Virus genome (UHGV): UHGV-0186980
Source of the DNA: a virus
DNA: 44,857 nt
Direction: 5' to 3' (one strand)
Shown here: in pieces, positions 1 through 44,857 of the stretch
How the letters are laid out: the number at the start of each line of letters is the position of its first letter
Position numbering within the stretch: the stretch's first letter is position 1
Program-made: the position numbers and the translations under genes
Notes under the pieces: generated by a model
The model's database searches: none
Told to the model about the DNA's origin: nothing
What the model saw: the letters and a program-made list of their open reading frames with translations, nothing else

Positions 1-3000
1 AGCCCGTTTTCCAGCGCCGTCGTCCGGTTCCCGATGCTGGACAACGTATCGCCCTGCTGAGTGACTTTCGTGGTCAGGGTATCCACTGCTGACGCGGTGG
101 CATCGGCGATTTTCTGTGCGCGGTTCGCTGCGGTGACGTTGCGCAGATGCCAGTCTGCTGCATACCAGACCGTACCAAAGGGTGAACTCTGGTTAACCTG
201 CAGGAAGGGGCGCAGGAAATTCGTGTCAGACGGCACCGTAAAGCGCCATGTTGCGCGCTTCCAGGCCGCCGTGGTTTTCGTGTTACCGCCAGAAAGTCTC
301 GCTTTAACCCCTTCCGTCGCTGAGGTGCCGCTGGCGATATAGAGATTAAAATCGGCCTGACCGGCGCCGCAGGCTACCAGGGCCGACATCTCGAAGACAT
401 CACCCGGAGTGACAGCAATGTTGTTTATTTTTGGGACATGATCGCGGCCTGCCAGACGAACCACGTACGCAAACGGGCAATCCCCGGGCACGCCAGCAGC
501 GCCGGATGATACGACGTCATACCCCATGCGGTCGTAAGAAGGATCAAATGCCGGGTTAGGTATATAGTCATCCCCGGCTGCTTTTGCGGCGCTAATTGAG
601 CTGTTGAGGGAAGTGATATTACTGTTCGCTGCAGTCAGGCCACTTTCCGTCTTCTCCACTCGCCCGGTCAGTGACGTCAGCGCGCTCTGATCCGCCTTTT
701 TACTCACATTCGAGTTCGTCGTGGTCAGGTCATTCTGCAGCTTTGTGATTGCCTGGCTGTGGCTGGCCAGTTTCCCTTCCGCTGAGTCAACGCGACTGGT
801 CAGGTCAGTCACGGCAGAGGCATTTGCCTTCTTCGACACCCCGGTCGACGAAAAAACGTCGACTTTACGGATATACAGACGCGCACTGTTTGACGGTACC
901 CAGCCCCCGGCGGCAAACCGCAGATAGACATAATTCCCGGTAAAGTTTTCCGGAATGGTCAGCTCCACGGTTTTCGTCTGCCAGCTGGTCGTCACGCCAC
1001 TCAGCCACGGGGATTCTGAGGATAGCCAGGCGACAGGATTGCCCAAATCAGTTATCACACCAACGGTATCAGACGATACGCTGTTCATCGTTTCCGATGT
1101 TTTGTACTCAAATGAGACGGTAAGCGTCAGCCCGGCCTCAGCAGGGATACGCGTGACGTTGGCAACCCGAACAGAGCCGGTTGTCGTTCTCAGCGCTTTT
1201 TCACCTGCATCATACGTGAATGCCGAGCCGGTACCGGAGTTCTCCCAGAACGACAGATCCACATCCATGCCGCCGTTACTAATCAGGCTCCCTTCAGCCA
1301 GGGTGTTTTTCAGCATCGTCAGCTGGCCAGACTGTGTGGTCAGGTTGCCTTCCGTCGCGGATACCCGGTTGGTTAACGCCGTGACCGCGCTCGCATCGGC
1401 CTTTTTACTGACGTTTGAATTGGTTGTCGTCAGGTCGTTCTGCAGTTTAGCGATCGCGCTGCCCTGGCTGGTCAGCGTTTTATCCTGCTGGCTGACGCTG
1501 GACTGCAGGCCCGTGATGGCGTTGCTGTTTGCGGCCACGCCCGACTCTGCTTTACCGACGCGGTTAGACAGCGAGGTCAGCGAATTCCCCTGGCTGGTTA
1601 ACGTAGTGCCCTGCTGTTCAACCTTTTGCGTGAGGGACTGCAGCGCGGTTGCATCGGCTTTTTTACCCAGACTGGTTTCCAGCCCGCTGATTTTGCTGGC
1701 CTGTGCGCTTTGTGCGGTCGACAGGGAACTCAGCTCCTCCGCCACCGAGGATTTATTCTCGTTGAACTGCGTCTGCAGCGATTCCCGGGCTGTCACCTCT
1801 GCTTTATCAGCAGTGATACGGGCATTCATCTCCTGAAACAACAGGCCAGAGCGCAGGTCTGCCAGATTATTGCTTTCACTCGTCCCCCGCATCTGCGTGG
1901 CCAGCGTGGCTCGCTTATTCGCTTCTGCCGTATCGGCATTCGCACGGGCTGTCGATTCTTCGCGCAATGCTGCAGTGCTGGCTCCCGGCGTCGGTCGACC
2001 CACGGCAATCCAGTCAATGATGATGAAATTATCATCAGACTGATCCACCGTTAAATCGAGGCGAAACTGGACAACCGGCTTGCTGTCATCGCTTCCCCAG
2101 GGAATGTCCTGAATACTGAGAACAGCCCTGCCACTGCTGTCATAATCCGGCTCTGCGACGGTCAGCATGCGACTGTCGTTGAACGACTGACCTTCATAGC
2201 GCCAGCGGATTTGACCACTCCACGCGGGCGTCCCCGTTTTCTTAAGACGCAGTTTCAGAAAGCGGTACGCTGAGCCACTGATACTGATTCCAGGAGATGT
2301 AATGTAAGCATCTGTCGCATGGTTTGCCGGTCTCAGCCAGCCGTTTTCAACAACCGAAGGCGTGCCGCCGTTAGATGTCCAGCCTTCCCGGTCGTTATCA
2401 AAGTACCAGATAGCCTGGCTGTCAAACTGCTCCCCGGTTCCCGCCGAAATCTGAGCCATCTGTGTGGCCAGAGAATCATTCACATTCTGGATGATTTGCT
2501 GTGTCGACTCGATAGCTGCAACACGCTCGTTTTTTTCATTCAGCAGCTGGTCTGCCGCCTGCGCCGCTTTCGCGTTGACGTCCGCAATGCGGTCGGCAGT
2601 CTCCTGTTTTACCGCTTTGTCCCAGCCTGTATTCGCCTGGGCGATGGACTGTTTCAGACTGTTTTCAACCGTCTGCAGCTGGGATTTTAACGCAGCATCC
2701 CCTTCGGCCAGGGTTTTGTTAACGTCAGCGATCTGCTGGTCAACGGAGGCATTAATATCGCTCACGGCATCGGTGATGCTCTTGTTGACTGCCGTGATAT
2801 TGTCACTGAGCGTCTGATTTACGCTGTTGATATTCTCCGTTATCGACTTGTTGACCGCCTCTATCTGCCCGTCAACCTGCTGGCGGATCTCAGACGCGGA
2901 ATCATCAATACTCTGGTTAATATCGGTGACCTGCTGCGCGACTTCTTCACGAATAGCATCGGCGGTTTTTGTCAGCTCCTTGTGGGTCTCCTCAATATCC

Positions 3001-5510
3001 CGCTGGGCTTCCTGCCAGGCTTCCGTATCCTTAATCGCATCGGTCAGCTTGTCGTAATACTCACCGATATCGTCGCTGGCCATCCCCTGCACCCAGGCGG
3101 TCCACGGGCTTTCATTGCCGATACGATCAACGATCCGCGCGCGGTACCAGAATATCGCCGCAATCTGCAGGCCCATCTGCTGATACGTTTTACCCGGATA
3201 CGCCACATCAGACAGCGCCATCGCCCCGTTGCCGTTGGGATTAGGACTGTACTGCAGCTCGGTTTTCTGCGTATCGCCGCTCCCCTCCGGGAACTCCCAG
3301 TTCAGCTGCACGCCATGCAGCAGGGAAGTGGTGGTCAGCGCCAGCGGTGCCGACGGCAAACCGATTTTTCCGGTCAGCGTTTTCTCTTCTGAGTATGCCC
3401 AGCCGCTGGAGACCTCTGCAGCGTTGATCGCCCGGACACGGGCCAGATAACGACCGGCGTAAATGCCGCTGACCTCGAACGAGGTGGTCGAGCTGCGCGG
3501 CACGTTAATCCAGTTACCGTCATTACGTCGCCACTGCGCTTCATACGAAATCGCATCTTTCACCGCATTCCAGTGCACCTGCATCGTTTCAACGCTGATG
3601 CCCTGATTCACCACAGAATACGAGCTGATGACGATATTTTCCGGCGGTGACTGGTTCCCCGGAGGAATAACGCTTATCGGGCGCTGGTCGATGATCGCGC
3701 CGGTATCGATACGCGGAAATTTATCCGGGTCGTGGGCCACGCCGGTGATTGTATACGTGGCATTGTTGTTGTCCTTTACCCCAATCACGCGGTACTGCTG
3801 TGTATACAGATCGTCGGACTCAATAACCCATACGCACTCTGTTTCCGGCGTCTCACTGTAGGCCGTAGTGACTGTTATCTGCCGTCGACCGTTGACTGAC
3901 TGGATCGTCCGGGCCTGAGATATGCCTGACGGTAGGTTCAGCTGCAGCCGGTCACCGGCTTTTGCATCAGTATCCCGGTCAAGGGTAATCACCCGGCCAT
4001 TAACCGCACTGATACGCCCGCCGTTCACGCGTCCGGCCAGCAGTTCATCAGCCAGGCCAATGATGTAGCCCGGCTGCGGAATTTTGCCATCGAGACCGAC
4101 ATCGATTTCAACCATGCGGTCTTTGTTGTTGGTCAGAATGCCCCACAGCCCTTTCCTGTGGGCTTCGCTCTGCCGGGTACACCCAATGGCCGTCACTTCG
4201 AGCTGGTTAAAGCTGTAGCGGGAAACCAGCTCCGGGACGAACGCCGGTTCCATCGCATCAGCATACGCATTCGCCGGGTCGGACCAGGAGACCAGCGCGT
4301 TGGTGTAGCGGGCCTTGCTTGTGCTGCTCGAATAACGCGGTTTGCCAATAATGTTCGCCCGCGTGTAGTTGAAATCAACATCGCGCGGCATATCCGCCTG
4401 CACAACAATCTGCTCACCGCTCCAGCAGGTCATTCCCCGGAAAATAGCCGCAAAGTCACGCAGCACGGTGTAGGCATCATTGCGTTCCTGCACGTAAACG
4501 TTACAGAGATAGCGAGGCTCCATGCCATCGCCGCCCCTGCCATCGGGGACCATCTGATCGCAATACTGCGCAATCTGGTACAGCGTCCATTTAGAGATAT
4601 TCGCGCTGGTCAGACGGTTGCCGAGGCCAAACCGGTCTGAAACAACGATATCGTAATAAATCCATGCCGGGTTATCCGTCCAGGCCCATTTAAACCCGCC
4701 GGTCCAGGTGCCGGTATACTCGCGGCTCTCCGGGTTGTAGTTATCAGGAACGCGGATCACGCGCCCGCGTGGCTCACAGGAAATTTGCGGGATGGAACCA
4801 TTAAACTGGCTGGAGTCGAACTCGATATAGAGCAGCGCGGTATGCGGATAGCGCAGCTTCGCGTCGATTACTTCTGTGTAGCTCTGTAACGTCATCACAT
4901 CGCCGATTTTGACGCTGTTGGCGTCCGGCGATACTTTCCGCAGGCGGAGCGTCCATGTGCTCCCCGCTTGCGGCAGGTCGATGCGGTGGCTGCGCTCATA
5001 GCCGGAAGTGGTTTTCCCGGTAACCGCCGTTTCCAGCACGGTCTGCCATGCACCGCCATCTGTCTGCAAATCGATGGCGTATTTAACCGTGTTGCCCACC
5101 ACGTCACCATCATCTTCCTGCTTCATCAGGGACGGCCACTTCAGACGGACGCGGACGGCAGATAGCTGAGTATTTGTAAACGTATGGCTCCAGGCGGTTT
5201 CGCTGGATATTTCTGTTCCGACGCTGATTTCATTTTCAGTGCCGGGAATGCCTTGAATATATTTTTGTGCCTGTGTTCCGGGACGAAATTCCCAGGCCAC
5301 GCCGGAAAAGTTCTCTGACCCGTCGGCATTTAATAGCGGGGTACCATCGAGATAAATATCCTTGCCCGTTAATTCACCTGCAAATTCTCCCTCGCCCAGC
5401 GCGATGAGAATTTTGGCTTTTGCTACGGACTGTAAATCATCCGGCTGCTCCGTCGGCGTGCGCTGGCTTGAGCTGCCACCTTTGCGCCCTTTGATTATGT
5501 TATTTGCCAT
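1..5510 (-). CDS. J: Host specificity / central tail fibre protein J-like, with long C-terminal fibre-repeat extension; 3' end truncated by window
   Basis: ATG at 5510-5508, N-terminus MANNIIKGRKGGSSSQRTPTEQ resembles lambda J; same frame checked open at 2040-2099 and at 3-119; absent from ORF track, consistent with an edge-truncated ORF. Antisense ORFs in the track (955..1836+ etc.) are Ser/Val/Ala-rich junk. Confidence 0.75.
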   Translation of the reverse strand, partial: MANNIIKGRKGGSSSQRTPTEQPDDLQSVAKAKILIALGEGEFAGELTGKDIYLDGTPLLNADGSENFSGVAWEFRPGTQAQKYIQGIPGTENEISVGTEISSETAWSHTFTNTQLSAVRVRLKWPSLMKQEDDGDVVGNTVKYAIDLQTDGGAWQTVLETAVTGKTTSGYERSHRIDLPQAGSTWTLRLRKVSPDANSVKIGDVMTLQSYTEVIDAKLRYPHTALLYIEFDSSQFNGSIPQISCEPRGRVIRVPDNYNPESREYTGTWTGGFKWAWTDNPAWIYYDIVVSDRFGLGNRLTSANISKWTLYQIAQYCDQMVPDGRGGDGMEPRYLCNVYVQERNDAYTVLRDFAAIFRGMTCWSGEQIVVQADMPRDVDFNYTRANIIGKPRYSSSTSKARYTNALVSWSDPANAYADAMEPAFVPELVSRYSFNQLEVTAIGCTRQSEAHRKGLWGILTNNKDRMVEIDVGLDGKIPQPGYIIGLADELLAGRVNGGRISAVNGRVITLDRDTDAKAGDRLQLNLPSGISQARTIQSVNGRRQITVTTAYSETPETECVWVIESDDLYTQQYRVIGVKDNNNATYTITGVAHDPDKFPRIDTGAIIDQRPISVIPPGNQSPPENIVISSYSVVNQGISVETMQVHWNAVKDAISYEAQWRRNDGNWINVPRSSTTSFEVSGIYAGRYLARVRAINAAEVSSGWAYSEEKTLTGKIGLPSAPLALTTTSLLHGVQLNWEFPEGSGDTQKTELQYSPNPNGNGAMALSDVAYPGKTYQQMGLQIAAIFWYRARIVDRIGNESPWTAWVQGMASDDIGEYYDKLTDAIKDTEAWQEAQRDIEETHKELTKTADAIREEVAQQVTDINQSIDDSASEIRQQVDGQIEAVNKSITENINSVNQTLSDNITAVNKSITDAVSDINASVDQQIADVNKTLAEGDAALKSQLQTVENSLKQSIAQANTGWDKAVKQETADRIADVNAKAAQAADQLLNEKNERVAAIESTQQIIQNVNDSLATQMAQISAGTGEQFDSQAIWYFDNDREGWTSNGGTPSVVENGWLRPANHATDAYITSPGISISGSAYRFLKLRLKKTGTPAWSGQIRWRYEGQSFNDSRMLTVAEPDYDSSGRAVLSIQDIPWGSDDSKPVVQFRLDLTVDQSDDNFIIIDWIAVGRPTPGASTAALREESTARANADTAEANKRATLATQMRGTSESNNLADLRSGLLFQEMNARITADKAEVTARESLQTQFNENKSSVAEELSSLSTAQSAQASKISGLETSLGKKADATALQSLTQKVEQQGTTLTSQGNSLTSLSNRVGKAESGVAANSNAITGLQSSVSQQDKTLTSQGSAIAKLQNDLTTTNSNVSKKADASAVTALTNRVSATEGNLTTQSGQLTMLKNTLAEGSLISNGGMDVDLSFWENSGTGSAFTYDAGEKALRTTTGSVRVANVTRIPAEAGLTLTVSFEYKTSETMNSVSSDTVGVITDLGNPVAWLSSESPWLSGVTTSWQTKTVELTIPENFTGNYVYLRFAAGGWVPSNSARLYIRKVDVFSSTGVSKKANASAVTDLTSRVDSAEGKLASHSQAITKLQNDLTTTNSNVSKKADQSALTSLTGRVEKTESGLTAANSNITSLNSSISAAKAAGDDYIPNPAFDPSYDRMGYDVVSSGAAGVPGDCPFAYVVRLAGRDHVPKINNIAVTPGDVFEMSALVACGAGQADFNLYIASGTSATEGVKARLSGGNTKTTAAWKRATWRFTVPSDTNFLRPFLQVNQSSPFGTVWYAADWHLRNVTAANRAQKIADATASAVDTLTTKVTQQGDTLSSIGNRTTALENG

Positions 5511-5520
5511 ATCGCGTCCA

Positions 5521-5546
5521 TAAAAAAAGCCACCGCAAGGTGGCCT
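5521..5546 (-). terminator. Intrinsic terminator-like hairpin between I and J (GCCACC-GCAA-GGTGGC followed by T-run on minus strand)
   Basis: 6-bp GC stem, 4-nt loop, 7 A on plus strand = U-run for minus-strand transcripts; 12 nt upstream of J ATG. Confidence 0.5.
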
Positions 5547-5573
5547 GTACTGGAGGAATTACTGACTGATTAT

Positions 5574-6173
5574 TTATTGCTGGTCTTCGACGTATATTCC
5601 TGCGGAAATAATCGCGCCGCCAATTCGCCGCTTACCATAAAGCAAACCAACGGGATAACCCTGTGAGGCGGTATTTGTTACACCGCCAAAGGCATAGCTG
5701 GCTTTATTCTCGGGAGATTCTCTGCGGGCTAGACCTCCGGGCTGAGGGGAAAGCATCTGGACGACGCCGCCTAGCATCATGGCTGCGCCGCTGGTCATAA
5801 GGCTTGCAGCCAGTGGAGAAGCCGTCCCGCCCGAAACATACGTCATTACCGCGCCCACAACGACCAGCACTGCGCCAAGAATCGTTTGAAGAATTCCGGC
5901 CTTTTTACTACCAATGACGACAGGAACGATGCGGACTACTTCTCCTGTAGCAGGAAATCCCAAATCATCCTTACCAATATTCTTCTTGCCCCGGAAAACA
6001 GCAAAGGTCAGTCCCTGTTCCTTGCTGTTAAGCATGAATTTTTCGAACCCAGGAATGGTCGCCGCTAATGCGGCCCCCGCTTCATGAATTGTGCTAATTA
6101 AACGATAGTGGAACCTGCCAAAGGTTTTTCCCAAAACGCCAGAAAGCTCTATTCGTGTCATGGTTTCTTGCAT
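5574..6173 (-). CDS. I: Tail assembly protein I
   Basis: C-terminal half (MMLGGVVQMLSPQ, PVGLLYGKRRIGGAIIS) matches lambda gpI as remembered; position between K and J. Confidence 0.8.
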   Translation of the reverse strand: MQETMTRIELSGVLGKTFGRFHYRLISTIHEAGAALAATIPGFEKFMLNSKEQGLTFAVFRGKKNIGKDDLGFPATGEVVRIVPVVIGSKKAGILQTILGAVLVVVGAVMTYVSGGTASPLAASLMTSGAAMMLGGVVQMLSPQPGGLARRESPENKASYAFGGVTNTASQGYPVGLLYGKRRIGGAIISAGIYVEDQQ

Positions 6174-6218
6174 ATATATTCCATTTAAAAACCCGGTTAA
6201 GCCTAGTTTTAGTGTTAT

Positions 6219-6623
6219 TTACTGTCCGCATAGCTTACGTATAGCCATGTACCTAATAGTATCGGCCTCATCACGAACGTATACTTTACTGGATAAATAA
6301 TACTTTGGTGACATAAATGGCAATAATGTAGGCTCAGCAACCAGTGTTATAGCAAAGGGGGTCGGTCCGTTATAGGCACCAAAACTATTTCTCCCGTTAA
6401 CTTTCCCGATTATGCAATATGCGCCATTTCCAATATCTCTATCATTTATTTCTCTTGTTACCAAATCAGTAAATTCGGCACTATCAGGATCTTTCATTAT
6501 CCTTTTAATTTCTTTCTTCGCGATATCAGTAATCTGATCATTACCTGGCTTACAGCCTGCCAGGCAAATAGCGCATAAAAATACAGTTAAAAAATTCCTC
6601 ACTTGCTTCTCCTTTTCAGTCAA
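6219..6623 (-). CDS. Small lipoprotein moron (signal peptide with lipobox LAGC); possible superinfection-exclusion protein
   Basis: N-terminus ...RNFLTVFLCAICLAGCKPG; AT-rich insert between K and I; possible GTG start near 6603. Confidence 0.55.
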   Translation of the reverse strand: MTEKEKQVRNFLTVFLCAICLAGCKPGNDQITDIAKKEIKRIMKDPDSAEFTDLVTREINDRDIGNGAYCIIGKVNGRNSFGAYNGPTPFAITLVAEPTLLPFMSPKYYLSSKVYVRDEADTIRYMAIRKLCGQ

Positions 6624-6668
6624 AAACTTAAAGTCCCTTGTAGGATAAACCTGAATATGAAGAGAAGG

Positions 6669-7379
6669 CTAACACAGAGAGTGATGGCGAACGATTTTCA
6701 TCGTTCGGTCTAACCAGTACCCGCCATACGGCACTCGCTGGCTGAGGTGGCCATAGAGATGGTGCAGCAGCATGTTCCCTTCCAGCAGAATCCCGGCATG
6801 GTTCCACTTATCTGCCTGCACCTGCATGATGACCATATCGCCCGGCTGCGGCGGGCCATCAAATTCACGGAACCCGCATTCGTACCAGCAATCATGGTAG
6901 AAGTTATCCGGATAATCGTTTTCCCACCAGTGATAGTCGACACGGTAGTCATGCAGCTCGATGCCGTGGGTCTGCCGAAAATAACTCATCACCAGCCCCC
7001 AACAGTCGTAATGGCCAAGCACGAACGGTCGCTCGATGAGCGGCAGCTCACCCCTTGGATGGATGGTGCGGAGATCGCCTTCCGGCCAACTGATGATATG
7101 CCAGGGGAGCAGCGTGGCATCACACTGCGCTTTATCCAGTTCGCTGGGCTGAGTGGTCGCATCCGGATGGCTGTGAACAATACCGATGACCACACCCCAA
7201 TCTTCTACCTCTGCGTAATCTTCTGGAGCCAGGACGAAATTATCATTCGACTCGCTGGCCAGGTTCCTGCAGGGGAAATAGCGCTCAACACGCCCCTTCT
7301 GAGCAAGCAGCCCGCAGGCCTCTCGCGGGTACTCAGACGCAGCATGCGTCTGAATGGCTTTAATCGTTTTCTGACGCAT
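6669..7379 (-). CDS. K: Tail assembly protein K (JAMM/MPN + NlpC/P60-like)
   Basis: HSHP-x7-S-x2-D JAMM motif (IVHSHPDATTQPSELD) and YDCWGLV cysteine motif; position. Confidence 0.85.
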   Translation of the reverse strand: MRQKTIKAIQTHAASEYPREACGLLAQKGRVERYFPCRNLASESNDNFVLAPEDYAEVEDWGVVIGIVHSHPDATTQPSELDKAQCDATLLPWHIISWPEGDLRTIHPRGELPLIERPFVLGHYDCWGLVMSYFRQTHGIELHDYRVDYHWWENDYPDNFYHDCWYECGFREFDGPPQPGDMVIMQVQADKWNHAGILLEGNMLLHHLYGHLSQRVPYGGYWLDRTMKIVRHHSLC

Positions 7380-7380
7380 A

Positions 7381-8136
7381 TCAGCTCCTTATCAACGACG
7401 TGCCAGGGAACCCCCCGAACGGCAGCTCGTTGTTTTCACCAAAGCGCAATTTGCACGCCGAGAGCGTCCCATTGCAGACGTCCTTCGAAGGGTCATCGAC
7501 CGGTTTGTTGTTCTTATCGAAATATTTTGTCCCGGCATAATCACAACCATCGCCGCTGCGGTACTGGTTGCGAATACACCAGGTGCAAATCGAGTGGTAT
7601 TGCCGGGTAGGAATCATTAGCCCCTGCAGGTCCAGCGGGCTTGATAGGGTGAACTCCACCGCTTCATCGGTTTCAAGATTTTTGGCATCGATAAAATACA
7701 GCTGACGCTTTTCCTGCGTAGGGTCTGCGGACGCGTTTCCCTCCGTGAAATTTCGCGCATCGAGATACTGCTTTTGAGTCTCATGTATCGTGATCCGCGC
7801 CTGCGCCATGTCGTCGTAATACAGGCATAGCGCTGTAATTGATCCGTCGATATTGCCCACCCGCAGCGTTGGTTGCGCATCGCTCCCCGAGGTGCTGGAT
7901 TCAATCCCTTCCAGCTCGCACGGCCAGGCTTTATATTCGATACCCTGCCACCAGATACTTTTCGCGGGTAATGCTGCTTCATCCCCACCGGCAGCGATGA
8001 TTTCCTCTGCTGAATGTGGAACGTTATAACCGTGGAAATACAAGACCTCGCCCATATTAAAAGCGCGGCCGTCTATTTCGAACAACCGGATTTCATCACC
8101 CGGCTCCAGTTTCTGGTAATTTGCATTCAGACTCAT
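7381..8136 (-). CDS. L: Minor tail protein L
   Basis: C-terminal Cys cluster (CTWCIRNQYRSGDGCDY ... CNGTLSACKLRF) resembles lambda gpL. Confidence 0.85.
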   Translation of the reverse strand: MSLNANYQKLEPGDEIRLFEIDGRAFNMGEVLYFHGYNVPHSAEEIIAAGGDEAALPAKSIWWQGIEYKAWPCELEGIESSTSGSDAQPTLRVGNIDGSITALCLYYDDMAQARITIHETQKQYLDARNFTEGNASADPTQEKRQLYFIDAKNLETDEAVEFTLSSPLDLQGLMIPTRQYHSICTWCIRNQYRSGDGCDYAGTKYFDKNNKPVDDPSKDVCNGTLSACKLRFGENNELPFGGFPGTSLIRS

Positions 8137-8471
8137 GGTTTAAATCCCTGAATAAAAGTGGCTGAAAGTGAATAATTCCCGCCGCCCATCGGCACGGGCT
8201 TATATTGTTCACAACGGAATAGCCCCGCATCTTCAAGCGGCGGAGTCCACTGAAACGACTTTGTACCTGCATGCCGGTCCAGGAACTGTTTTATTGGTCG
8301 GATATACTCCTCAGTACCGACAAAACTCAACTCCCATTCCTGGGACCGGGTATTTAATCCGTCCCCTGAAACCTGCGTATACCCGTCACCAAATTCCGCC
8401 TTTCTGGTGCGAAACTTCACGGTTTGCGCAGGGTTTACCCGGGGACTCCAAGTGAATATCTCAATGGCCAT
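8133..8471 (-). CDS. M: Minor tail protein M
   Basis: 112 aa, FGDGYTQ and WTPP motifs as in lambda gpM; overlaps L start and H stop. Confidence 0.75.
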   Translation of the reverse strand: MAIEIFTWSPRVNPAQTVKFRTRKAEFGDGYTQVSGDGLNTRSQEWELSFVGTEEYIRPIKQFLDRHAGTKSFQWTPPLEDAGLFRCEQYKPVPMGGGNYSLSATFIQGFKP

Positions 8472-11400
8472 TAGCGTTGTCCTCTTACGGCGCTCCAGAT
8501 AGCGCCACCCGGGCGCATATCCTTCGCCTGCAGCTCACGATATTTTTTCTCGACGAACGACCCAATCTGCTGGCCAAACTCTTCAAACCCTGACGTGCTG
8601 TCAGTCGAGGTTTTGTCGCCAGAAATGGTGATCCAGACTTTTGGCCCTTCAACAGACGCTGAGGGCTGGCCGGATGCTGTCGCCCGGATGCCTGAAAACT
8701 CATCCGCGGCACGCGGCGCAGGTATCATCGGAGCCGCCCCCATTCCGGTGATCCCCTCTGCGCTTGTGCTGAAACCTGTTCCGACAAGACTTTGAATCGT
8801 GGTCAGAAGTGACTGTGTCGCCATATCAATCAGCCCCTTAATGACCGACAGGGCCGGGCCGGAGGACTGTTCACCAATGGCACGGACGCCCAGCGAACCA
8901 TCAGTCCCTCGGGTCAGTGGCATAATGGCCTCTGGACCAGCCTCACCAAATACCCCCGCGCCTTTGGCAAAGGCGAAGAGCTGCGGGGTGTCGTGGATCT
9001 GGTTGCTGTAGGCACTTAATGAAGGGGAATCGTAGACGCCACCTTTTGCGTTGAATTCCACCGTGGCTGCAGCGGCTTCATACGAACCGGACGGCGTATT
9101 TCCACCTCCTGCCGCACCTGCACTTCCTCCGATCGCACCGCCAAAAGCAGAACCGACCATGCCAAAAATACTCTGCAGTGCACTGGAAAGCGCGATACGC
9201 GTGGCAATTTGCGCCAAATCTGAAAGGATTGAAATAGTAAAGCTTTTGAAGCTTCCTTTACCGGTTATGGCAAAGGAAGCGAGGGAGCTTGCCATGCTGT
9301 CAAAGGCACTCGTGGTAAAGCTGGCTATCTGGCTGTTTGCATCCCGCGCATTATCTGTCCAGTTCTTCGCCCCACGCCTGAATCCCGCGCTGTAATCCTG
9401 TTCTGCTCTCAGACGATCCTGCACGCTTTGCTCGGTAATCTGCAGTTCCTGCTGCTTTATCCGCTCCAGATCGGCCAGACGGGCCTGATATTCAGCCGAT
9501 GTGGTATCGATAAAATCTTTCTCCAGCGCAATGCGCCGCTGATTAAAGCGGTTAATAATGGCGTTACGGGCTTCTGCGTCGCTAGCTTCCTGTTCGGAAA
9601 GGTTGTACTTCTCCAGATTCAGAGCAGCTTCGCGCTGCATAGCCTGAGCCTCTTCAGCCCACTTACGGCTTTCAGCCTGATATTTCAGCGAGGTTTTTCG
9701 CAAGACGGCTTCTTTTTCAAGCTGAATATTCGACTGCAGTTGCGCCCGGATCTGGTCCTGCATATTCACCAGGCTTTGCTGGCTTTTGGTCAGGTTTTCA
9801 CCCTTCAGCCCGGAGAGTTTTTCATTAAAGGCGACCAGCTGTCGTTCGGATTCTGTCAACGTATCAGTGGTCTGCGCCTGTTCTTTCAGTACTGCGTTTC
9901 GTTGCAGTGCCTGCTCCAGCATTCGCTGCCCTTCAGTCTCGCCGCTACCAGACTTTTTGGGTTTATCTTTCTTCGTGGCCTTGTCGTATTCATCATTAAT
10001 CCCTTTCAGGATCCGCTGATACTCCTGCGAGCCGGATGCGTAAATGCTGTTATTGAGTTTTTTTATCGCTGCAGCACGCTTTTCTGCTGCGGTACTCCCG
10101 GCATCCATGTAGCTCTTCAGCCCGGCAGCGTTTTTTATACGGTCACTTTGTGCCTCGGCGTATCCTGCTTTGCTTGTAGCGATAAAGCGGCGTGTCTTTT
10201 CGTCAAACTCTTTCTGGTCTTTAGTGAGGAGATCGGTCAAAGCAATGGTTTCACCAAGACTTCCGAGTATCCCCCACTCACGCCCAAGATTTTTTAACTT
10301 ATCAAGATAAGTTTCCGCGTGTGCCGCCAGCTCTTTCAGTTTAAAGCTTTCCGCATCAAGAGCTTGTTCCATGATGAGCTGCGTTGCTTTCGCTGTTTCC
10401 CCTTTATTCGTCAGGCTGATAACCTGTGCGACAATGGATTCATTCAGCGAAATGCCCTGGGCTGTCAGCTGGGCCATCGCATTAAGCGGGTCTCCCTTCA
10501 GGGCAGATATTTTGCTGACCAGATCCTCAGCGTTCCCACCGGCTTCAGCGTAGGCTGTCGCAATAAATGCAACTTCATGCAGCAATGCACCACTGAAACC
10601 ACCGTTTGCCGCAGCGACCACAGCAGAAAGGGAATGTTCTGTACCACCAAGCTGAGCATTGAGGCTTCTCAGTTCAGTGAGAGATAACTGAGCTGACGTT
10701 CTCGTTCCGAGTAGCGCCGCATTCAGTTTTTTTGTTTGCTCCTCGGATTTTTTAAACTCGCTGTAAATCATTGAGCCACCGGCAGCAAGCACCGACAGGC
10801 CAATACCAACAGGTCCACCCAGCAGACTCATCGCCGAACTAAGCGCCCGGCTGCTGGTCGCTGCAATACGCTGGGTCACAGTAAGCTGGGTATTTGCCGC
10901 AGCAGCAGCTTCTGTTGCTGCTGTTAGTGCCGCCTTTCCACCTGTTTCGGCGGCATCAGCGGTCACAACAACCGCTTTGGCGGCTTTTAATTTTTCAAGC
11001 CCGCTGGCCTCAAGACGGTTCGCTTCAATGATCGCCCGCTCATTCTTCAGGTGTTCATCCTGATAGCTGACATTCAGCCCGTACAGCTTATTAACTTCGG
11101 TTTGTTTCGCGTAATACTCGTCCAGCGCAATCGCCTGCTCACGCTGGGCCTGCGCTGCCGCTATCGTCTTTTCAGCGATAGCAGCTTTATTCAGCGCAGA
11201 CTGCCTTTCGGCCTGTGCCGCCGCAATTTGTGCCTTTGCCGCCGACTCCAGTTCGGCAGCTGCCTGACGGGCTGCATCCTGCTGTGTCTTCCAGCCTCCT
11301 GCCGAACTGTCAAGTCGCCCCTTTAAGGTATGAACGGCGGGGATAAGTGCATTAATTATGCTGCTGCTGGCGACATTACTCCCGGCTGCAACTTCATGAA

Positions 11401-11653
11401 GCACGAAGTTCAGTTGGCCAGCACCTCGGGTGGCACCGGCAAACTGATCATCATTAGCACCCTGCACGCCGATTTTTTTTGCGGCCTCGACGGTTTTGGC
11501 TATCGCTGTTGTCAGCTCGTTAGCCTGTGCTGTCGCCTGCTGATTAAATTTTTTACTGGCCTGCCCTGCGTTCTGATATGCCTCGGTAATTTGCGACCGG
11601 AATGCAGCTGAATTCAGATGCAGGGCAACCGATAAGCTGGCTACATCACTCAT
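8471..11653 (-). CDS. H: Tail tape measure protein
   Basis: 1060 aa, Ala/Gln-rich coiled-coil protein downstream of G/T. Confidence 0.85.
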   Translation of the reverse strand: MSDVASLSVALHLNSAAFRSQITEAYQNAGQASKKFNQQATAQANELTTAIAKTVEAAKKIGVQGANDDQFAGATRGAGQLNFVLHEVAAGSNVASSSIINALIPAVHTLKGRLDSSAGGWKTQQDAARQAAAELESAAKAQIAAAQAERQSALNKAAIAEKTIAAAQAQREQAIALDEYYAKQTEVNKLYGLNVSYQDEHLKNERAIIEANRLEASGLEKLKAAKAVVVTADAAETGGKAALTAATEAAAAANTQLTVTQRIAATSSRALSSAMSLLGGPVGIGLSVLAAGGSMIYSEFKKSEEQTKKLNAALLGTRTSAQLSLTELRSLNAQLGGTEHSLSAVVAAANGGFSGALLHEVAFIATAYAEAGGNAEDLVSKISALKGDPLNAMAQLTAQGISLNESIVAQVISLTNKGETAKATQLIMEQALDAESFKLKELAAHAETYLDKLKNLGREWGILGSLGETIALTDLLTKDQKEFDEKTRRFIATSKAGYAEAQSDRIKNAAGLKSYMDAGSTAAEKRAAAIKKLNNSIYASGSQEYQRILKGINDEYDKATKKDKPKKSGSGETEGQRMLEQALQRNAVLKEQAQTTDTLTESERQLVAFNEKLSGLKGENLTKSQQSLVNMQDQIRAQLQSNIQLEKEAVLRKTSLKYQAESRKWAEEAQAMQREAALNLEKYNLSEQEASDAEARNAIINRFNQRRIALEKDFIDTTSAEYQARLADLERIKQQELQITEQSVQDRLRAEQDYSAGFRRGAKNWTDNARDANSQIASFTTSAFDSMASSLASFAITGKGSFKSFTISILSDLAQIATRIALSSALQSIFGMVGSAFGGAIGGSAGAAGGGNTPSGSYEAAAATVEFNAKGGVYDSPSLSAYSNQIHDTPQLFAFAKGAGVFGEAGPEAIMPLTRGTDGSLGVRAIGEQSSGPALSVIKGLIDMATQSLLTTIQSLVGTGFSTSAEGITGMGAAPMIPAPRAADEFSGIRATASGQPSASVEGPKVWITISGDKTSTDSTSGFEEFGQQIGSFVEKKYRELQAKDMRPGGAIWSAVRGQR

Positions 11654-11880
11654 TGTCCTAGAATCCTCATAACATCAGCACACTGCTGGTCAGCAAGAGA
11701 AGGGGAATGGCTGGCAGTGGTTTCTTGAGCGGACAGATGAACAGCTTCACCACCGCTCAGGGAGAACCAGGCCTGCCAGTAAAGAAGAATATCTGCAGGA
11801 AGACTGGCAATTTTTCGTGGGTCATACTCCCCCATGCGGGCGGCAAGCGAAAAAACCGCCATAAGCCAGGGGGAGTTCAT
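11650..11880 (-). CDS. T: Tail assembly chaperone T segment (expressed as G-T fusion by -1 frameshift)
   Basis: -1 frame ORF beginning at the G stop; slippery heptamer at the G 3' end. Confidence 0.6.
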   Translation of the reverse strand: MNSPWLMAVFSLAARMGEYDPRKIASLPADILLYWQAWFSLSGGEAVHLSAQETTASHSPSLADQQCADVMRILGQ

Positions 11881-12224
11881 TAGTTTTTTTGTGCTTCCTC
11901 CAGCGTACCGTAGCTAAAACGCTGGACCTTGCTCATCGCCTCGGTTATCGATGCATAGGAGCGTGATTTCATCAGTTCCAGCGGAGAAGGCAGGTTCTGC
12001 AGGGGAAGGCCATTTTCGTCGACCAGAGCGCTCAGTACCAGCCCTGCAGCTTCCAGCATCAGCCCTCGCGTATTATCGGGACCGGTCAGCTGTGATGCTT
12101 TATCTTCAAACTCTGACATTTCAAAGGCGGTAAGACGTCTGATATGGAATTCGCTGCCAAACAATTGGACAGGAACTGCATCACTGTCAGGGGCCAGAAG
12201 GCGGGATTTAACGTCATCTTTCAT
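11880..12224 (-). CDS. G: Tail assembly chaperone G
   Basis: 114 aa acidic protein immediately upstream of T and tape measure; conserved gene order. Confidence 0.6.
   Translation of the reverse strand: MKDDVKSRLLAPDSDAVPVQLFGSEFHIRRLTAFEMSEFEDKASQLTGPDNTRGLMLEAAGLVLSALVDENGLPLQNLPSPLELMKSRSYASITEAMSKVQRFSYGTLEEAQKN
11883..11889 (-). other. Programmed -1 frameshift slippery heptamer A_AAA_AAC at 3' end of G
   Basis: Minus-strand ...GCA CAA AAA AAC TAA; -1 shift reads ...K K L M N S P W = T frame. Confidence 0.6.
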
Positions 12225-12287
12225 TGGTTACTCTCCATAAAATAGCCACCCGGACCGGAGGTGGCTGTCACTTCAATAATGATGTGG

Positions 12288-12746
12288 TTATGCCCCGCTG
12301 CTGTTGGCAGTGCCCCAGGTGATTTTGTTCTGCTTTCCCTGCACGGTGATCTGAATGACCTCACTCGCCGGAGCGGTGATTTCGTTCATCTGCCAGCCGG
12401 ACAGCGCCAGCAACATCGTCGCCGTCCGCTTGTTCGGTAGTTCAACATACAGCTGGATAGTTTCTCGGGCTTCCGCTGCGTTAAGCAGAGCGGCAAAATC
12501 CGTATTGCTCGGATCATCAATAAAACCCAGCGACTTTTCAGGCCCGTCAGGCAGATCACTGATGGATTGTTTCTGCTTATCAAGCAGCGTAGTGCAGTCG
12601 ACAAAACCTCCCGTCTGCCCCATTGCGCCCAGCGCTTTACAGTTAACCAGCGGCTTCAGAGCCGATGCTGCAGCGCCGGGTTCCCCGTATTTTACGATGG
12701 TGCCAGCAGGCAACATCGCATATTCAGGCGAACTCTTATCAGCCAT
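12288..12746 (-). CDS. Major tail protein (V-position, HK97-like tail tube subunit)
   Basis: 152 aa, position upstream of G/T; no motif recognised. Confidence 0.5.
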   Translation of the reverse strand: MADKSSPEYAMLPAGTIVKYGEPGAAASALKPLVNCKALGAMGQTGGFVDCTTLLDKQKQSISDLPDGPEKSLGFIDDPSNTDFAALLNAAEARETIQLYVELPNKRTATMLLALSGWQMNEITAPASEVIQITVQGKQNKITWGTANSSGA

Positions 12747-12781
12747 AATTTTCTCTCTTTTTTATGAATGGGTAGCTAACG

Positions 12782-13186
12782 CTACCTGTTTTGAATGCCG
12801 TTGCGGATTTCGACCGCTAGGACGCGCAGAACCTTCTGGACATTGTGATCCAGCGCCGGTCGGATAAACGGTTGAGCCACTTGTTTAACGGTGCCAACCT
12901 CCTGCGCCAGTGCTTTCATATGATGCTTTTTACTCGGTCCAACCCGGAGGGTGACAACGGTACTTCGGTACTTCGCTGTTCCCTTCCTTGAGCTGATTTT
13001 TATACTGTCCCGCATATGAGGGCCGGGGCTTTCTTTGTCAAAGCCGGCATGCTGCTTCATATCCTCCTGGACAACCTTTAACGCCTCACGACCGGCATCC
13101 CGTAACACCTTCGTCGCGACCTTTTCCCCCAAAGCGGTTAACTGCCGTTCCAGCTCATCCAGCCCTTTCACCTCCATTCGGATCAT
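12782..13186 (-). CDS. HK97 gp10-like head-tail/tail-terminator component
   Basis: 134 aa, ...FIRPALDHNV... resembles HK97 gp10 family as remembered. Confidence 0.5.
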   Translation of the reverse strand: MIRMEVKGLDELERQLTALGEKVATKVLRDAGREALKVVQEDMKQHAGFDKESPGPHMRDSIKISSRKGTAKYRSTVVTLRVGPSKKHHMKALAQEVGTVKQVAQPFIRPALDHNVQKVLRVLAVEIRNGIQNR

Positions 13187-13572
13187 GAAGAGTCCTCCAC
13201 GTAGTGAATGATGAAATCACGAATCAGGCGGTACTGGATGCTGCGGTTCGTCAGCGTCGTTTTATCCTGTTGGATACCACCACGCTCCACATACTGAACC
13301 GGGATACCCTCAAGCTGGCCGTGAACGATTGACTTCCATTCCGACCAGATTTTTTTATCAAGTAGCAGCAGTGAGGTGTAATCATCAACGCGGTACAGGT
13401 TCACCTGGATACGGGCAGATACGATCCCCGTCCGTAATGTTCCCGAGACCATTTCCGGGTCAGAGATACGCTGAAAGGTCACTCCTTCCTGGACCGTGTC
13501 CGGCAGTAAAAGCGGGTACGCATCCATGCCGGTGATGCGCTCCAGCGCGGTTTTAATCGCCAGTTCTATCAT
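13183..13572 (-). CDS. Head-tail joining / tail completion protein (start refined to internal ATG 13572)
   Basis: Track ORF N-terminus is junk-like and overlaps upstream gene; MIELAIKTALERITG start 20 nt inside upstream gene end. Confidence 0.45.
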   Translation of the reverse strand: MIELAIKTALERITGMDAYPLLLPDTVQEGVTFQRISDPEMVSGTLRTGIVSARIQVNLYRVDDYTSLLLLDKKIWSEWKSIVHGQLEGIPVQYVERGGIQQDKTTLTNRSIQYRLIRDFIIHYVEDSS

Positions 13573-13891
13573 GGCGCCCGTCAGCCTCCCCCGTAATGAT
13601 GATCCGGTCAGTTTTACGGTCGATATTCCGGACTGTATAAACCAAGTCTTTTGTCGTGATTTTCCAGTCGATATCGACCACCACGCCCGGATAGACGGTA
13701 AACAGGCAGGTTTCCACCACTTGCTGTTGGTCCATCGTGCGGACTTTTCTTCCCGATACCAGCTCCCGCTTTGCCCAGGCCTTTCCCGATTCAACTAACT
13801 TTTCCGGCAGCGGTTCACCCAACGGCCCACGACCGGATTGCATATAGCCAATCACAATGCGGCAGGTCATTTCTTCCGGTTTAAGACTCAT
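13553..13891 (-). CDS. Head-tail adaptor-like protein
   Basis: 112 aa, position between connector and tail completion genes. Confidence 0.45.
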   Translation of the reverse strand: MSLKPEEMTCRIVIGYMQSGRGPLGEPLPEKLVESGKAWAKRELVSGRKVRTMDQQQVVETCLFTVYPGVVVDIDWKITTKDLVYTVRNIDRKTDRIIITGEADGRHDRTGD

Positions 13892-14208
13892 AGCGTGTCC
13901 TTTAAAGGGAAAAGAAGACTACTTACCGACAACGTTTCCAGCCACTGGCCCCTGAATCCATTCAGATACGCATCGCCGACCAGATACTGCACGGCCAGCC
14001 TGATATCCTCATCTGCCACGAATCCACGGACGGTATCAGGGAGCGCTTGCAGCTCCTCATCACTGGTGACCAGCTTGCAGTTGTAATCACGCTCGATGCT
14101 TCGCTGTGCGGCGTTAACCATTCTCGTGAGCATGGCGTCGTGCTCAGTGAAATCCAGCTCCAGGCGAAGCTGGGTTTTCACATCATCCAATGTCAGTATC
14201 AAAATCAC
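13888..14208 (-). CDS. Head-tail connector (gp6-like); start refined to GTG/TTG near 14208/14202
   Basis: LTLDDVKTQLRLELDFTEHDAMLTRMVNAAQRSIE resembles gp6-like connector proteins; AGGGAG RBS upstream. Confidence 0.5.
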   Translation of the reverse strand: MILILTLDDVKTQLRLELDFTEHDAMLTRMVNAAQRSIERDYNCKLVTSDEELQALPDTVRGFVADEDIRLAVQYLVGDAYLNGFRGQWLETLSVSSLLFPLKDTL

Positions 14209-14467
14209 TTTCTCCCTTGCGGGGGGCCATCGCTTTCTTTGCGTCTTCCGGCCATACCGCAATATGACGTTCGACCAGCTCTTCAGCATGGACTGCATCA
14301 AAGCAGGCCGTATCGCCGCGCGAATATCGATGATGAGGGCCTAAGAAAACGACGGCCTTACGCCCCGAAGTGTTCGCTCCGACCACAATTTGGTCAGCAG
14401 TGTTTTCTGAACCTTCGACATCAGAACCGTCTTCGGTCGCCGCTGGTTTAGTCGCTTTACCTGCCAT
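14183..14467 (-). CDS. Hypothetical protein downstream of major capsid gene
   Basis: 94-aa ORF with plausible codon usage; no motif recognised. Confidence 0.4.
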   Translation of the reverse strand: MAGKATKPAATEDGSDVEGSENTADQIVVGANTSGRKAVVFLGPHHRYSRGDTACFDAVHAEELVERHIAVWPEDAKKAMAPRKGESDFDTDIG

Positions 14468-14565
14468 GTTATTTCTCCTGGAATAGAAAAAGCCCGCTGT
14501 TGCGGGCCAGAGGTGGTTGAATGTTTTCTTCTGTGCGACCGTGGTCGCACAGAATACCGGGTCGG

Positions 14566-15858
14566 TTAAAACAGCACTTTAGTCCCGAGTACAAGCCCTT
14601 CAGGATGGCGGAAGCCAATGTCGTGTTCAGTAATAACTCGGATCAGAGACTGGTTGCGGGAGAACGCTGACACCAGATTGCCATCGGCGTCGATATAAGA
14701 GGCCTCTTTCGAGAAATCGACCTTCATATTGCCGTCTTCACCAATAACCACGTCATTGAAGTCGGCAAAGTAGATCTCGGACTCCTTACCGCCGGTACCC
14801 AGATTGGCAGGAATAGCGCTGGTACGCTGAATCGGGTAGCCCTTCAGCATGCTCTGTGGCCCCTGGGACATTTCCGGATAGACTTTGTTACCGTTGCCAT
14901 CACGCAGGCCGTACAGCTTCATGTAAGTACGGTTAGACATGCCCCAGCCGCAGCTGATCATGTTGCTGTTACCGTCCATTGCCATCAGGATGATCTTATC
15001 GAGATACTCATCAATCGTGTTCAGATTGATTTCAGCAGCTTCCCACGGCAGCAGGCGGTTCCATTCGGTTGCCCGCGCCTTCATACCCGTCGGCGTATCG
15101 CCGGTACCGTCATCACGCATGAACGCCTTATCTTCGCGAACAGAAATGGCGGTCAGAATATCTTGCAGGACCAGTTGCTCAACGTTAAACCCGGCACGCC
15201 CAATCAGCTGGTTAGAGATTGGCACCATCGCAATCATGGTTTTTGCCGTCAGTTTCACATCATCAAAGCGCGCTTCCGACACTTTGGCATCTTTGTTTTC
15301 GCCGGTATAACTTGCCGTTGCACCACCGGCCAGGCGCGGCAGCGCCATATTGCCATTAGGCAACGGAATGGAGCGGGCACCCAGCTTACGGATGATGGTA
15401 CGGTCACGCAGTAGCTCAATCACTTCGCTGTGCAGGTTCTGCGGGATGAGAACTCCGCCAGATGATGCGGCAGTGGAGATGGCCATCGATACAGATGGGT
15501 CATTCAGTTCTTCTGCGGCAAACGTTGCCGCGTCCTGCAGATTGCCCGCCCCCGCTGCAACGGCCATGACAAGACGAGTCATCCCGGCACCGGTATATTG
15601 CTTCGGCTCCTGCTTCACAACAATGCCCGGAGCCTGCTGTGTAGCTTTAACCGGTTTCGCAACCACCGCTGCGGCACGTTCAGCAGCTTCCAGTCGTTCC
15701 ATTTTGGCGCTGATATCGCTGAACTGCTGCTGCAGACCAGCAAACTCTGTCAGCTGCTCCGCTGTCAGCGTACCGCCATTCGCTTCAATCGTGGCCAGTG
15801 CCTGGACTTGTTCGTTAATACCCGCACGCTGACGACGCAATTCTTCAATCTGTGGCAT
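14566..15858 (-). CDS. Major capsid protein, HK97 fold, with N-terminal coiled-coil delta domain
   Basis: 430 aa; N-terminal 100 aa coiled coil (QIEELRRQRAGINEQ...), typical HK97-type MCP organisation. Confidence 0.8.
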   Translation of the reverse strand: MPQIEELRRQRAGINEQVQALATIEANGGTLTAEQLTEFAGLQQQFSDISAKMERLEAAERAAAVVAKPVKATQQAPGIVVKQEPKQYTGAGMTRLVMAVAAGAGNLQDAATFAAEELNDPSVSMAISTAASSGGVLIPQNLHSEVIELLRDRTIIRKLGARSIPLPNGNMALPRLAGGATASYTGENKDAKVSEARFDDVKLTAKTMIAMVPISNQLIGRAGFNVEQLVLQDILTAISVREDKAFMRDDGTGDTPTGMKARATEWNRLLPWEAAEINLNTIDEYLDKIILMAMDGNSNMISCGWGMSNRTYMKLYGLRDGNGNKVYPEMSQGPQSMLKGYPIQRTSAIPANLGTGGKESEIYFADFNDVVIGEDGNMKVDFSKEASYIDADGNLVSAFSRNQSLIRVITEHDIGFRHPEGLVLGTKVLF

Positions 15859-15932
15859 TTTATTTCTCTCTTTTTAGGTATAAAAAAAGCAGCCCGGAGG
15901 CTGCTTTCTGGTGGTGACGCGCTTGCGTCGGG

Positions 15933-16853
15933 TTACATTCTGGTTTGCAGGTCCATCGCTGCCGCCTGCAGCTTGATGGAACCGGCTTTTTGAGGCGTTT
16001 TGTACTTCGCCGCAATAGCATTGATCGCCGACTGAGGGTCTGAAACTTCATCGGCCAGACCGGCAGAAATAGCACTGGCACCGAAAAAAGTCCCTGCCTG
16101 TGTGCCAATAACGGCCTGTAAATCTAAATCTCGATATTCAGCAACCGAAGTCGTGAATGTCTGGTACATATCGTCAAGTATCTTGTCGTACATTGCGAGA
16201 GAGGCTTCACTCAGTGGCTCATGAGAAGTACCGTTATTTTTGTTATCTCCACGATACATGGAGGTAAATTTTACACCGATATTCTCTTCCATTTTCGATG
16301 TATCCAGGTGTTCCATTATCACCCCGATAGACCCCACGCCGCTGGTCTGGCTAATAACGATTTTATTGCAGGCAGAGGCAATAAAATAAGCCGCTGAAAA
16401 CGCGTTGAAGTTAACAATCGCGGTAATGGATTTCGTCTCTCGCGACTGATAGATGTAATCTGCCAGTTCTTTACACCCGGAGGCGTAACCCCCACCGGAA
16501 TTTATATCCAGCACGATTTCGCTGATGGATGAATCGTTTAACGCCGCGTGCAACTGACTGCGAATACGCTCATAGCTGGTTAGCTCCGTACAGGCTTGCG
16601 TTATTTGTCCCCGACGCGGCACCAGTAATCCATGTACAGGAATAACAGCCACGCCACCGGCTGGCTGGACCTGCTCAGGAGTCGGGGTGCCATCCGGATT
16701 GAGTGCCATCGTGAAAACCGGGTCCGTCACTGTTCCCTGAATGCGCGGGAGCAACACGGCCTTTACGGCATCCATCGTTTGCTGCGTGACGTAATGCGGG
16801 ACGCCAAACACTTGGGCGGTAAGATGCGGCAGATTTAGGTTTGTGATATTCAT
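15933..16853 (-). CDS. Prohead maturation protease (ClpP/S49-like serine protease)
   Basis: DINSGGGYASG motif and position between portal and capsid genes. Confidence 0.7.
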   Translation of the reverse strand: MNITNLNLPHLTAQVFGVPHYVTQQTMDAVKAVLLPRIQGTVTDPVFTMALNPDGTPTPEQVQPAGGVAVIPVHGLLVPRRGQITQACTELTSYERIRSQLHAALNDSSISEIVLDINSGGGYASGCKELADYIYQSRETKSITAIVNFNAFSAAYFIASACNKIVISQTSGVGSIGVIMEHLDTSKMEENIGVKFTSMYRGDNKNNGTSHEPLSEASLAMYDKILDDMYQTFTTSVAEYRDLDLQAVIGTQAGTFFGASAISAGLADEVSDPQSAINAIAAKYKTPQKAGSIKLQAAAMDLQTRM

Positions 16854-16864
16854 GAGTTTTGCCT

Positions 16865-16890
16865 ATAAAAAAACCCGCTTTCGCGGGTTT
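16865..16890 (-). terminator. Intrinsic terminator (AAACCCGC-TTTC-GCGGGTTT) downstream of the 115-aa moron
   Basis: 8-bp stem with 7-A run on plus strand (U-run for minus-strand transcripts). Confidence 0.6.
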
Positions 16891-16913
16891 AATAGATATC
16901 GGAGGTGAGGCGC

Positions 16914-17261
16914 TTATTCTATAGAGGTAGATTGTCGTCCTGTGAGAGTGAACTCTACATTCACATCGTCGAAGCCCCTCGAATCTTTCCTGGGATAGTC
17001 CATTTCTTTGCAAAACATTTTGAAGCCAAGCTGAGCAAAGTTTTTTTCCTGTTCTGCTGGAAAATATTCGGAGAAAGATACAGCAAGGCACTCGTGATTT
17101 TTGAACTTCGTCCGCTCGACGGGCCATCCTACACTCTTGCAACGCCGGGTGAGATCTTCTTCATCGGCACCCAGCAGAAATACTCTAAATGCCACCTGGC
17201 TGTATGTTCTAATACTGCCAGTCGGCTTCATTGGCTGATTAGGATCATAATTTGAGAACAT
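16914..17261 (-). CDS. Hypothetical 115-aa moron inside head-gene module
   Basis: AT-rich insert between portal and protease with its own terminator; no family recognised. Confidence 0.55.
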   Translation of the reverse strand: MFSNYDPNQPMKPTGSIRTYSQVAFRVFLLGADEEDLTRRCKSVGWPVERTKFKNHECLAVSFSEYFPAEQEKNFAQLGFKMFCKEMDYPRKDSRGFDDVNVEFTLTGRQSTSIE

Positions 17262-17353
17262 TTTTGCACCTGAAATGGCCTATGAATTATGCAGGTATAT
17301 TATCACTAAAATTGATGAAAGGGTGCCTGTAGCCAGCAAGACAACCACCTTAA

Positions 17354-18616
17354 TTAACGAGCCAGAATCGCTTCAATCTTAGCCAGTTGTTTTGCCGTCG
17401 GAATTTTATCGCCTGGCAGGATTTGATTGCTGTCGACCATGTTCAGTGGTGTCAGATATCTGTCCCCGCCCTCAATCGGCGGCAGGTTTTCCATGCGGCG
17501 AATATCGTTGGTCGATAACCAGCCCCACTGACGACCCAGCGCATATGACTCATAGCGCGATTTCTGGTCGCCACGCAGTAAGCCGGAAACGTTGAATTCG
17601 ATATACAAGTCGCGGCGTTCGCTGGCCAGCAATAAATCACGCTGCAGTGCCCCTTCATGGCGTTTCAGCCAGGCGAGGAGCGTATACATCACGAACTGCA
17701 GACCCTGATGCTCGATGTTGTTATTGGTCGCTTTCGCAAGCATTTGCACCATGTGTGGCGGGATTTTGTAGAGCCGACACACTTCCTCCACGCCCCACTG
17801 GCGCGATTGCAGCAGCTGTGCTTTCTCGTTGTCCTGCGACATCTGCTTGTAGCTCATTCCTTCTTGCAGCAGCGCCACAGAAAAGGCATTACGCATACCA
17901 GAATATCGGTCAGTCCATTTAGCCAGTAGCTGGTCTATCTTCTCCTGGCTCTTGATTGCCGGGGCGGCCTGTGGACGCTCGATAACGCCGCTCATCGTTG
18001 TTCCGCGCCGGAATGTGGCAGATGCATGCTCCTCCACTGCCAGATTCAGCCCGAGTACATCTGCGTTCGTCTGAATCGGTGAACTGCCGATATAGCCATC
18101 CAGAGAAAAGACTTTCACATGGTGCACCATGCGCATCGGTAACGTTTCACCGATGTCCGGGATTTCATAATAGGGCATCCCGTCCGGGCCTTTCAGAACA
18201 ATGACCTTTTTCGGGTTAATTGGGATGAGTTCTTTTGGGTAGCCTCTACCGTCACGGTCGATGATCGAGTAGCAATTGCCCTCCAGCCCCAGCAACCCCT
18301 GCTGCTGCTCAAAGTACTCAAATGAAGTGTCTTTTTTGTTTGGCTGAGAATGAATCAGGTCATAAATCGGGTGGTCTGTCGCACGTTGCCGCCCACCATT
18401 TTTATCTCGTCGATAGAGTTCGACAGGCAGCTGCGCGACGGACTCCGCCAGGAGGGTTACGCACGCACGAACAGCAGAAAGTGCAAGCGCCGTTTCCGGC
18501 GTAATCATGACACCGGCTTTACTGTGACTTGAACGGACACCACCCAGCATTGCTTCCCAGAATCCGCCACCTGATACCGACCGCTTTTTACCTTCAAACA
18601 TCTGGGGAATAAACAT
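17354..18616 (-). CDS. Portal protein (HK97-family)
   Basis: 420 aa, downstream of large terminase. Confidence 0.8.
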   Translation of the reverse strand: MFIPQMFEGKKRSVSGGGFWEAMLGGVRSSHSKAGVMITPETALALSAVRACVTLLAESVAQLPVELYRRDKNGGRQRATDHPIYDLIHSQPNKKDTSFEYFEQQQGLLGLEGNCYSIIDRDGRGYPKELIPINPKKVIVLKGPDGMPYYEIPDIGETLPMRMVHHVKVFSLDGYIGSSPIQTNADVLGLNLAVEEHASATFRRGTTMSGVIERPQAAPAIKSQEKIDQLLAKWTDRYSGMRNAFSVALLQEGMSYKQMSQDNEKAQLLQSRQWGVEEVCRLYKIPPHMVQMLAKATNNNIEHQGLQFVMYTLLAWLKRHEGALQRDLLLASERRDLYIEFNVSGLLRGDQKSRYESYALGRQWGWLSTNDIRRMENLPPIEGGDRYLTPLNMVDSNQILPGDKIPTAKQLAKIEAILAR

Positions 18617-18795
18617 TATTTCTCCCCGCTATTTTTTGCGCTGGCGGATACCGAGCGCGCGATTAAAAAAGACCAAAGCAGACAGAGTATTCCGCCTGTG
18701 ATAAACCCCGCTGCAGGTAATAAAAGCCAGGCTCCGGTAGAAACCAATAAAGCCCCGGCAAGGCCAATAATGAAACTCAGAATTGTGATTAGCAC
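18616..18795 (-). CDS. Possible small membrane protein (59 aa, GTG start), translationally coupled between terminase and portal
   Basis: GTG overlapping terminase 3' end; product VLITILSFIIGLAGALLVSTGAWLLLPAAGFITGGILCLLWSFLIARSVSASAKNSGEK; TAATG overlap with portal start; below track length threshold. Confidence 0.3.
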   Translation of the reverse strand: MLITILSFIIGLAGALLVSTGAWLLLPAAGFITGGILCLLWSFLIARSVSASAKNSGEK

Positions 18796-20510
18796 GCTAC
18801 GTCTTCCTCATCATAGATAGATTTGATGACTGCGCTGTTCAACATGGCGCGCCCTATCCCCATCATTAAACCAACCGCACCATCAATCTTGTTTTGTTTC
18901 CCCTCCTTTGTCGGACGGACAATATCGTCGCTGCCCGGCAAATACCGACCTACAACGTTCTGGATGCACCAGTTCATGATGGGATTTCCGTCATGATGGA
19001 ATCGCCCCGACGCCAGTGCAGCTTCAATCTCTCTCATGGGGTCGCTCATATGGGTGAAGTTCTGTCTGATTTCGACGGGTTCCAGTCCCTCTTCCTCAAG
19101 CAGATGGCGCAAGGAAGTGGCACCATAAGGATCGATAGGACACTGGGCGATTTTCACGTTCTGACGTAACTGCAGGATGGATTCGAAAATCAGCCGATAA
19201 TCTACTTCTGCGCCCTCAGTTGGAATTAAAACGCCCTGTCCCACAAAGGACTGATAACGTTCAGAGGTATGCTTAAGCTTCGGGTCGACAGAATAGATGG
19301 TGTCTTCAGGCACCCAGAACATAGGGCCTACGCAGTAGAAATGGGTAATACCTTCTATATCGCGACGAAAAACAGGAATAACGGCGTTAAGATCGACCTT
19401 TGACGCTAGATCTATTCCCAGCCAGCATTCCTCATCGGCAAAATCAGACAATTTCAGACTCTTGTCAGCAGCAGCCATCCATTTCTGTAAATCGTAAAAG
19501 ACTGTTTTTGCGCTAACCCAACGATTAAAATGCTTGGTCAGGATCTTGTTGGTCTGACTGGGGTTCGATATCGCCAGTAACTGTTTTGCGCGAAGAAAGT
19601 GCTCTTTTACCGATATCCCATAATTGGGATTGGCTTTAATGAGCGCTTCCGGCTGAGTCCAGTCATCATCATCATCCAGACCATAGATGATGCCGAAAAT
19701 GCCCTCATTCTCTTCCCCATTGCGGGTTTTGCGCAGGATCTCCACCACCTGTTCCCGCTTCTCATAGCACGGCGATGTAATGTCATAACCGGCTGTCGTG
19801 ATGATGAGCGTAATGGGTTGCTCGCGAGCCCCCATCCCTGTCGTCATCGTGGTATACAGGGCATCGGTAATATGTTCGTGGTATTCGTCGATAATGGCGC
19901 ATGACGGCGAATCACCGTCACCGGGATCGCCAATCACGGGTGCAAATATGGAGCCATCCGGGCGAGTCATTTTTTTTGCCCAGGGCTTTATAGAAAATTT
20001 CTGCCGCAATGCGGGCAGCTTTTTCACCATCAACAACGCCGGAGCAAACACTTTCCAGGCCTGCTTTTCGGTCGTGGCGCCGCAGTACACTTCCGCACCA
20101 TGTTCACCGTCAGCGCAGAACATATAATTGCCAACGGCAGCGGCAATTGCTGATTTGCCGTTCTTTCTAGGAACTTCGATATAGATCTCAGTGAACCGCC
20201 GCAGGCCACTTTTTTTATTTACCCAGCCAAACGGAACACCCAGGGCAAACTTTTGCCAGGGTTCAAATTCTATCCTGAGTTTTCGGCGGGCCCATTCCCC
20301 TGCGGTATGTGGCATTTTTTGTGCAAAACGAAGAAATCGCTCTGCCTTATTTTTATCGAACCGGTAAGGCCAGTTCGGATCCTTCGCGCGTTCCAGGTCA
20401 TCAAGATGTCGCTTGCAGGCAAGAATAGTTAACTGACATGCCAGAATCTTCCCGCCAACGATATCCCGTGCATACTGGTTCGCCGCATTGACGTTCGGAT
20501 ATGTGGCCAT
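18789..20510 (-). CDS. Terminase large subunit
   Basis: 573 aa; ATPase N-terminal region and nuclease C-terminal region; upstream of portal. Confidence 0.85.
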   Translation of the reverse strand: MATYPNVNAANQYARDIVGGKILACQLTILACKRHLDDLERAKDPNWPYRFDKNKAERFLRFAQKMPHTAGEWARRKLRIEFEPWQKFALGVPFGWVNKKSGLRRFTEIYIEVPRKNGKSAIAAAVGNYMFCADGEHGAEVYCGATTEKQAWKVFAPALLMVKKLPALRQKFSIKPWAKKMTRPDGSIFAPVIGDPGDGDSPSCAIIDEYHEHITDALYTTMTTGMGAREQPITLIITTAGYDITSPCYEKREQVVEILRKTRNGEENEGIFGIIYGLDDDDDWTQPEALIKANPNYGISVKEHFLRAKQLLAISNPSQTNKILTKHFNRWVSAKTVFYDLQKWMAAADKSLKLSDFADEECWLGIDLASKVDLNAVIPVFRRDIEGITHFYCVGPMFWVPEDTIYSVDPKLKHTSERYQSFVGQGVLIPTEGAEVDYRLIFESILQLRQNVKIAQCPIDPYGATSLRHLLEEEGLEPVEIRQNFTHMSDPMREIEAALASGRFHHDGNPIMNWCIQNVVGRYLPGSDDIVRPTKEGKQNKIDGAVGLMMGIGRAMLNSAVIKSIYDEEDVAC

Positions 20511-20944
20511 CAGTCAAACTCATCAAATTCATTCCCGTCATCGTCCTGATCATTTTTGCCGCTGGTCATTCGGATACGGCTGAGCGGATCTAACCCCAGT
20601 AGCGAGCCCAGACGGGCTATCTGGGAAACAGAGTCATTTCTGACGTTTACGGCAGGATGTTTTTTTAACCCTCCCATTTCGCTTTCAGTTGTCAGCCCGT
20701 TAGCCAGTAATTTTTCGGCTTCGAGCATCAGATGGAAGGCGTTGCAGTAAGCCAGAAGTAAAGGGGCATCTTCAAGCTCAAAAACGCCTCTTTCGATCAG
20801 GATTTTACTTTGAGTCTTCCATATTCTTATAGCCGCCTCCCCCATCAACTCAGCCGGGGGCGCGATTCGGGTCAGTTTACTTTTTTGCCCGGTGGGTAAA
20901 ACGGGTTTTCTTCCCCCTCCAGACGATCTAATACCAGCAGCCAT
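20510..20944 (-). CDS. Terminase small subunit (P27-like)
   Basis: 144 aa, acidic C-terminus, overlaps TerL start (ATGA). Confidence 0.6.
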   Translation of the reverse strand: MAAGIRSSGGGRKPVLPTGQKSKLTRIAPPAELMGEAAIRIWKTQSKILIERGVFELEDAPLLLAYCNAFHLMLEAEKLLANGLTTESEMGGLKKHPAVNVRNDSVSQIARLGSLLGLDPLSRIRMTSGKNDQDDDGNEFDEFD

Positions 20945-21081
20945 AACTCCTCTTTTGATAGGTGAAACCTGCCGGAAAAAAGATCCTTATTTCTGGCGTG
21001 TAAAAATGTCCTTCAAGCGGCAGTCCCAAAGCGCGAAAGGGGTCAGGGATTTGATCCCCCCTACCCCTGGCGGCAGCTGCC

Positions 21082-21294
21082 TCAGTCGAGGTGGAAGTCG
21101 TCATTCAGGTTGCGCCGACGACCGCTGCTCGCGTTGTGTGGGCAGGCACTCGAGTTATGCCCGGACTGACCGCAATAACTGCAGCGCAAATTGGCGCGAC
21201 GTGAGGAACCACCCCACGTTTTCGGGCAGTTCGCGTATGTATGAAGCTGTGAACCGCAATAAGTACAGCGGGTATAACCCATCATGCCCTCCAT
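21082..21294 (-). CDS. Small protein with two CX2CX4HX4C zinc-knuckle motifs
   Basis: RCTYCGSQLHTYANCP and RCSYCGQSGHNSSACP. Confidence 0.5.
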   Translation of the reverse strand: MEGMMGYTRCTYCGSQLHTYANCPKTWGGSSRRANLRCSYCGQSGHNSSACPHNASSGRRRNLNDDFHLD

Positions 21295-21312
21295 TCATTA
21301 AGAATGCCGTTA

Positions 21313-21753
21313 TCAGGTTTCAGTTGGTGCCGGTGCAACGCCACCATCAGCCTGCAGCACACTTTCCGGCAAACGCTCAATCAGCGGGGCATTCTCAAAT
21401 ACTTTGAGACCGTACTGGCCAACCCAAGTGCTTTCCTGCCCAACGCTGCCAGAGATGAAGTCCATCACTTCTGCCAACAGCTCTTTAACCAGAGCCTCCG
21501 TACGCGTCCGCCAGTGGCCTTCAATGGCGACCAGGAGAGGATCTGAACCGTTGGCAATACTTTGCTTGCCTACCGAGTAGGTTTTCTTTTTCGCCTTATC
21601 GGTCACACACTGCAGCTGTGTCATCAGGGCCAGAACAGCAATCGGAGTTGTATCGCGGACTTCGATAGTCATCGTGGCCAGCTTGTTACCCGATTCAGCA
21701 TCAGTGGATGATGCGTAGTACATTGAAATGGTTAAATCATCACGACTGAACAT
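21313..21753 (-). CDS. Hypothetical protein (146 aa)
   Basis: ORF between HNH and terminase small subunit; no motif recognised. Confidence 0.45.
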   Translation of the reverse strand: MFSRDDLTISMYYASSTDAESGNKLATMTIEVRDTTPIAVLALMTQLQCVTDKAKKKTYSVGKQSIANGSDPLLVAIEGHWRTRTEALVKELLAEVMDFISGSVGQESTWVGQYGLKVFENAPLIERLPESVLQADGGVAPAPTET

Positions 21754-21755
21754 GA

Positions 21756-22052
21756 TTAATGGCTCCGGTTACGGTTGCGATTTTTATTGCGGTTACGCTG
21801 ATGGCGCGGTGCGGTTTCGGCTGGCAGGTGCTCGCCTTCGAACGCTTGCGCTGGCTCTTGCGGTTGCGGTTGCGGTTGAGCGGGAACCAGTCCCTCGGGA
21901 ATTTCACCACCTACCTCAAACTTGAGATGCGGTTCTTTCCCCAAGAAATGGCTGAAGTTCAGGCCCGATAGTCCTGCATTGAGCATCGAGATCCCCTCGA
22001 CATCAACGGTAACGAGTTGGCCATCAACGTATTCAATTTTTAAATTCTTCAT
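21756..22052 (-). CDS. Hypothetical protein with Pro/Gln-rich and basic NRNKNRNRNR tail (start refined to ATG 22052)
   Basis: MKNLKIEYVDGQLVTV...; ATGA overlap with HNH stop. Confidence 0.45.
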   Translation of the reverse strand: MKNLKIEYVDGQLVTVDVEGISMLNAGLSGLNFSHFLGKEPHLKFEVGGEIPEGLVPAQPQPQPQEPAQAFEGEHLPAETAPRHQRNRNKNRNRNRSH

Positions 22053-22411
22053 CGTGTTCTCTCTGTTGCGGTTTTCGTTCTGTGGCACGGCCAGCACAAC
22101 GATTCCAGATTGTAATTGTCATCAGTACCGCCGTGGGCTTTAGGAATGATGTGGTCGACGCTGGTAGCTTTTGTGGCGATACCGTGGCGTCGGCAGTTCT
22201 GGCAAAGGTATTTGTCGCGCACGAGTATCTGGGCACGAATGATTTCCCAGGAACGACCGTATCCGCGTTGCTGTCGGGTTTTTCCGGTCTGATAGTTACG
22301 CCAGCCATCGCCAGTGTGTTGCTGCCGATGGATCTCGCAGTATCTAGTGGCGTCATTCGTCACTGCCGCGCATCCTCTGTGCCGGCAAGGTCGTTTAGCT
22401 CGTGGTGGCAT
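22049..22411 (-). CDS. HNH endonuclease (terminase-associated)
   Basis: VDHIIPKAHGG...NLESLCWPCH HNH motif; start refined to MPPRAKRP (track start is upstream junk). Confidence 0.8.
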   Translation of the reverse strand: MPPRAKRPCRHRGCAAVTNDATRYCEIHRQQHTGDGWRNYQTGKTRQQRGYGRSWEIIRAQILVRDKYLCQNCRRHGIATKATSVDHIIPKAHGGTDDNYNLESLCWPCHRTKTATERTR

Positions 22412-22556
22412 ACACATCCTCAAGCATGAATTTGGAGAGAGTAAAAGCGGCACTGTCGATGGGGAACTCTGAAACTGGCAACGATGCGAATGACAAATCG
22501 TCATACGAAATCACCACCAGCTTCCCTCCTACGTATTCAATTTTTAAGCTCTTCAT
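22395..22556 (-). pseudogene. Short paralogous copy (53 codons) of the N-terminus of the 21756..22052 gene, upstream of HNH
   Basis: MKSLKIEYVGGKLVVI... vs MKNLKIEYVDGQLVTV...; 24-nt near-identical DNA at 22533-22556 and 22029-22052. Confidence 0.35.
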
Positions 22557-22730
22557 CATGTGGCATCACGAATACAAAAAGCCCCGCAGATGCGAGGCTA
22601 CTGGTTATACATCAGGGTGTTATTGATAGAGAGCAGCGTGTAAGGTTATCGCTCAGCCGCCTGTGGTGGGACACAGGTAGATATTGTAATTGCAGAGGGA
22701 TAGCTGATTAGCTCTGCTTAAGGAATAGAA

Positions 22731-22931
22731 ATGATTAAAAAGAATATGCACCTTCAAATGGAATCAAATGCCCAAACAATCGACGAATTGAACAAAGAAA
22801 TTGGGCAACTGAAATGTGTCGTTGGTTTCTTAATGACTCAATTACCACCGCAATCTAGGCAGGCTGTCATCAATAATCTTGAGGAGTTTGGACTTGATGA
22901 GTCAGTTAAGGAATTTACTCAGTTCCTTTGA
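22731..22931 (+). CDS. Hypothetical 66-aa protein
   Basis: ATG with AAGGAA RBS; AT-rich accessory region. Confidence 0.4.
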   Translation: MIKKNMHLQMESNAQTIDELNKEIGQLKCVVGFLMTQLPPQSRQAVINNLEEFGLDESVKEFTQFL

Positions 22932-23315
22932 ACAAGGCTTGACCTAATAAATTAATGTACCAGCCTTGAGAATTTTTGGGTTGTGTCCCAGGCGAAGTAG
23001 TGGACTCGCTTCCTTCGCCTGAAACATTTTTTGGGTTTGAAGTTTTGACGTTCAACGTTTTCAAGTTATTCCTCCTTATTACGATCCCCGCTAAGTGATA
23101 CAGACAGATTTATCCCTTGGTAGGGATAGATGTTCTCACCGATTCGTAAATCCGCTCACAGGTCATTCCTGCTTTGTAGCGTTCGTCTGCAATTGCAGCA
23201 TACGCCACGGGGATTAACTACTTATGTCTAACAATCGACAGTCTCATTGTTACAGCCATTAAAAAAACCACCCATGTGGAGTGCCCCCCGAAATGTGGCC
23301 TATCTGATCGCTATG

Positions 23316-23445
23316 AAAAAGGCCGCAAAAGAGATGCGGCCTTTTGTCATGCACAGTTATCGATTAAATAAACTCTCAGGAGCCATCCGGGAGAGCATCA
23401 CTTAAACGGGTAACTGACCTCCGACAGACTGGTGTTGGGACGGAG
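23316..23445. repeat. Imperfect direct repeat copy 1 (~130 bp) containing terminator-like hairpin GGCCGCAAAAGAGATGCGGCC and CTCTCAGGAGCCATCCGGGAGAG
   Basis: Blocks shared with 24610-24740: AAAAAGGCCGCAAAA..ATGCG.CCTTT, CTCTCAGGAGCCA.CCGGGAGAG, TAACTGACC. Confidence 0.55.
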
Positions 23446-23790
23446 GTGCAATGAGAGTAGTGTGTTTCATTTTTTTTCATACCAGCAAACACAAAATAAT
23501 GGCAGTTCTTCCTGTTAATCGATAACTGCTATTCAATTAGTCTGGCCAGACGGATGATTATCCTGCCAGGAGTTATCACACTCACACAATGAAAATCTTT
23601 AAAAAAAATCCTTAGCCGGTTCACTCGCCTTCGAACAGGTGCAATGACCTTGCTCTGACGAAATTAGCTTTAATCGTTCGTTGCCATCTTCCGTACAAAC
23701 AAAATAGTCACAAAAAAATAAAGGTTAAAAAGTGAGCTATTTACTGTCCTGTGGTGTATGGTTAGCAATCACTCACGAGGATAAAAACCA

Positions 23791-23961
23791 TGGCGATGCT
23801 CAAAGACAAGATACGTACACTCAGACCTGTAAAAAGCACCTGTCCTCACTGCTCTCGCCAGTCAACACATAGCCTGTCGAGAATAAAAAACGATATAACA
23901 TTGATCTGCCCATACTGCGGAAATATTTTCCTCCCCTCAGAAAGTAAACCTGTTAAGTAAC
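23791..23961 (+). CDS. Small zinc-ribbon protein (CX2C-x18-CX2C), 56 aa
   Basis: MAMLKDKIRTLRPVKSTCPHCSRQ...LICPYCGNIF; GAGGA RBS 8 nt upstream. Confidence 0.45.
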
Positions 23962-24203
23962 TGATCGAATACTTTACTGAAGCTGAAGTCCACTCTCAGG
24001 CTTCAGTAAACGAAACGACTTAGCAATCAGCGTCAGGACGCGCTACAGCCTGTATCCAGCAGACCGCAAAAATAACGGCTCACTCCTTTCAGGCGATTCA
24101 TTCGCTCAAAATCACCAGGAGTTAACATGCTTCTTCTCCTGCTTCTGATAATCAAAAAACCGCAAATGCGAGGTTTATTTGGTAAATATTGGTTTACCTG
24201 AAC

Positions 24204-24473
24204 CTAGGAATAATAGGCTGCGAAATGCTCCTCAACCTGCGCCCTTGTGTCTGCGCTCTCGTTTAATGTCAATGAGTCATAACCCTTAATGTGAAAAACA
24301 GGTTCATATGCATAAACAGTAATCAATGCGTAAATTGCATTGTCAGTACCAGAAAAAATCTCATATTTCACACGCGACAGGCGCTTATGTTCATTAACTA
24401 ACATGTATGTTTCGATAAGCTTATGAGTAACCACGTTTTTTCCTTCATGACAAAAAAATCCCCTTTTAACCAT
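24204..24473 (-). CDS. Hypothetical 89-aa protein
   Basis: ORF in AT-rich cassette; no motif recognised. Confidence 0.4.
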   Translation of the reverse strand: MVKRGFFCHEGKNVVTHKLIETYMLVNEHKRLSRVKYEIFSGTDNAIYALITVYAYEPVFHIKGYDSLTLNESADTRAQVEEHFAAYYS

Positions 24474-24609
24474 ACGCGTTAGGAGCTAAGAATTGAAATT
24501 ATTAGCATTATCGAAGCCACTCGGCAGAATGGTCTCTGTGATGCATTTGCATTTGCATTTATCTTTGCCATGCGTACAAGCAAAATGGTGGCCTTACGGA
24601 TGCCTGTTA

Positions 24610-24740
24610 CGCACAATAAAAAAGGCCGCAAAAAAATGCGACCTTTGGTTAGTACCAGTTAGAAAACTAAAATCTCTCAGGAGCCACCCGGGAGAGGCTT
24701 TTCTGTTTTTTAACTGACCACTGCCGTTTCGGTGTTGACT
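24610..24740. repeat. Imperfect direct repeat copy 2 (~130 bp)
   Basis: See copy 1 at 23316-23445. Confidence 0.55.
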
Positions 24741-24918
24741 GGCAGTGATAACGTGATGATAGCTTCATTTAAGTTATCGATATCATTTAAATATCTAAAG
24801 AACTATTTAAACCAATAATTCTCAACTCGCCGGAACATTCAACCATAGAAACAGGTTTCTATGCTGGTCTTTTGATGGTAAGCATCAATTCACCACAACC
24901 AGCTTAGTTGCTAATAAA

Positions 24919-25131
24919 TTATTCGGGGGTACCTTCAACGTTGAACCATAGATCTAAATGTTTAATGTAGCGCTGGATGGACACACAAATAACCACTCCA
25001 TCTTTAAGGTTAACAGACTTAATAACACATCCTTTCGGTGCAAAATACTCCCCATCATAATGGGGGCGAATGGAATGCTCGTCTCCGTAACGATAACCGT
25101 GCGGAAGTTGAGGGAGTGAATTTCTTGTCAT
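24919..25131 (-). CDS. Hypothetical 70-aa protein downstream of spanin genes
   Basis: ORF directly downstream of lysis cassette; no motif recognised. Confidence 0.4.
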   Translation of the reverse strand: MTRNSLPQLPHGYRYGDEHSIRPHYDGEYFAPKGCVIKSVNLKDGVVICVSIQRYIKHLDLWFNVEGTPE

Positions 25132-25298
25132 GGGCAGCTTCTTAGATAAAAGGAATTTGAAAATCCATAGTGCATTAGCAACCTTGACTTAGATACCAAC
25201 TTTTCATTGTTTACTGCTCTAATATCTCGTTTTCAGATTTTTTGTTCATACGATGATTTAAATATCAATACCTTAAGCGTGCGACATTTATATCTGAT

Positions 25299-25529
25299 TT
25301 ATCTTGCTCCCTTCTCTGTAAGCTGCGGGCAGTTGGCCTGCACGGATTTGTTGTACGCCAAGATGTCGCGCTTCGTCTGCTTATCCAGCACGTCAATATC
25401 GCGGTCAGTGAGATAGATAATTTTCGCCCACAGGCACCCTGTATCAACGACCACCGGGGCGGGTGAATTGCTCGCGCAGCTCACGATCAACATCGTCATC
25501 AGGCATATGGCTAACAGTCTGCTGTACAT
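25299..25529 (-). CDS. o-spanin (Rz1-like outer-membrane lipoprotein), overlapping the 3' end of the i-spanin gene
   Basis: MYSRLLAICLMTMLIVSCAS lipobox; alternate frame overlapping Rz-like gene. Confidence 0.6.
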   Translation of the reverse strand: MYSRLLAICLMTMLIVSCASNSPAPVVVDTGCLWAKIIYLTDRDIDVLDKQTKRDILAYNKSVQANCPQLTEKGAR

Positions 25530-25722
25530 CACTGGCCTCCCTGGTGGCTTCCTCTTTCCGTTCTGCCGCAGCGACTCTGGCGGCGGCATCCTCTTCTGTA
25601 CGTTTCTTCTCAGATTCCGCTACGGCTTTTTCACGACCGCTCATTCTGCCCAAACCAAATACACCCATGAGCAGAAGAACTGCCGCAGTGAGAAATGCCA
25701 GAATGGCTTTAATTTGCGTCAT
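25444..25722 (-). CDS. i-spanin (Rz-like)
   Basis: N-terminal TM helix then charged coiled coil; directly downstream of endolysin. Confidence 0.65.
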   Translation of the reverse strand: MTQIKAILAFLTAAVLLLMGVFGLGRMSGREKAVAESEKKRTEEDAAARVAAAERKEEATREASDVQQTVSHMPDDDVDRELREQFTRPGGR

Positions 25723-26261
25723 AGCTTCACTCGCTCTTTCACCCAGCCATAAACGAACGACTCATTAGCCGAGCGCTGTTCAGCCAGTTCAAGATACCTT
25801 TGGCCCTGGCTGCAATTGAGAGCGCGCAGCAGCACTTCTTCACCTTCCTTACCCCGGGTATTCAGATAGGATTTCAAAGCATTGATGCTACGGGGTCCAA
25901 TCTGCCCGTCAGCAATAAGATCTGGATAAAGTTTCTGTTGATTGTTGAAAACGTTCAGCCAGCGCTGGAACCATTTCACCTGAACAGATGGCCCCATATT
26001 TACGCCTGTATCGCACAACTCTGCCGCAATTGATGGAGAAACTGTCGCAACCAGGTCAAAGCGCGGCCCATACCAGTAATCGGCTGAAAGGATATCCAGA
26101 GCCTGCTGACGAGTCAGATCACGCATATCGCCTGAATAACCATGGGCACGGGCAACGGCCTGAGTAATCCCCCAGTTAGTTGGACCACCCTTGTCGTTTG
26201 GATTGTTAACATAGCCACCCTCTTTACCGAGGATGCTGTTGAAAATATCTTCTTTAGTCAT
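25719..26261 (-). CDS. Endolysin (GH108-type lysozyme with peptidoglycan-binding domain)
   Basis: N-terminus MTKEDIFNSILGKEGGYVNNPNDKGGPTNWGIT typical of GH108 family as remembered. Confidence 0.75.
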   Translation of the reverse strand: MTKEDIFNSILGKEGGYVNNPNDKGGPTNWGITQAVARAHGYSGDMRDLTRQQALDILSADYWYGPRFDLVATVSPSIAAELCDTGVNMGPSVQVKWFQRWLNVFNNQQKLYPDLIADGQIGPRSINALKSYLNTRGKEGEEVLLRALNCSQGQRYLELAEQRSANESFVYGWVKERVKL

Positions 26262-26539
26262 TAATCCCTCAGTACATCAATCAGGCGCGCCACATTCCCT
26301 CTAAACCAGAGAACCGCAGCGCAGATAAGTATGTTCCCCAGCACCACCAGCCAGTTCGCTGACTCGTAAAGGCCGAACAGGAAACGAAATGGAATGCTGG
26401 CATACACCAGCACCATGAGATAAGCGATGATCGAAATTCCCGGGCGATGCCGCGCGCCATCACGCCGATAGAACATCAGGATCAGCACAATAACCGCACA
26501 AATCACAGCATTCACCAGAGCCGCCGGATTATTTACCAC
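26261..26539 (-). CDS. Holin/antiholin-like membrane protein
   Basis: 92 aa with 2-3 hydrophobic helices, immediately upstream of endolysin. Confidence 0.55.
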   Translation of the reverse strand: MVNNPAALVNAVICAVIVLILMFYRRDGARHRPGISIIAYLMVLVYASIPFRFLFGLYESANWLVVLGNILICAAVLWFRGNVARLIDVLRD

Positions 26540-26918
26540 TGGAGCCTCCTCCCCGTAGCCGGGTCAGCATACTGAACAAGCTATTCAGGTCCTGGCTATT
26601 TAGAAAAGTCAGCACCTTAATGATCAACGCAGAAATAATGACCGCACCCAGCGCATCAAGCGGGCGTTCTCTGTAACCGGTCCACACCGCTAACTTTGCC
26701 CCAAGCAAACCAGCGCCAAGTACGCCAACAATAAATGACGTAACGAAGTATGCTGCCAGACGCTTGCGGGTAATATCGGCCGCAGTTGCAACGTAAAACA
26801 CGGCACCGGCAAAAGCACCGAACACAACGCCATAATCAATTCCGGTTACCATGCCGAAAATACTGGCGCCCATGAGCCCGGCGGTCGCTATGGCAGTACC
26901 AGAAACAGGTTCGGACAT
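26529..26918 (-). CDS. Putative holin (multi-TM membrane protein)
   Basis: 129 aa, Gly/Ala-rich TM helices, first gene of lysis cassette. Confidence 0.55.
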   Translation of the reverse strand: MSEPVSGTAIATAGLMGASIFGMVTGIDYGVVFGAFAGAVFYVATAADITRKRLAAYFVTSFIVGVLGAGLLGAKLAVWTGYRERPLDALGAVIISALIIKVLTFLNSQDLNSLFSMLTRLRGGGSSGK

Positions 26919-36682: not shown

Positions 36683-36938
36683 GGTGACCTCTCTTTTTCT
36701 GTGGTGTAACTTCTTGTTTACTTTCCGTATGCTTCAAATACCGATGCGGATATAAAATCTGGAGTTCATCTATCTGGCCTGAAAAAAAATTGACCAGTTT
36801 CTCCGCAATGTCAGTTGACGCAACCTGTTGCCCTCGCTCGATTCGGCTCAAGTTTCCAGGATCAATATCTACTGCTGCAGCAACATGGGACAAAGTCATA
36901 CCTTGCGACTTACGCAAGTATCTTAACGGTGATTGCAT
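36675..36938 (-). CDS. cro: Cro-like HTH repressor
   Basis: XRE-type HTH (LSHVAAAVDIDPGNLSRIERGQQ); AGGAGG RBS; divergent from cI. Confidence 0.7.
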   Translation of the reverse strand: MQSPLRYLRKSQGMTLSHVAAAVDIDPGNLSRIERGQQVASTDIAEKLVNFFSGQIDELQILYPHRYLKHTESKQEVTPQKKRGHRG

Positions 36939-37036
36939 AAAACCTCCTTTAAATTGCGCATTACGCATATTAAAGGGTACTTACGCCTTGCGCAAGTTGC
37001 TTTGCATATAACGCAAAAATGACTTGTAATTAACTT
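36939..37036. promoter_or_regulatory. OR region: divergent PR/PRM promoters with TTGCG-N5-CGCAA operator palindromes; cI mRNA likely leaderless
   Basis: Sites at 36954-36968 and 37002-37016; PRM -35 TTGCAT (37002-37007), -10 TGTAAT (37025-37030) ends 6 nt before cI ATG. Confidence 0.6.
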
Positions 37037-37732
37037 ATGAACATCGGAAAGCGAATCAGAGAACTACGCCTTGCAAAGGGCTTAAAAATAAACGACCTGG
37101 CTGATGCTTTGGGCATTGATGGCGCCAATATTTCTCGCATGGAAACAGGTAAACAGAAATCATTTACCGAACAATCCCTTAATCTTTATGCAAAGGCATT
37201 AGGCGTAGAAGTTGCTGAGCTCTTTACACCTCCCCAAAATGAAATTACTGTATATAATAACAGTATAAAACATCCAGTTCATGGAGAGGGTAGCTCGGTG
37301 TTTAGAGTGGAAATGCTTGATGTCAGTGCGAGCGCTGGTGGTGGATTTATTCAGGGCAGTGATGTTATTGATGTCATAAGGTCTATTGAATACAACAACG
37401 ACCAAGCCATGACTTTATTCGGTGGCAGAACACCAGACTCAGTGAAGGTCATTAACGTTCGGGGCGACAGCATGGCTGACACTATTCAGCCTGGAGATTT
37501 GATTTTCGTCGATGTTTCAGTCAATAGCTTTGATGGCGATGGCATCTACGTCTTTGGTTTCGATGGCAAAATATATGTTAAGCGCCTGCAAATGATACCA
37601 GATAAAATGCTCGTGATTTCTGATAATCCAAAATACAGAGAATGGGAAATCGATCGGGCTAATGAATACCGCTTTTGCGTTTATGGCAAAGTAATGATCA
37701 GCCAGTCACAAGCCTTCAAGCGCCACGGCTAA
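37037..37732 (+). CDS. cI: CI repressor (HTH + S24 LexA-like autopeptidase domain)
   Basis: N-terminal HTH; C-terminal GDSM Ser and VKR Lys motifs. Confidence 0.85.
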   Translation: MNIGKRIRELRLAKGLKINDLADALGIDGANISRMETGKQKSFTEQSLNLYAKALGVEVAELFTPPQNEITVYNNSIKHPVHGEGSSVFRVEMLDVSASAGGGFIQGSDVIDVIRSIEYNNDQAMTLFGGRTPDSVKVINVRGDSMADTIQPGDLIFVDVSVNSFDGDGIYVFGFDGKIYVKRLQMIPDKMLVISDNPKYREWEIDRANEYRFCVYGKVMISQSQAFKRHG

Positions 37733-37750
37733 CCAGTTCCATTCATTTTT

Positions 37751-37775
37751 GCCGCCTTTATGGCGGCTTTTTTAC
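37751..37775 (+). terminator. Intrinsic terminator after cI (GCCGCC-loop-GGCGGC + TTTTTT)
   Basis: 6-bp GC stem and T-run 19 nt after cI stop. Confidence 0.65.
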
Positions 37776-37785
37776 GCCCTCAAAA

Positions 37786-37822
37786 CTGCGAATTACGCAA
37801 TTTTTAGTTGCGTAATTCGCAA
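37786..37822. promoter_or_regulatory. OL: two operator palindromes TGCG-AATTA-CGCA and TTGCG-TAATT-CGCAA matching OR sites
   Basis: Mutually inverse 14-15-nt palindromes 7 nt apart, same consensus as OR. Confidence 0.6.
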
Positions 37823-37940
37823 CTTCATATTATCGTTGGTTGCATCGATAGCGAACAGGCAGGACGCCCACGAAGTAGCCGCCCGGGGCATATGAAGGCC
37901 GGGATGATTCGCTAAGCAACCAGACAGCAGAGGCTTCAGG

Positions 37941-38153
37941 ATGAATTCAGCACAACGCCGTAAGGCATACCGCAAGCTACCAAAAGCTGGAGGAATTGTA
38001 GTTCTACACGGTGTCCCTCGTTTAGTCCTAGGGTTATGCACATTTAACAGCTTTACGGGCGAAGAACGTAGCAAACCATCAGTAAACCGTATCAGAGTAC
38101 AAATGTCAGGCGGCTCAACTGCGGCCCCCCTGGTGCGTAATTTGAAGTTTTGA
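37941..38153 (+). CDS. Possible N-like antiterminator (70 aa, arginine-rich N-terminus)
   Basis: MNSAQRRKAYRKLPK resembles arginine-rich motifs of lambdoid N proteins; first ORF after OL. Confidence 0.3.
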   Translation: MNSAQRRKAYRKLPKAGGIVVLHGVPRLVLGLCTFNSFTGEERSKPSVNRIRVQMSGGSTAAPLVRNLKF

Positions 38154-38162
38154 TTAAAAACA

Positions 38163-38324
38163 GGTGTCTTCGGGAGGGGTTGCGGAGCTGGATTGACCAC
38201 CAGCAACAGAAACTCACCCGACATACAGCAGCCGTTTAACCCACGGCGTCGGGGGTCCAGTAAACCTGGATTAATACTGTAGGGGTTGTGCCGGTTGGTC
38301 GCCGGCGCCCCGCCCGAAGACACC
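38163..38324 (+). other. Structured element closed by a perfect 12-bp inverted repeat (GGTGTCTTCGGG ... CCCGAAGACACC); candidate cis-RNA/ncRNA
   Basis: Lies in GC-rich ORF-poor segment 38154-38880; internal hairpins. Confidence 0.35.
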
Positions 38325-39042
38325 TGAGTTAACACAACATGAAAGCGCATTCCATCTTCATCCGTCGTGGGGACTGGTTTGTAACTGAAGGAGTGCGCTT
38401 CCAGTTGTGAACGGCAACATTCACACCGTTGTATGGCACATGCAACGTCAGCGGCCTGAGAGTTCCCTTTATCCATCAACTCTCAGAACACCGGAATGTG
38501 CAAGCCAGGTGTTTCAGGCACGACGTGCGCCCCACCAGCGCGGCGAAAAGGTGTGACGCCCGGGAAGAGTCCGGGACACAACAGGTAAGAGCATTCCCGC
38601 CACACGAGGCTGAAACCCAAGCGCCATGTGGATGCGCCGAAAAGCTACGACGGGGCGTTGGTAGAAGATCGGAGTGCTCTTTCCGTTGTGGTAATTGCGG
38701 CTATGCGCACGTGACGAGCCAAACCCGTTCAATGAATGCGTTTCCGGGAAGTGTACGTCGCCGGTTACTGGCTAAACCCGGCAGGTGGAGGCACCACCGC
38801 CACAACCTAGTTAACTGTGCTGTGTGTGGTCTTGGCGGTTATCCAGTTTTCCACTATCCAAAGGAGGAAGAGGATAACGTTGTGATGGATAACCGCCCTT
38901 TTTACACAATACAAAAGAGCATCACCGGGCGACGGGCTCATTACCCAATCCACCCGGGCGGCATCCAAACCGCAGGTACTCTTCTGTGTTGTGTACGGAG
39001 AAATTCCCGGCGGTGGCAGCCGCCTTTCGAGAGGGTAAAACC

Positions 39043-39414
39043 ATGAGTAATGATCGCATGACAGTAGTGCCCGATTTCCTGGGTGAACTGGACGCCGGCG
39101 TGTTCATGAACAAGATTGCGGCGGCTCTTAATACCACCGCGCTCGGCGTTCTGAACAACGGCAACAAAGGCAAGGTTGTCCTCACCTTTGATTTTGAGCG
39201 TATGGGCAACTCTGTTGAAGAGAAGCGCGTCAAGATTAAGCACAAGCTGAACTACAGCACCCCAACTCCCCGCGGCAAAGCGTCGGAAGAGGACACCACC
39301 GAAACACCAATGTGGGTTAACAAAGGCGGCAAGCTCACTATCCTGCAGGAGGATCAGGGGCAACTCTTCGGTATCACCGGCACGGTGGACGGAAAGCTTA
39401 AAGCGGCTCAGTGA
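39043..39414 (+). CDS. YfdP-like hypothetical protein
   Basis: 123 aa from internal ATG; ATGA-coupled to an upstream 54-codon basic ORF (38883-39046). Confidence 0.5.
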   Translation: MSNDRMTVVPDFLGELDAGVFMNKIAAALNTTALGVLNNGNKGKVVLTFDFERMGNSVEEKRVKIKHKLNYSTPTPRGKASEEDTTETPMWVNKGGKLTILQEDQGQLFGITGTVDGKLKAAQ

Positions 39415-39470
39415 TCCGCCCGCACAAATTCACTGATACCACTTCGCTAATCAGTTAATAAGGAATTTTT

Positions 39471-40298
39471 ATGTCTCAGTTAGACAGCGGTACTTTTCAG
39501 CAAGTTAAAGACCTAGTGCTTTCCGGTTATCACCTGAACGATATCCACGGCTTAGCCTGCCCGACCGCCCTACTACCACAAGACACCAACGTTGAAAGTC
39601 TGGAGCGTTTTGCTCTTGAGCGCTTCCGTTTCCGCGGTGCCATGGACACAACTAGCATTGACGATTTCGTTCGCTATTCCGTTGGTTATGCCCAGGAAGA
39701 CGAAAAAGCCCGTTGCTTCATCGATGCCGATAGCATGCTGGCGCGCTCCATCTTCAATATCGGTACTCTGGATAACCCAGGCCACGCTGATAATGTCGCT
39801 TCGATCAAACTGAAGAAAACCGCACCGTTCCGCGCGCTGCTGTCGATCAACGGCGATCACCTCATTCAGAAGCAAATCGCCGAATGGCTGGAAGACTGGA
39901 GCGATTACCTTATTGCGTTCGATGCCGACGGCAACACGATGAAAATCGCCCAGGCAGCACAGGCAGTTCGCCGCGTCACCATTCAGCAAACTAACGCCTC
40001 CGATCATGAAGATGGTGATTTCAGTGGCAAAAAATCGCTAATGCAGAGTATCGAAGCCAGTAGTAAAGATGTGATGCCGGTAGCGTTCGAGTTCAAATGT
40101 GTGCCGTATGAAGGGCTCGGCGAACGTGCATTTAGCCTGCGCAACAGCCTGCTGAAAAGTAATGATCCGGTATTCGTCTTGCGTATTGTCCAGCTGGAAG
40201 CCCAGGAAGAAGCGATCGCCAATGAGTTCCGCGACCTGCTGACTAGTAAGTTCGACGGTAAGCCTGTGGAAACCTTTATCGGTAACTTCAAAGCCTGA
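39471..40298 (+). CDS. YfdQ-like protein (DUF2303)
   Basis: 275 aa; size and neighbourhood match the yfdP-yfdQ-yfdR cluster of E. coli prophage CPS-53 as remembered. Confidence 0.55.
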   Translation: MSQLDSGTFQQVKDLVLSGYHLNDIHGLACPTALLPQDTNVESLERFALERFRFRGAMDTTSIDDFVRYSVGYAQEDEKARCFIDADSMLARSIFNIGTLDNPGHADNVASIKLKKTAPFRALLSINGDHLIQKQIAEWLEDWSDYLIAFDADGNTMKIAQAAQAVRRVTIQQTNASDHEDGDFSGKKSLMQSIEASSKDVMPVAFEFKCVPYEGLGERAFSLRNSLLKSNDPVFVLRIVQLEAQEEAIANEFRDLLTSKFDGKPVETFIGNFKA

Positions 40299-40430
40299 TT
40301 GCTCTCCATTAAATCCCCGGCACCGCGGGGATTTATTAAAGCGTAATCCTGAAATTTATCGCCTTTTGGCGAGGGATTCTTACACCCAAAAACCAGCGCT
40401 GTGCAGAGCGCGATTAAATGGAGAAATACG

Positions 40431-40958
40431 ATGAGCTTTATTCAAACCTTTACTGGCAAACATTTTAACTATCTCGACATCCAGCTGGATGCCATTGAGA
40501 TCGAAGATATCGCTAACGCGCTCTCGAATATTTGCCGCTTTTCCGGCCATCTTCCAGAGTTCTACAGCGTAGGCCAGCACAGCGTATTAACCAGCCATCT
40601 GGTACCGCAGGAGTTCGCGCTTGAAGCACTGCTGCACGACGCCGCCGAAGCTTATTTGCAGGATATCCCAGCGCCGCTTAAACGCCTGCTCCCAGACTAC
40701 CGAGCCATCGAGGATCGGGTTGATGCTGCTATCCGTCAAAAATTTGGTCTGCCTTCTGAGCAGCACCCGACCGTCAAATATGCCGACCTGGTGATGCTGG
40801 CAAGCGAACGCCGTGATTTTGAAATCGACGACGGCACTCACTGGCCTATGCTCGACGGAATTATTCCCACCGACCAATTCGTTATCAATCCCGTTCGCCC
40901 GGGTCAGTGCTATGGGATGTTCATGAACCGCTTCAACCAGCTGATGGAGCGGCGCTAA
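40431..40958 (+). CDS. HD-domain phosphohydrolase (YfdR-like 5'-deoxynucleotidase)
   Basis: H...HD motif (SVGQHSV, EALLHDAAEAY); start refined to MSFIQTF. Confidence 0.7.
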   Translation: MSFIQTFTGKHFNYLDIQLDAIEIEDIANALSNICRFSGHLPEFYSVGQHSVLTSHLVPQEFALEALLHDAAEAYLQDIPAPLKRLLPDYRAIEDRVDAAIRQKFGLPSEQHPTVKYADLVMLASERRDFEIDDGTHWPMLDGIIPTDQFVINPVRPGQCYGMFMNRFNQLMERR

Positions 40959-41155
40959 TGGCACACGTAAAAGTAAAAGACCTCGTTGCGGCTGCACATG
41001 CCGCATCACAAGATTTGCCACCAGCATCAGCGAAGTTAATGCGCGATACCGCTACTCGTCTGGACGTTACCTACGCCGCACTAACTGAAGCAATGGATCA
41101 AAACACAGCGCTGGCGGCTATGTTAGCTGCAGCGCAGAAAAAGGAGAAAAATTAA
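40958..41155 (+). CDS. Hypothetical 65-aa protein
   Basis: TAATG-coupled to upstream gene. Confidence 0.4.
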   Translation: MAHVKVKDLVAAAHAASQDLPPASAKLMRDTATRLDVTYAALTEAMDQNTALAAMLAAAQKKEKN

Positions 41156-41156
41156 C

Positions 41157-41729
41157 GTGAACCATTTAATGATCGACCTCGAAACGATGGGCAATAAGCC
41201 TGCTGCACCAATCGTTGCGATCGGCGCTGTATTCTTCGCCCCGAAAAGCAGTGAGTTGGGCGCAGAGTTCTATATGGCCGTTAACCTCGCCAGTGCTATG
41301 GATCAGGGTGCGACACCTGACGGTGATACTATCCTGTGGTGGCTCAAACAATCATCAGAGGCCCGAGCAGCTATTTGTACTGACGATACCAGAAGCATTA
41401 CATTTGCTCTCTCCGAGTTGAGTTCATTTATCAGCCGTCACTCTGACAACCCACGATATCTGAAAGTCTGGGGTAATGGTTCTAACTTTGACAATGTGAT
41501 TTTACGCTCAGCCTACGACCGCGCCGGCCAAACCTGCCCGTGGCAATTCTGGAACGACTGCGACGTGCGCACCATGGTGTTGCTCGGCAAACAACTTGGT
41601 TTCGACCCTAAGCGCAAGATGCCATTTGATGGTGTAGCCCACAATGCACTGGCCGATGCTCGCCACCAGGCAAAATACGTGTCCGCAATCTGGCAAAAGC
41701 TAATTCCAGCCACCAGCACCGAAGAATAA
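41157..41729 (+). CDS. DEDDh 3'-5' exonuclease
   Basis: MIDLETMG (D-x-E), downstream H/D residues; GTG start after AGGAG. Confidence 0.7.
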   Translation: MNHLMIDLETMGNKPAAPIVAIGAVFFAPKSSELGAEFYMAVNLASAMDQGATPDGDTILWWLKQSSEARAAICTDDTRSITFALSELSSFISRHSDNPRYLKVWGNGSNFDNVILRSAYDRAGQTCPWQFWNDCDVRTMVLLGKQLGFDPKRKMPFDGVAHNALADARHQAKYVSAIWQKLIPATSTEE

Positions 41730-41771
41730 ACCTCACGCCCGGGTGCAGCCGGGCTGTATGGAGATCCTGCC

Positions 41772-41981
41772 ATGGCAAAACTTATGAAAGCGAGTCAATG
41801 GGGAAAACGCGAATTTACCAAAGACTCTATTCCGGATAATCGAACCATTAAACGTTGGGTCGAAAATGGCCTACTCACAGGTAAAATCGTCGACGGCTCT
41901 GTTTTCGTCTACGAATCTGAAAAATGGGGGGTCGACTCGATGGTTAATCATGCGGTTCGCCAGCTTATCAGTGAGGGTTAA
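41772..41981 (+). CDS. xis: Excisionase
   Basis: 69 aa, ...RTIKRWVENGLLTGKIVDGSVFVYESE; immediately upstream of int. Confidence 0.7.
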   Translation: MAKLMKASQWGKREFTKDSIPDNRTIKRWVENGLLTGKIVDGSVFVYESEKWGVDSMVNHAVRQLISEG

Positions 41982-41983
41982 CC

Positions 41984-43165
41984 ATGGCAGCAAGGCCAAG
42001 AAAAAGGGAATACCGCCATCTACCTGATTATCTAATATTTGATAAAGATCGCGGCGTTTATAAATTCACCTTAATTACAGGGAAGAAAAAGAACATTGGG
42101 AAAGATCGGGCTATAGCCATCGCTATTGCGCGCGAATACAACCTCAGAATGCGGCAGGCAAATGCTCCGTCAGTTGAATTGCTTATCCGTGATTCTGGCG
42201 GCGTGTCGGGTGAAGCTAAACCTTTTGCCGAGCATGTTGATCACATCATGGCGCGTGCGATTGAAAATGAACGTCCGTCGCAAAATACGCTTGATGACTG
42301 GAACAACGACGCACTAAGGGTGAAGGAATTCTTTAGCAACATACCAGCTTGCGATATTGAGCTGGAGCATGTGAACGCCTACATAAAGCATTACCACTCA
42401 GATTCATCAGCGAACGTACAAAACCGGAAGGTCAGCTTCCTTAAAAAATTGTTCTCGTATGCGGTCGATGAATCATTGATGTTTGATAATCCTGCTACAC
42501 GCAAAAAAATGCGAAGAACCGAAGAGAAGAAACGCCAGCGTCTTTCACTCGATAACTTTAAAGCCATTCGTCGGGCCGCCGAACCCTGGTTACGCACCGC
42601 GATGGATTTAGCATTACAGACGACGCACGCTCGCCTTGAAGTGTCTAGGATTCGGTATTCAATTCGTGAACCTAAGAACGGTATTTGTGGTTGTGTATGG
42701 CTCGAACAGCCAGAAGATGGCATATATGGAACGCTTTACATCCATCGTCAAAAGGTACAAAAGAAGGAAGCATCGCACGTTGCGATTCCAATTGGGGATG
42801 AGCTAAAGCGCATAATTGATGAAAGTAGGGATAACGTAGCTAGTCCGTTTGTTGTTCATCGGATTCCGGAGCGACAGGTTAAACGCAGTAAAGAAGTTTC
42901 ACACCCAACTCAAGTTGCGCCTGACTATCTTAGTCGCTCGTTCTCCTCGTTACGCGATGAGCTAGGGCTTTGTGATCATCTTGCGATGGACGAACGCCCT
43001 ACATTTCACGAGATCAGAGCCCTTGCAGCACATTTGTTTAATAGCCAAGGAATCGATCCTCAAGGCAGAATGGCTCACAGTGATGCAAAATCAACAAAGA
43101 TTTATACTCAAAACCACATTGATTGGATCGTCGTTCCACACGGGGAAATTAAATACAATGCATAA
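41984..43165 (+). CDS. int: Tyrosine integrase
   Basis: 393 aa; C-terminal HEIRALAAHL...AHSDAKSTKIYTQNH catalytic region. Confidence 0.9.
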   Translation: MAARPRKREYRHLPDYLIFDKDRGVYKFTLITGKKKNIGKDRAIAIAIAREYNLRMRQANAPSVELLIRDSGGVSGEAKPFAEHVDHIMARAIENERPSQNTLDDWNNDALRVKEFFSNIPACDIELEHVNAYIKHYHSDSSANVQNRKVSFLKKLFSYAVDESLMFDNPATRKKMRRTEEKKRQRLSLDNFKAIRRAAEPWLRTAMDLALQTTHARLEVSRIRYSIREPKNGICGCVWLEQPEDGIYGTLYIHRQKVQKKEASHVAIPIGDELKRIIDESRDNVASPFVVHRIPERQVKRSKEVSHPTQVAPDYLSRSFSSLRDELGLCDHLAMDERPTFHEIRALAAHLFNSQGIDPQGRMAHSDAKSTKIYTQNHIDWIVVPHGEIKYNA

Positions 43166-43199
43166 TGAAATTGGCCTCAAATGAGGCCAATTAGTGGGA

Positions 43200-43583
43200 T
43201 TAGGAAGCTTCTGACTTGGTCATATCAGCGCAACGCTGGATTAATTTCTCTGCAGTCTTAATTGCGGTGCTTGATTGGGTTGATGTAACAGTGTCGTTAA
43301 GTCTGTAATCACAAACTATTCTCTGATCCTTAAGCGATTGTAGAGCATACCCCAAACCAATTAAGTCTCTTTTATCAAAAGGTTCGTTGCCCTTCCAAGC
43401 ATCGTTAACGAGATAGTCAATGAGGCCCTGGTGACTTTCCTTCGGCCCCATGGTCAAACACGGAAGTACGTGGTGATAGGCGCCATAATACGCACGAGCG
43501 ACAGCATTTCTGTAACCAATTTCGTCGTTACGTTTTTCACAATCTTTTGCGAAAGCGATAATCTCAGAACTATTAACTGGCAC
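43200..43583 (-). CDS. Cargo protein B (unknown; possible HEPN-like R-x6-H motif)
   Basis: Start refined to GTG 43583 with GGAGGA RBS; 11-nt overlap with cargo A stop; RAYYGAYHH. Confidence 0.5.
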   Translation of the reverse strand: MPVNSSEIIAFAKDCEKRNDEIGYRNAVARAYYGAYHHVLPCLTMGPKESHQGLIDYLVNDAWKGNEPFDKRDLIGLGYALQSLKDQRIVCDYRLNDTVTSTQSSTAIKTAEKLIQRCADMTKSEAS

Positions 43584-44340
43584 GCGCAGGTTCCTCCGAA
43601 TGTCCTTCAAACCAGACGCTGAAAGGTTTTCCAATCAAACTTTCATTTTCTGCAAGAGAAAATGCTATATCTAGGTTCATATCAGAGAGAACATCAGAAT
43701 CTTCAGTATTAACTGTCATGACATACGATGACGTCCGCTCTTCAGGGACAGAGCAGAAAGACATAGCAACAGGACCAACCTTATGGTAGCTCATGATATC
43801 CACAATGCGATTTGCAATATCCTGGAATTCTTCATCAGTAATTCCAGTTGTACTTTTGAAAGTCGTGGATTGGGCCAGTGCTGTGGCTGCGAGGTGCTTA
43901 ACCAATTCAGCCTCCTTTTCATCTACCATACTTATCAACCTCTCAGCATAGTAGAGCGCTTTGTCAATACGCCCCAAGAACAAGTTGGCTTCCCATGCAT
44001 GGGACAACATTGTAGGCGAGTTATAACGTTCAACTAATCGATTTACCGCTTGTTCAACTTCACGAAAACTGCCGTAATCGTTAAGGTAAACTACATAATT
44101 TTGAGCAATGAGTAGGTTGTTATGCTTCAATGCTTCTTCAAAGAATGCAACAGCCGAATCCTTACGCCCAAAAGCACCATTAGCCAACGCTTTGAGATAG
44201 TCCTCAGATGCACTGTCGCGCAACTTTTCTATATCTCTTAGATATCGAAAATATTGCATTTCGGATATCGTACCCCGAGCCGCAAGTATATCGATTAATT
44301 CGCTGCTGATTTCGTTCGCTTTTAGCGCCAATTTTGGCAT
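43573..44340 (-). CDS. Cargo protein A (unknown; helical TPR-like N-terminal region)
   Basis: ATG 44340 with AAGGA RBS (track start is an upstream TTG at 44388); AT-rich DNA between int and att core. Confidence 0.5.
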   Translation of the reverse strand: MPKLALKANEISSELIDILAARGTISEMQYFRYLRDIEKLRDSASEDYLKALANGAFGRKDSAVAFFEEALKHNNLLIAQNYVVYLNDYGSFREVEQAVNRLVERYNSPTMLSHAWEANLFLGRIDKALYYAERLISMVDEKEAELVKHLAATALAQSTTFKSTTGITDEEFQDIANRIVDIMSYHKVGPVAMSFCSVPEERTSSYVMTVNTEDSDVLSDMNLDIAFSLAENESLIGKPFSVWFEGHSEEPARAS

Positions 44341-44508
44341 TAATTTTTCCTTAAGAAGCGTTAGCTCAGTTGCTTTTTCATGTAGCAATCTTAGTAAGTC
44401 TGTGAAGAGTACACGAGGATGCTCTCGATTTCCAACGACCTGTATAACCCTAAAGGAATGTCAACTCTTGACAATTGAATAAATGCCACTTTCATCAACA
44501 AACGAAGA

Positions 44509-44545
44509 TATCCACAGACACGCCTAATGCACAACTCTGTGGATA
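44509..44545. promoter_or_regulatory. Perfect 10-bp inverted repeat TATCCACAGA-N17-TCTGTGGATA upstream of cargo operon (operator or integrase arm-type site)
   Basis: Exact reverse-complement arms; third related half-site CCACAGAAA at 44558-44566. Confidence 0.4.
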
Positions 44546-44778
44546 ACTATTACTTACCCACAGAAATGTACTTTTCGCTCGGTTTGCAAAAAGTGCTATA
44601 GATGGGACCTATTAATAACAGCAAGCAAAAACAAACTGTAAAAATTGTGGGGTAAAACTGACGTTAAGTATTTGATGTATATAGTGTGGATTTTGCATAA
44701 AGCGCACTGTTTGTATATACAGTCGAATACACTCCAGAAGCAGTATTTACAAGGGCTCCAGCACCTTTACAGCAGTGA

Positions 44779-44824
44779 CATGGGGTGTCGGGGGTCGGAG
44801 GTTCAAATCCTCTCGTGCCGACCA
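44779..44824 (+). tRNA. 3' 46-nt fragment of tRNA-Pro(GGG) (proL-like), anticodon loop to CCA; prophage attachment-site core, not an intact gene
   Basis: CATGGGGTGTCGGGGGTCGGAGGTTCAAATCCTCTCGTGCCGACCA matches the 3' part of E. coli proL as remembered; no complementary 5' acceptor half upstream. Confidence 0.7.
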
Positions 44825-44857
44825 AATAATCCCAGTAAAACCAGCCTTTTAAGGCTG

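What the first reader, a model, noticed from the sequence alone, without database searches (positions are those of the whole stretch)
38154..39042. About 0.9 kb GC-rich, ORF-poor, hairpin-dense segment downstream of PL/OL
Between the N-like ORF (ends 38153) and the YfdP-like gene (39043) there is no convincing coding region in a phage that is otherwise tightly packed. The track ORFs here (37793..38479 minus, 38429..39046 plus) are Cys/Arg/His-rich with low complexity. A perfect 12-bp inverted repeat (38163-38174 and 38313-38324) closes a 162-nt domain with internal hairpins, and more stem-loops follow. A GCTCTTT boxA-like element lies near 38672. It could hold nut- or put-like antitermination RNA, a prophage ncRNA, or an unrecognised element. 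Only the last 54 codons (38883-39046) have a good RBS and ATGA coupling to the next gene.
Basis: seen in the sequence. Interest (0 to 1): 0.65.

Follow-up and report, generated by a model that had tools for sequence, protein, structure and literature searches.

The report
Array of structured phage RNAs
The 0.9-kb "empty" stretch after the prophage's early-left promoter does not code for protein; it is a mosaic of conserved folded RNA modules, including a 158-base pseudoknotted RNA that is absent from Rfam, common in enterobacterial temperate phages (phage P1 included) and often next to phage tRNA genes.

Summary
Window 38154-39042 is non-coding and far more structured than shuffled sequence (z = -6.3).

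It is a mosaic of modules that assort independently on the + strand:
- domain A (38160-38327)
- hairpin H1 (38331-38410)
- the "C motif" (38423-38580)
- hairpin H2 (38576-38690)
- module E (38691-38810)
- a terminator-like hairpin T (38834-38905)
- a degenerate hairpin H3 (38903-38995)

The C motif is the main result. It is 158 nt long, with five helices and a pseudoknot, all supported by covariation. There is exactly one copy per locus in 95 of 95 loci tested. It occurs in more than 120 viral contigs and 16 Enterobacterales species, and in phages P1, P7 and D6. It matches no Rfam 15 family. In 41% of loci a same-strand tRNA gene lies beside it.

The H hairpins share a covarying 19-bp stem and run directly into tRNA genes in relatives.

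My best reading is a co-transcribed array of stable RNAs, expressed from the repressor-controlled early promoter and cut apart at the H stems. What the RNAs do is unknown.

The nut/put-type antitermination idea is not specifically supported. The boxA-like GCTCTTT covaries with its pairing partner, and no second copy lies on the PR side. The 53-codon ORF is not conserved.

The parts
37751..37775 (+). Intrinsic terminator of the cI-type repressor gene
   Evidence: Terminator scan: 6-bp GC stem followed by TTTTTT.
37787..37821 (.). Operator palindrome (OL-like) at the early-left promoter. The promoter hexamers themselves were not established.
   Evidence: 14-bp perfect inverted repeat separated by 7 nt (I5). 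The region 37751-37913 is conserved in ST64B and Flotzy.
37844..37913 (+). Conserved leader of the early-left transcript
   Evidence: 97% identical in Kp4866-6 and 76-78% in ST64B and Flotzy. nhmmer finds it in 49 loci.
37941..38153 (+). Real 70-aa gene of unknown function with an Arg-rich N-terminus. It sits on a 246-bp insertion relative to ST64B. It lies outside the finding and is not part of the RNA array.
   Evidence: 18 substitutions against L190/L181, 14 of them at codon position 3, with 2 amino-acid changes. No Pfam or PHROG match. 12 unnamed homologue clusters. In ST64B the leader joins domain A directly.
38160..38327 (+). Domain A: a structured module of about 165 nt closed by a 14-bp stem. 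It is shared with ST64B-type prophages.
   Evidence: 81% identical to ST64B. 36 viral contigs match. The consensus has 44 pairs, 3 with compensatory changes (A-U/G-C 11:6, C-G/U-A 17:2, A-U/G-C 10:8).
38331..38410 (+). Hairpin H1 (arms 38332-38353 and 38390-38409)
   Evidence: Repeat family D1/D5/I6. Member of the H family.
38423..38580 (+). C motif: a 158-nt RNA with helices P1, P2 (outer and inner), P4 and P5, plus a pseudoknot between the P4 loop CACC and GGUG downstream
   Evidence: Model R1 gives 141 bits, E = 2e-45, as the only hit in the window. 95 of 95 loci hold one full-length copy. Covariation: 97.1% of cells paired, 14 pairs with double changes, score 0.261 against 0.109 in shuffles (0 of 500). 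Pseudoknot pair changes C-G to A-U in 4 sequences. No Rfam hit.
38576..38690 (+). Hairpin H2 (arms 38576-38597 and 38671-38690). It contains the 'boxA-like' GCTCTTT at 38676-38682.
   Evidence: 93% identical in E. coli prophage L001, where it directly precedes the rdgC ribosome-binding region.
38691..38810 (+). Module E: head GUAAUUGCGG..GCGC, tail hairpin GGUGG-AGGCA-CCACC, then CCACAAC. It distantly resembles the STnc100 core.
   Evidence: nhmmer finds it in 19 loci. 78% identical to SopranoGao. E-like units follow the H hairpins in the P1-like phage RCS47, where one scores 38 bits on STnc100 (gathering score 47). The window copy itself gives no Rfam hit.
38834..38905 (+). Hairpin T: a 12-bp perfect stem (38834-38845 / 38886-38897) followed by CCUUUUUAC. 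It looks like a terminator.
   Evidence: I9. The equivalent GGCGGTGG..CCACCGCC CTTTTTAC in L010/L011 is followed by a strong terminator. Only a weak DicF-like score (14 bits, gathering score 48). The terminator scan did not list it, because its loop is 40 nt.
38903..38995 (+). Hairpin H3, a degenerate H-type hairpin
   Evidence: 26-nt arms, 77% complementary (I2, D1). Folds as a long hairpin in the minimum-free-energy structure. The tail 38903-39042 is found in 51 loci.
38885..39046 (+). 53-codon ORF overlapping T, H3 and the yfdP start. It is probably not a gene.
   Evidence: The frame is broken in L168, Flotzy and all ST64B-type loci despite homologous DNA. No family match. Its ATG lies inside the T stem.

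Best explanation
The segment is the non-coding 5' part of the early-left (PL-type, repressor-controlled) transcript. It consists of an array of independently folding RNA modules read from the + strand: A, H1, C, H2, E, T and H3.

Shown:
- The modules are conserved as RNA structures.
- They assort independently between phages.
- The C motif is a discrete 158-nt pseudoknotted RNA present in three unrelated phage genome contexts.
- The H hairpins have a conserved, covarying stem of about 19 bp.
- In relatives the same array contains tRNA genes.

Inferred: after induction or infection the array is transcribed at high level and cut by host RNases at or next to the long H stems. The cutting would be by RNase III on the stems, or by RNase P/E where tRNAs adjoin. 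This would release stable small RNAs (C, and E ending at the T terminator) and leave a hairpin-protected 5' end on the yfdP mRNA. In other words, it is a phage 'stable-RNA island' of the kind that elsewhere carries tRNAs.

The molecular target of the C RNA is unknown. Given its company (tRNA-Arg UCU, tRNA-Ile2 CAU) and its early expression, I consider a role in translation or tRNA biology, or in countering host defence, more likely than regulation of the downstream gene.
For: Non-coding:
- No codon periodicity and frame-breaking indels.
- No protein-family hits.
- The terminal ORF is not conserved.

Structure:
- Fold z = -6.3.
- C motif covariation 0.261 against 0.109 in shuffles (0 of 500) and 0.02-0.06 with slid partners.
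- Pseudoknot compensation.
- H stem has 10 of 19 pairs with double changes, score 0.258 against 0.136.
- Domain A has 3 compensated pairs.

Strand:
- Dominant G-U pairs (C motif columns 10/20 U-G 86 of 88 and 7/23 G-U 41; H columns 19/40 U-G 27 of 44) would be A-C mismatches on the other strand.
- tRNAs and the L011 terminator lie on the same strand.

Modularity:
- The co-occurrence table shows many module combinations.
- Flotzy has a single hairpin where the window has the H1 5' arm ... H2 3' arm, which is consistent with recombination inside H.

Stable-RNA company:
- 62 of 153 loci have a same-strand tRNA within 300 nt: tRNA(CAT) upstream in 27 and tRNA-Arg(TCT) downstream in 35.
- The H 3' arm runs into tRNA-Arg in L010, and an H hairpin starts right after the CCA of tRNA-Thr in RCS47.
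- 7 of 50 H interiors carry a T-loop-like GKTCRAHYC, against 0 for its reverse complement.

Contexts:
- About 67 loci are P22/Uetakevirus-like, where a strong terminator separates the array from the next gene.
- About 48 loci lie downstream of a cI-type repressor.
- 21 loci are P1-like, between trnI and ban in the C1-controlled ban operon.

In E. coli prophage L001 the whole rdgC 5' UTR is C + H.
Against: - No expression or processing data were available. RNase cleavage at H is inferred only from stem length and from H abutting tRNAs.
- In the lambdoid context the C motif always lies in a 5' UTR, which equally suits a cis-acting element.
- The tool found no promoter for the stand-alone arrays.
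- H-family sequences were chosen by pattern and by folding, which inflates their paired fraction.
- C-motif sequences were found with patterns that fix some loop and junction residues, so the P1-loop/J pseudoknot could not be tested. Two single uncompensated changes there argue mildly against it.
- T-loop-like interiors occur in only 14% of H hairpins.
Confidence: 0.5

Rival explanations
1. Cis-acting processive antitermination RNA that works like HK022 put but belongs to a new class. Nascent C (or A) RNA would bind the transcribing RNA polymerase and carry it through hairpin T and later terminators of the early-left operon.
For: - The position is promoter-proximal in repressor-controlled early operons.
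- No N-family protein was detected.
- Terminator-like hairpins follow the array in the window (38834-38905) and in L010/L011.
- Many invariant loop and junction residues suggest a macromolecular partner.
Against: - BLAST finds no similarity to the HK022 locus that holds putL.
- There is one copy per phage and none on the PR side.
- Close relatives with the same downstream genes (ST64B, Flotzy) lack C.
- A tRNA is often inserted between C and anything downstream.
- In P1 it sits about 2.3 kb from the promoter, after tci genes and a tRNA.
- In L001 no terminator lies between C/H and rdgC.
Confidence: 0.17
2. The C motif is a riboswitch-like or protein-binding leader that controls translation or stability of the first early-left gene in cis.
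For: It lies in a 5' UTR in about 48 lambdoid loci and just upstream of ban in P1-like phages. The architecture of conserved junctions with variable peripheral stems (P2 inner stem, P3) is typical of aptamers.
Against: - The downstream genes are unrelated (rdgC, yfdP, ban, small hypothetical genes).
- In 35 loci a hairpin and a tRNA separate it from any ORF.
- In P22-like loci one or two terminators separate it from any ORF.
- No expression platform overlaps a ribosome-binding site. In L001 hairpin H lies between C and the RBS.
Confidence: 0.1
3. The C motif is a self-cleaving or otherwise catalytic RNA that punctuates the polycistronic RNA array.
For: - It has a compact pseudoknotted fold with about 50 invariant positions out of 158.
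- It sits between units that need to be separated (tRNA, H, E).
- Its 3' end abuts the conserved ACAAC of H2.
Against: It matches no known ribozyme family. P1-like copies have neither flanking H hairpin. This reading rests on analogy only.
Confidence: 0.08
4. The segment acts at the DNA level. The repeated H arms would be recombination linkers or protein-binding palindromes, and the rest would be filler.
For: H arms mark module junctions (Flotzy against the window), and modules reassort freely.
Against: - Strand-specific G-U pairing and compensatory changes indicate selection on RNA.
- C, A and E are conserved far beyond the arms.
- Recombination at H is better seen as a consequence of the repeats than as their function.
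Confidence: 0.05
5. The segment encodes one or more small proteins, for example the 53-codon ORF coupled to yfdP.
For: The ORF has a GAGG-type Shine-Dalgarno sequence and an ATGA overlap with yfdP. It is open in the four closest relatives.
Against: - The frame is broken in L168, Flotzy and ST64B-type loci.
- No codon-position bias is seen.
- No family hits were found.
- The start codon is buried in a 12-bp stem.
- The apparent peptide similarity in distant loci follows the conserved H3 nucleotides.
Confidence: 0.03

Closest known systems
GOLLD and ROOL RNAs (Rfam RF01998, RF03087): large structured phage/prophage RNAs 'often near tRNA islands', function unknown (PMC12286853)
   Same: These are structured non-coding RNAs of unknown function carried by temperate phages. 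They are repeatedly adjacent to, or interleaved with, phage tRNA genes, and their structure rests on covariation.
   Different: - Rfam finds no sequence or structure match.
- C is 158 nt, against about 580 to over 800 nt.
- The hosts are Enterobacterales rather than Lactobacillales, rumen or marine taxa.
- Here the RNA is one module of a reshuffled array.
- Oligomer formation was not tested.
DicF sRNA in the dicB operon of prophage Qin, and the 'dicF-like region' annotated in the P1 ban operon
   Same: A small RNA is embedded in a repressor-controlled early operon of a lambdoid prophage and is released from a polycistronic transcript by RNase III/E (own knowledge of Faubladier et al. 1990). 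P1 carries the dicF-like region, tRNAs and the C motif in one C1-controlled operon.
   Different: The window's hairpin T scores only 14 bits on DicF, against a gathering score of 48. The C motif is unrelated to DicF. No antisense target is known.
HK022 putL/putR antiterminator RNAs (PMC9378689)
   Same: Structured RNA lies just downstream of PL in a lambdoid phage whose cI resembles this one. The ST64B record's own note on its repressor Sb38 reads 'similar to HK022 cI'. No N protein is evident.
   Different: - put is about 70 nt with two stems and occurs as a PL/PR pair.
- Here there is no sequence similarity.
- There is a single copy.
- Close relatives lack it.
- It is associated with tRNAs.
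STnc100 (RF02076) and PasD prophage sRNAs
   Same: Module E shares the closing GUUGUGG...CCACAAC-type helix, the GUGAAU head and the hairpin with a GGAGGCACC loop. An E-like unit in the P1-like phage RCS47 scores 38 bits, E = 3e-7.
   Different: The window's E gives no hit even at E <= 10. STnc100 lies in late or moron regions and its function is unknown (PMC12370729; bioRxiv 10.64898/2026.05.13.724894).
RNase III processing stems (T7 early mRNA sites, the lambda N-leader site, rRNA operon stems) and mitochondrial 'tRNA punctuation'
   Same: Long stems of about 20 bp lie between functional units of a polycistronic transcript. Units are bounded exactly by tRNA ends.
   Different: Cleavage was not shown. 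The H stems are unusually conserved in sequence and carry variable interiors that are sometimes T-arm-like.

Membership tests
HK022 put RNA | Sequence or structure similarity to putL/putR (about 70 nt, two stem-loops) | tested here: not met
   BLAST of window 37740-39100 against the HK022 locus L007 gave no alignment at E <= 1e-3. The putL region was also read by eye.
HK022 put RNA | Paired copies downstream of both early promoters (PL and PR) | tested here: not met
   Model R1 finds one copy in 44.9 kb. BLAST-short of all modules against the rest of the window gives only chance words of 11-16 nt.
HK022 put RNA | Nascent RNA binds the RNA polymerase beta' zinc-binding domain and suppresses termination in cis | not testable with these tools
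   Needs transcription assays.
Lambda-type nut site (boxA + boxB + N protein) | Single-stranded boxA (CGCUCUUUA-like) conserved as sequence | tested here: not met
   GCTCTTT is the 3' arm of H2. Its variable base covaries with its partner (columns 15/44: A-U 30, C-G 7, G-C 4).
Lambda-type nut site (boxA + boxB + N protein) | A cognate N-family antiterminator protein | tested here: not met
   The 70-aa ORF has no Pfam or PHROG hit and 12 unnamed homologue clusters. It is absent from most loci that carry the modules.
Any Rfam 15 family (tRNA, DicF, STnc100, YrlA, C4, GOLLD, ROOL, ribozymes, riboswitches and the rest) | Score at or above the family's gathering threshold | tested here: not met
   There are 0 hits in the window at gathering scores. 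Only chance-level hits appear at E <= 10. No family covers the C motif in 14 other loci.
Bacterial Y RNA (YrlA) | 5' motif GNCGAAN0-1G plus tRNA-like D and T arms (PMC4201824); Rfam RF02553 | tested here: not met
   No YrlA hit falls on H or C. The only hit, at 25.6 bits, lies on the tRNA-Asn/tRNA-Thr pair. The motif was not seen in H or C on reading the sequences.
C motif (family defined here) | P1, P2 (CGG/CCG plus a variable inner stem), P4 with a YYCACCA loop, P5 with a GRAAGAG loop, and the CACC:GGUG pseudoknot | tested here: met
   Window 38423-38580 scores 141 bits over the full length of the model. All helices are present.
H hairpin (family defined here) | 5' arm (A)CACAAC-A-GGUAAGAGCAUU pairing with 3' arm AGUGCUCUUUCC-GUUGUG, enclosing a variable interior of 20-95 nt | tested here: met
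   H1 and H2 fit fully and H3 is degenerate.
RNase III processing site | Double-stranded stem of about two helical turns | tested here: met
   19 stacked pairs with one bulged A and one conserved mismatch.
RNase III processing site | Cleavage by RNase III in vivo or in vitro | not testable with these tools
   Needs end-mapping in rnc+ and rnc- hosts.
Protein-coding gene | Third-position substitution bias and frame-preserving indels in homologues | tested here: not met
   Codon-position counts are 31/20/26, and 6 of 9 indel events break the frame. The controls give 0/0/6 and 3/1/14.

The most novel reading that the evidence does not exclude
The C motif would be a new class of functional phage RNA with a direct biochemical activity, carried by model phages P1, P7 and D6 and by roughly a quarter of complete E. 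coli genomes. The activity could be a new type of polymerase-bound antiterminator, a self-processing ribozyme, or a decoy or sponge for a host tRNA-directed or defence factor. The H/E/A modules around it would form a previously unrecognised, recombining 'RNA cassette' system in which conserved hairpins act both as processing signals and as shuffling joints.
Probability: 0.25. Interest if true: 0.85.

Novelty: new variant of a known kind. Interest (0 to 1): 0.62.

Why it matters
Temperate enterobacterial phages are among the best-studied genetic systems. Even so, this stretch is left blank or filled with doubtful ORFs in their annotations.

- The 286 nt between trnI and ban in P1 are unannotated.
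- The gap between cI and the first early gene is unannotated in the E. coli prophages examined. 1,474 of 5,426 complete E. coli genomes match part of the query.

A covariation-supported, pseudoknotted 158-nt RNA sits there, expressed from repressor-controlled early promoters and travelling with phage tRNAs. It points to an unstudied RNA-based function at the onset of lytic growth.

It is directly testable in P1 and in inducible lysogens. It would add an enterobacterial counterpart to the GOLLD/ROOL puzzle of structured RNAs near phage tRNA islands. The modular hairpin-bounded arrangement also offers a concrete mechanism for mosaicism of non-coding phage DNA.

Tried and rejected
- Rfam at gathering scores and at E <= 10, on the window and on 14 other loci: nothing covers A, C or H. 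Only weak DicF and STnc100 resemblances appear.
- tRNA or tmRNA in the window: none.
- HK022 put: no similarity.
- Second copy on the PR side: none.
- boxA reading: rejected by covariation.
- YrlA / Y RNA idea, prompted by the long stem plus T-arm-like interiors and by GGUCCG in C: rejected. The YrlA motif GNCGAAN0-1G was not seen in C or H, and there is no Rfam hit.
- P1-loop GCACAU: AUGUGC pseudoknot: both sides are invariant and two single uncompensated changes exist, so it stays undecided.
- An alternative long-range helix proposed by RNAalifold (UGUGCAAGCC: GGUGUGACA) conflicts with the supported CACC:GGUG pseudoknot. It could not be tested because the search pattern fixed those residues.
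- Integron attC analogy (RYYYAAC/GTTRRRY against CACAAC/GTTGTG): considered by eye only and dropped. The modules are too small to be gene cassettes and there is one mismatch on each side.
- CRISPR-repeat mimicry (RNA anti-CRISPR): checked by eye against repeat sequences recalled from memory, with no resemblance. No tool test was run.
- A sigma-70 promoter for the stand-alone arrays: the tool found none. A TTGACA seen by eye has odd spacing.
- Literature searches on ST64B sRNAs, P1 ban transcripts, Pas sRNAs, anti-sRNAs and phage tRNA clusters found no description of this motif.
Full report
**1. What is there**

The window carries a lambdoid immunity region.
- A cro-like gene lies at 36675-36968 on the minus strand.
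- A cI-type repressor lies at 37037-37732 on the plus strand (Peptidase_S24 + HTH).
- Its terminator is at 37751-37775.
- A 14-bp perfect operator palindrome lies at 37787-37821.

Transcription from this PL-like region runs rightwards through a conserved leader and a 70-aa ORF (37941-38153). It then crosses the 889-nt stretch in question and reaches yfdP-, yfdQ- and yfdR-like genes.

The stretch folds 6.3 standard deviations better than dinucleotide shuffles.

**2. It is not coding**

- Six ORFs in the segment have no Pfam or PHROG match, while both flanking genes do.
- Against Klebsiella phage Kp4866-6 (89% identical) the 78 substitutions fall 31/20/26 on the codon positions of the long + strand ORF. 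Six of nine indel events break the frame.
- The yfdP control gives 0/0/6.
- The 70-aa ORF just upstream shows a clear coding signature: 3/1/14, with 2 amino-acid changes in 18 substitutions.
- The terminal 53-codon ORF (ATG at 38885) is open only in the closest relatives. It is interrupted in L168, Flotzy and every ST64B-type locus, although the DNA is homologous.

**3. It is a mosaic of RNA modules**

BLAST and nhmmer against related loci split the stretch into pieces that occur in many different combinations.
- Domain A (38160-38327) is found in ST64B-type prophages, where it follows the PL leader directly.
- Hairpin H1 is at 38331-38410.
- The C motif is at 38423-38580.
- Hairpin H2 is at 38576-38690.
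- Module E is at 38691-38810.
- Hairpin T is at 38834-38905.
- Hairpin H3 and the tail are at 38903-39042.

The window's full combination was unique among about 200 loci. ST64B has leader-A-tail only. Most loci have C alone or H-C.

Flotzy has one hairpin where the window has the H1 5' arm ... H2 3' arm. This is what recombination within the repeated arms would produce.

**4. The C motif**

Two pattern scans that fix different residues were used.
- The second found 30 stretches in species-representative genomes.
- Of those 30, a covariance model confirmed 20. These are 19 contigs from 16 Enterobacterales species plus one doubtful 'Bacillota' contig. It rejected the 10 hits from unrelated phyla.

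The model finds exactly one full-length copy in the window (141 bits, E = 2e-45) and one in each of 95 of 95 loci tested.

On the 88 distinct sequences a 32-pair structure was tested.
- It comprises P1, P2 outer and inner stems, P4, P5 and two candidate pseudoknots.
- 97.1% of cells form a standard pair.
- 14 pairs show changes on both sides, in 208 cells.
- The covariation score is 0.261, against 0.109 +/- 0.005 in shuffles (0 of 500) and 0.02-0.06 when partners are slid.

The pseudoknot between the P4 loop (CACC) and GGUG downstream is supported. A C-G to A-U double change appears in four sequences from Kosakonia, two Citrobacter species and an Stx2c phage.

Frequent G-U pairs place the RNA on the + strand.

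No Rfam 15 family matches it, in the window or elsewhere. None of my literature searches found a description of it.

Part of the query matches 1,474 of 5,426 complete E. coli genomes. The 20 best rows all fall on 38331-38690, in unannotated DNA.

**5. Its contexts**

Among 153 loci:
- About 67 are P22/Uetakevirus-like. The array lies in a gap near the portal and terminase genes and ends at a strong + strand terminator.
- About 48 lie downstream of a cI-type repressor, as in the window. In E. coli prophage L001 the whole rdgC 5' UTR is C + H.
- 21 are P1-like.

In phage P1 itself the motif occupies the unannotated 286 nt between trnI and ban. It lies inside the C1-controlled ban operon, which also holds trnA, trnT and a 'dicF-like region'.

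In 62 of 153 loci a same-strand tRNA lies within 300 nt. It is tRNA(CAT) upstream in 27 and tRNA-Arg(TCT) downstream in 35.

**6. The H hairpins**

There are three copies in the window and 50 distinct copies near C motifs elsewhere.
- The 19-pair stem (CACAAC-A-GGUAAGAGCAUU / AGUGCUCUUUCC-GUUGUG) has 10 pairs with compensatory changes. The score is 0.258 against 0.136 in shuffles. The caveat is that members were selected by pattern and by folding.
- Interiors are variable. 7 of 50 contain a T-loop-like GKTCRAHYC, and none contains its reverse complement.
- In L010 the 3' arm runs into tRNA-Arg, overlapping it by 3 nt according to ARAGORN and Rfam coordinates. In RCS47 an H hairpin starts at the base after the CCA of tRNA-Thr.
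- Because all arms are alike, the 3' arm of one H can also pair with the 5' arm of the next. This would enclose C or E in a long stem, as in rRNA processing stems.

**7. The other modules**

- Domain A has a 44-pair consensus with three compensated pairs. Most of its columns are invariant.
- E resembles the core of the prophage sRNA STnc100: a closing GUUGUGG/CCACAAC helix and a GGAGGCACC hairpin. It does not reach any Rfam score. An E-like unit in RCS47 scores 38 bits against a gathering score of 47.
- T is a 12-bp stem followed by CCUUUUUAC. Its counterpart in P22-like loci is a canonical terminator hairpin.

**8. Interpretation**

Shown:
- The stretch is non-coding.
- It is + strand structured RNA.
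- It is modular.
- It travels with tRNA genes.
- It sits in early, repressor-controlled or stand-alone RNA operons.

Inferred: the array is transcribed early and cut at the H stems and tRNA borders into stable RNAs. C is the conserved functional unit, and a hairpin-capped mRNA is left for yfdP. I give this reading about 0.5.

Rivals:
- A new kind of cis-acting antiterminator (0.17). It is favoured by position and by the following terminators. It is disfavoured by the single copy, by absence from close relatives and by the tRNA company.
- A riboswitch-like leader (0.10).
- A ribozyme (0.08).
- DNA-level linkers (0.05).
- Small proteins (0.03).

**9. Comparison with known systems**

The closest kind is the GOLLD/ROOL type of structured phage RNA, 'often near tRNA islands' and of unknown function (PMC12286853). 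The closest mechanism is DicF, which is processed out of a repressor-controlled prophage operon.

The segment is not a member of any Rfam family, and it fails the defining tests for nut and put. I therefore rate it as a new RNA family within a known kind. It is of real interest because it is widespread, well supported and present in P1, where it can be tested at once.

Noticed in passing
window 37941-38153: The 70-aa ORF just upstream of the finding is a genuine gene under purifying selection (14 of 18 substitutions at codon position 3). It has an Arg-rich N-terminus, no family match and only 12 unnamed homologue clusters (Serratia, Citrobacter). It lies on a 246-bp insertion that ST64B lacks. 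The label 'N-like' is unproven.
   Followed up: partly
window 38134-38153 versus 37780-37799: A 20-nt inverted copy (90%) of the left part of the operator region, including the half-site TGCGTAATT, sits at the 3' end of the 70-aa ORF. It could be an extra repressor half-site or a scar of the insertion.
   Followed up: no
L202 (phage P1 NC_005856) 71009-71294; L134 (RCS47) 2004-2900: In P1-like phages the C motif fills the unannotated gap between trnI and ban. The ORFs plp and upl are annotated on the strand opposite to an array of H hairpins and E-like modules that follows trnT, so they may be spurious.
   Followed up: partly
L134 2778-2898: There is a sub-threshold STnc100 hit (38 bits, gathering score 47, E = 3e-7) immediately after an H hairpin and ending at a terminator. 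This suggests that STnc100-type sRNAs and module E share ancestry.
   Followed up: partly
L135 (Stx2c phage) 1288-1476 minus strand: C4 antisense RNA and isrK hits lie about 2 kb upstream of that phage's C motif, so several RNA genes cluster near its immunity region.
   Followed up: no
L009 (Stenotrophomonas phage BUCT708), L159 ('Bacillota' MAG contig of 1.7 kb): These carry near-typical C motifs within enterobacterial-looking contexts. The host and taxon labels are doubtful (contamination or mis-assignment).
   Followed up: no
window 38834-38897: Hairpin T and its flanks weakly resemble the 3' half of DicF (UUGGCGGU...CCGCCCUUUUU). The score is 14 bits against a gathering score of 48, so it is a lead only.
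   Followed up: partly
L011 2612-2660; L134 2026-2072: Some H-hairpin interiors contain a near-perfect tRNA T-arm (GGGTTCGAATCCC) next to the 3' arm. This suggests they derive from, or mimic, tRNA acceptor/T minihelices.
   Followed up: partly

What the first reader, a model, noticed from the sequence alone, without database searches (positions are those of the whole stretch)
43200..44545. Unclassifiable two-gene cargo operon between int and the att core: candidate defence or abortive-infection module
Two overlapping minus-strand genes lie in AT-rich DNA between the integrase stop (43165) and the tRNA-Pro-derived core (44779), a position where lambdoid and P22-like prophages carry morons. Gene A (about 255 aa, AAGGA RBS) looks all-helical with TPR-like repeats and an unknown C-terminal domain. 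Gene B (about 127 aa, GGAGGA RBS, 11-nt coupling overlap) carries RAYYGAYHH, which fits the R-x4-6-H pattern of HEPN RNases but does not prove it. A perfect 10-bp inverted repeat sits about 130 nt upstream of gene A. I cannot place either protein in a known family from memory.
Basis: partly seen in the sequence, partly recalled or inferred. Interest (0 to 1): 0.8.

Follow-up and report, generated by a model that had tools for sequence, protein, structure and literature searches.

The report
Prophage TPR–HEPN two-gene cargo module
Two tightly coupled genes at the end of a prophage encode a predicted RNA-cutting HEPN protein and a previously undescribed repeat-containing partner; they look like a new variant of the toxin/abortive-infection modules that temperate phages carry, but nobody has tested their function.

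Summary
Two minus-strand genes, A (255 aa, 43573-44340) and B (127 aa, 43200-43583), overlap by 11 nt. They lie in low-GC DNA between the integrase stop and a 47-nt tRNA-Pro-derived att core.

B can be classified. It is a HEPN domain of the AF0298-like "HEPN-T"/UPF0332 type. They are R88-x3-D92-Y93 at the end of helix 3, an alternative histidine (H51), and E21-x3-R25.

A has three TPR repeats followed by an acidic alpha/beta domain. That domain matches no Pfam, PDB, NCBIfam or PADLOC family.

A is followed directly by B in all 32 loci examined that hold a near-full-length A, including Klebsiella, Vibrio and Burkholderia phages. Both genes are under purifying selection.

The pair is optional cargo. 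Related E. coli prophages have an empty int-att slot, or carry other genes there, including a PADLOC PDC-S31 candidate. An AbiL-like pair follows a related integrase in one further genome.

Best reading, inferred and not shown: a TA-like or abortive-infection module with B as RNase effector and A as neutraliser and sensor, replacing the usual MNT antitoxin. I rate it a new variant of a known kind, of moderate to high interest.

I could not read a 2025 E. coli prophage defence screen, so earlier validation cannot be excluded.

The parts
43573..44340 (-). Gene A, 255 aa. It has an N-terminal helical region with three TPR repeats (about residues 33-148), a long linker helix (141-165), and an acidic C-terminal alpha/beta domain (169-246, pI 4.25) of no known family.
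43200..43583 (-). Gene B, 127 aa, a HEPN domain of the AF0298-like HEPN-T/UPF0332 type. Invariant residues are E21-x3-R25, H37, H51 and R88-x3-D92-Y93.
   Evidence: The AF2 model has pLDDT 91.7. The Foldseek top hit is 2hsb (AF_0298 HEPN), TM 0.71, followed by other HEPN structures. The family profile matches PDB 9xbd, a 'HEPN domain-containing protein', at E 7e-5. PF05168 matches 23 of 32 family members. Invariant residues come from 19 diverse pairs. PHROG phrog_5176, function unknown, matches at 2e-29.
43573..43583 (-). The 11-nt overlap of the A stop codon with the B GTG start, giving translational coupling. The GGAGGA ribosome-binding site for B lies at 43592-43597, inside A.
   Evidence: Read directly from the sequence. 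In other loci the junction ranges from a 14-nt overlap to a 2-nt gap.
44348..44352 (-). AAGGA ribosome-binding site, 8 nt upstream of the A start codon.
   Evidence: The purine-rich block AAGGA/AAAGG is kept in all five aligned loci.
44406..44435 (-). Candidate sigma-70 promoter of the operon: TTGGAA (44430-44435), an 18-nt spacer, then TACTCT (44406-44411). This is an inference from conservation only.
   Evidence: TTGGAAA and TGTAnnCTT are invariant across five loci whose flanks diverge. The site falls below the threshold of the simple consensus scan, which reports no minus-strand promoter here.
44459..44473 (.). Palindrome TGTCAA-CTC-TTGACA between the box cluster and the candidate promoter. 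It is a possible operator.
   Evidence: Read. GTCAA-N3-TTGAC is present in 4 of 5 aligned loci.
44506..44564 (.). Cluster of three TTATCCACAG(A) boxes at 44508-18 (+), 44536-46 (-, perfect) and 44554-64 (+). They match the DnaA-box consensus TTATCCACA.
   Evidence: These are the only matches with 1 mismatch or fewer in 44.9 kb. The pair TGTGG[A/G]TAA-N7-TTATCCACAG is invariant in five loci. The boxes are absent from relatives with an empty slot, so they belong to the cargo and not to the att arm.
43169..43192 (.). Perfect 11-bp hairpin (AATTGGCCTCA / TGAGGCCAATT) between the convergent integrase and B stop codons. It is a likely bidirectional terminator.
44779..44825 (+). att core: the 3' 47 nt of tRNA-Pro. 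It marks the prophage boundary.
   Evidence: 100% identical in L001, L012, L013, L016, L018, L021 and L023. A tRNA-Pro is annotated at the same place in E. coli NC19. ARAGORN finds no full tRNA in the window.
41984..43165 (+). Tyrosine integrase, convergent with the A-B operon. It is context and not part of the module.
   Evidence: Pfam finds Arm-DNA-bind_1 and Phage_integrase. It is conserved next to the pair in close relatives.

Best explanation
A and B form a self-contained two-gene accessory module (a moron) that temperate phages carry and express from the prophage. It most likely acts as a toxin-antitoxin-like abortive-infection or superinfection-exclusion system.

**B as effector.** B is a small HEPN domain of the AF0298-like type. 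Such domains normally dimerise and cut RNA without metal. In B the canonical histidine is replaced by aspartate. The predicted active site is R88 at the end of helix 3, plus the alternative H51 from the helix 2-3 insert, supported by E21/R25 in helix 2.

**A as partner.** A takes the place of the nucleotidyltransferase (MNT) antitoxin that usually accompanies this kind of HEPN. I infer that the acidic C-terminal alpha/beta module of A binds and masks B. I infer that the three TPR repeats act as a protein-binding sensor or scaffold. Engagement of the TPRs by a phage protein, or loss of A, would free B to cleave RNA (rRNA, tRNA or mRNA) and arrest the infected cell.

**Shown here**
- The fold and residue pattern of B.
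- The TPR array and the unmatched domain of A.
- Strict coupling of the two genes.
- Purifying selection on both.
- Optional presence of the pair in a variable slot that also holds a defence candidate.

**Inferred**
- RNase activity and toxicity of B.
- Neutralisation of B by A.
- Phage sensing and the defence phenotype.
For: **B is a HEPN domain with an intact alternative active-site pattern**
- AF2 model pLDDT 91.7.
- Best structural match is AF_0298/2hsb at TM 0.71. TT1696, sacsin HEPN, AbiV and HepT follow.
- The family profile hits a PDB HEPN protein and aligns RaYY, sH and R-x3-DY.
- PF05168 matches 23 of 32 family members.
- E21, R25, H37, H51, R88, D92 and Y93 are invariant across 19 pairs that fall to about 25% identity.
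- Anantharaman 2013 describes exactly this pattern, D for H with an alternative H in the helix 2-3 insert, for AF0298 and AbiV, and proposes that it is catalytic.
- AbiV is reported as an rRNA-cutting antiphage HEPN in a bioRxiv preprint.

**The two genes are coupled**
- A B-HMM hit follows A directly in all 32 loci that hold a near-full-length A, counted (loci).
- Junctions range from a 14-nt overlap to a 2-nt gap.
- The order is partner 5', HEPN 3', as in MNT-HEPN pairs.

**Evidence bearing on the role of A**
- A 122-aa protein made only of the C-terminal module of A sits directly upstream of a B homologue in L030. This points to that module as the B-interacting part.
- A is acidic (pI 4.8; C-terminal domain pI 4.25, charge -11). 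B is near neutral.
- A diverges faster than B: 21-24% against 37% identity in distant pairs.

**Cargo behaviour**
- GC is 0.43 against 0.51 for the rest of the prophage.
- The slot is empty in E. coli F467, MSB1_9D and CX21.
- The slot is filled elsewhere by a DUF2971 protein matching PADLOC PDC-S31 (5e-22). An AbiL-like ATPase (1.6e-64) lies after a related integrase.
- The same pair sits beside a different integrase family, next to gpA in a P2-like Vibrio prophage, between the lysis and terminase genes, within tail modules, and next to umuDC at a prophage end.
Against: - No experiment exists. Toxicity, RNase activity and phage resistance are all untested.
- Neither protein matches any of the 5027 PADLOC models. 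NCBIfam gives no match to B and only a negligible one to A (E 0.13, 11 bits against a cutoff of 750).
- The canonical Rx4-6H histidine is absent. HEPN-T members include non-catalytic forms that bind nucleotides or RNA.
- The residue after R88 is hydrophobic rather than the usual polar N, D or H.
- A solo B-like HEPN occurs without A in Yersinia phage YP3. Orphan proteins of the A C-terminal domain occur without a HEPN neighbour in L032 and L034. The dependence between the two is therefore not absolute.
- I could not model an A-B complex, so the binding interface is unsupported.
- Distance correlations between A domains and B are high for both domains (0.85 for the N-terminal domain, 0.72 for the C-terminal domain). 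They do not single out the C-terminal domain.
- Evidence from genomic location is suggestive only.
Confidence: 0.5

Rival explanations
1. The pair is a plain toxin-antitoxin addiction module. A neutralises B stoichiometrically, and the pair stabilises the prophage by post-segregational killing, without any specific phage sensing. The TPRs would serve only for oligomerisation or proteolytic turnover.
For: The gene order and tight coupling are typical of type II and type VII TA pairs. The upstream partner is acidic. A short-A plus B version without TPRs exists. The pair sits at prophage ends, where stabilisation would matter.
Against: tblastn with A finds no homologue on the 72,556 plasmids searched, although addiction modules are common there. 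The TPR array is retained in nearly all of about 120 full-length family representatives, which argues that it has a function. The slot and the other insertion sites are of the kind that holds defence cargo. Many TA modules also act in defence, so this rival overlaps the main explanation.
Confidence: 0.2
2. B is a non-catalytic HEPN that binds RNA, nucleotides or protein. The A-B complex would then have a non-toxic role for the phage, such as regulating lysogeny or host physiology, or counter-defence by sequestering a host HEPN/MNT component or a signalling molecule.
For: The canonical histidine is missing. HEPN-T includes non-catalytic members such as sacsin and NTase-fused forms. A solo B-like gene is tolerated in phage YP3. 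Several insertion sites lie inside structural or late gene modules of phages.
Against: E21, R25, H51, R88, D92 and Y93 are fully invariant over deep divergence. That is the pattern proposed as an alternative active site, and it is hard to explain for a mere scaffold. The relatives with this pattern include AbiV, which is reported to be an active RNase.
Confidence: 0.15
3. The module is a known, already validated defence system under a name not covered by the libraries available here, for example from a 2025 screen of E. coli prophages.
For: Homologues occur in 53 of 5426 complete E. coli genomes, inside prophages. E. coli prophage DNA has been screened functionally (Brenes and Laub 2025, cited). 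From memory only, that study named a HEPN system 'HepS'.
Against: PADLOC v2 gives no hit. Both PHROGs are of unknown function. RefSeq names both proteins hypothetical. The E. coli accessions are absent from the held parts of the DefensePredictor supplements. Full-text searches for TPR-HEPN, UPF0332 and COG1895 returned nothing.
Confidence: 0.12

Closest known systems
MNT-HEPN (HepT/MntA) type VII toxin-antitoxin modules
   Same: A small standalone HEPN protein is encoded 3' of, and overlapping, its partner gene. B's closest folds are the NT-associated HEPN-T proteins AF_0298 and TT1696, and HepT also appears among the hits. A conserved tyrosine (Y93) lies next to the motif arginine, as in the MNT-associated HEPNs.
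   Different: The partner is not a nucleotidyltransferase. A is 3 TPRs plus an unmatched alpha/beta domain, with no NTase match in Pfam, NCBIfam or PDB. AMPylation of B therefore cannot be the neutralising mechanism. B also lacks the Rx4H histidine of HepT.
AF0298-like HEPN-T subfamily (PDB 2hsb; UPF0332/COG1895-type)
   Same: This is the best structural match (TM 0.71). It shares the residue pattern R-x3-D with an alternative histidine in the helix 2-3 insert. JGI names B homologues 'UPF0332 family'.
   Different: B's family has additional invariant residues (H37, R25). It is restricted to phages and prophages of Proteobacteria with a dedicated TPR partner, rather than archaeal and thermophile MNT dyads.
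AbiV (Lactococcus abortive-infection HEPN RNase, type III TA with an RNA antitoxin)
   Same: AbiV is a HEPN with the same alternative-histidine configuration and acts against phage by RNA cleavage. AbiV structures appear among B's fold hits.
   Different: The similarity is weak (TM 0.40-0.44), and no PADLOC model, AbiV included, matches B. The partner here is a protein. No repeat array or known RNA lies in the locus.
HEPN operons with TPR or Sel1 partners predicted by Anantharaman et al. 2013 (LA2681 family; AbiU2 with a Sel1-repeat gene)
   Same: They show the same general logic of a HEPN effector encoded with a repeat-protein partner.
   Different: Those HEPN families keep the canonical Rx4-6H motif and are unrelated in sequence. 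None is described with the C-terminal alpha/beta domain of A. None has been characterised experimentally, to my knowledge.
RnlA-RnlB / LsoA-LsoB (HEPN RNase toxins with protein antitoxins, acting against T4)
   Same: They work like the proposed mechanism. A HEPN RNase is held inactive by a labile protein antitoxin and is released on infection. This comparison rests on established knowledge and the table.
   Different: RnlA and LsoA are large multidomain proteins with the canonical motif. RnlB and LsoB show no similarity to A. Neither family was detected here.

Membership tests
HEPN superfamily | [quoted passage not shown] | tested here: met
   The AF2 model has pLDDT 91.7, with helices at 5-17, 21-42, (51-66 insert), 71-93 and 101-126. 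The Foldseek top hits are HEPN structures: 2hsb at TM 0.71, then 1ufb, 2q00, 3o10 and 7bxo.
HEPN superfamily | Sequence-profile match to HEPN models | tested here: met
   The family profile matches PDB 9xbd, a 'HEPN domain-containing protein', at E 7e-5. PF05168 hits 23 of 32 family members at E<=1, best 2e-5. The window protein itself scores below the reporting threshold.
HEPN superfamily | Canonical Rx4-6H motif at the end of helix 3 | tested here: not met
The motif position reads R88-I-V-C-D92-Y93. Arginine is kept and histidine is replaced by aspartate, invariantly.
AF0298-like HEPN-T / AbiV-type variant | Motif arginine kept, D in place of H, and a strongly conserved alternative H in the helix 2-3 insert | tested here: met
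   R88, D92 and H51 are invariant in 19 of 19 diverse pairs. H51 opens the insert helix 51-60. The definition is taken from Anantharaman 2013. The distance between H51 and R88 in the model could not be measured with the tools available.
HEPN superfamily | Acidic residue in helix 2 as part of an Ex3[KR] motif | tested here: met
   E21-I-G-Y-R25 lies at the start of helix 2. Both residues are invariant.
HEPN superfamily | Metal-independent RNase activity | not testable with these tools
   This needs purified protein or an in-vivo toxicity assay.
MNT-HEPN (type VII TA) | The adjacent partner is a minimal nucleotidyltransferase | tested here: not met
   A has no NTase match in Pfam, NCBIfam, PADLOC or PDB, whether searched as a single sequence or as a profile. 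Its fold is TPR plus an alpha-beta-beta-alpha-beta domain.
MNT-HEPN (type VII TA) | Partner gene 5', HEPN gene 3', tightly coupled | tested here: met
   The overlap is 11 nt here. Elsewhere the junction ranges from a 14-nt overlap to a 2-nt gap.
AbiV system (type III TA) | Detectable homology to AbiV and an RNA antitoxin locus | tested here: not met
   PADLOC, which I take to include AbiV models, gives no hit. Foldseek TM is only 0.40-0.44. There are no tandem repeats and no significant Rfam family in 43100-44857.
TPR repeat proteins (N-terminal half of A) | Tandem 34-residue helix-turn-helix repeats recognised by TPR profiles and fold | tested here: met
Catalogued anti-phage defence systems (PADLOC-DB v2.0.0) | Match to a model of a known or candidate defence protein | tested here: not met
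   Neither A nor B matches any family at E<=1. Newer catalogues could not be searched.
Prophage moron (accessory cargo) | Optional presence at a fixed slot, atypical composition, and its own expression signals | tested here: met
   The int-att slot is empty in three related E. coli prophages and holds different genes in others. GC is 0.43 against 0.51. A hairpin follows B and conserved upstream elements travel with the cargo. Promoter activity itself was not tested.

The most novel reading that the evidence does not exclude
The pair is a minimal, previously undescribed immune module. In it a three-TPR sensor fused to a new acidic alpha/beta 'HEPN-masking' domain has replaced the MNT antitoxin of an AF0298-type HEPN RNase. 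The alternative active site (R88/H51) would be released when the TPRs bind a phage protein. Transcription of the module would be gated by a conserved pair of consensus DnaA boxes, linking its expression to the replication state of the host.
Probability: 0.25. Interest if true: 0.75.

Novelty: new variant of a known kind. Interest (0 to 1): 0.6.

Why it matters
If the inference holds, four things follow:
1. It would add a compact two-gene system (382 aa in total) to the repertoire of prophage-encoded anti-phage or TA modules.
2. It would give the first functional context for the alternative-histidine HEPN-T active site outside AbiV.
3. It would define a new protein domain, the C-terminal module of A, that partners with HEPN and also occurs on its own.
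4. It would document the int-proL junction of a family of enterobacterial prophages as a cargo hotspot.

The family is widespread. There are about 145 representative clusters at 50% identity, found in Enterobacterales, Vibrio, Burkholderia and gut-phage metagenomes. Both proteins are currently annotated only as hypothetical or as PHROGs of unknown function.

Tried and rejected
**Searches that found nothing for A or B**
- Single-sequence Pfam, NCBIfam and PADLOC searches gave nothing usable beyond sub-threshold TPR hits.
- A profile search of PDB with the whole A family returned only TPR proteins.

**The C-terminal domain of A**
- A profile of the C-terminal domain alone hit only designed helical repeats, which I consider spurious.
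- No Pfam family recurred across its members.
- Almost nothing came from the word-indexed protein search.

**Ideas tested and rejected or left open**
- That the TTATCCACAG boxes are integrase arm-type sites: rejected. Empty-slot relatives with the same integrase family and att core lack the boxes.
- That an RNA antitoxin like that of AbiV is present: no repeats and no significant Rfam family.
- That the C-terminal domain of A co-evolves with B more closely than the TPR half does: not supported. The correlations are 0.72 and 0.85 respectively.
- That the pair is plasmid-borne: tblastn with A found no match.

**Technical limits**
- tblastn with A against the phage collection found nothing, because the phage copies are below 25% identity. 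They were found through B and then confirmed by HMM.

**Literature**
- The DefensePredictor supplements, which are held only in truncated form, do not list the E. coli accessions.
- Rousset 2022 and Payne 2024 describe other HEPN systems.
- Brenes and Laub 2025 is not held in the library.
- Searches for 9XBD, COG1895, UPF0332 and TPR-HEPN gave nothing useful.
Full report
**1. The observation**

The ORF list and the sequence show:
- the integrase at 41984-43165 (+);
- gene B at 43200-43583 (-), 127 aa, GTG start, with GGAGGA at 43592-43597;
- gene A at 43573-44340 (-), 255 aa, ATG start, with AAGGA at 44348-44352;
- an 11-nt overlap between A and B.

Longer upstream TTG starts exist for both ORFs. 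All homologues nevertheless begin at MPQ/MPK (A) and MPV/MSV (B) and have the same lengths. RefSeq annotates the E. coli copies as 768 and 384 nt.

The region has 40-44% GC, against 51% for the rest of the prophage.

The 47 nt at 44779-44825 are the 3' part of tRNA-Pro. They are identical in seven related loci. ARAGORN finds no complete tRNA in the window.

It lies 166-208 nt upstream of the A start rather than about 130 nt.

Both genes are under purifying selection. Against relatives, dN/dS is 0.06-0.14 for A and 0.01-0.11 for B.

The window corresponds to IMG/VR contig IMGVR_UViG_3300045988_145841.

**2.

Single-sequence Pfam, NCBIfam and PADLOC searches find nothing for B. PHROGs places it in phrog_5176, function unknown.

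Several lines place it in the HEPN superfamily:
- JGI labels homologues "UPF0332 family", and one homologue carries PF05168.
- A profile of 32 homologues hits PDB 9xbd/9xbc, "HEPN domain-containing protein", at E 7e-5. The alignment lines up RaYY, sH and R-x3-DY.
- PF05168 is detected in 23 of 32 family members.
- The AlphaFold2 model (pLDDT 91.7) is a four-helix bundle with a short helical insert.
- Its best structural match is the AF_0298 HEPN protein (2hsb) at TM 0.71. TT1696, a Sulfolobus PaREP-type HEPN, sacsin HEPN, AbiV, HepT and Csm6 follow.

According to Anantharaman et al. 2013, the Rx4-6H motif sits at the end of helix 3. In the AF0298-like HEPN-T group and in AbiV the histidine is typically absent, with D in its place. 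A second strongly conserved histidine from the helix 2-3 insert could then form an alternative active site. Many HEPNs also carry an Ex3[KR] motif in helix 2.

B fits this description residue for residue:
- R88-x3-D92-Y93 at the end of helix 71-93;
- H51 opening the insert;
- E21-x3-R25 at the start of helix 2.

All of these, and H37, are invariant in 19 non-identical A/B pairs that fall to roughly 25% identity.

The conclusion "HEPN" is right, but the argument for it was not.

**3. Gene A is three TPRs plus an unmatched acidic domain**

The window protein alone gives only sub-threshold TPR hits.

An exhaustive profile search found 145 representative clusters. About 120 are full-length proteins of 245-290 aa with the same architecture.

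A 97-sequence profile matches consensus TPR proteins at E 1e-43 to 1e-49 over residues 33-148.

The AF2 model (pLDDT 94.8) is helical to residue 165. It then forms helix 169-185, strands 190-198 and 203-210, helix 215-230 and strand 240-246.

A profile of the C-terminal module alone finds no genuine PDB relative and no recurrent Pfam family.

That module is strongly acidic (pI 4.25, net charge -11), whereas B is near neutral.

**4. The two genes are one unit**

A B-family gene follows directly in every locus where a near-full-length A homologue was recovered: 32 of 32, counted (the loci come). Junctions range from a 14-nt overlap to a 2-nt gap.

This holds for:
- Klebsiella phages ST405-OXA48phi1.3 and Chronis, and a P2-like Vibrio prophage;
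- Burkholderia phage vB_E192a;
- metagenomic contigs;
- an Enterobacter sp. SA187 prophage.

A evolves faster than B: 21-24% against 37% identity among distant pairs.

There are informative exceptions:
- In L030, a 122-aa protein consisting only of the linker helix and C-terminal module of A sits directly upstream of a B homologue, which matches the B HMM at about 1e-39.
- Orphan C-terminal-module proteins without a HEPN neighbour occur in L032 and L034.
- A solo B-like HEPN occurs in the baseplate module of Yersinia phage YP3.

**5. The pair is optional cargo in a variable slot**

In relatives with A at 47% identity or more, the pair always lies between a convergent integrase and the tRNA-Pro core.

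In a 37-38% identical group, it lies between a host chemoreceptor gene and an integrase of a different family, Arm-DNA-bind_2.

In other phages it sits:
- next to replication gene A of a P2-like element;
- between the lysis genes and terminase;
- inside tail modules;
- next to umuDC at a prophage end.

In E. coli, 53 of 5426 complete genomes carry the pair, at proL/yejO.

Prophages with a related integrase at the same site differ in what fills the slot:
- only 137-155 bp between the integrase stop and the core, which is an empty slot (F467, MSB1_9D, CX21);
- an IS3 element plus a hypothetical gene;
- two unrelated hypothetical genes;
- a DUF2971 gene, then an integrase fragment, then B and A.

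In one further genome, DUF4760 and an AAA-ATPase pair follow the integrase.

The DUF2971 protein matches PADLOC candidate PDC-S31 at 5e-22. The ATPase matches AbiLi at 1.6e-64.

The slot is therefore a hotspot that also holds defence-type cargo. tblastn with A finds no copy on plasmids.

**6. Signals around the operon**

A perfect 11-bp hairpin at 43169-43192 separates the convergent integrase and B stop codons.

Upstream of A, an alignment of five loci shows islands of invariance in otherwise diverged DNA:
- a candidate promoter, TTGGAA-18 nt-TAnnCT, at 44406-44435. It is weak and falls below the scan threshold;
- a GTCAA-N3-TTGAC palindrome at 44459-44473;
- a pair of inverted TGTGG[A/G]TAA / TTATCCACAG boxes.

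In the window there are three such boxes within 57 bp (44508-44564). They are the only matches with 1 mismatch or fewer in 44.9 kb.

The boxes match the DnaA-box consensus TTATCCACA, which I take from established knowledge.

They are absent from the empty-slot relatives. Those relatives keep the core-proximal arm of about 135 bp. The boxes therefore belong to the cargo and not to the integrase arm sites.

Rfam gives no significant family match, and there are no tandem repeats in the locus.

**7. Mechanism**

The best-supported reading is a TA-like abortive-infection or exclusion module.

B would be a dimeric HEPN RNase using the alternative R88/H51 site. A would be its cognate protein partner, standing where MNT stands in the classical MNT-HEPN dyads. 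In those dyads the partner is 5' and the HEPN is 3'.

The existence of the short-A plus B form points to the C-terminal module as the part that binds or masks B. Its acidity points the same way. The TPR array would then act as a protein-recognition sensor or scaffold.

All functional steps are inferred: toxicity, RNA cleavage, neutralisation, the phage trigger and the phenotype.

AbiV is reported in a bioRxiv preprint as an antiphage HEPN RNase that cuts rRNA. Its antitoxin, however, is an RNA.

The rivals are:
- a plain addiction TA without phage sensing;
- a non-catalytic HEPN complex with a regulatory or counter-defence role;
- an already validated system that I could not look up.

**8. Comparison and novelty**

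The module works like MNT-HEPN, RnlAB and AbiV-type systems. It fails membership of each:
- no nucleotidyltransferase partner;
- no canonical Rx4-6H motif;
- no detectable homology to AbiV, RnlA or any PADLOC model.

HEPN genes in operons with TPR or Sel1 genes were noted for other HEPN families in 2013. This particular pairing is different: an AF0298-type HEPN with a protein made of TPRs plus a new domain. I found no description of it in the literature I could search.

The 2025 E. coli prophage defence screen (Brenes and Laub) is not in the library. My memory that it named a HEPN system "HepS" is a lead, not a test.

I rate the finding a new variant of a known kind, with interest 0.6.

Noticed in passing
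window 44506-44564: Three TTATCCACAG(A) boxes matching the DnaA-box consensus lie within 57 bp upstream of gene A. In E. coli-type relatives two perfect 9-mers face each other 7 bp apart. The pair is invariant across five loci while the flanks diverge. The boxes are absent from empty-slot relatives, so they travel with the A-B cargo and are not integrase arm sites.
   Followed up: partly
window 44459-44473: A TGTCAA-CTC-TTGACA palindrome lies between the box cluster and the candidate promoter. It is conserved as GTCAA-N3-TTGAC in 4 of 5 related loci and is a possible operator.
   Followed up: no
L001 3277-7658; L035-L040: The slot between the integrase and the proL att core varies in related E. 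coli prophages. It can be empty, hold IS3 plus a hypothetical gene, hold two hypothetical genes, or hold DUF2971 (PADLOC PDC-S31) plus B and A. In GTEN_24, DUF4760 and an AbiL-like ATPase pair follow the integrase, and no att core was found in that locus.
   Followed up: partly
L001 5649-5998: In the E. coli copies, a C-terminal fragment of a second integrase lies between the DUF2971 gene and B. It is only 39% identical to the window integrase. This suggests cargo built up through successive integration or recombination events at proL.
   Followed up: no
L030 378-1144; L032 151-474; L034 326-607; L031 880-1206: The C-terminal module of A also exists as a standalone protein of 93-122 aa. It occurs once directly upstream of a B-type HEPN (L030), twice with no HEPN next to it (L032, L034), and once after a RelE-like gene on a contig that ends before the neighbour can be seen (L031). 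It behaves as an independent, mobile domain.
   Followed up: partly
L042 3507-3866 (Yersinia phage YP3): A solo B-like HEPN gene sits between a virion structural gene and the baseplate wedge gene, with no A homologue nearby. It matches the B HMM at 8e-18 and keeps R, the insert H and R-x3-DY.
   Followed up: no
L043 5242-6004 versus L044 5243-6004: In two assemblies, apparently of the same Enterobacter sp. SA187 chromosome, gene A is intact (253 aa) in one and split into 109-aa and 100-aa ORFs in the other. This is either a frameshift or a sequencing error.
   Followed up: no
window 41157-41729: A gene for an Rv2179c-like 3'-5' exoribonuclease (Pfam E 4e-73) lies just upstream of the small HTH (Xis-like) gene and the integrase. 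The same arrangement is annotated as '3'-5' exonuclease' in E. coli relatives L039 and L040.
   Followed up: no
window 44570-44594 (-): A terminator-like hairpin lies on the minus strand between the att arm and the box cluster. It could insulate the operon from transcription entering from the host flank.
   Followed up: no
L038 6954-7031 versus window 44779-44825: E. coli NC19 has a tRNA-Pro annotated as a complete gene at the integrase-proximal junction. The window has only the 3' 47 nt there, and its other prophage end is missing because the window starts inside a gene.
   Followed up: no

What the first reader, a model, noticed from the sequence alone, without database searches (positions are those of the whole stretch)
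44779..44824. Prophage end defined by a 46-nt 3' copy of tRNA-Pro(GGG)
The last 46 nt before the chromosomal flank match the anticodon-loop-to-CCA portion of a proL-type tRNA as I remember it, but the upstream sequence cannot form the 5' acceptor, D or anticodon stems. This is therefore the displaced or duplicated core of a tRNA-targeting integrase; the intact tRNA-Pro gene should lie at the far, left end of the prophage.
Basis: partly seen in the sequence, partly recalled or inferred. Interest (0 to 1): 0.35.

Follow-up and report, generated by a model that had tools for sequence, protein, structure and literature searches.

The report
Prophage right end at tRNA-Pro gene
The 46 bases are the displaced back half of the host's proline tRNA gene (proL), left at the right-hand junction (attR) of a Klebsiella oxytoca prophage that inserted into that gene; this is an ordinary, textbook prophage boundary.

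Summary
Window 44779-44824 is 46/46 identical to positions 32-77 (anticodon loop to CCA) of tRNA-Pro(GGG)/proL of E. coli K-12 and K. oxytoca. It occurs once in the window, and no tRNA is called there.

- A lambda-type tyrosine integrase (41984-43165) lies 1.6 kb upstream.
- An isolated E. coli phage, Flotzy, has a 77%-identical integrase and the same 46 nt in its attP.
- K. oxytoca NBRC 105695 has the empty site: an intact proL followed by a flank that matches the window's continuation for 585 nt with no mismatch. Identity starts exactly at 44779.
- In the complete E. coli genomes CX21 and T309.Ta3, the same int-att module brackets 40-45 kb prophages. The partial copy lies beside int and the intact proL lies at the far end.

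One prediction stays untested for this prophage: the second copy, an intact proL at the left end. The window and its source contig both start inside a 3571-aa tail-tip gene.

A secondary-site insertion in E. coli ECONIH5 places strand exchange at the anticodon loop. By that inference the 46 nt here are host DNA and the real phage/host junction is at about 44778/44779.

This is an already known kind of feature, of low interest.

The parts
1..5510 (-). N-terminal 1836 codons of a 3571-aa TipJ/J-like tail-tip gene that runs off the left edge of the window. It shows that the prophage's left end (attL) is outside the window.
   Evidence: The frame is open for 1852 codons to the window edge. The gene is called as 3571 aa in contigs identical to the window (L004, L005). 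In relatives it is the last gene at the prophage end.
41772..41981 (+). 69-aa ORF immediately upstream of int; weak excisionase candidate.
   Evidence: PHROG 629 excisionase, E=0.0013; weak HTH hit. A 69-aa ORF sits in the same position in the E. coli prophages of CX21, MSB1_9D and T309.
41984..43165 (+). Tyrosine integrase (393 aa) with a lambda-type N-terminal arm-binding domain, transcribed toward the att site.
   Evidence: Pfam Arm-DNA-bind_1 and SAM-like domains score above their cut-offs; Phage_integrase scores 21.9 bits, below its cut-off of 27.1. PHROG 1 integrase, E=9e-31. The best solved relative is lambda Int, 1z1g, E=4e-12, aligned over residues 4-359. Identity is 77% to the Flotzy/Eeyore integrases and 86.5% to the E. 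coli T309 prophage integrase.
43200..43583 (-). 127-aa cargo ORF of unknown function between int and the att core.
   Evidence: Called as a gene in L009/L010. PHROG 5176, unknown function, E=2e-29. No Pfam, NCBIfam, PADLOC or PDB match. It is 98% identical to the ORF at the same position in E. coli T309.
43573..44340 (-). 255-aa cargo ORF of unknown function (weak TPR-like signal).
   Evidence: Called as a gene in L009/L010. PHROG 17809, unknown function, E=5e-41. Sub-threshold TPR hits. No PADLOC or NCBIfam hit. It is 92% identical to the T309 counterpart.
44587..44778 (+). Conserved phage P arm of attR. It includes a single GGGG-type arm-site-like motif (TGGGGTAAA, 44648-44656) and conserved TGTATATA-containing blocks.
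   Evidence: About 76% identical to the P arm of E. coli proL prophages and remnants, and alignable with Flotzy attP. The motif count in the whole window is not significant: 3 found against 1.44 expected. The arm-site assignment is therefore only an inference.
44775..44791 (+). Inferred core recombination site: GTGAC / ATGGGGT / GTCGG. This is an imperfect inverted repeat around the 7-nt anticodon loop (44780-44786), which is the inferred strand-exchange (overlap) region.
   Evidence: 4/5 pairs can form. The occupied and empty sites diverge exactly 5' of 44779. In E. coli ECONIH5 a 98%-identical int module recombined with the hairpin CCGAC-ATTTCTC-GTCGG, with the junction inside the shared GACAT.
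44779..44824 (+). 46-nt 3' fragment of proL, tRNA-Pro(GGG), gene positions 32-77: the displaced tRNA fragment that marks attR.
44825..44857 (+). Host flank (B' arm): a spacer and the first part of the proL terminator hairpin (CCAGCC 44841-44846 / GGCTG 44853-44857, cut by the window end).
   Evidence: Identical to the sequence after the intact proL in K. oxytoca NBRC 105695. The identity continues for 585 nt from the first base of the 46-nt block in L009/L010, and a T6SS IcmF/TssM-like gene follows.

Best explanation
This is attR of a lambdoid siphovirus prophage integrated into proL, the tRNA-Pro(GGG) gene, of Klebsiella oxytoca.

How it works. The phage integrase is a heterobivalent, lambda-type tyrosine recombinase (41984-43165). 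[quoted passage not shown] Exchange takes place at the anticodon stem-loop, an imperfect inverted repeat around a 7-nt loop. After integration the tRNA gene is rebuilt at the far, tail-gene end (attL) from the host 5' part and the phage-borne 3' part. The original host 3' part stays attached to its native downstream flank, next to int. That displaced fragment is the 46-nt block at 44779-44824.

Shown:
- the fragment itself, and that it is not a tRNA;
- the integrase;
- the chromosomal nature of the flank, and the exact breakpoint against an empty site;
- the same block in the attP of a related free phage;
- the full two-copy architecture in complete E. coli genomes with the homologous module.

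Inferred:
- that this particular prophage has the intact proL at its unseen left end;
- that exchange is in the anticodon loop for this phage, which is deduced from a relative's secondary-site insertion;
- that the prophage is still excision-competent.
For: 1. The block is 46/46 identical to proL, is unique in the window, and no tRNA is called.
2. Int has lambda arm-binding and core-binding domains and a sub-threshold catalytic-domain match, and its best solved relative is lambda Int.
3. Isolated phage Flotzy has a 77%-identical Int, immediately followed by a homologous P arm, the identical 46 nt, and a P' arm.
4. Empty site: K. oxytoca NBRC 105695 has an intact tRNA-Pro(GGG) followed by 585 nt identical to the continuation of the window (L009), with 0 nt of identity upstream of the block. 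L009/L010 continue into a T6SS gene.
5. Complete genomes: in E. coli CX21 the order is yejO, partial copy, intact Int, 45 kb prophage, intact proL, yejM, with a 51-nt exact direct repeat. T309.Ta3 has the same layout, with Int 86.5% identical and both cargo ORFs 92-98% identical to the window. MSB1_9D and an ST536 strain also have int beside yejO.
6. Proviruses L071-L078 and L049 show an intact proL, or a contig break at the first base of the 46-nt block, followed by P' arms. L077 has related tail genes.
7. Logan contig L011 ends at nt 30 of the block. A k=31 assembly graph would break there if the block exists in two contexts in that sample (the value of k is my assumption).
8. Literature. 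Integration into tDNA regenerates the target and leaves a displaced fragment that marks the island end (PMC4383910). [quoted passage not shown] Prophages at proL occur in STEC O121:H19 (PMC8767318).
Against: - attL of this exact prophage was never seen. The tail-tip gene is 10.7 kb long, which exceeds the 10 kb flank that could be fetched.
- The closest relatives of the tail-tip C-terminus sit at other chromosomal sites: BLUF-EAL, a PBP5-like gene, and an hslJ/ldhA-like region. The tail end of this prophage therefore gives no independent clue to its site.
- The 33 nt after the CCA that lie inside the window resemble phage P' arms (hairpin). On the window alone, attP and attR could not be told apart.
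- The arm-site-like motif is not statistically enriched in the window.
Confidence: 0.93

Rival explanations
1. The prophage is a hybrid or rearranged element. Its int end is at proL, but its tail end lies at another locus, for example the BLUF-EAL site used by close relatives. This could arise by homologous recombination or inversion between two resident prophages. No intact proL would then adjoin the left end.
For: The nearest tail-tip C-termini (96-98% identical) are all found next to BLUF-EAL or other non-proL flanks. Inversions between prophages are reported in E. coli (PMC8767318, section on prophage variation). attL was not observed.
Against: Tail modules are simply mosaic among phages with different int modules. 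L067, for instance, has a different integrase (Arm-DNA-bind_3). Several independent assemblies (NCBI, ENA, JGI) are collinear with the window. The homologous modules in complete genomes are simple insertions.
Confidence: 0.04
2. The block is attP of an unintegrated or circularly permuted phage contig. Both the 46 nt and the 33-nt flank would then be phage DNA.
For: Flotzy's attP has the same 46 nt and a very similar hairpin after the CCA. The window stops 33 nt after the CCA.
Against: The window's exact continuation (L009, L010) is identical for 585 nt to the K. oxytoca NBRC 105695 chromosome downstream of an intact proL. It then runs into a T6SS gene rather than tail genes.
Confidence: 0.01
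3. The fragment is an old scar or tRNA pseudogene from an earlier element. It would be unrelated to the integrase now beside it, and the present prophage would have arrived by another route.
For: The proL locus has a history. The K. oxytoca 'empty' flank itself carries a P'-like hairpin and two arm-type-like repeats. T309 shows int fragments and an IS at the locus.
Against: The P arm is contiguous with the block and homologous to the P arm that follows the homologous int in Flotzy and in the E. coli prophages. The breakpoint against the empty site is exactly at the block's first base.
Confidence: 0.02

Closest known systems
int-attP module of Escherichia phages Flotzy (PP925827), Eeyore (PP925821) and Phi06_2987 S, and the corresponding E. 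coli prophages at proL (e.g. strains CX21, MSB1_9D, T309.Ta3)
   Same: The integrase is 77-86.5% identical, with a 69-aa xis-like ORF just upstream. The P arm is homologous and the 46-nt proL fragment is identical. The target is the proL gene between yejM(lapC) and the downstream flank.
   Different: The host is K. oxytoca, and the structural genes differ (mosaic). Here a 127-aa/255-aa ORF pair lies between int and the core, whereas Flotzy has int directly followed by attP. The downstream host flank is a T6SS gene rather than yejO.
Genomic islands and prophages in tRNA genes, anticodon-loop sublocation class (Islander database, PMC4383910; Klebsiella tDNA survey, bioRxiv 10.1101/2020.11.02.365908, site pro2A)
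   Same: A tyrosine integrase is involved. [quoted passage not shown] The regenerated gene lies at one end and the displaced fragment at the other.
   Different: Nothing essential. Whether the Klebsiella survey's pro2A corresponds to proL(GGG) was not checked.
Bacteriophage lambda Int/attP (heterobivalent integrase with arm-type and core-type sites)
   Same: The N-terminal arm-binding domain, core-binding domain and catalytic domain align with lambda Int. int is transcribed toward att. Relatives' P' arms carry three repeats spaced about 11 nt apart, as expected for arm-type sites.
   Different: Protein identity is only about 26-28%. The target is a tRNA gene rather than the gal-bio intergenic attB. 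The arm sites are inferred and not shown to bind.

Membership tests
attR (displaced tRNA fragment) of a tRNA-gene-integrating prophage | A partial copy identical to the 3' part of a host tRNA gene that is not itself a tRNA gene | tested here: met
   46/46 identical to proL positions 32-77. ARAGORN and Rfam call no tRNA.
attR (displaced tRNA fragment) of a tRNA-gene-integrating prophage | A tyrosine integrase gene adjacent to the fragment inside the element | tested here: met
   393-aa Int at 41984-43165, 1.6 kb from the block.
attR (displaced tRNA fragment) of a tRNA-gene-integrating prophage | An unoccupied site in a related genome: an intact tRNA gene followed by the same flank, with the breakpoint at the edge of the shared block | tested here: met
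   In K. oxytoca NBRC 105695 (L066), 585 nt are identical from block nt 1, and 0 nt are identical upstream.
attR (displaced tRNA fragment) of a tRNA-gene-integrating prophage | The same block present in attP of a free phage with a homologous integrase | tested here: met
   In Flotzy (L002), int at 12102-13289 is followed by the block at 13426-13471.
attR (displaced tRNA fragment) of a tRNA-gene-integrating prophage | A second, direct copy inside an intact tRNA gene at the other end of the same element | not testable with these tools
   The window and the source contig start inside the tail-tip gene. The 10.7 kb gene exceeds the 10 kb flank limit. The feature is met for homologous modules in E. 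coli CX21 and T309.Ta3, with 50-51 nt direct repeats 40-45 kb apart.
Anticodon-loop sublocation class of tDNA integrases | Strand exchange at the anticodon loop, flanked by the symmetric anticodon-stem arms | tested here: inconclusive
   The identity block starts at the last base of the 5' stem arm, and GTGAC/GTCGG symmetry is retained. In ECONIH5, a relative's insertion into the hairpin CCGAC-ATTTCTC-GTCGG has its junction within GACAT. This is shown for a relative, not for this phage, and not biochemically.
Functional tRNA gene | A cloverleaf with acceptor, D, anticodon and T arms | tested here: not met
   No ARAGORN or Rfam call. The acceptor stem forms 3/7 pairs, and the upstream 31 nt are 10/31 identical to the tRNA.
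Lambda-type heterobivalent tyrosine integrases | An N-terminal arm-DNA-binding domain plus a tyrosine-recombinase catalytic domain | tested here: met
   Arm-DNA-bind_1 scores 27.8 bits (cut-off 22). Phage_integrase scores 21.9 bits, below its cut-off of 27.1. Lambda Int 1z1g aligns over residues 4-359, including the FHEIR (HxxR) motif. The C-terminal AHSDAKSTKIY (H...Y) motif is read directly from the sequence.
Lambda-type heterobivalent tyrosine integrases | Arm-type binding-site repeats in the att arms | tested here: inconclusive
   Relatives' P' arms have three GGGG(A/T)(A/G)A-type repeats about 11 nt apart. The window's P arm has one such motif (44648-44656), and the window-wide count is not above chance. 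The P' arm of this phage was not seen.

The most novel reading that the evidence does not exclude
Two readings are not excluded by the evidence.

1. The integrase of this clade may recognise an anticodon-stem-loop-shaped inverted repeat rather than the tRNA gene as such. It could then also capture non-tRNA hairpins, as at the pdeF/ppx terminator in E. coli ECONIH5.
2. The interval between int and the att core may be a variable cargo slot. The conserved 127-aa/255-aa pair found here, 92-98% identical between K. oxytoca and E. coli, could be an undescribed accessory module, possibly for defence.

Neither reading changes what the 46-nt block is.
Probability: 0.3. Interest if true: 0.35.

Novelty: already known. 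Interest (0 to 1): 0.1.

Why it matters
The main value is practical. The block fixes the right boundary of the prophage to the base: the phage/host junction is at 44778/44779, and the host sequence resumes with the displaced proL 3' part. It identifies the host (Klebsiella oxytoca) and the attachment site (proL). It also tells an annotator that the block must not be called a tRNA gene or pseudogene of independent origin. No open question is made testable by it.

Tried and rejected
1. Looking for a second copy of the block in the window. There is none at up to 3 mismatches. This is uninformative, because the window begins inside the tail-tip gene.

2. Reaching attL of the exact prophage.
- A look-up through the tail assembly protein I homolog (window 5574-6173) stops 780 nt short of the tail-tip gene's stop codon.
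- The exact 3571-aa tail-tip protein is not among the representatives returned.
- C-terminal fragments of that protein (P0121, P0122, P0123, P0125) and shorter relatives (P0002, P0003) all lead to prophages at other sites. P0124 is not on record.
- Viral and metagenome contig scans with the tail-tip C-terminus gave 54 loci without tRNA-Pro. The exception is L049, a more distant relative whose contig starts at nt 1 of the block.
- I ran no further search on LapC. The returned cluster representative was unlikely to be the exact allele present in the target contigs.

3. Scanning viral contigs for an intact proL. This gave 8 proviruses with attL, but none from K. oxytoca.

4. Arm-site motif enrichment in the window: not significant.

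5. Function of the two cargo ORFs: no hit in Pfam, NCBIfam, PADLOC or PDB.

6. The idea that the 393-aa ORF after the tail-tip gene in L041 is an integrase was rejected. It is a BLUF-EAL protein.

Full report
**Observation**

Window 44779-44824 (+) reads CATGGGGTGTCGGGGGTCGGAGGTTCAAATCCTCTCGTGCCGACCA. It occurs once in the window at up to 3 mismatches, and none of 100 dinucleotide-preserving shuffles contains it. It is 46/46 identical to gene positions 32-77 of E. coli K-12 proL, which is annotated as tRNA-Pro(GGG) and called as such by ARAGORN. It is equally identical to proL of Klebsiella oxytoca NBRC 105695. The block runs from the last base of the 5' arm of the anticodon stem, through the anticodon loop ATGGGGT, to the terminal CCA.

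ARAGORN finds no tRNA anywhere in the window. Rfam finds nothing at gathering thresholds and no tRNA match even at E<=10 in the last 358 bases. The 31 bases upstream are 10/31 identical to the tRNA 5' part, and only 3 of 7 acceptor-stem pairs can form.

GTGAC (44775-44779) still pairs 4/5 with GTCGG (44787-44791), so an anticodon-stem-like inverted repeat survives.

**Surroundings**

- The window is a lambdoid siphovirus prophage. Terminase, portal, capsid, tape measure and the tail proteins M, L, K and I lie on the minus strand. A cI/cro-type region and early genes follow on the right.
- At the right end there is a 69-aa ORF that is a weak excisionase candidate (41772-41981). Next comes a 393-aa tyrosine integrase (41984-43165).
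- The integrase has a lambda-type arm-binding domain and matches PHROG 1 integrase. Its nearest solved relative is lambda Int, aligned over residues 4-359 including the HxxR motif.
- Two minus-strand ORFs of unknown function (127 and 255 aa) lie between int and the block.
- At the left end the window begins inside a TipJ/J-like tail-tip gene. The gene starts at 5510 and is 3571 aa long in full-length contigs. The left prophage end is therefore off-window.
- From the locus coordinates, the window corresponds to positions 2495-47351 of JGI contig Ga0169232_10091. Both ends of the window match that contig exactly, and the contig itself starts inside the same gene.

**Is the flank chromosomal?**

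Contigs L009 (ENA) and L010 (JGI) continue the window exactly. After the CCA come a terminator hairpin and then a T6SS IcmF/TssM-like gene.

An exact-pattern scan of one genome per species found a single hit, K. oxytoca NBRC 105695. There an intact tRNA-Pro(GGG) is followed by the same flank, and a lapC/yejM-sized ORF lies upstream. The occupied and empty sites are identical for 585 nt starting at the first base of the 46-nt block, with no mismatch, and for 0 nt upstream of it.

This is the classical proof of a prophage boundary. It identifies the host and rules out the idea that the window end is an unintegrated attP.

**Is the block the integrase's site?**

- Escherichia phage Flotzy is an isolated phage with a complete genome, and its integrase is 77% identical to this one. 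In Flotzy, int is followed directly by a homologous P arm, the identical 46 nt, and then a P' arm with a terminator hairpin and three GGGGAA-type repeats about 11 nt apart.
- Only Flotzy, Eeyore and Phi06_2987 S carry close homologs among 50,697 phage records. Lambda and HK022 integrases are about 26-28% identical.
- Twelve of 5426 complete E. coli genomes carry the Flotzy-type int. In CX21, MSB1_9D and an ST536 strain it lies beside yejO, which is the gene downstream of proL.
- In CX21 the whole element was read. The order is yejO, 46-nt partial copy, intact int, a 45 kb prophage, intact tRNA-Pro, yejM. The two copies form a 51-nt exact direct repeat.
- T309.Ta3 has the same layout with a 50-nt repeat 39.9 kb apart. 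Its integrase is 86.5% identical to the window's, and the same two cargo ORFs are 98% and 92% identical.
- Eight IMG/VR proviruses contain an intact proL followed by P' arms. Contig L049 starts exactly at the first base of the block. One provirus, L077, has tail genes related to the window's.
- Logan contig L011 carries the identical integrase and stops at nt 30 of the block. A k=31 assembly graph would break there if the block occurs in two contexts in that sample (the value of k is my assumption).

**Where exchange occurs**

In E. coli ECONIH5 a prophage with the Flotzy-type int (98% nt identity) is not at proL. It lies between the convergent genes pdeF and ppx.

- The empty site, seen in strain 2273-PO3, is the hairpin GCGGGCCGAC-ATTTCTC-GTCGGCCCGC.
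- In the lysogen, the int-proximal junction reads P arm...GTGAC-ATTTCTC-GTCGGCCCGC.
- The distal junction reads GCGGGCCGAC-ATGGGGT-GTCGGGGG...CCA, followed by the P' arm.

The junction therefore falls within the shared GACAT, at the 5' edge of the 7-nt loop. The target mimics the proL anticodon stem-loop CCGTC-ATGGGGT-GTCGG.

By inference, exchange at proL also occurs at the anticodon loop. The 46 nt at 44779-44824 are then the displaced host fragment, still joined to its native flank. The phage-borne copy rebuilds proL at attL. This matches the published description of tDNA islands (PMC4383910). [quoted passage not shown] Prophages at proL are also recorded in STEC O121:H19 (PMC8767318).

**What could not be shown**

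The second copy, an intact proL at the left end of this very prophage, was not reached. The tail-tip gene (10.7 kb) is longer than the largest retrievable flank. The exact protein is not among the database representatives. All retrievable relatives of its C-terminus lie at other chromosomal sites: BLUF-EAL, a PBP5-like gene, an hslJ/ldhA-like region, and thrS-proximal. This shows only that the tail module is mosaic.

A rearranged prophage whose tail end lies elsewhere therefore remains formally possible (about 4%). The precise check is given under next steps.

**Verdict**

This is an ordinary attR of a tRNA-integrating prophage. The kind of feature is already known, and interest is low.

Noticed in passing
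L082 (E. coli ECONIH5 NZ_CP026202.1) 6505-6565 and 47735-47775; empty site L083 393-419: A prophage with the Flotzy-type integrase is inserted between pdeF and ppx, in a terminator hairpin (CCGAC-ATTTCTC-GTCGG) that mimics the proL anticodon stem-loop. The phage-borne 46-nt tRNA fragment ends up at the distal junction, fused to non-tRNA DNA. This is a natural secondary-site event that places the exchange at the loop edge.
   Followed up: yes
window 44825-44857 and its continuation L009 12842-12925; L066 455-539 (-): The 'chromosomal' flank after proL in K. oxytoca, in the empty site too, carries a phage-P'-like terminator hairpin and two GGGGTG-type repeats before it diverges. E. coli K-12 has no such repeats. 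This suggests that the resident proL 3' region is a scar of an earlier phage integration.
   Followed up: partly
window 43200-43583 (-) and 43573-44340 (-): A conserved overlapping ORF pair (127 aa and 255 aa; PHROGs of unknown function; weak TPR signal) sits between int and the att core. It is 98% and 92% identical in the E. coli T309 prophage. It is absent in Flotzy and replaced by ImmA/IrrE+HTH genes in an E. coli ST536 strain (L087). The int-att interval looks like a variable cargo slot.
   Followed up: partly
window 1-5510 (-); L004 10664-20600: The tail-tip (TipJ/J-like) gene is 3571 aa long and has internal repeats about 2.5 kb apart (443-nt segments about 95% identical). Several assemblies break inside it. 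Its C-terminal module (96-98% identical) occurs in prophages at at least three other chromosomal sites.
   Followed up: partly
L009 13201-15798 (-): A T6SS IcmF/TssM-like gene (865 aa called) lies directly downstream of proL. At least two contigs that carry the prophage (JGI and ENA) end about 3.0-3.4 kb beyond the att site, which suggests a repeat or a variable region there.
   Followed up: no
L084 (E. coli T309.Ta3) 2322-6121: The int region of the T309 proL prophage contains an IS903B transposase and a DUF2971 gene. These lie between a 380-aa int and a second, degraded int C-terminal fragment. This indicates either a disrupted int or tandem remnants.
   Followed up: partly
L071-L078, L049, L002 (P' arms, first ~100 nt after the CCA): Two families of P'-arm triple repeats follow proL in different proviruses: a GGGGAA/GGGGTG type and an ATGGTGAAA type. 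Each has spacing of about 11 nt. This suggests at least two integrase arm-binding specificities that share the same proL core.
   Followed up: no
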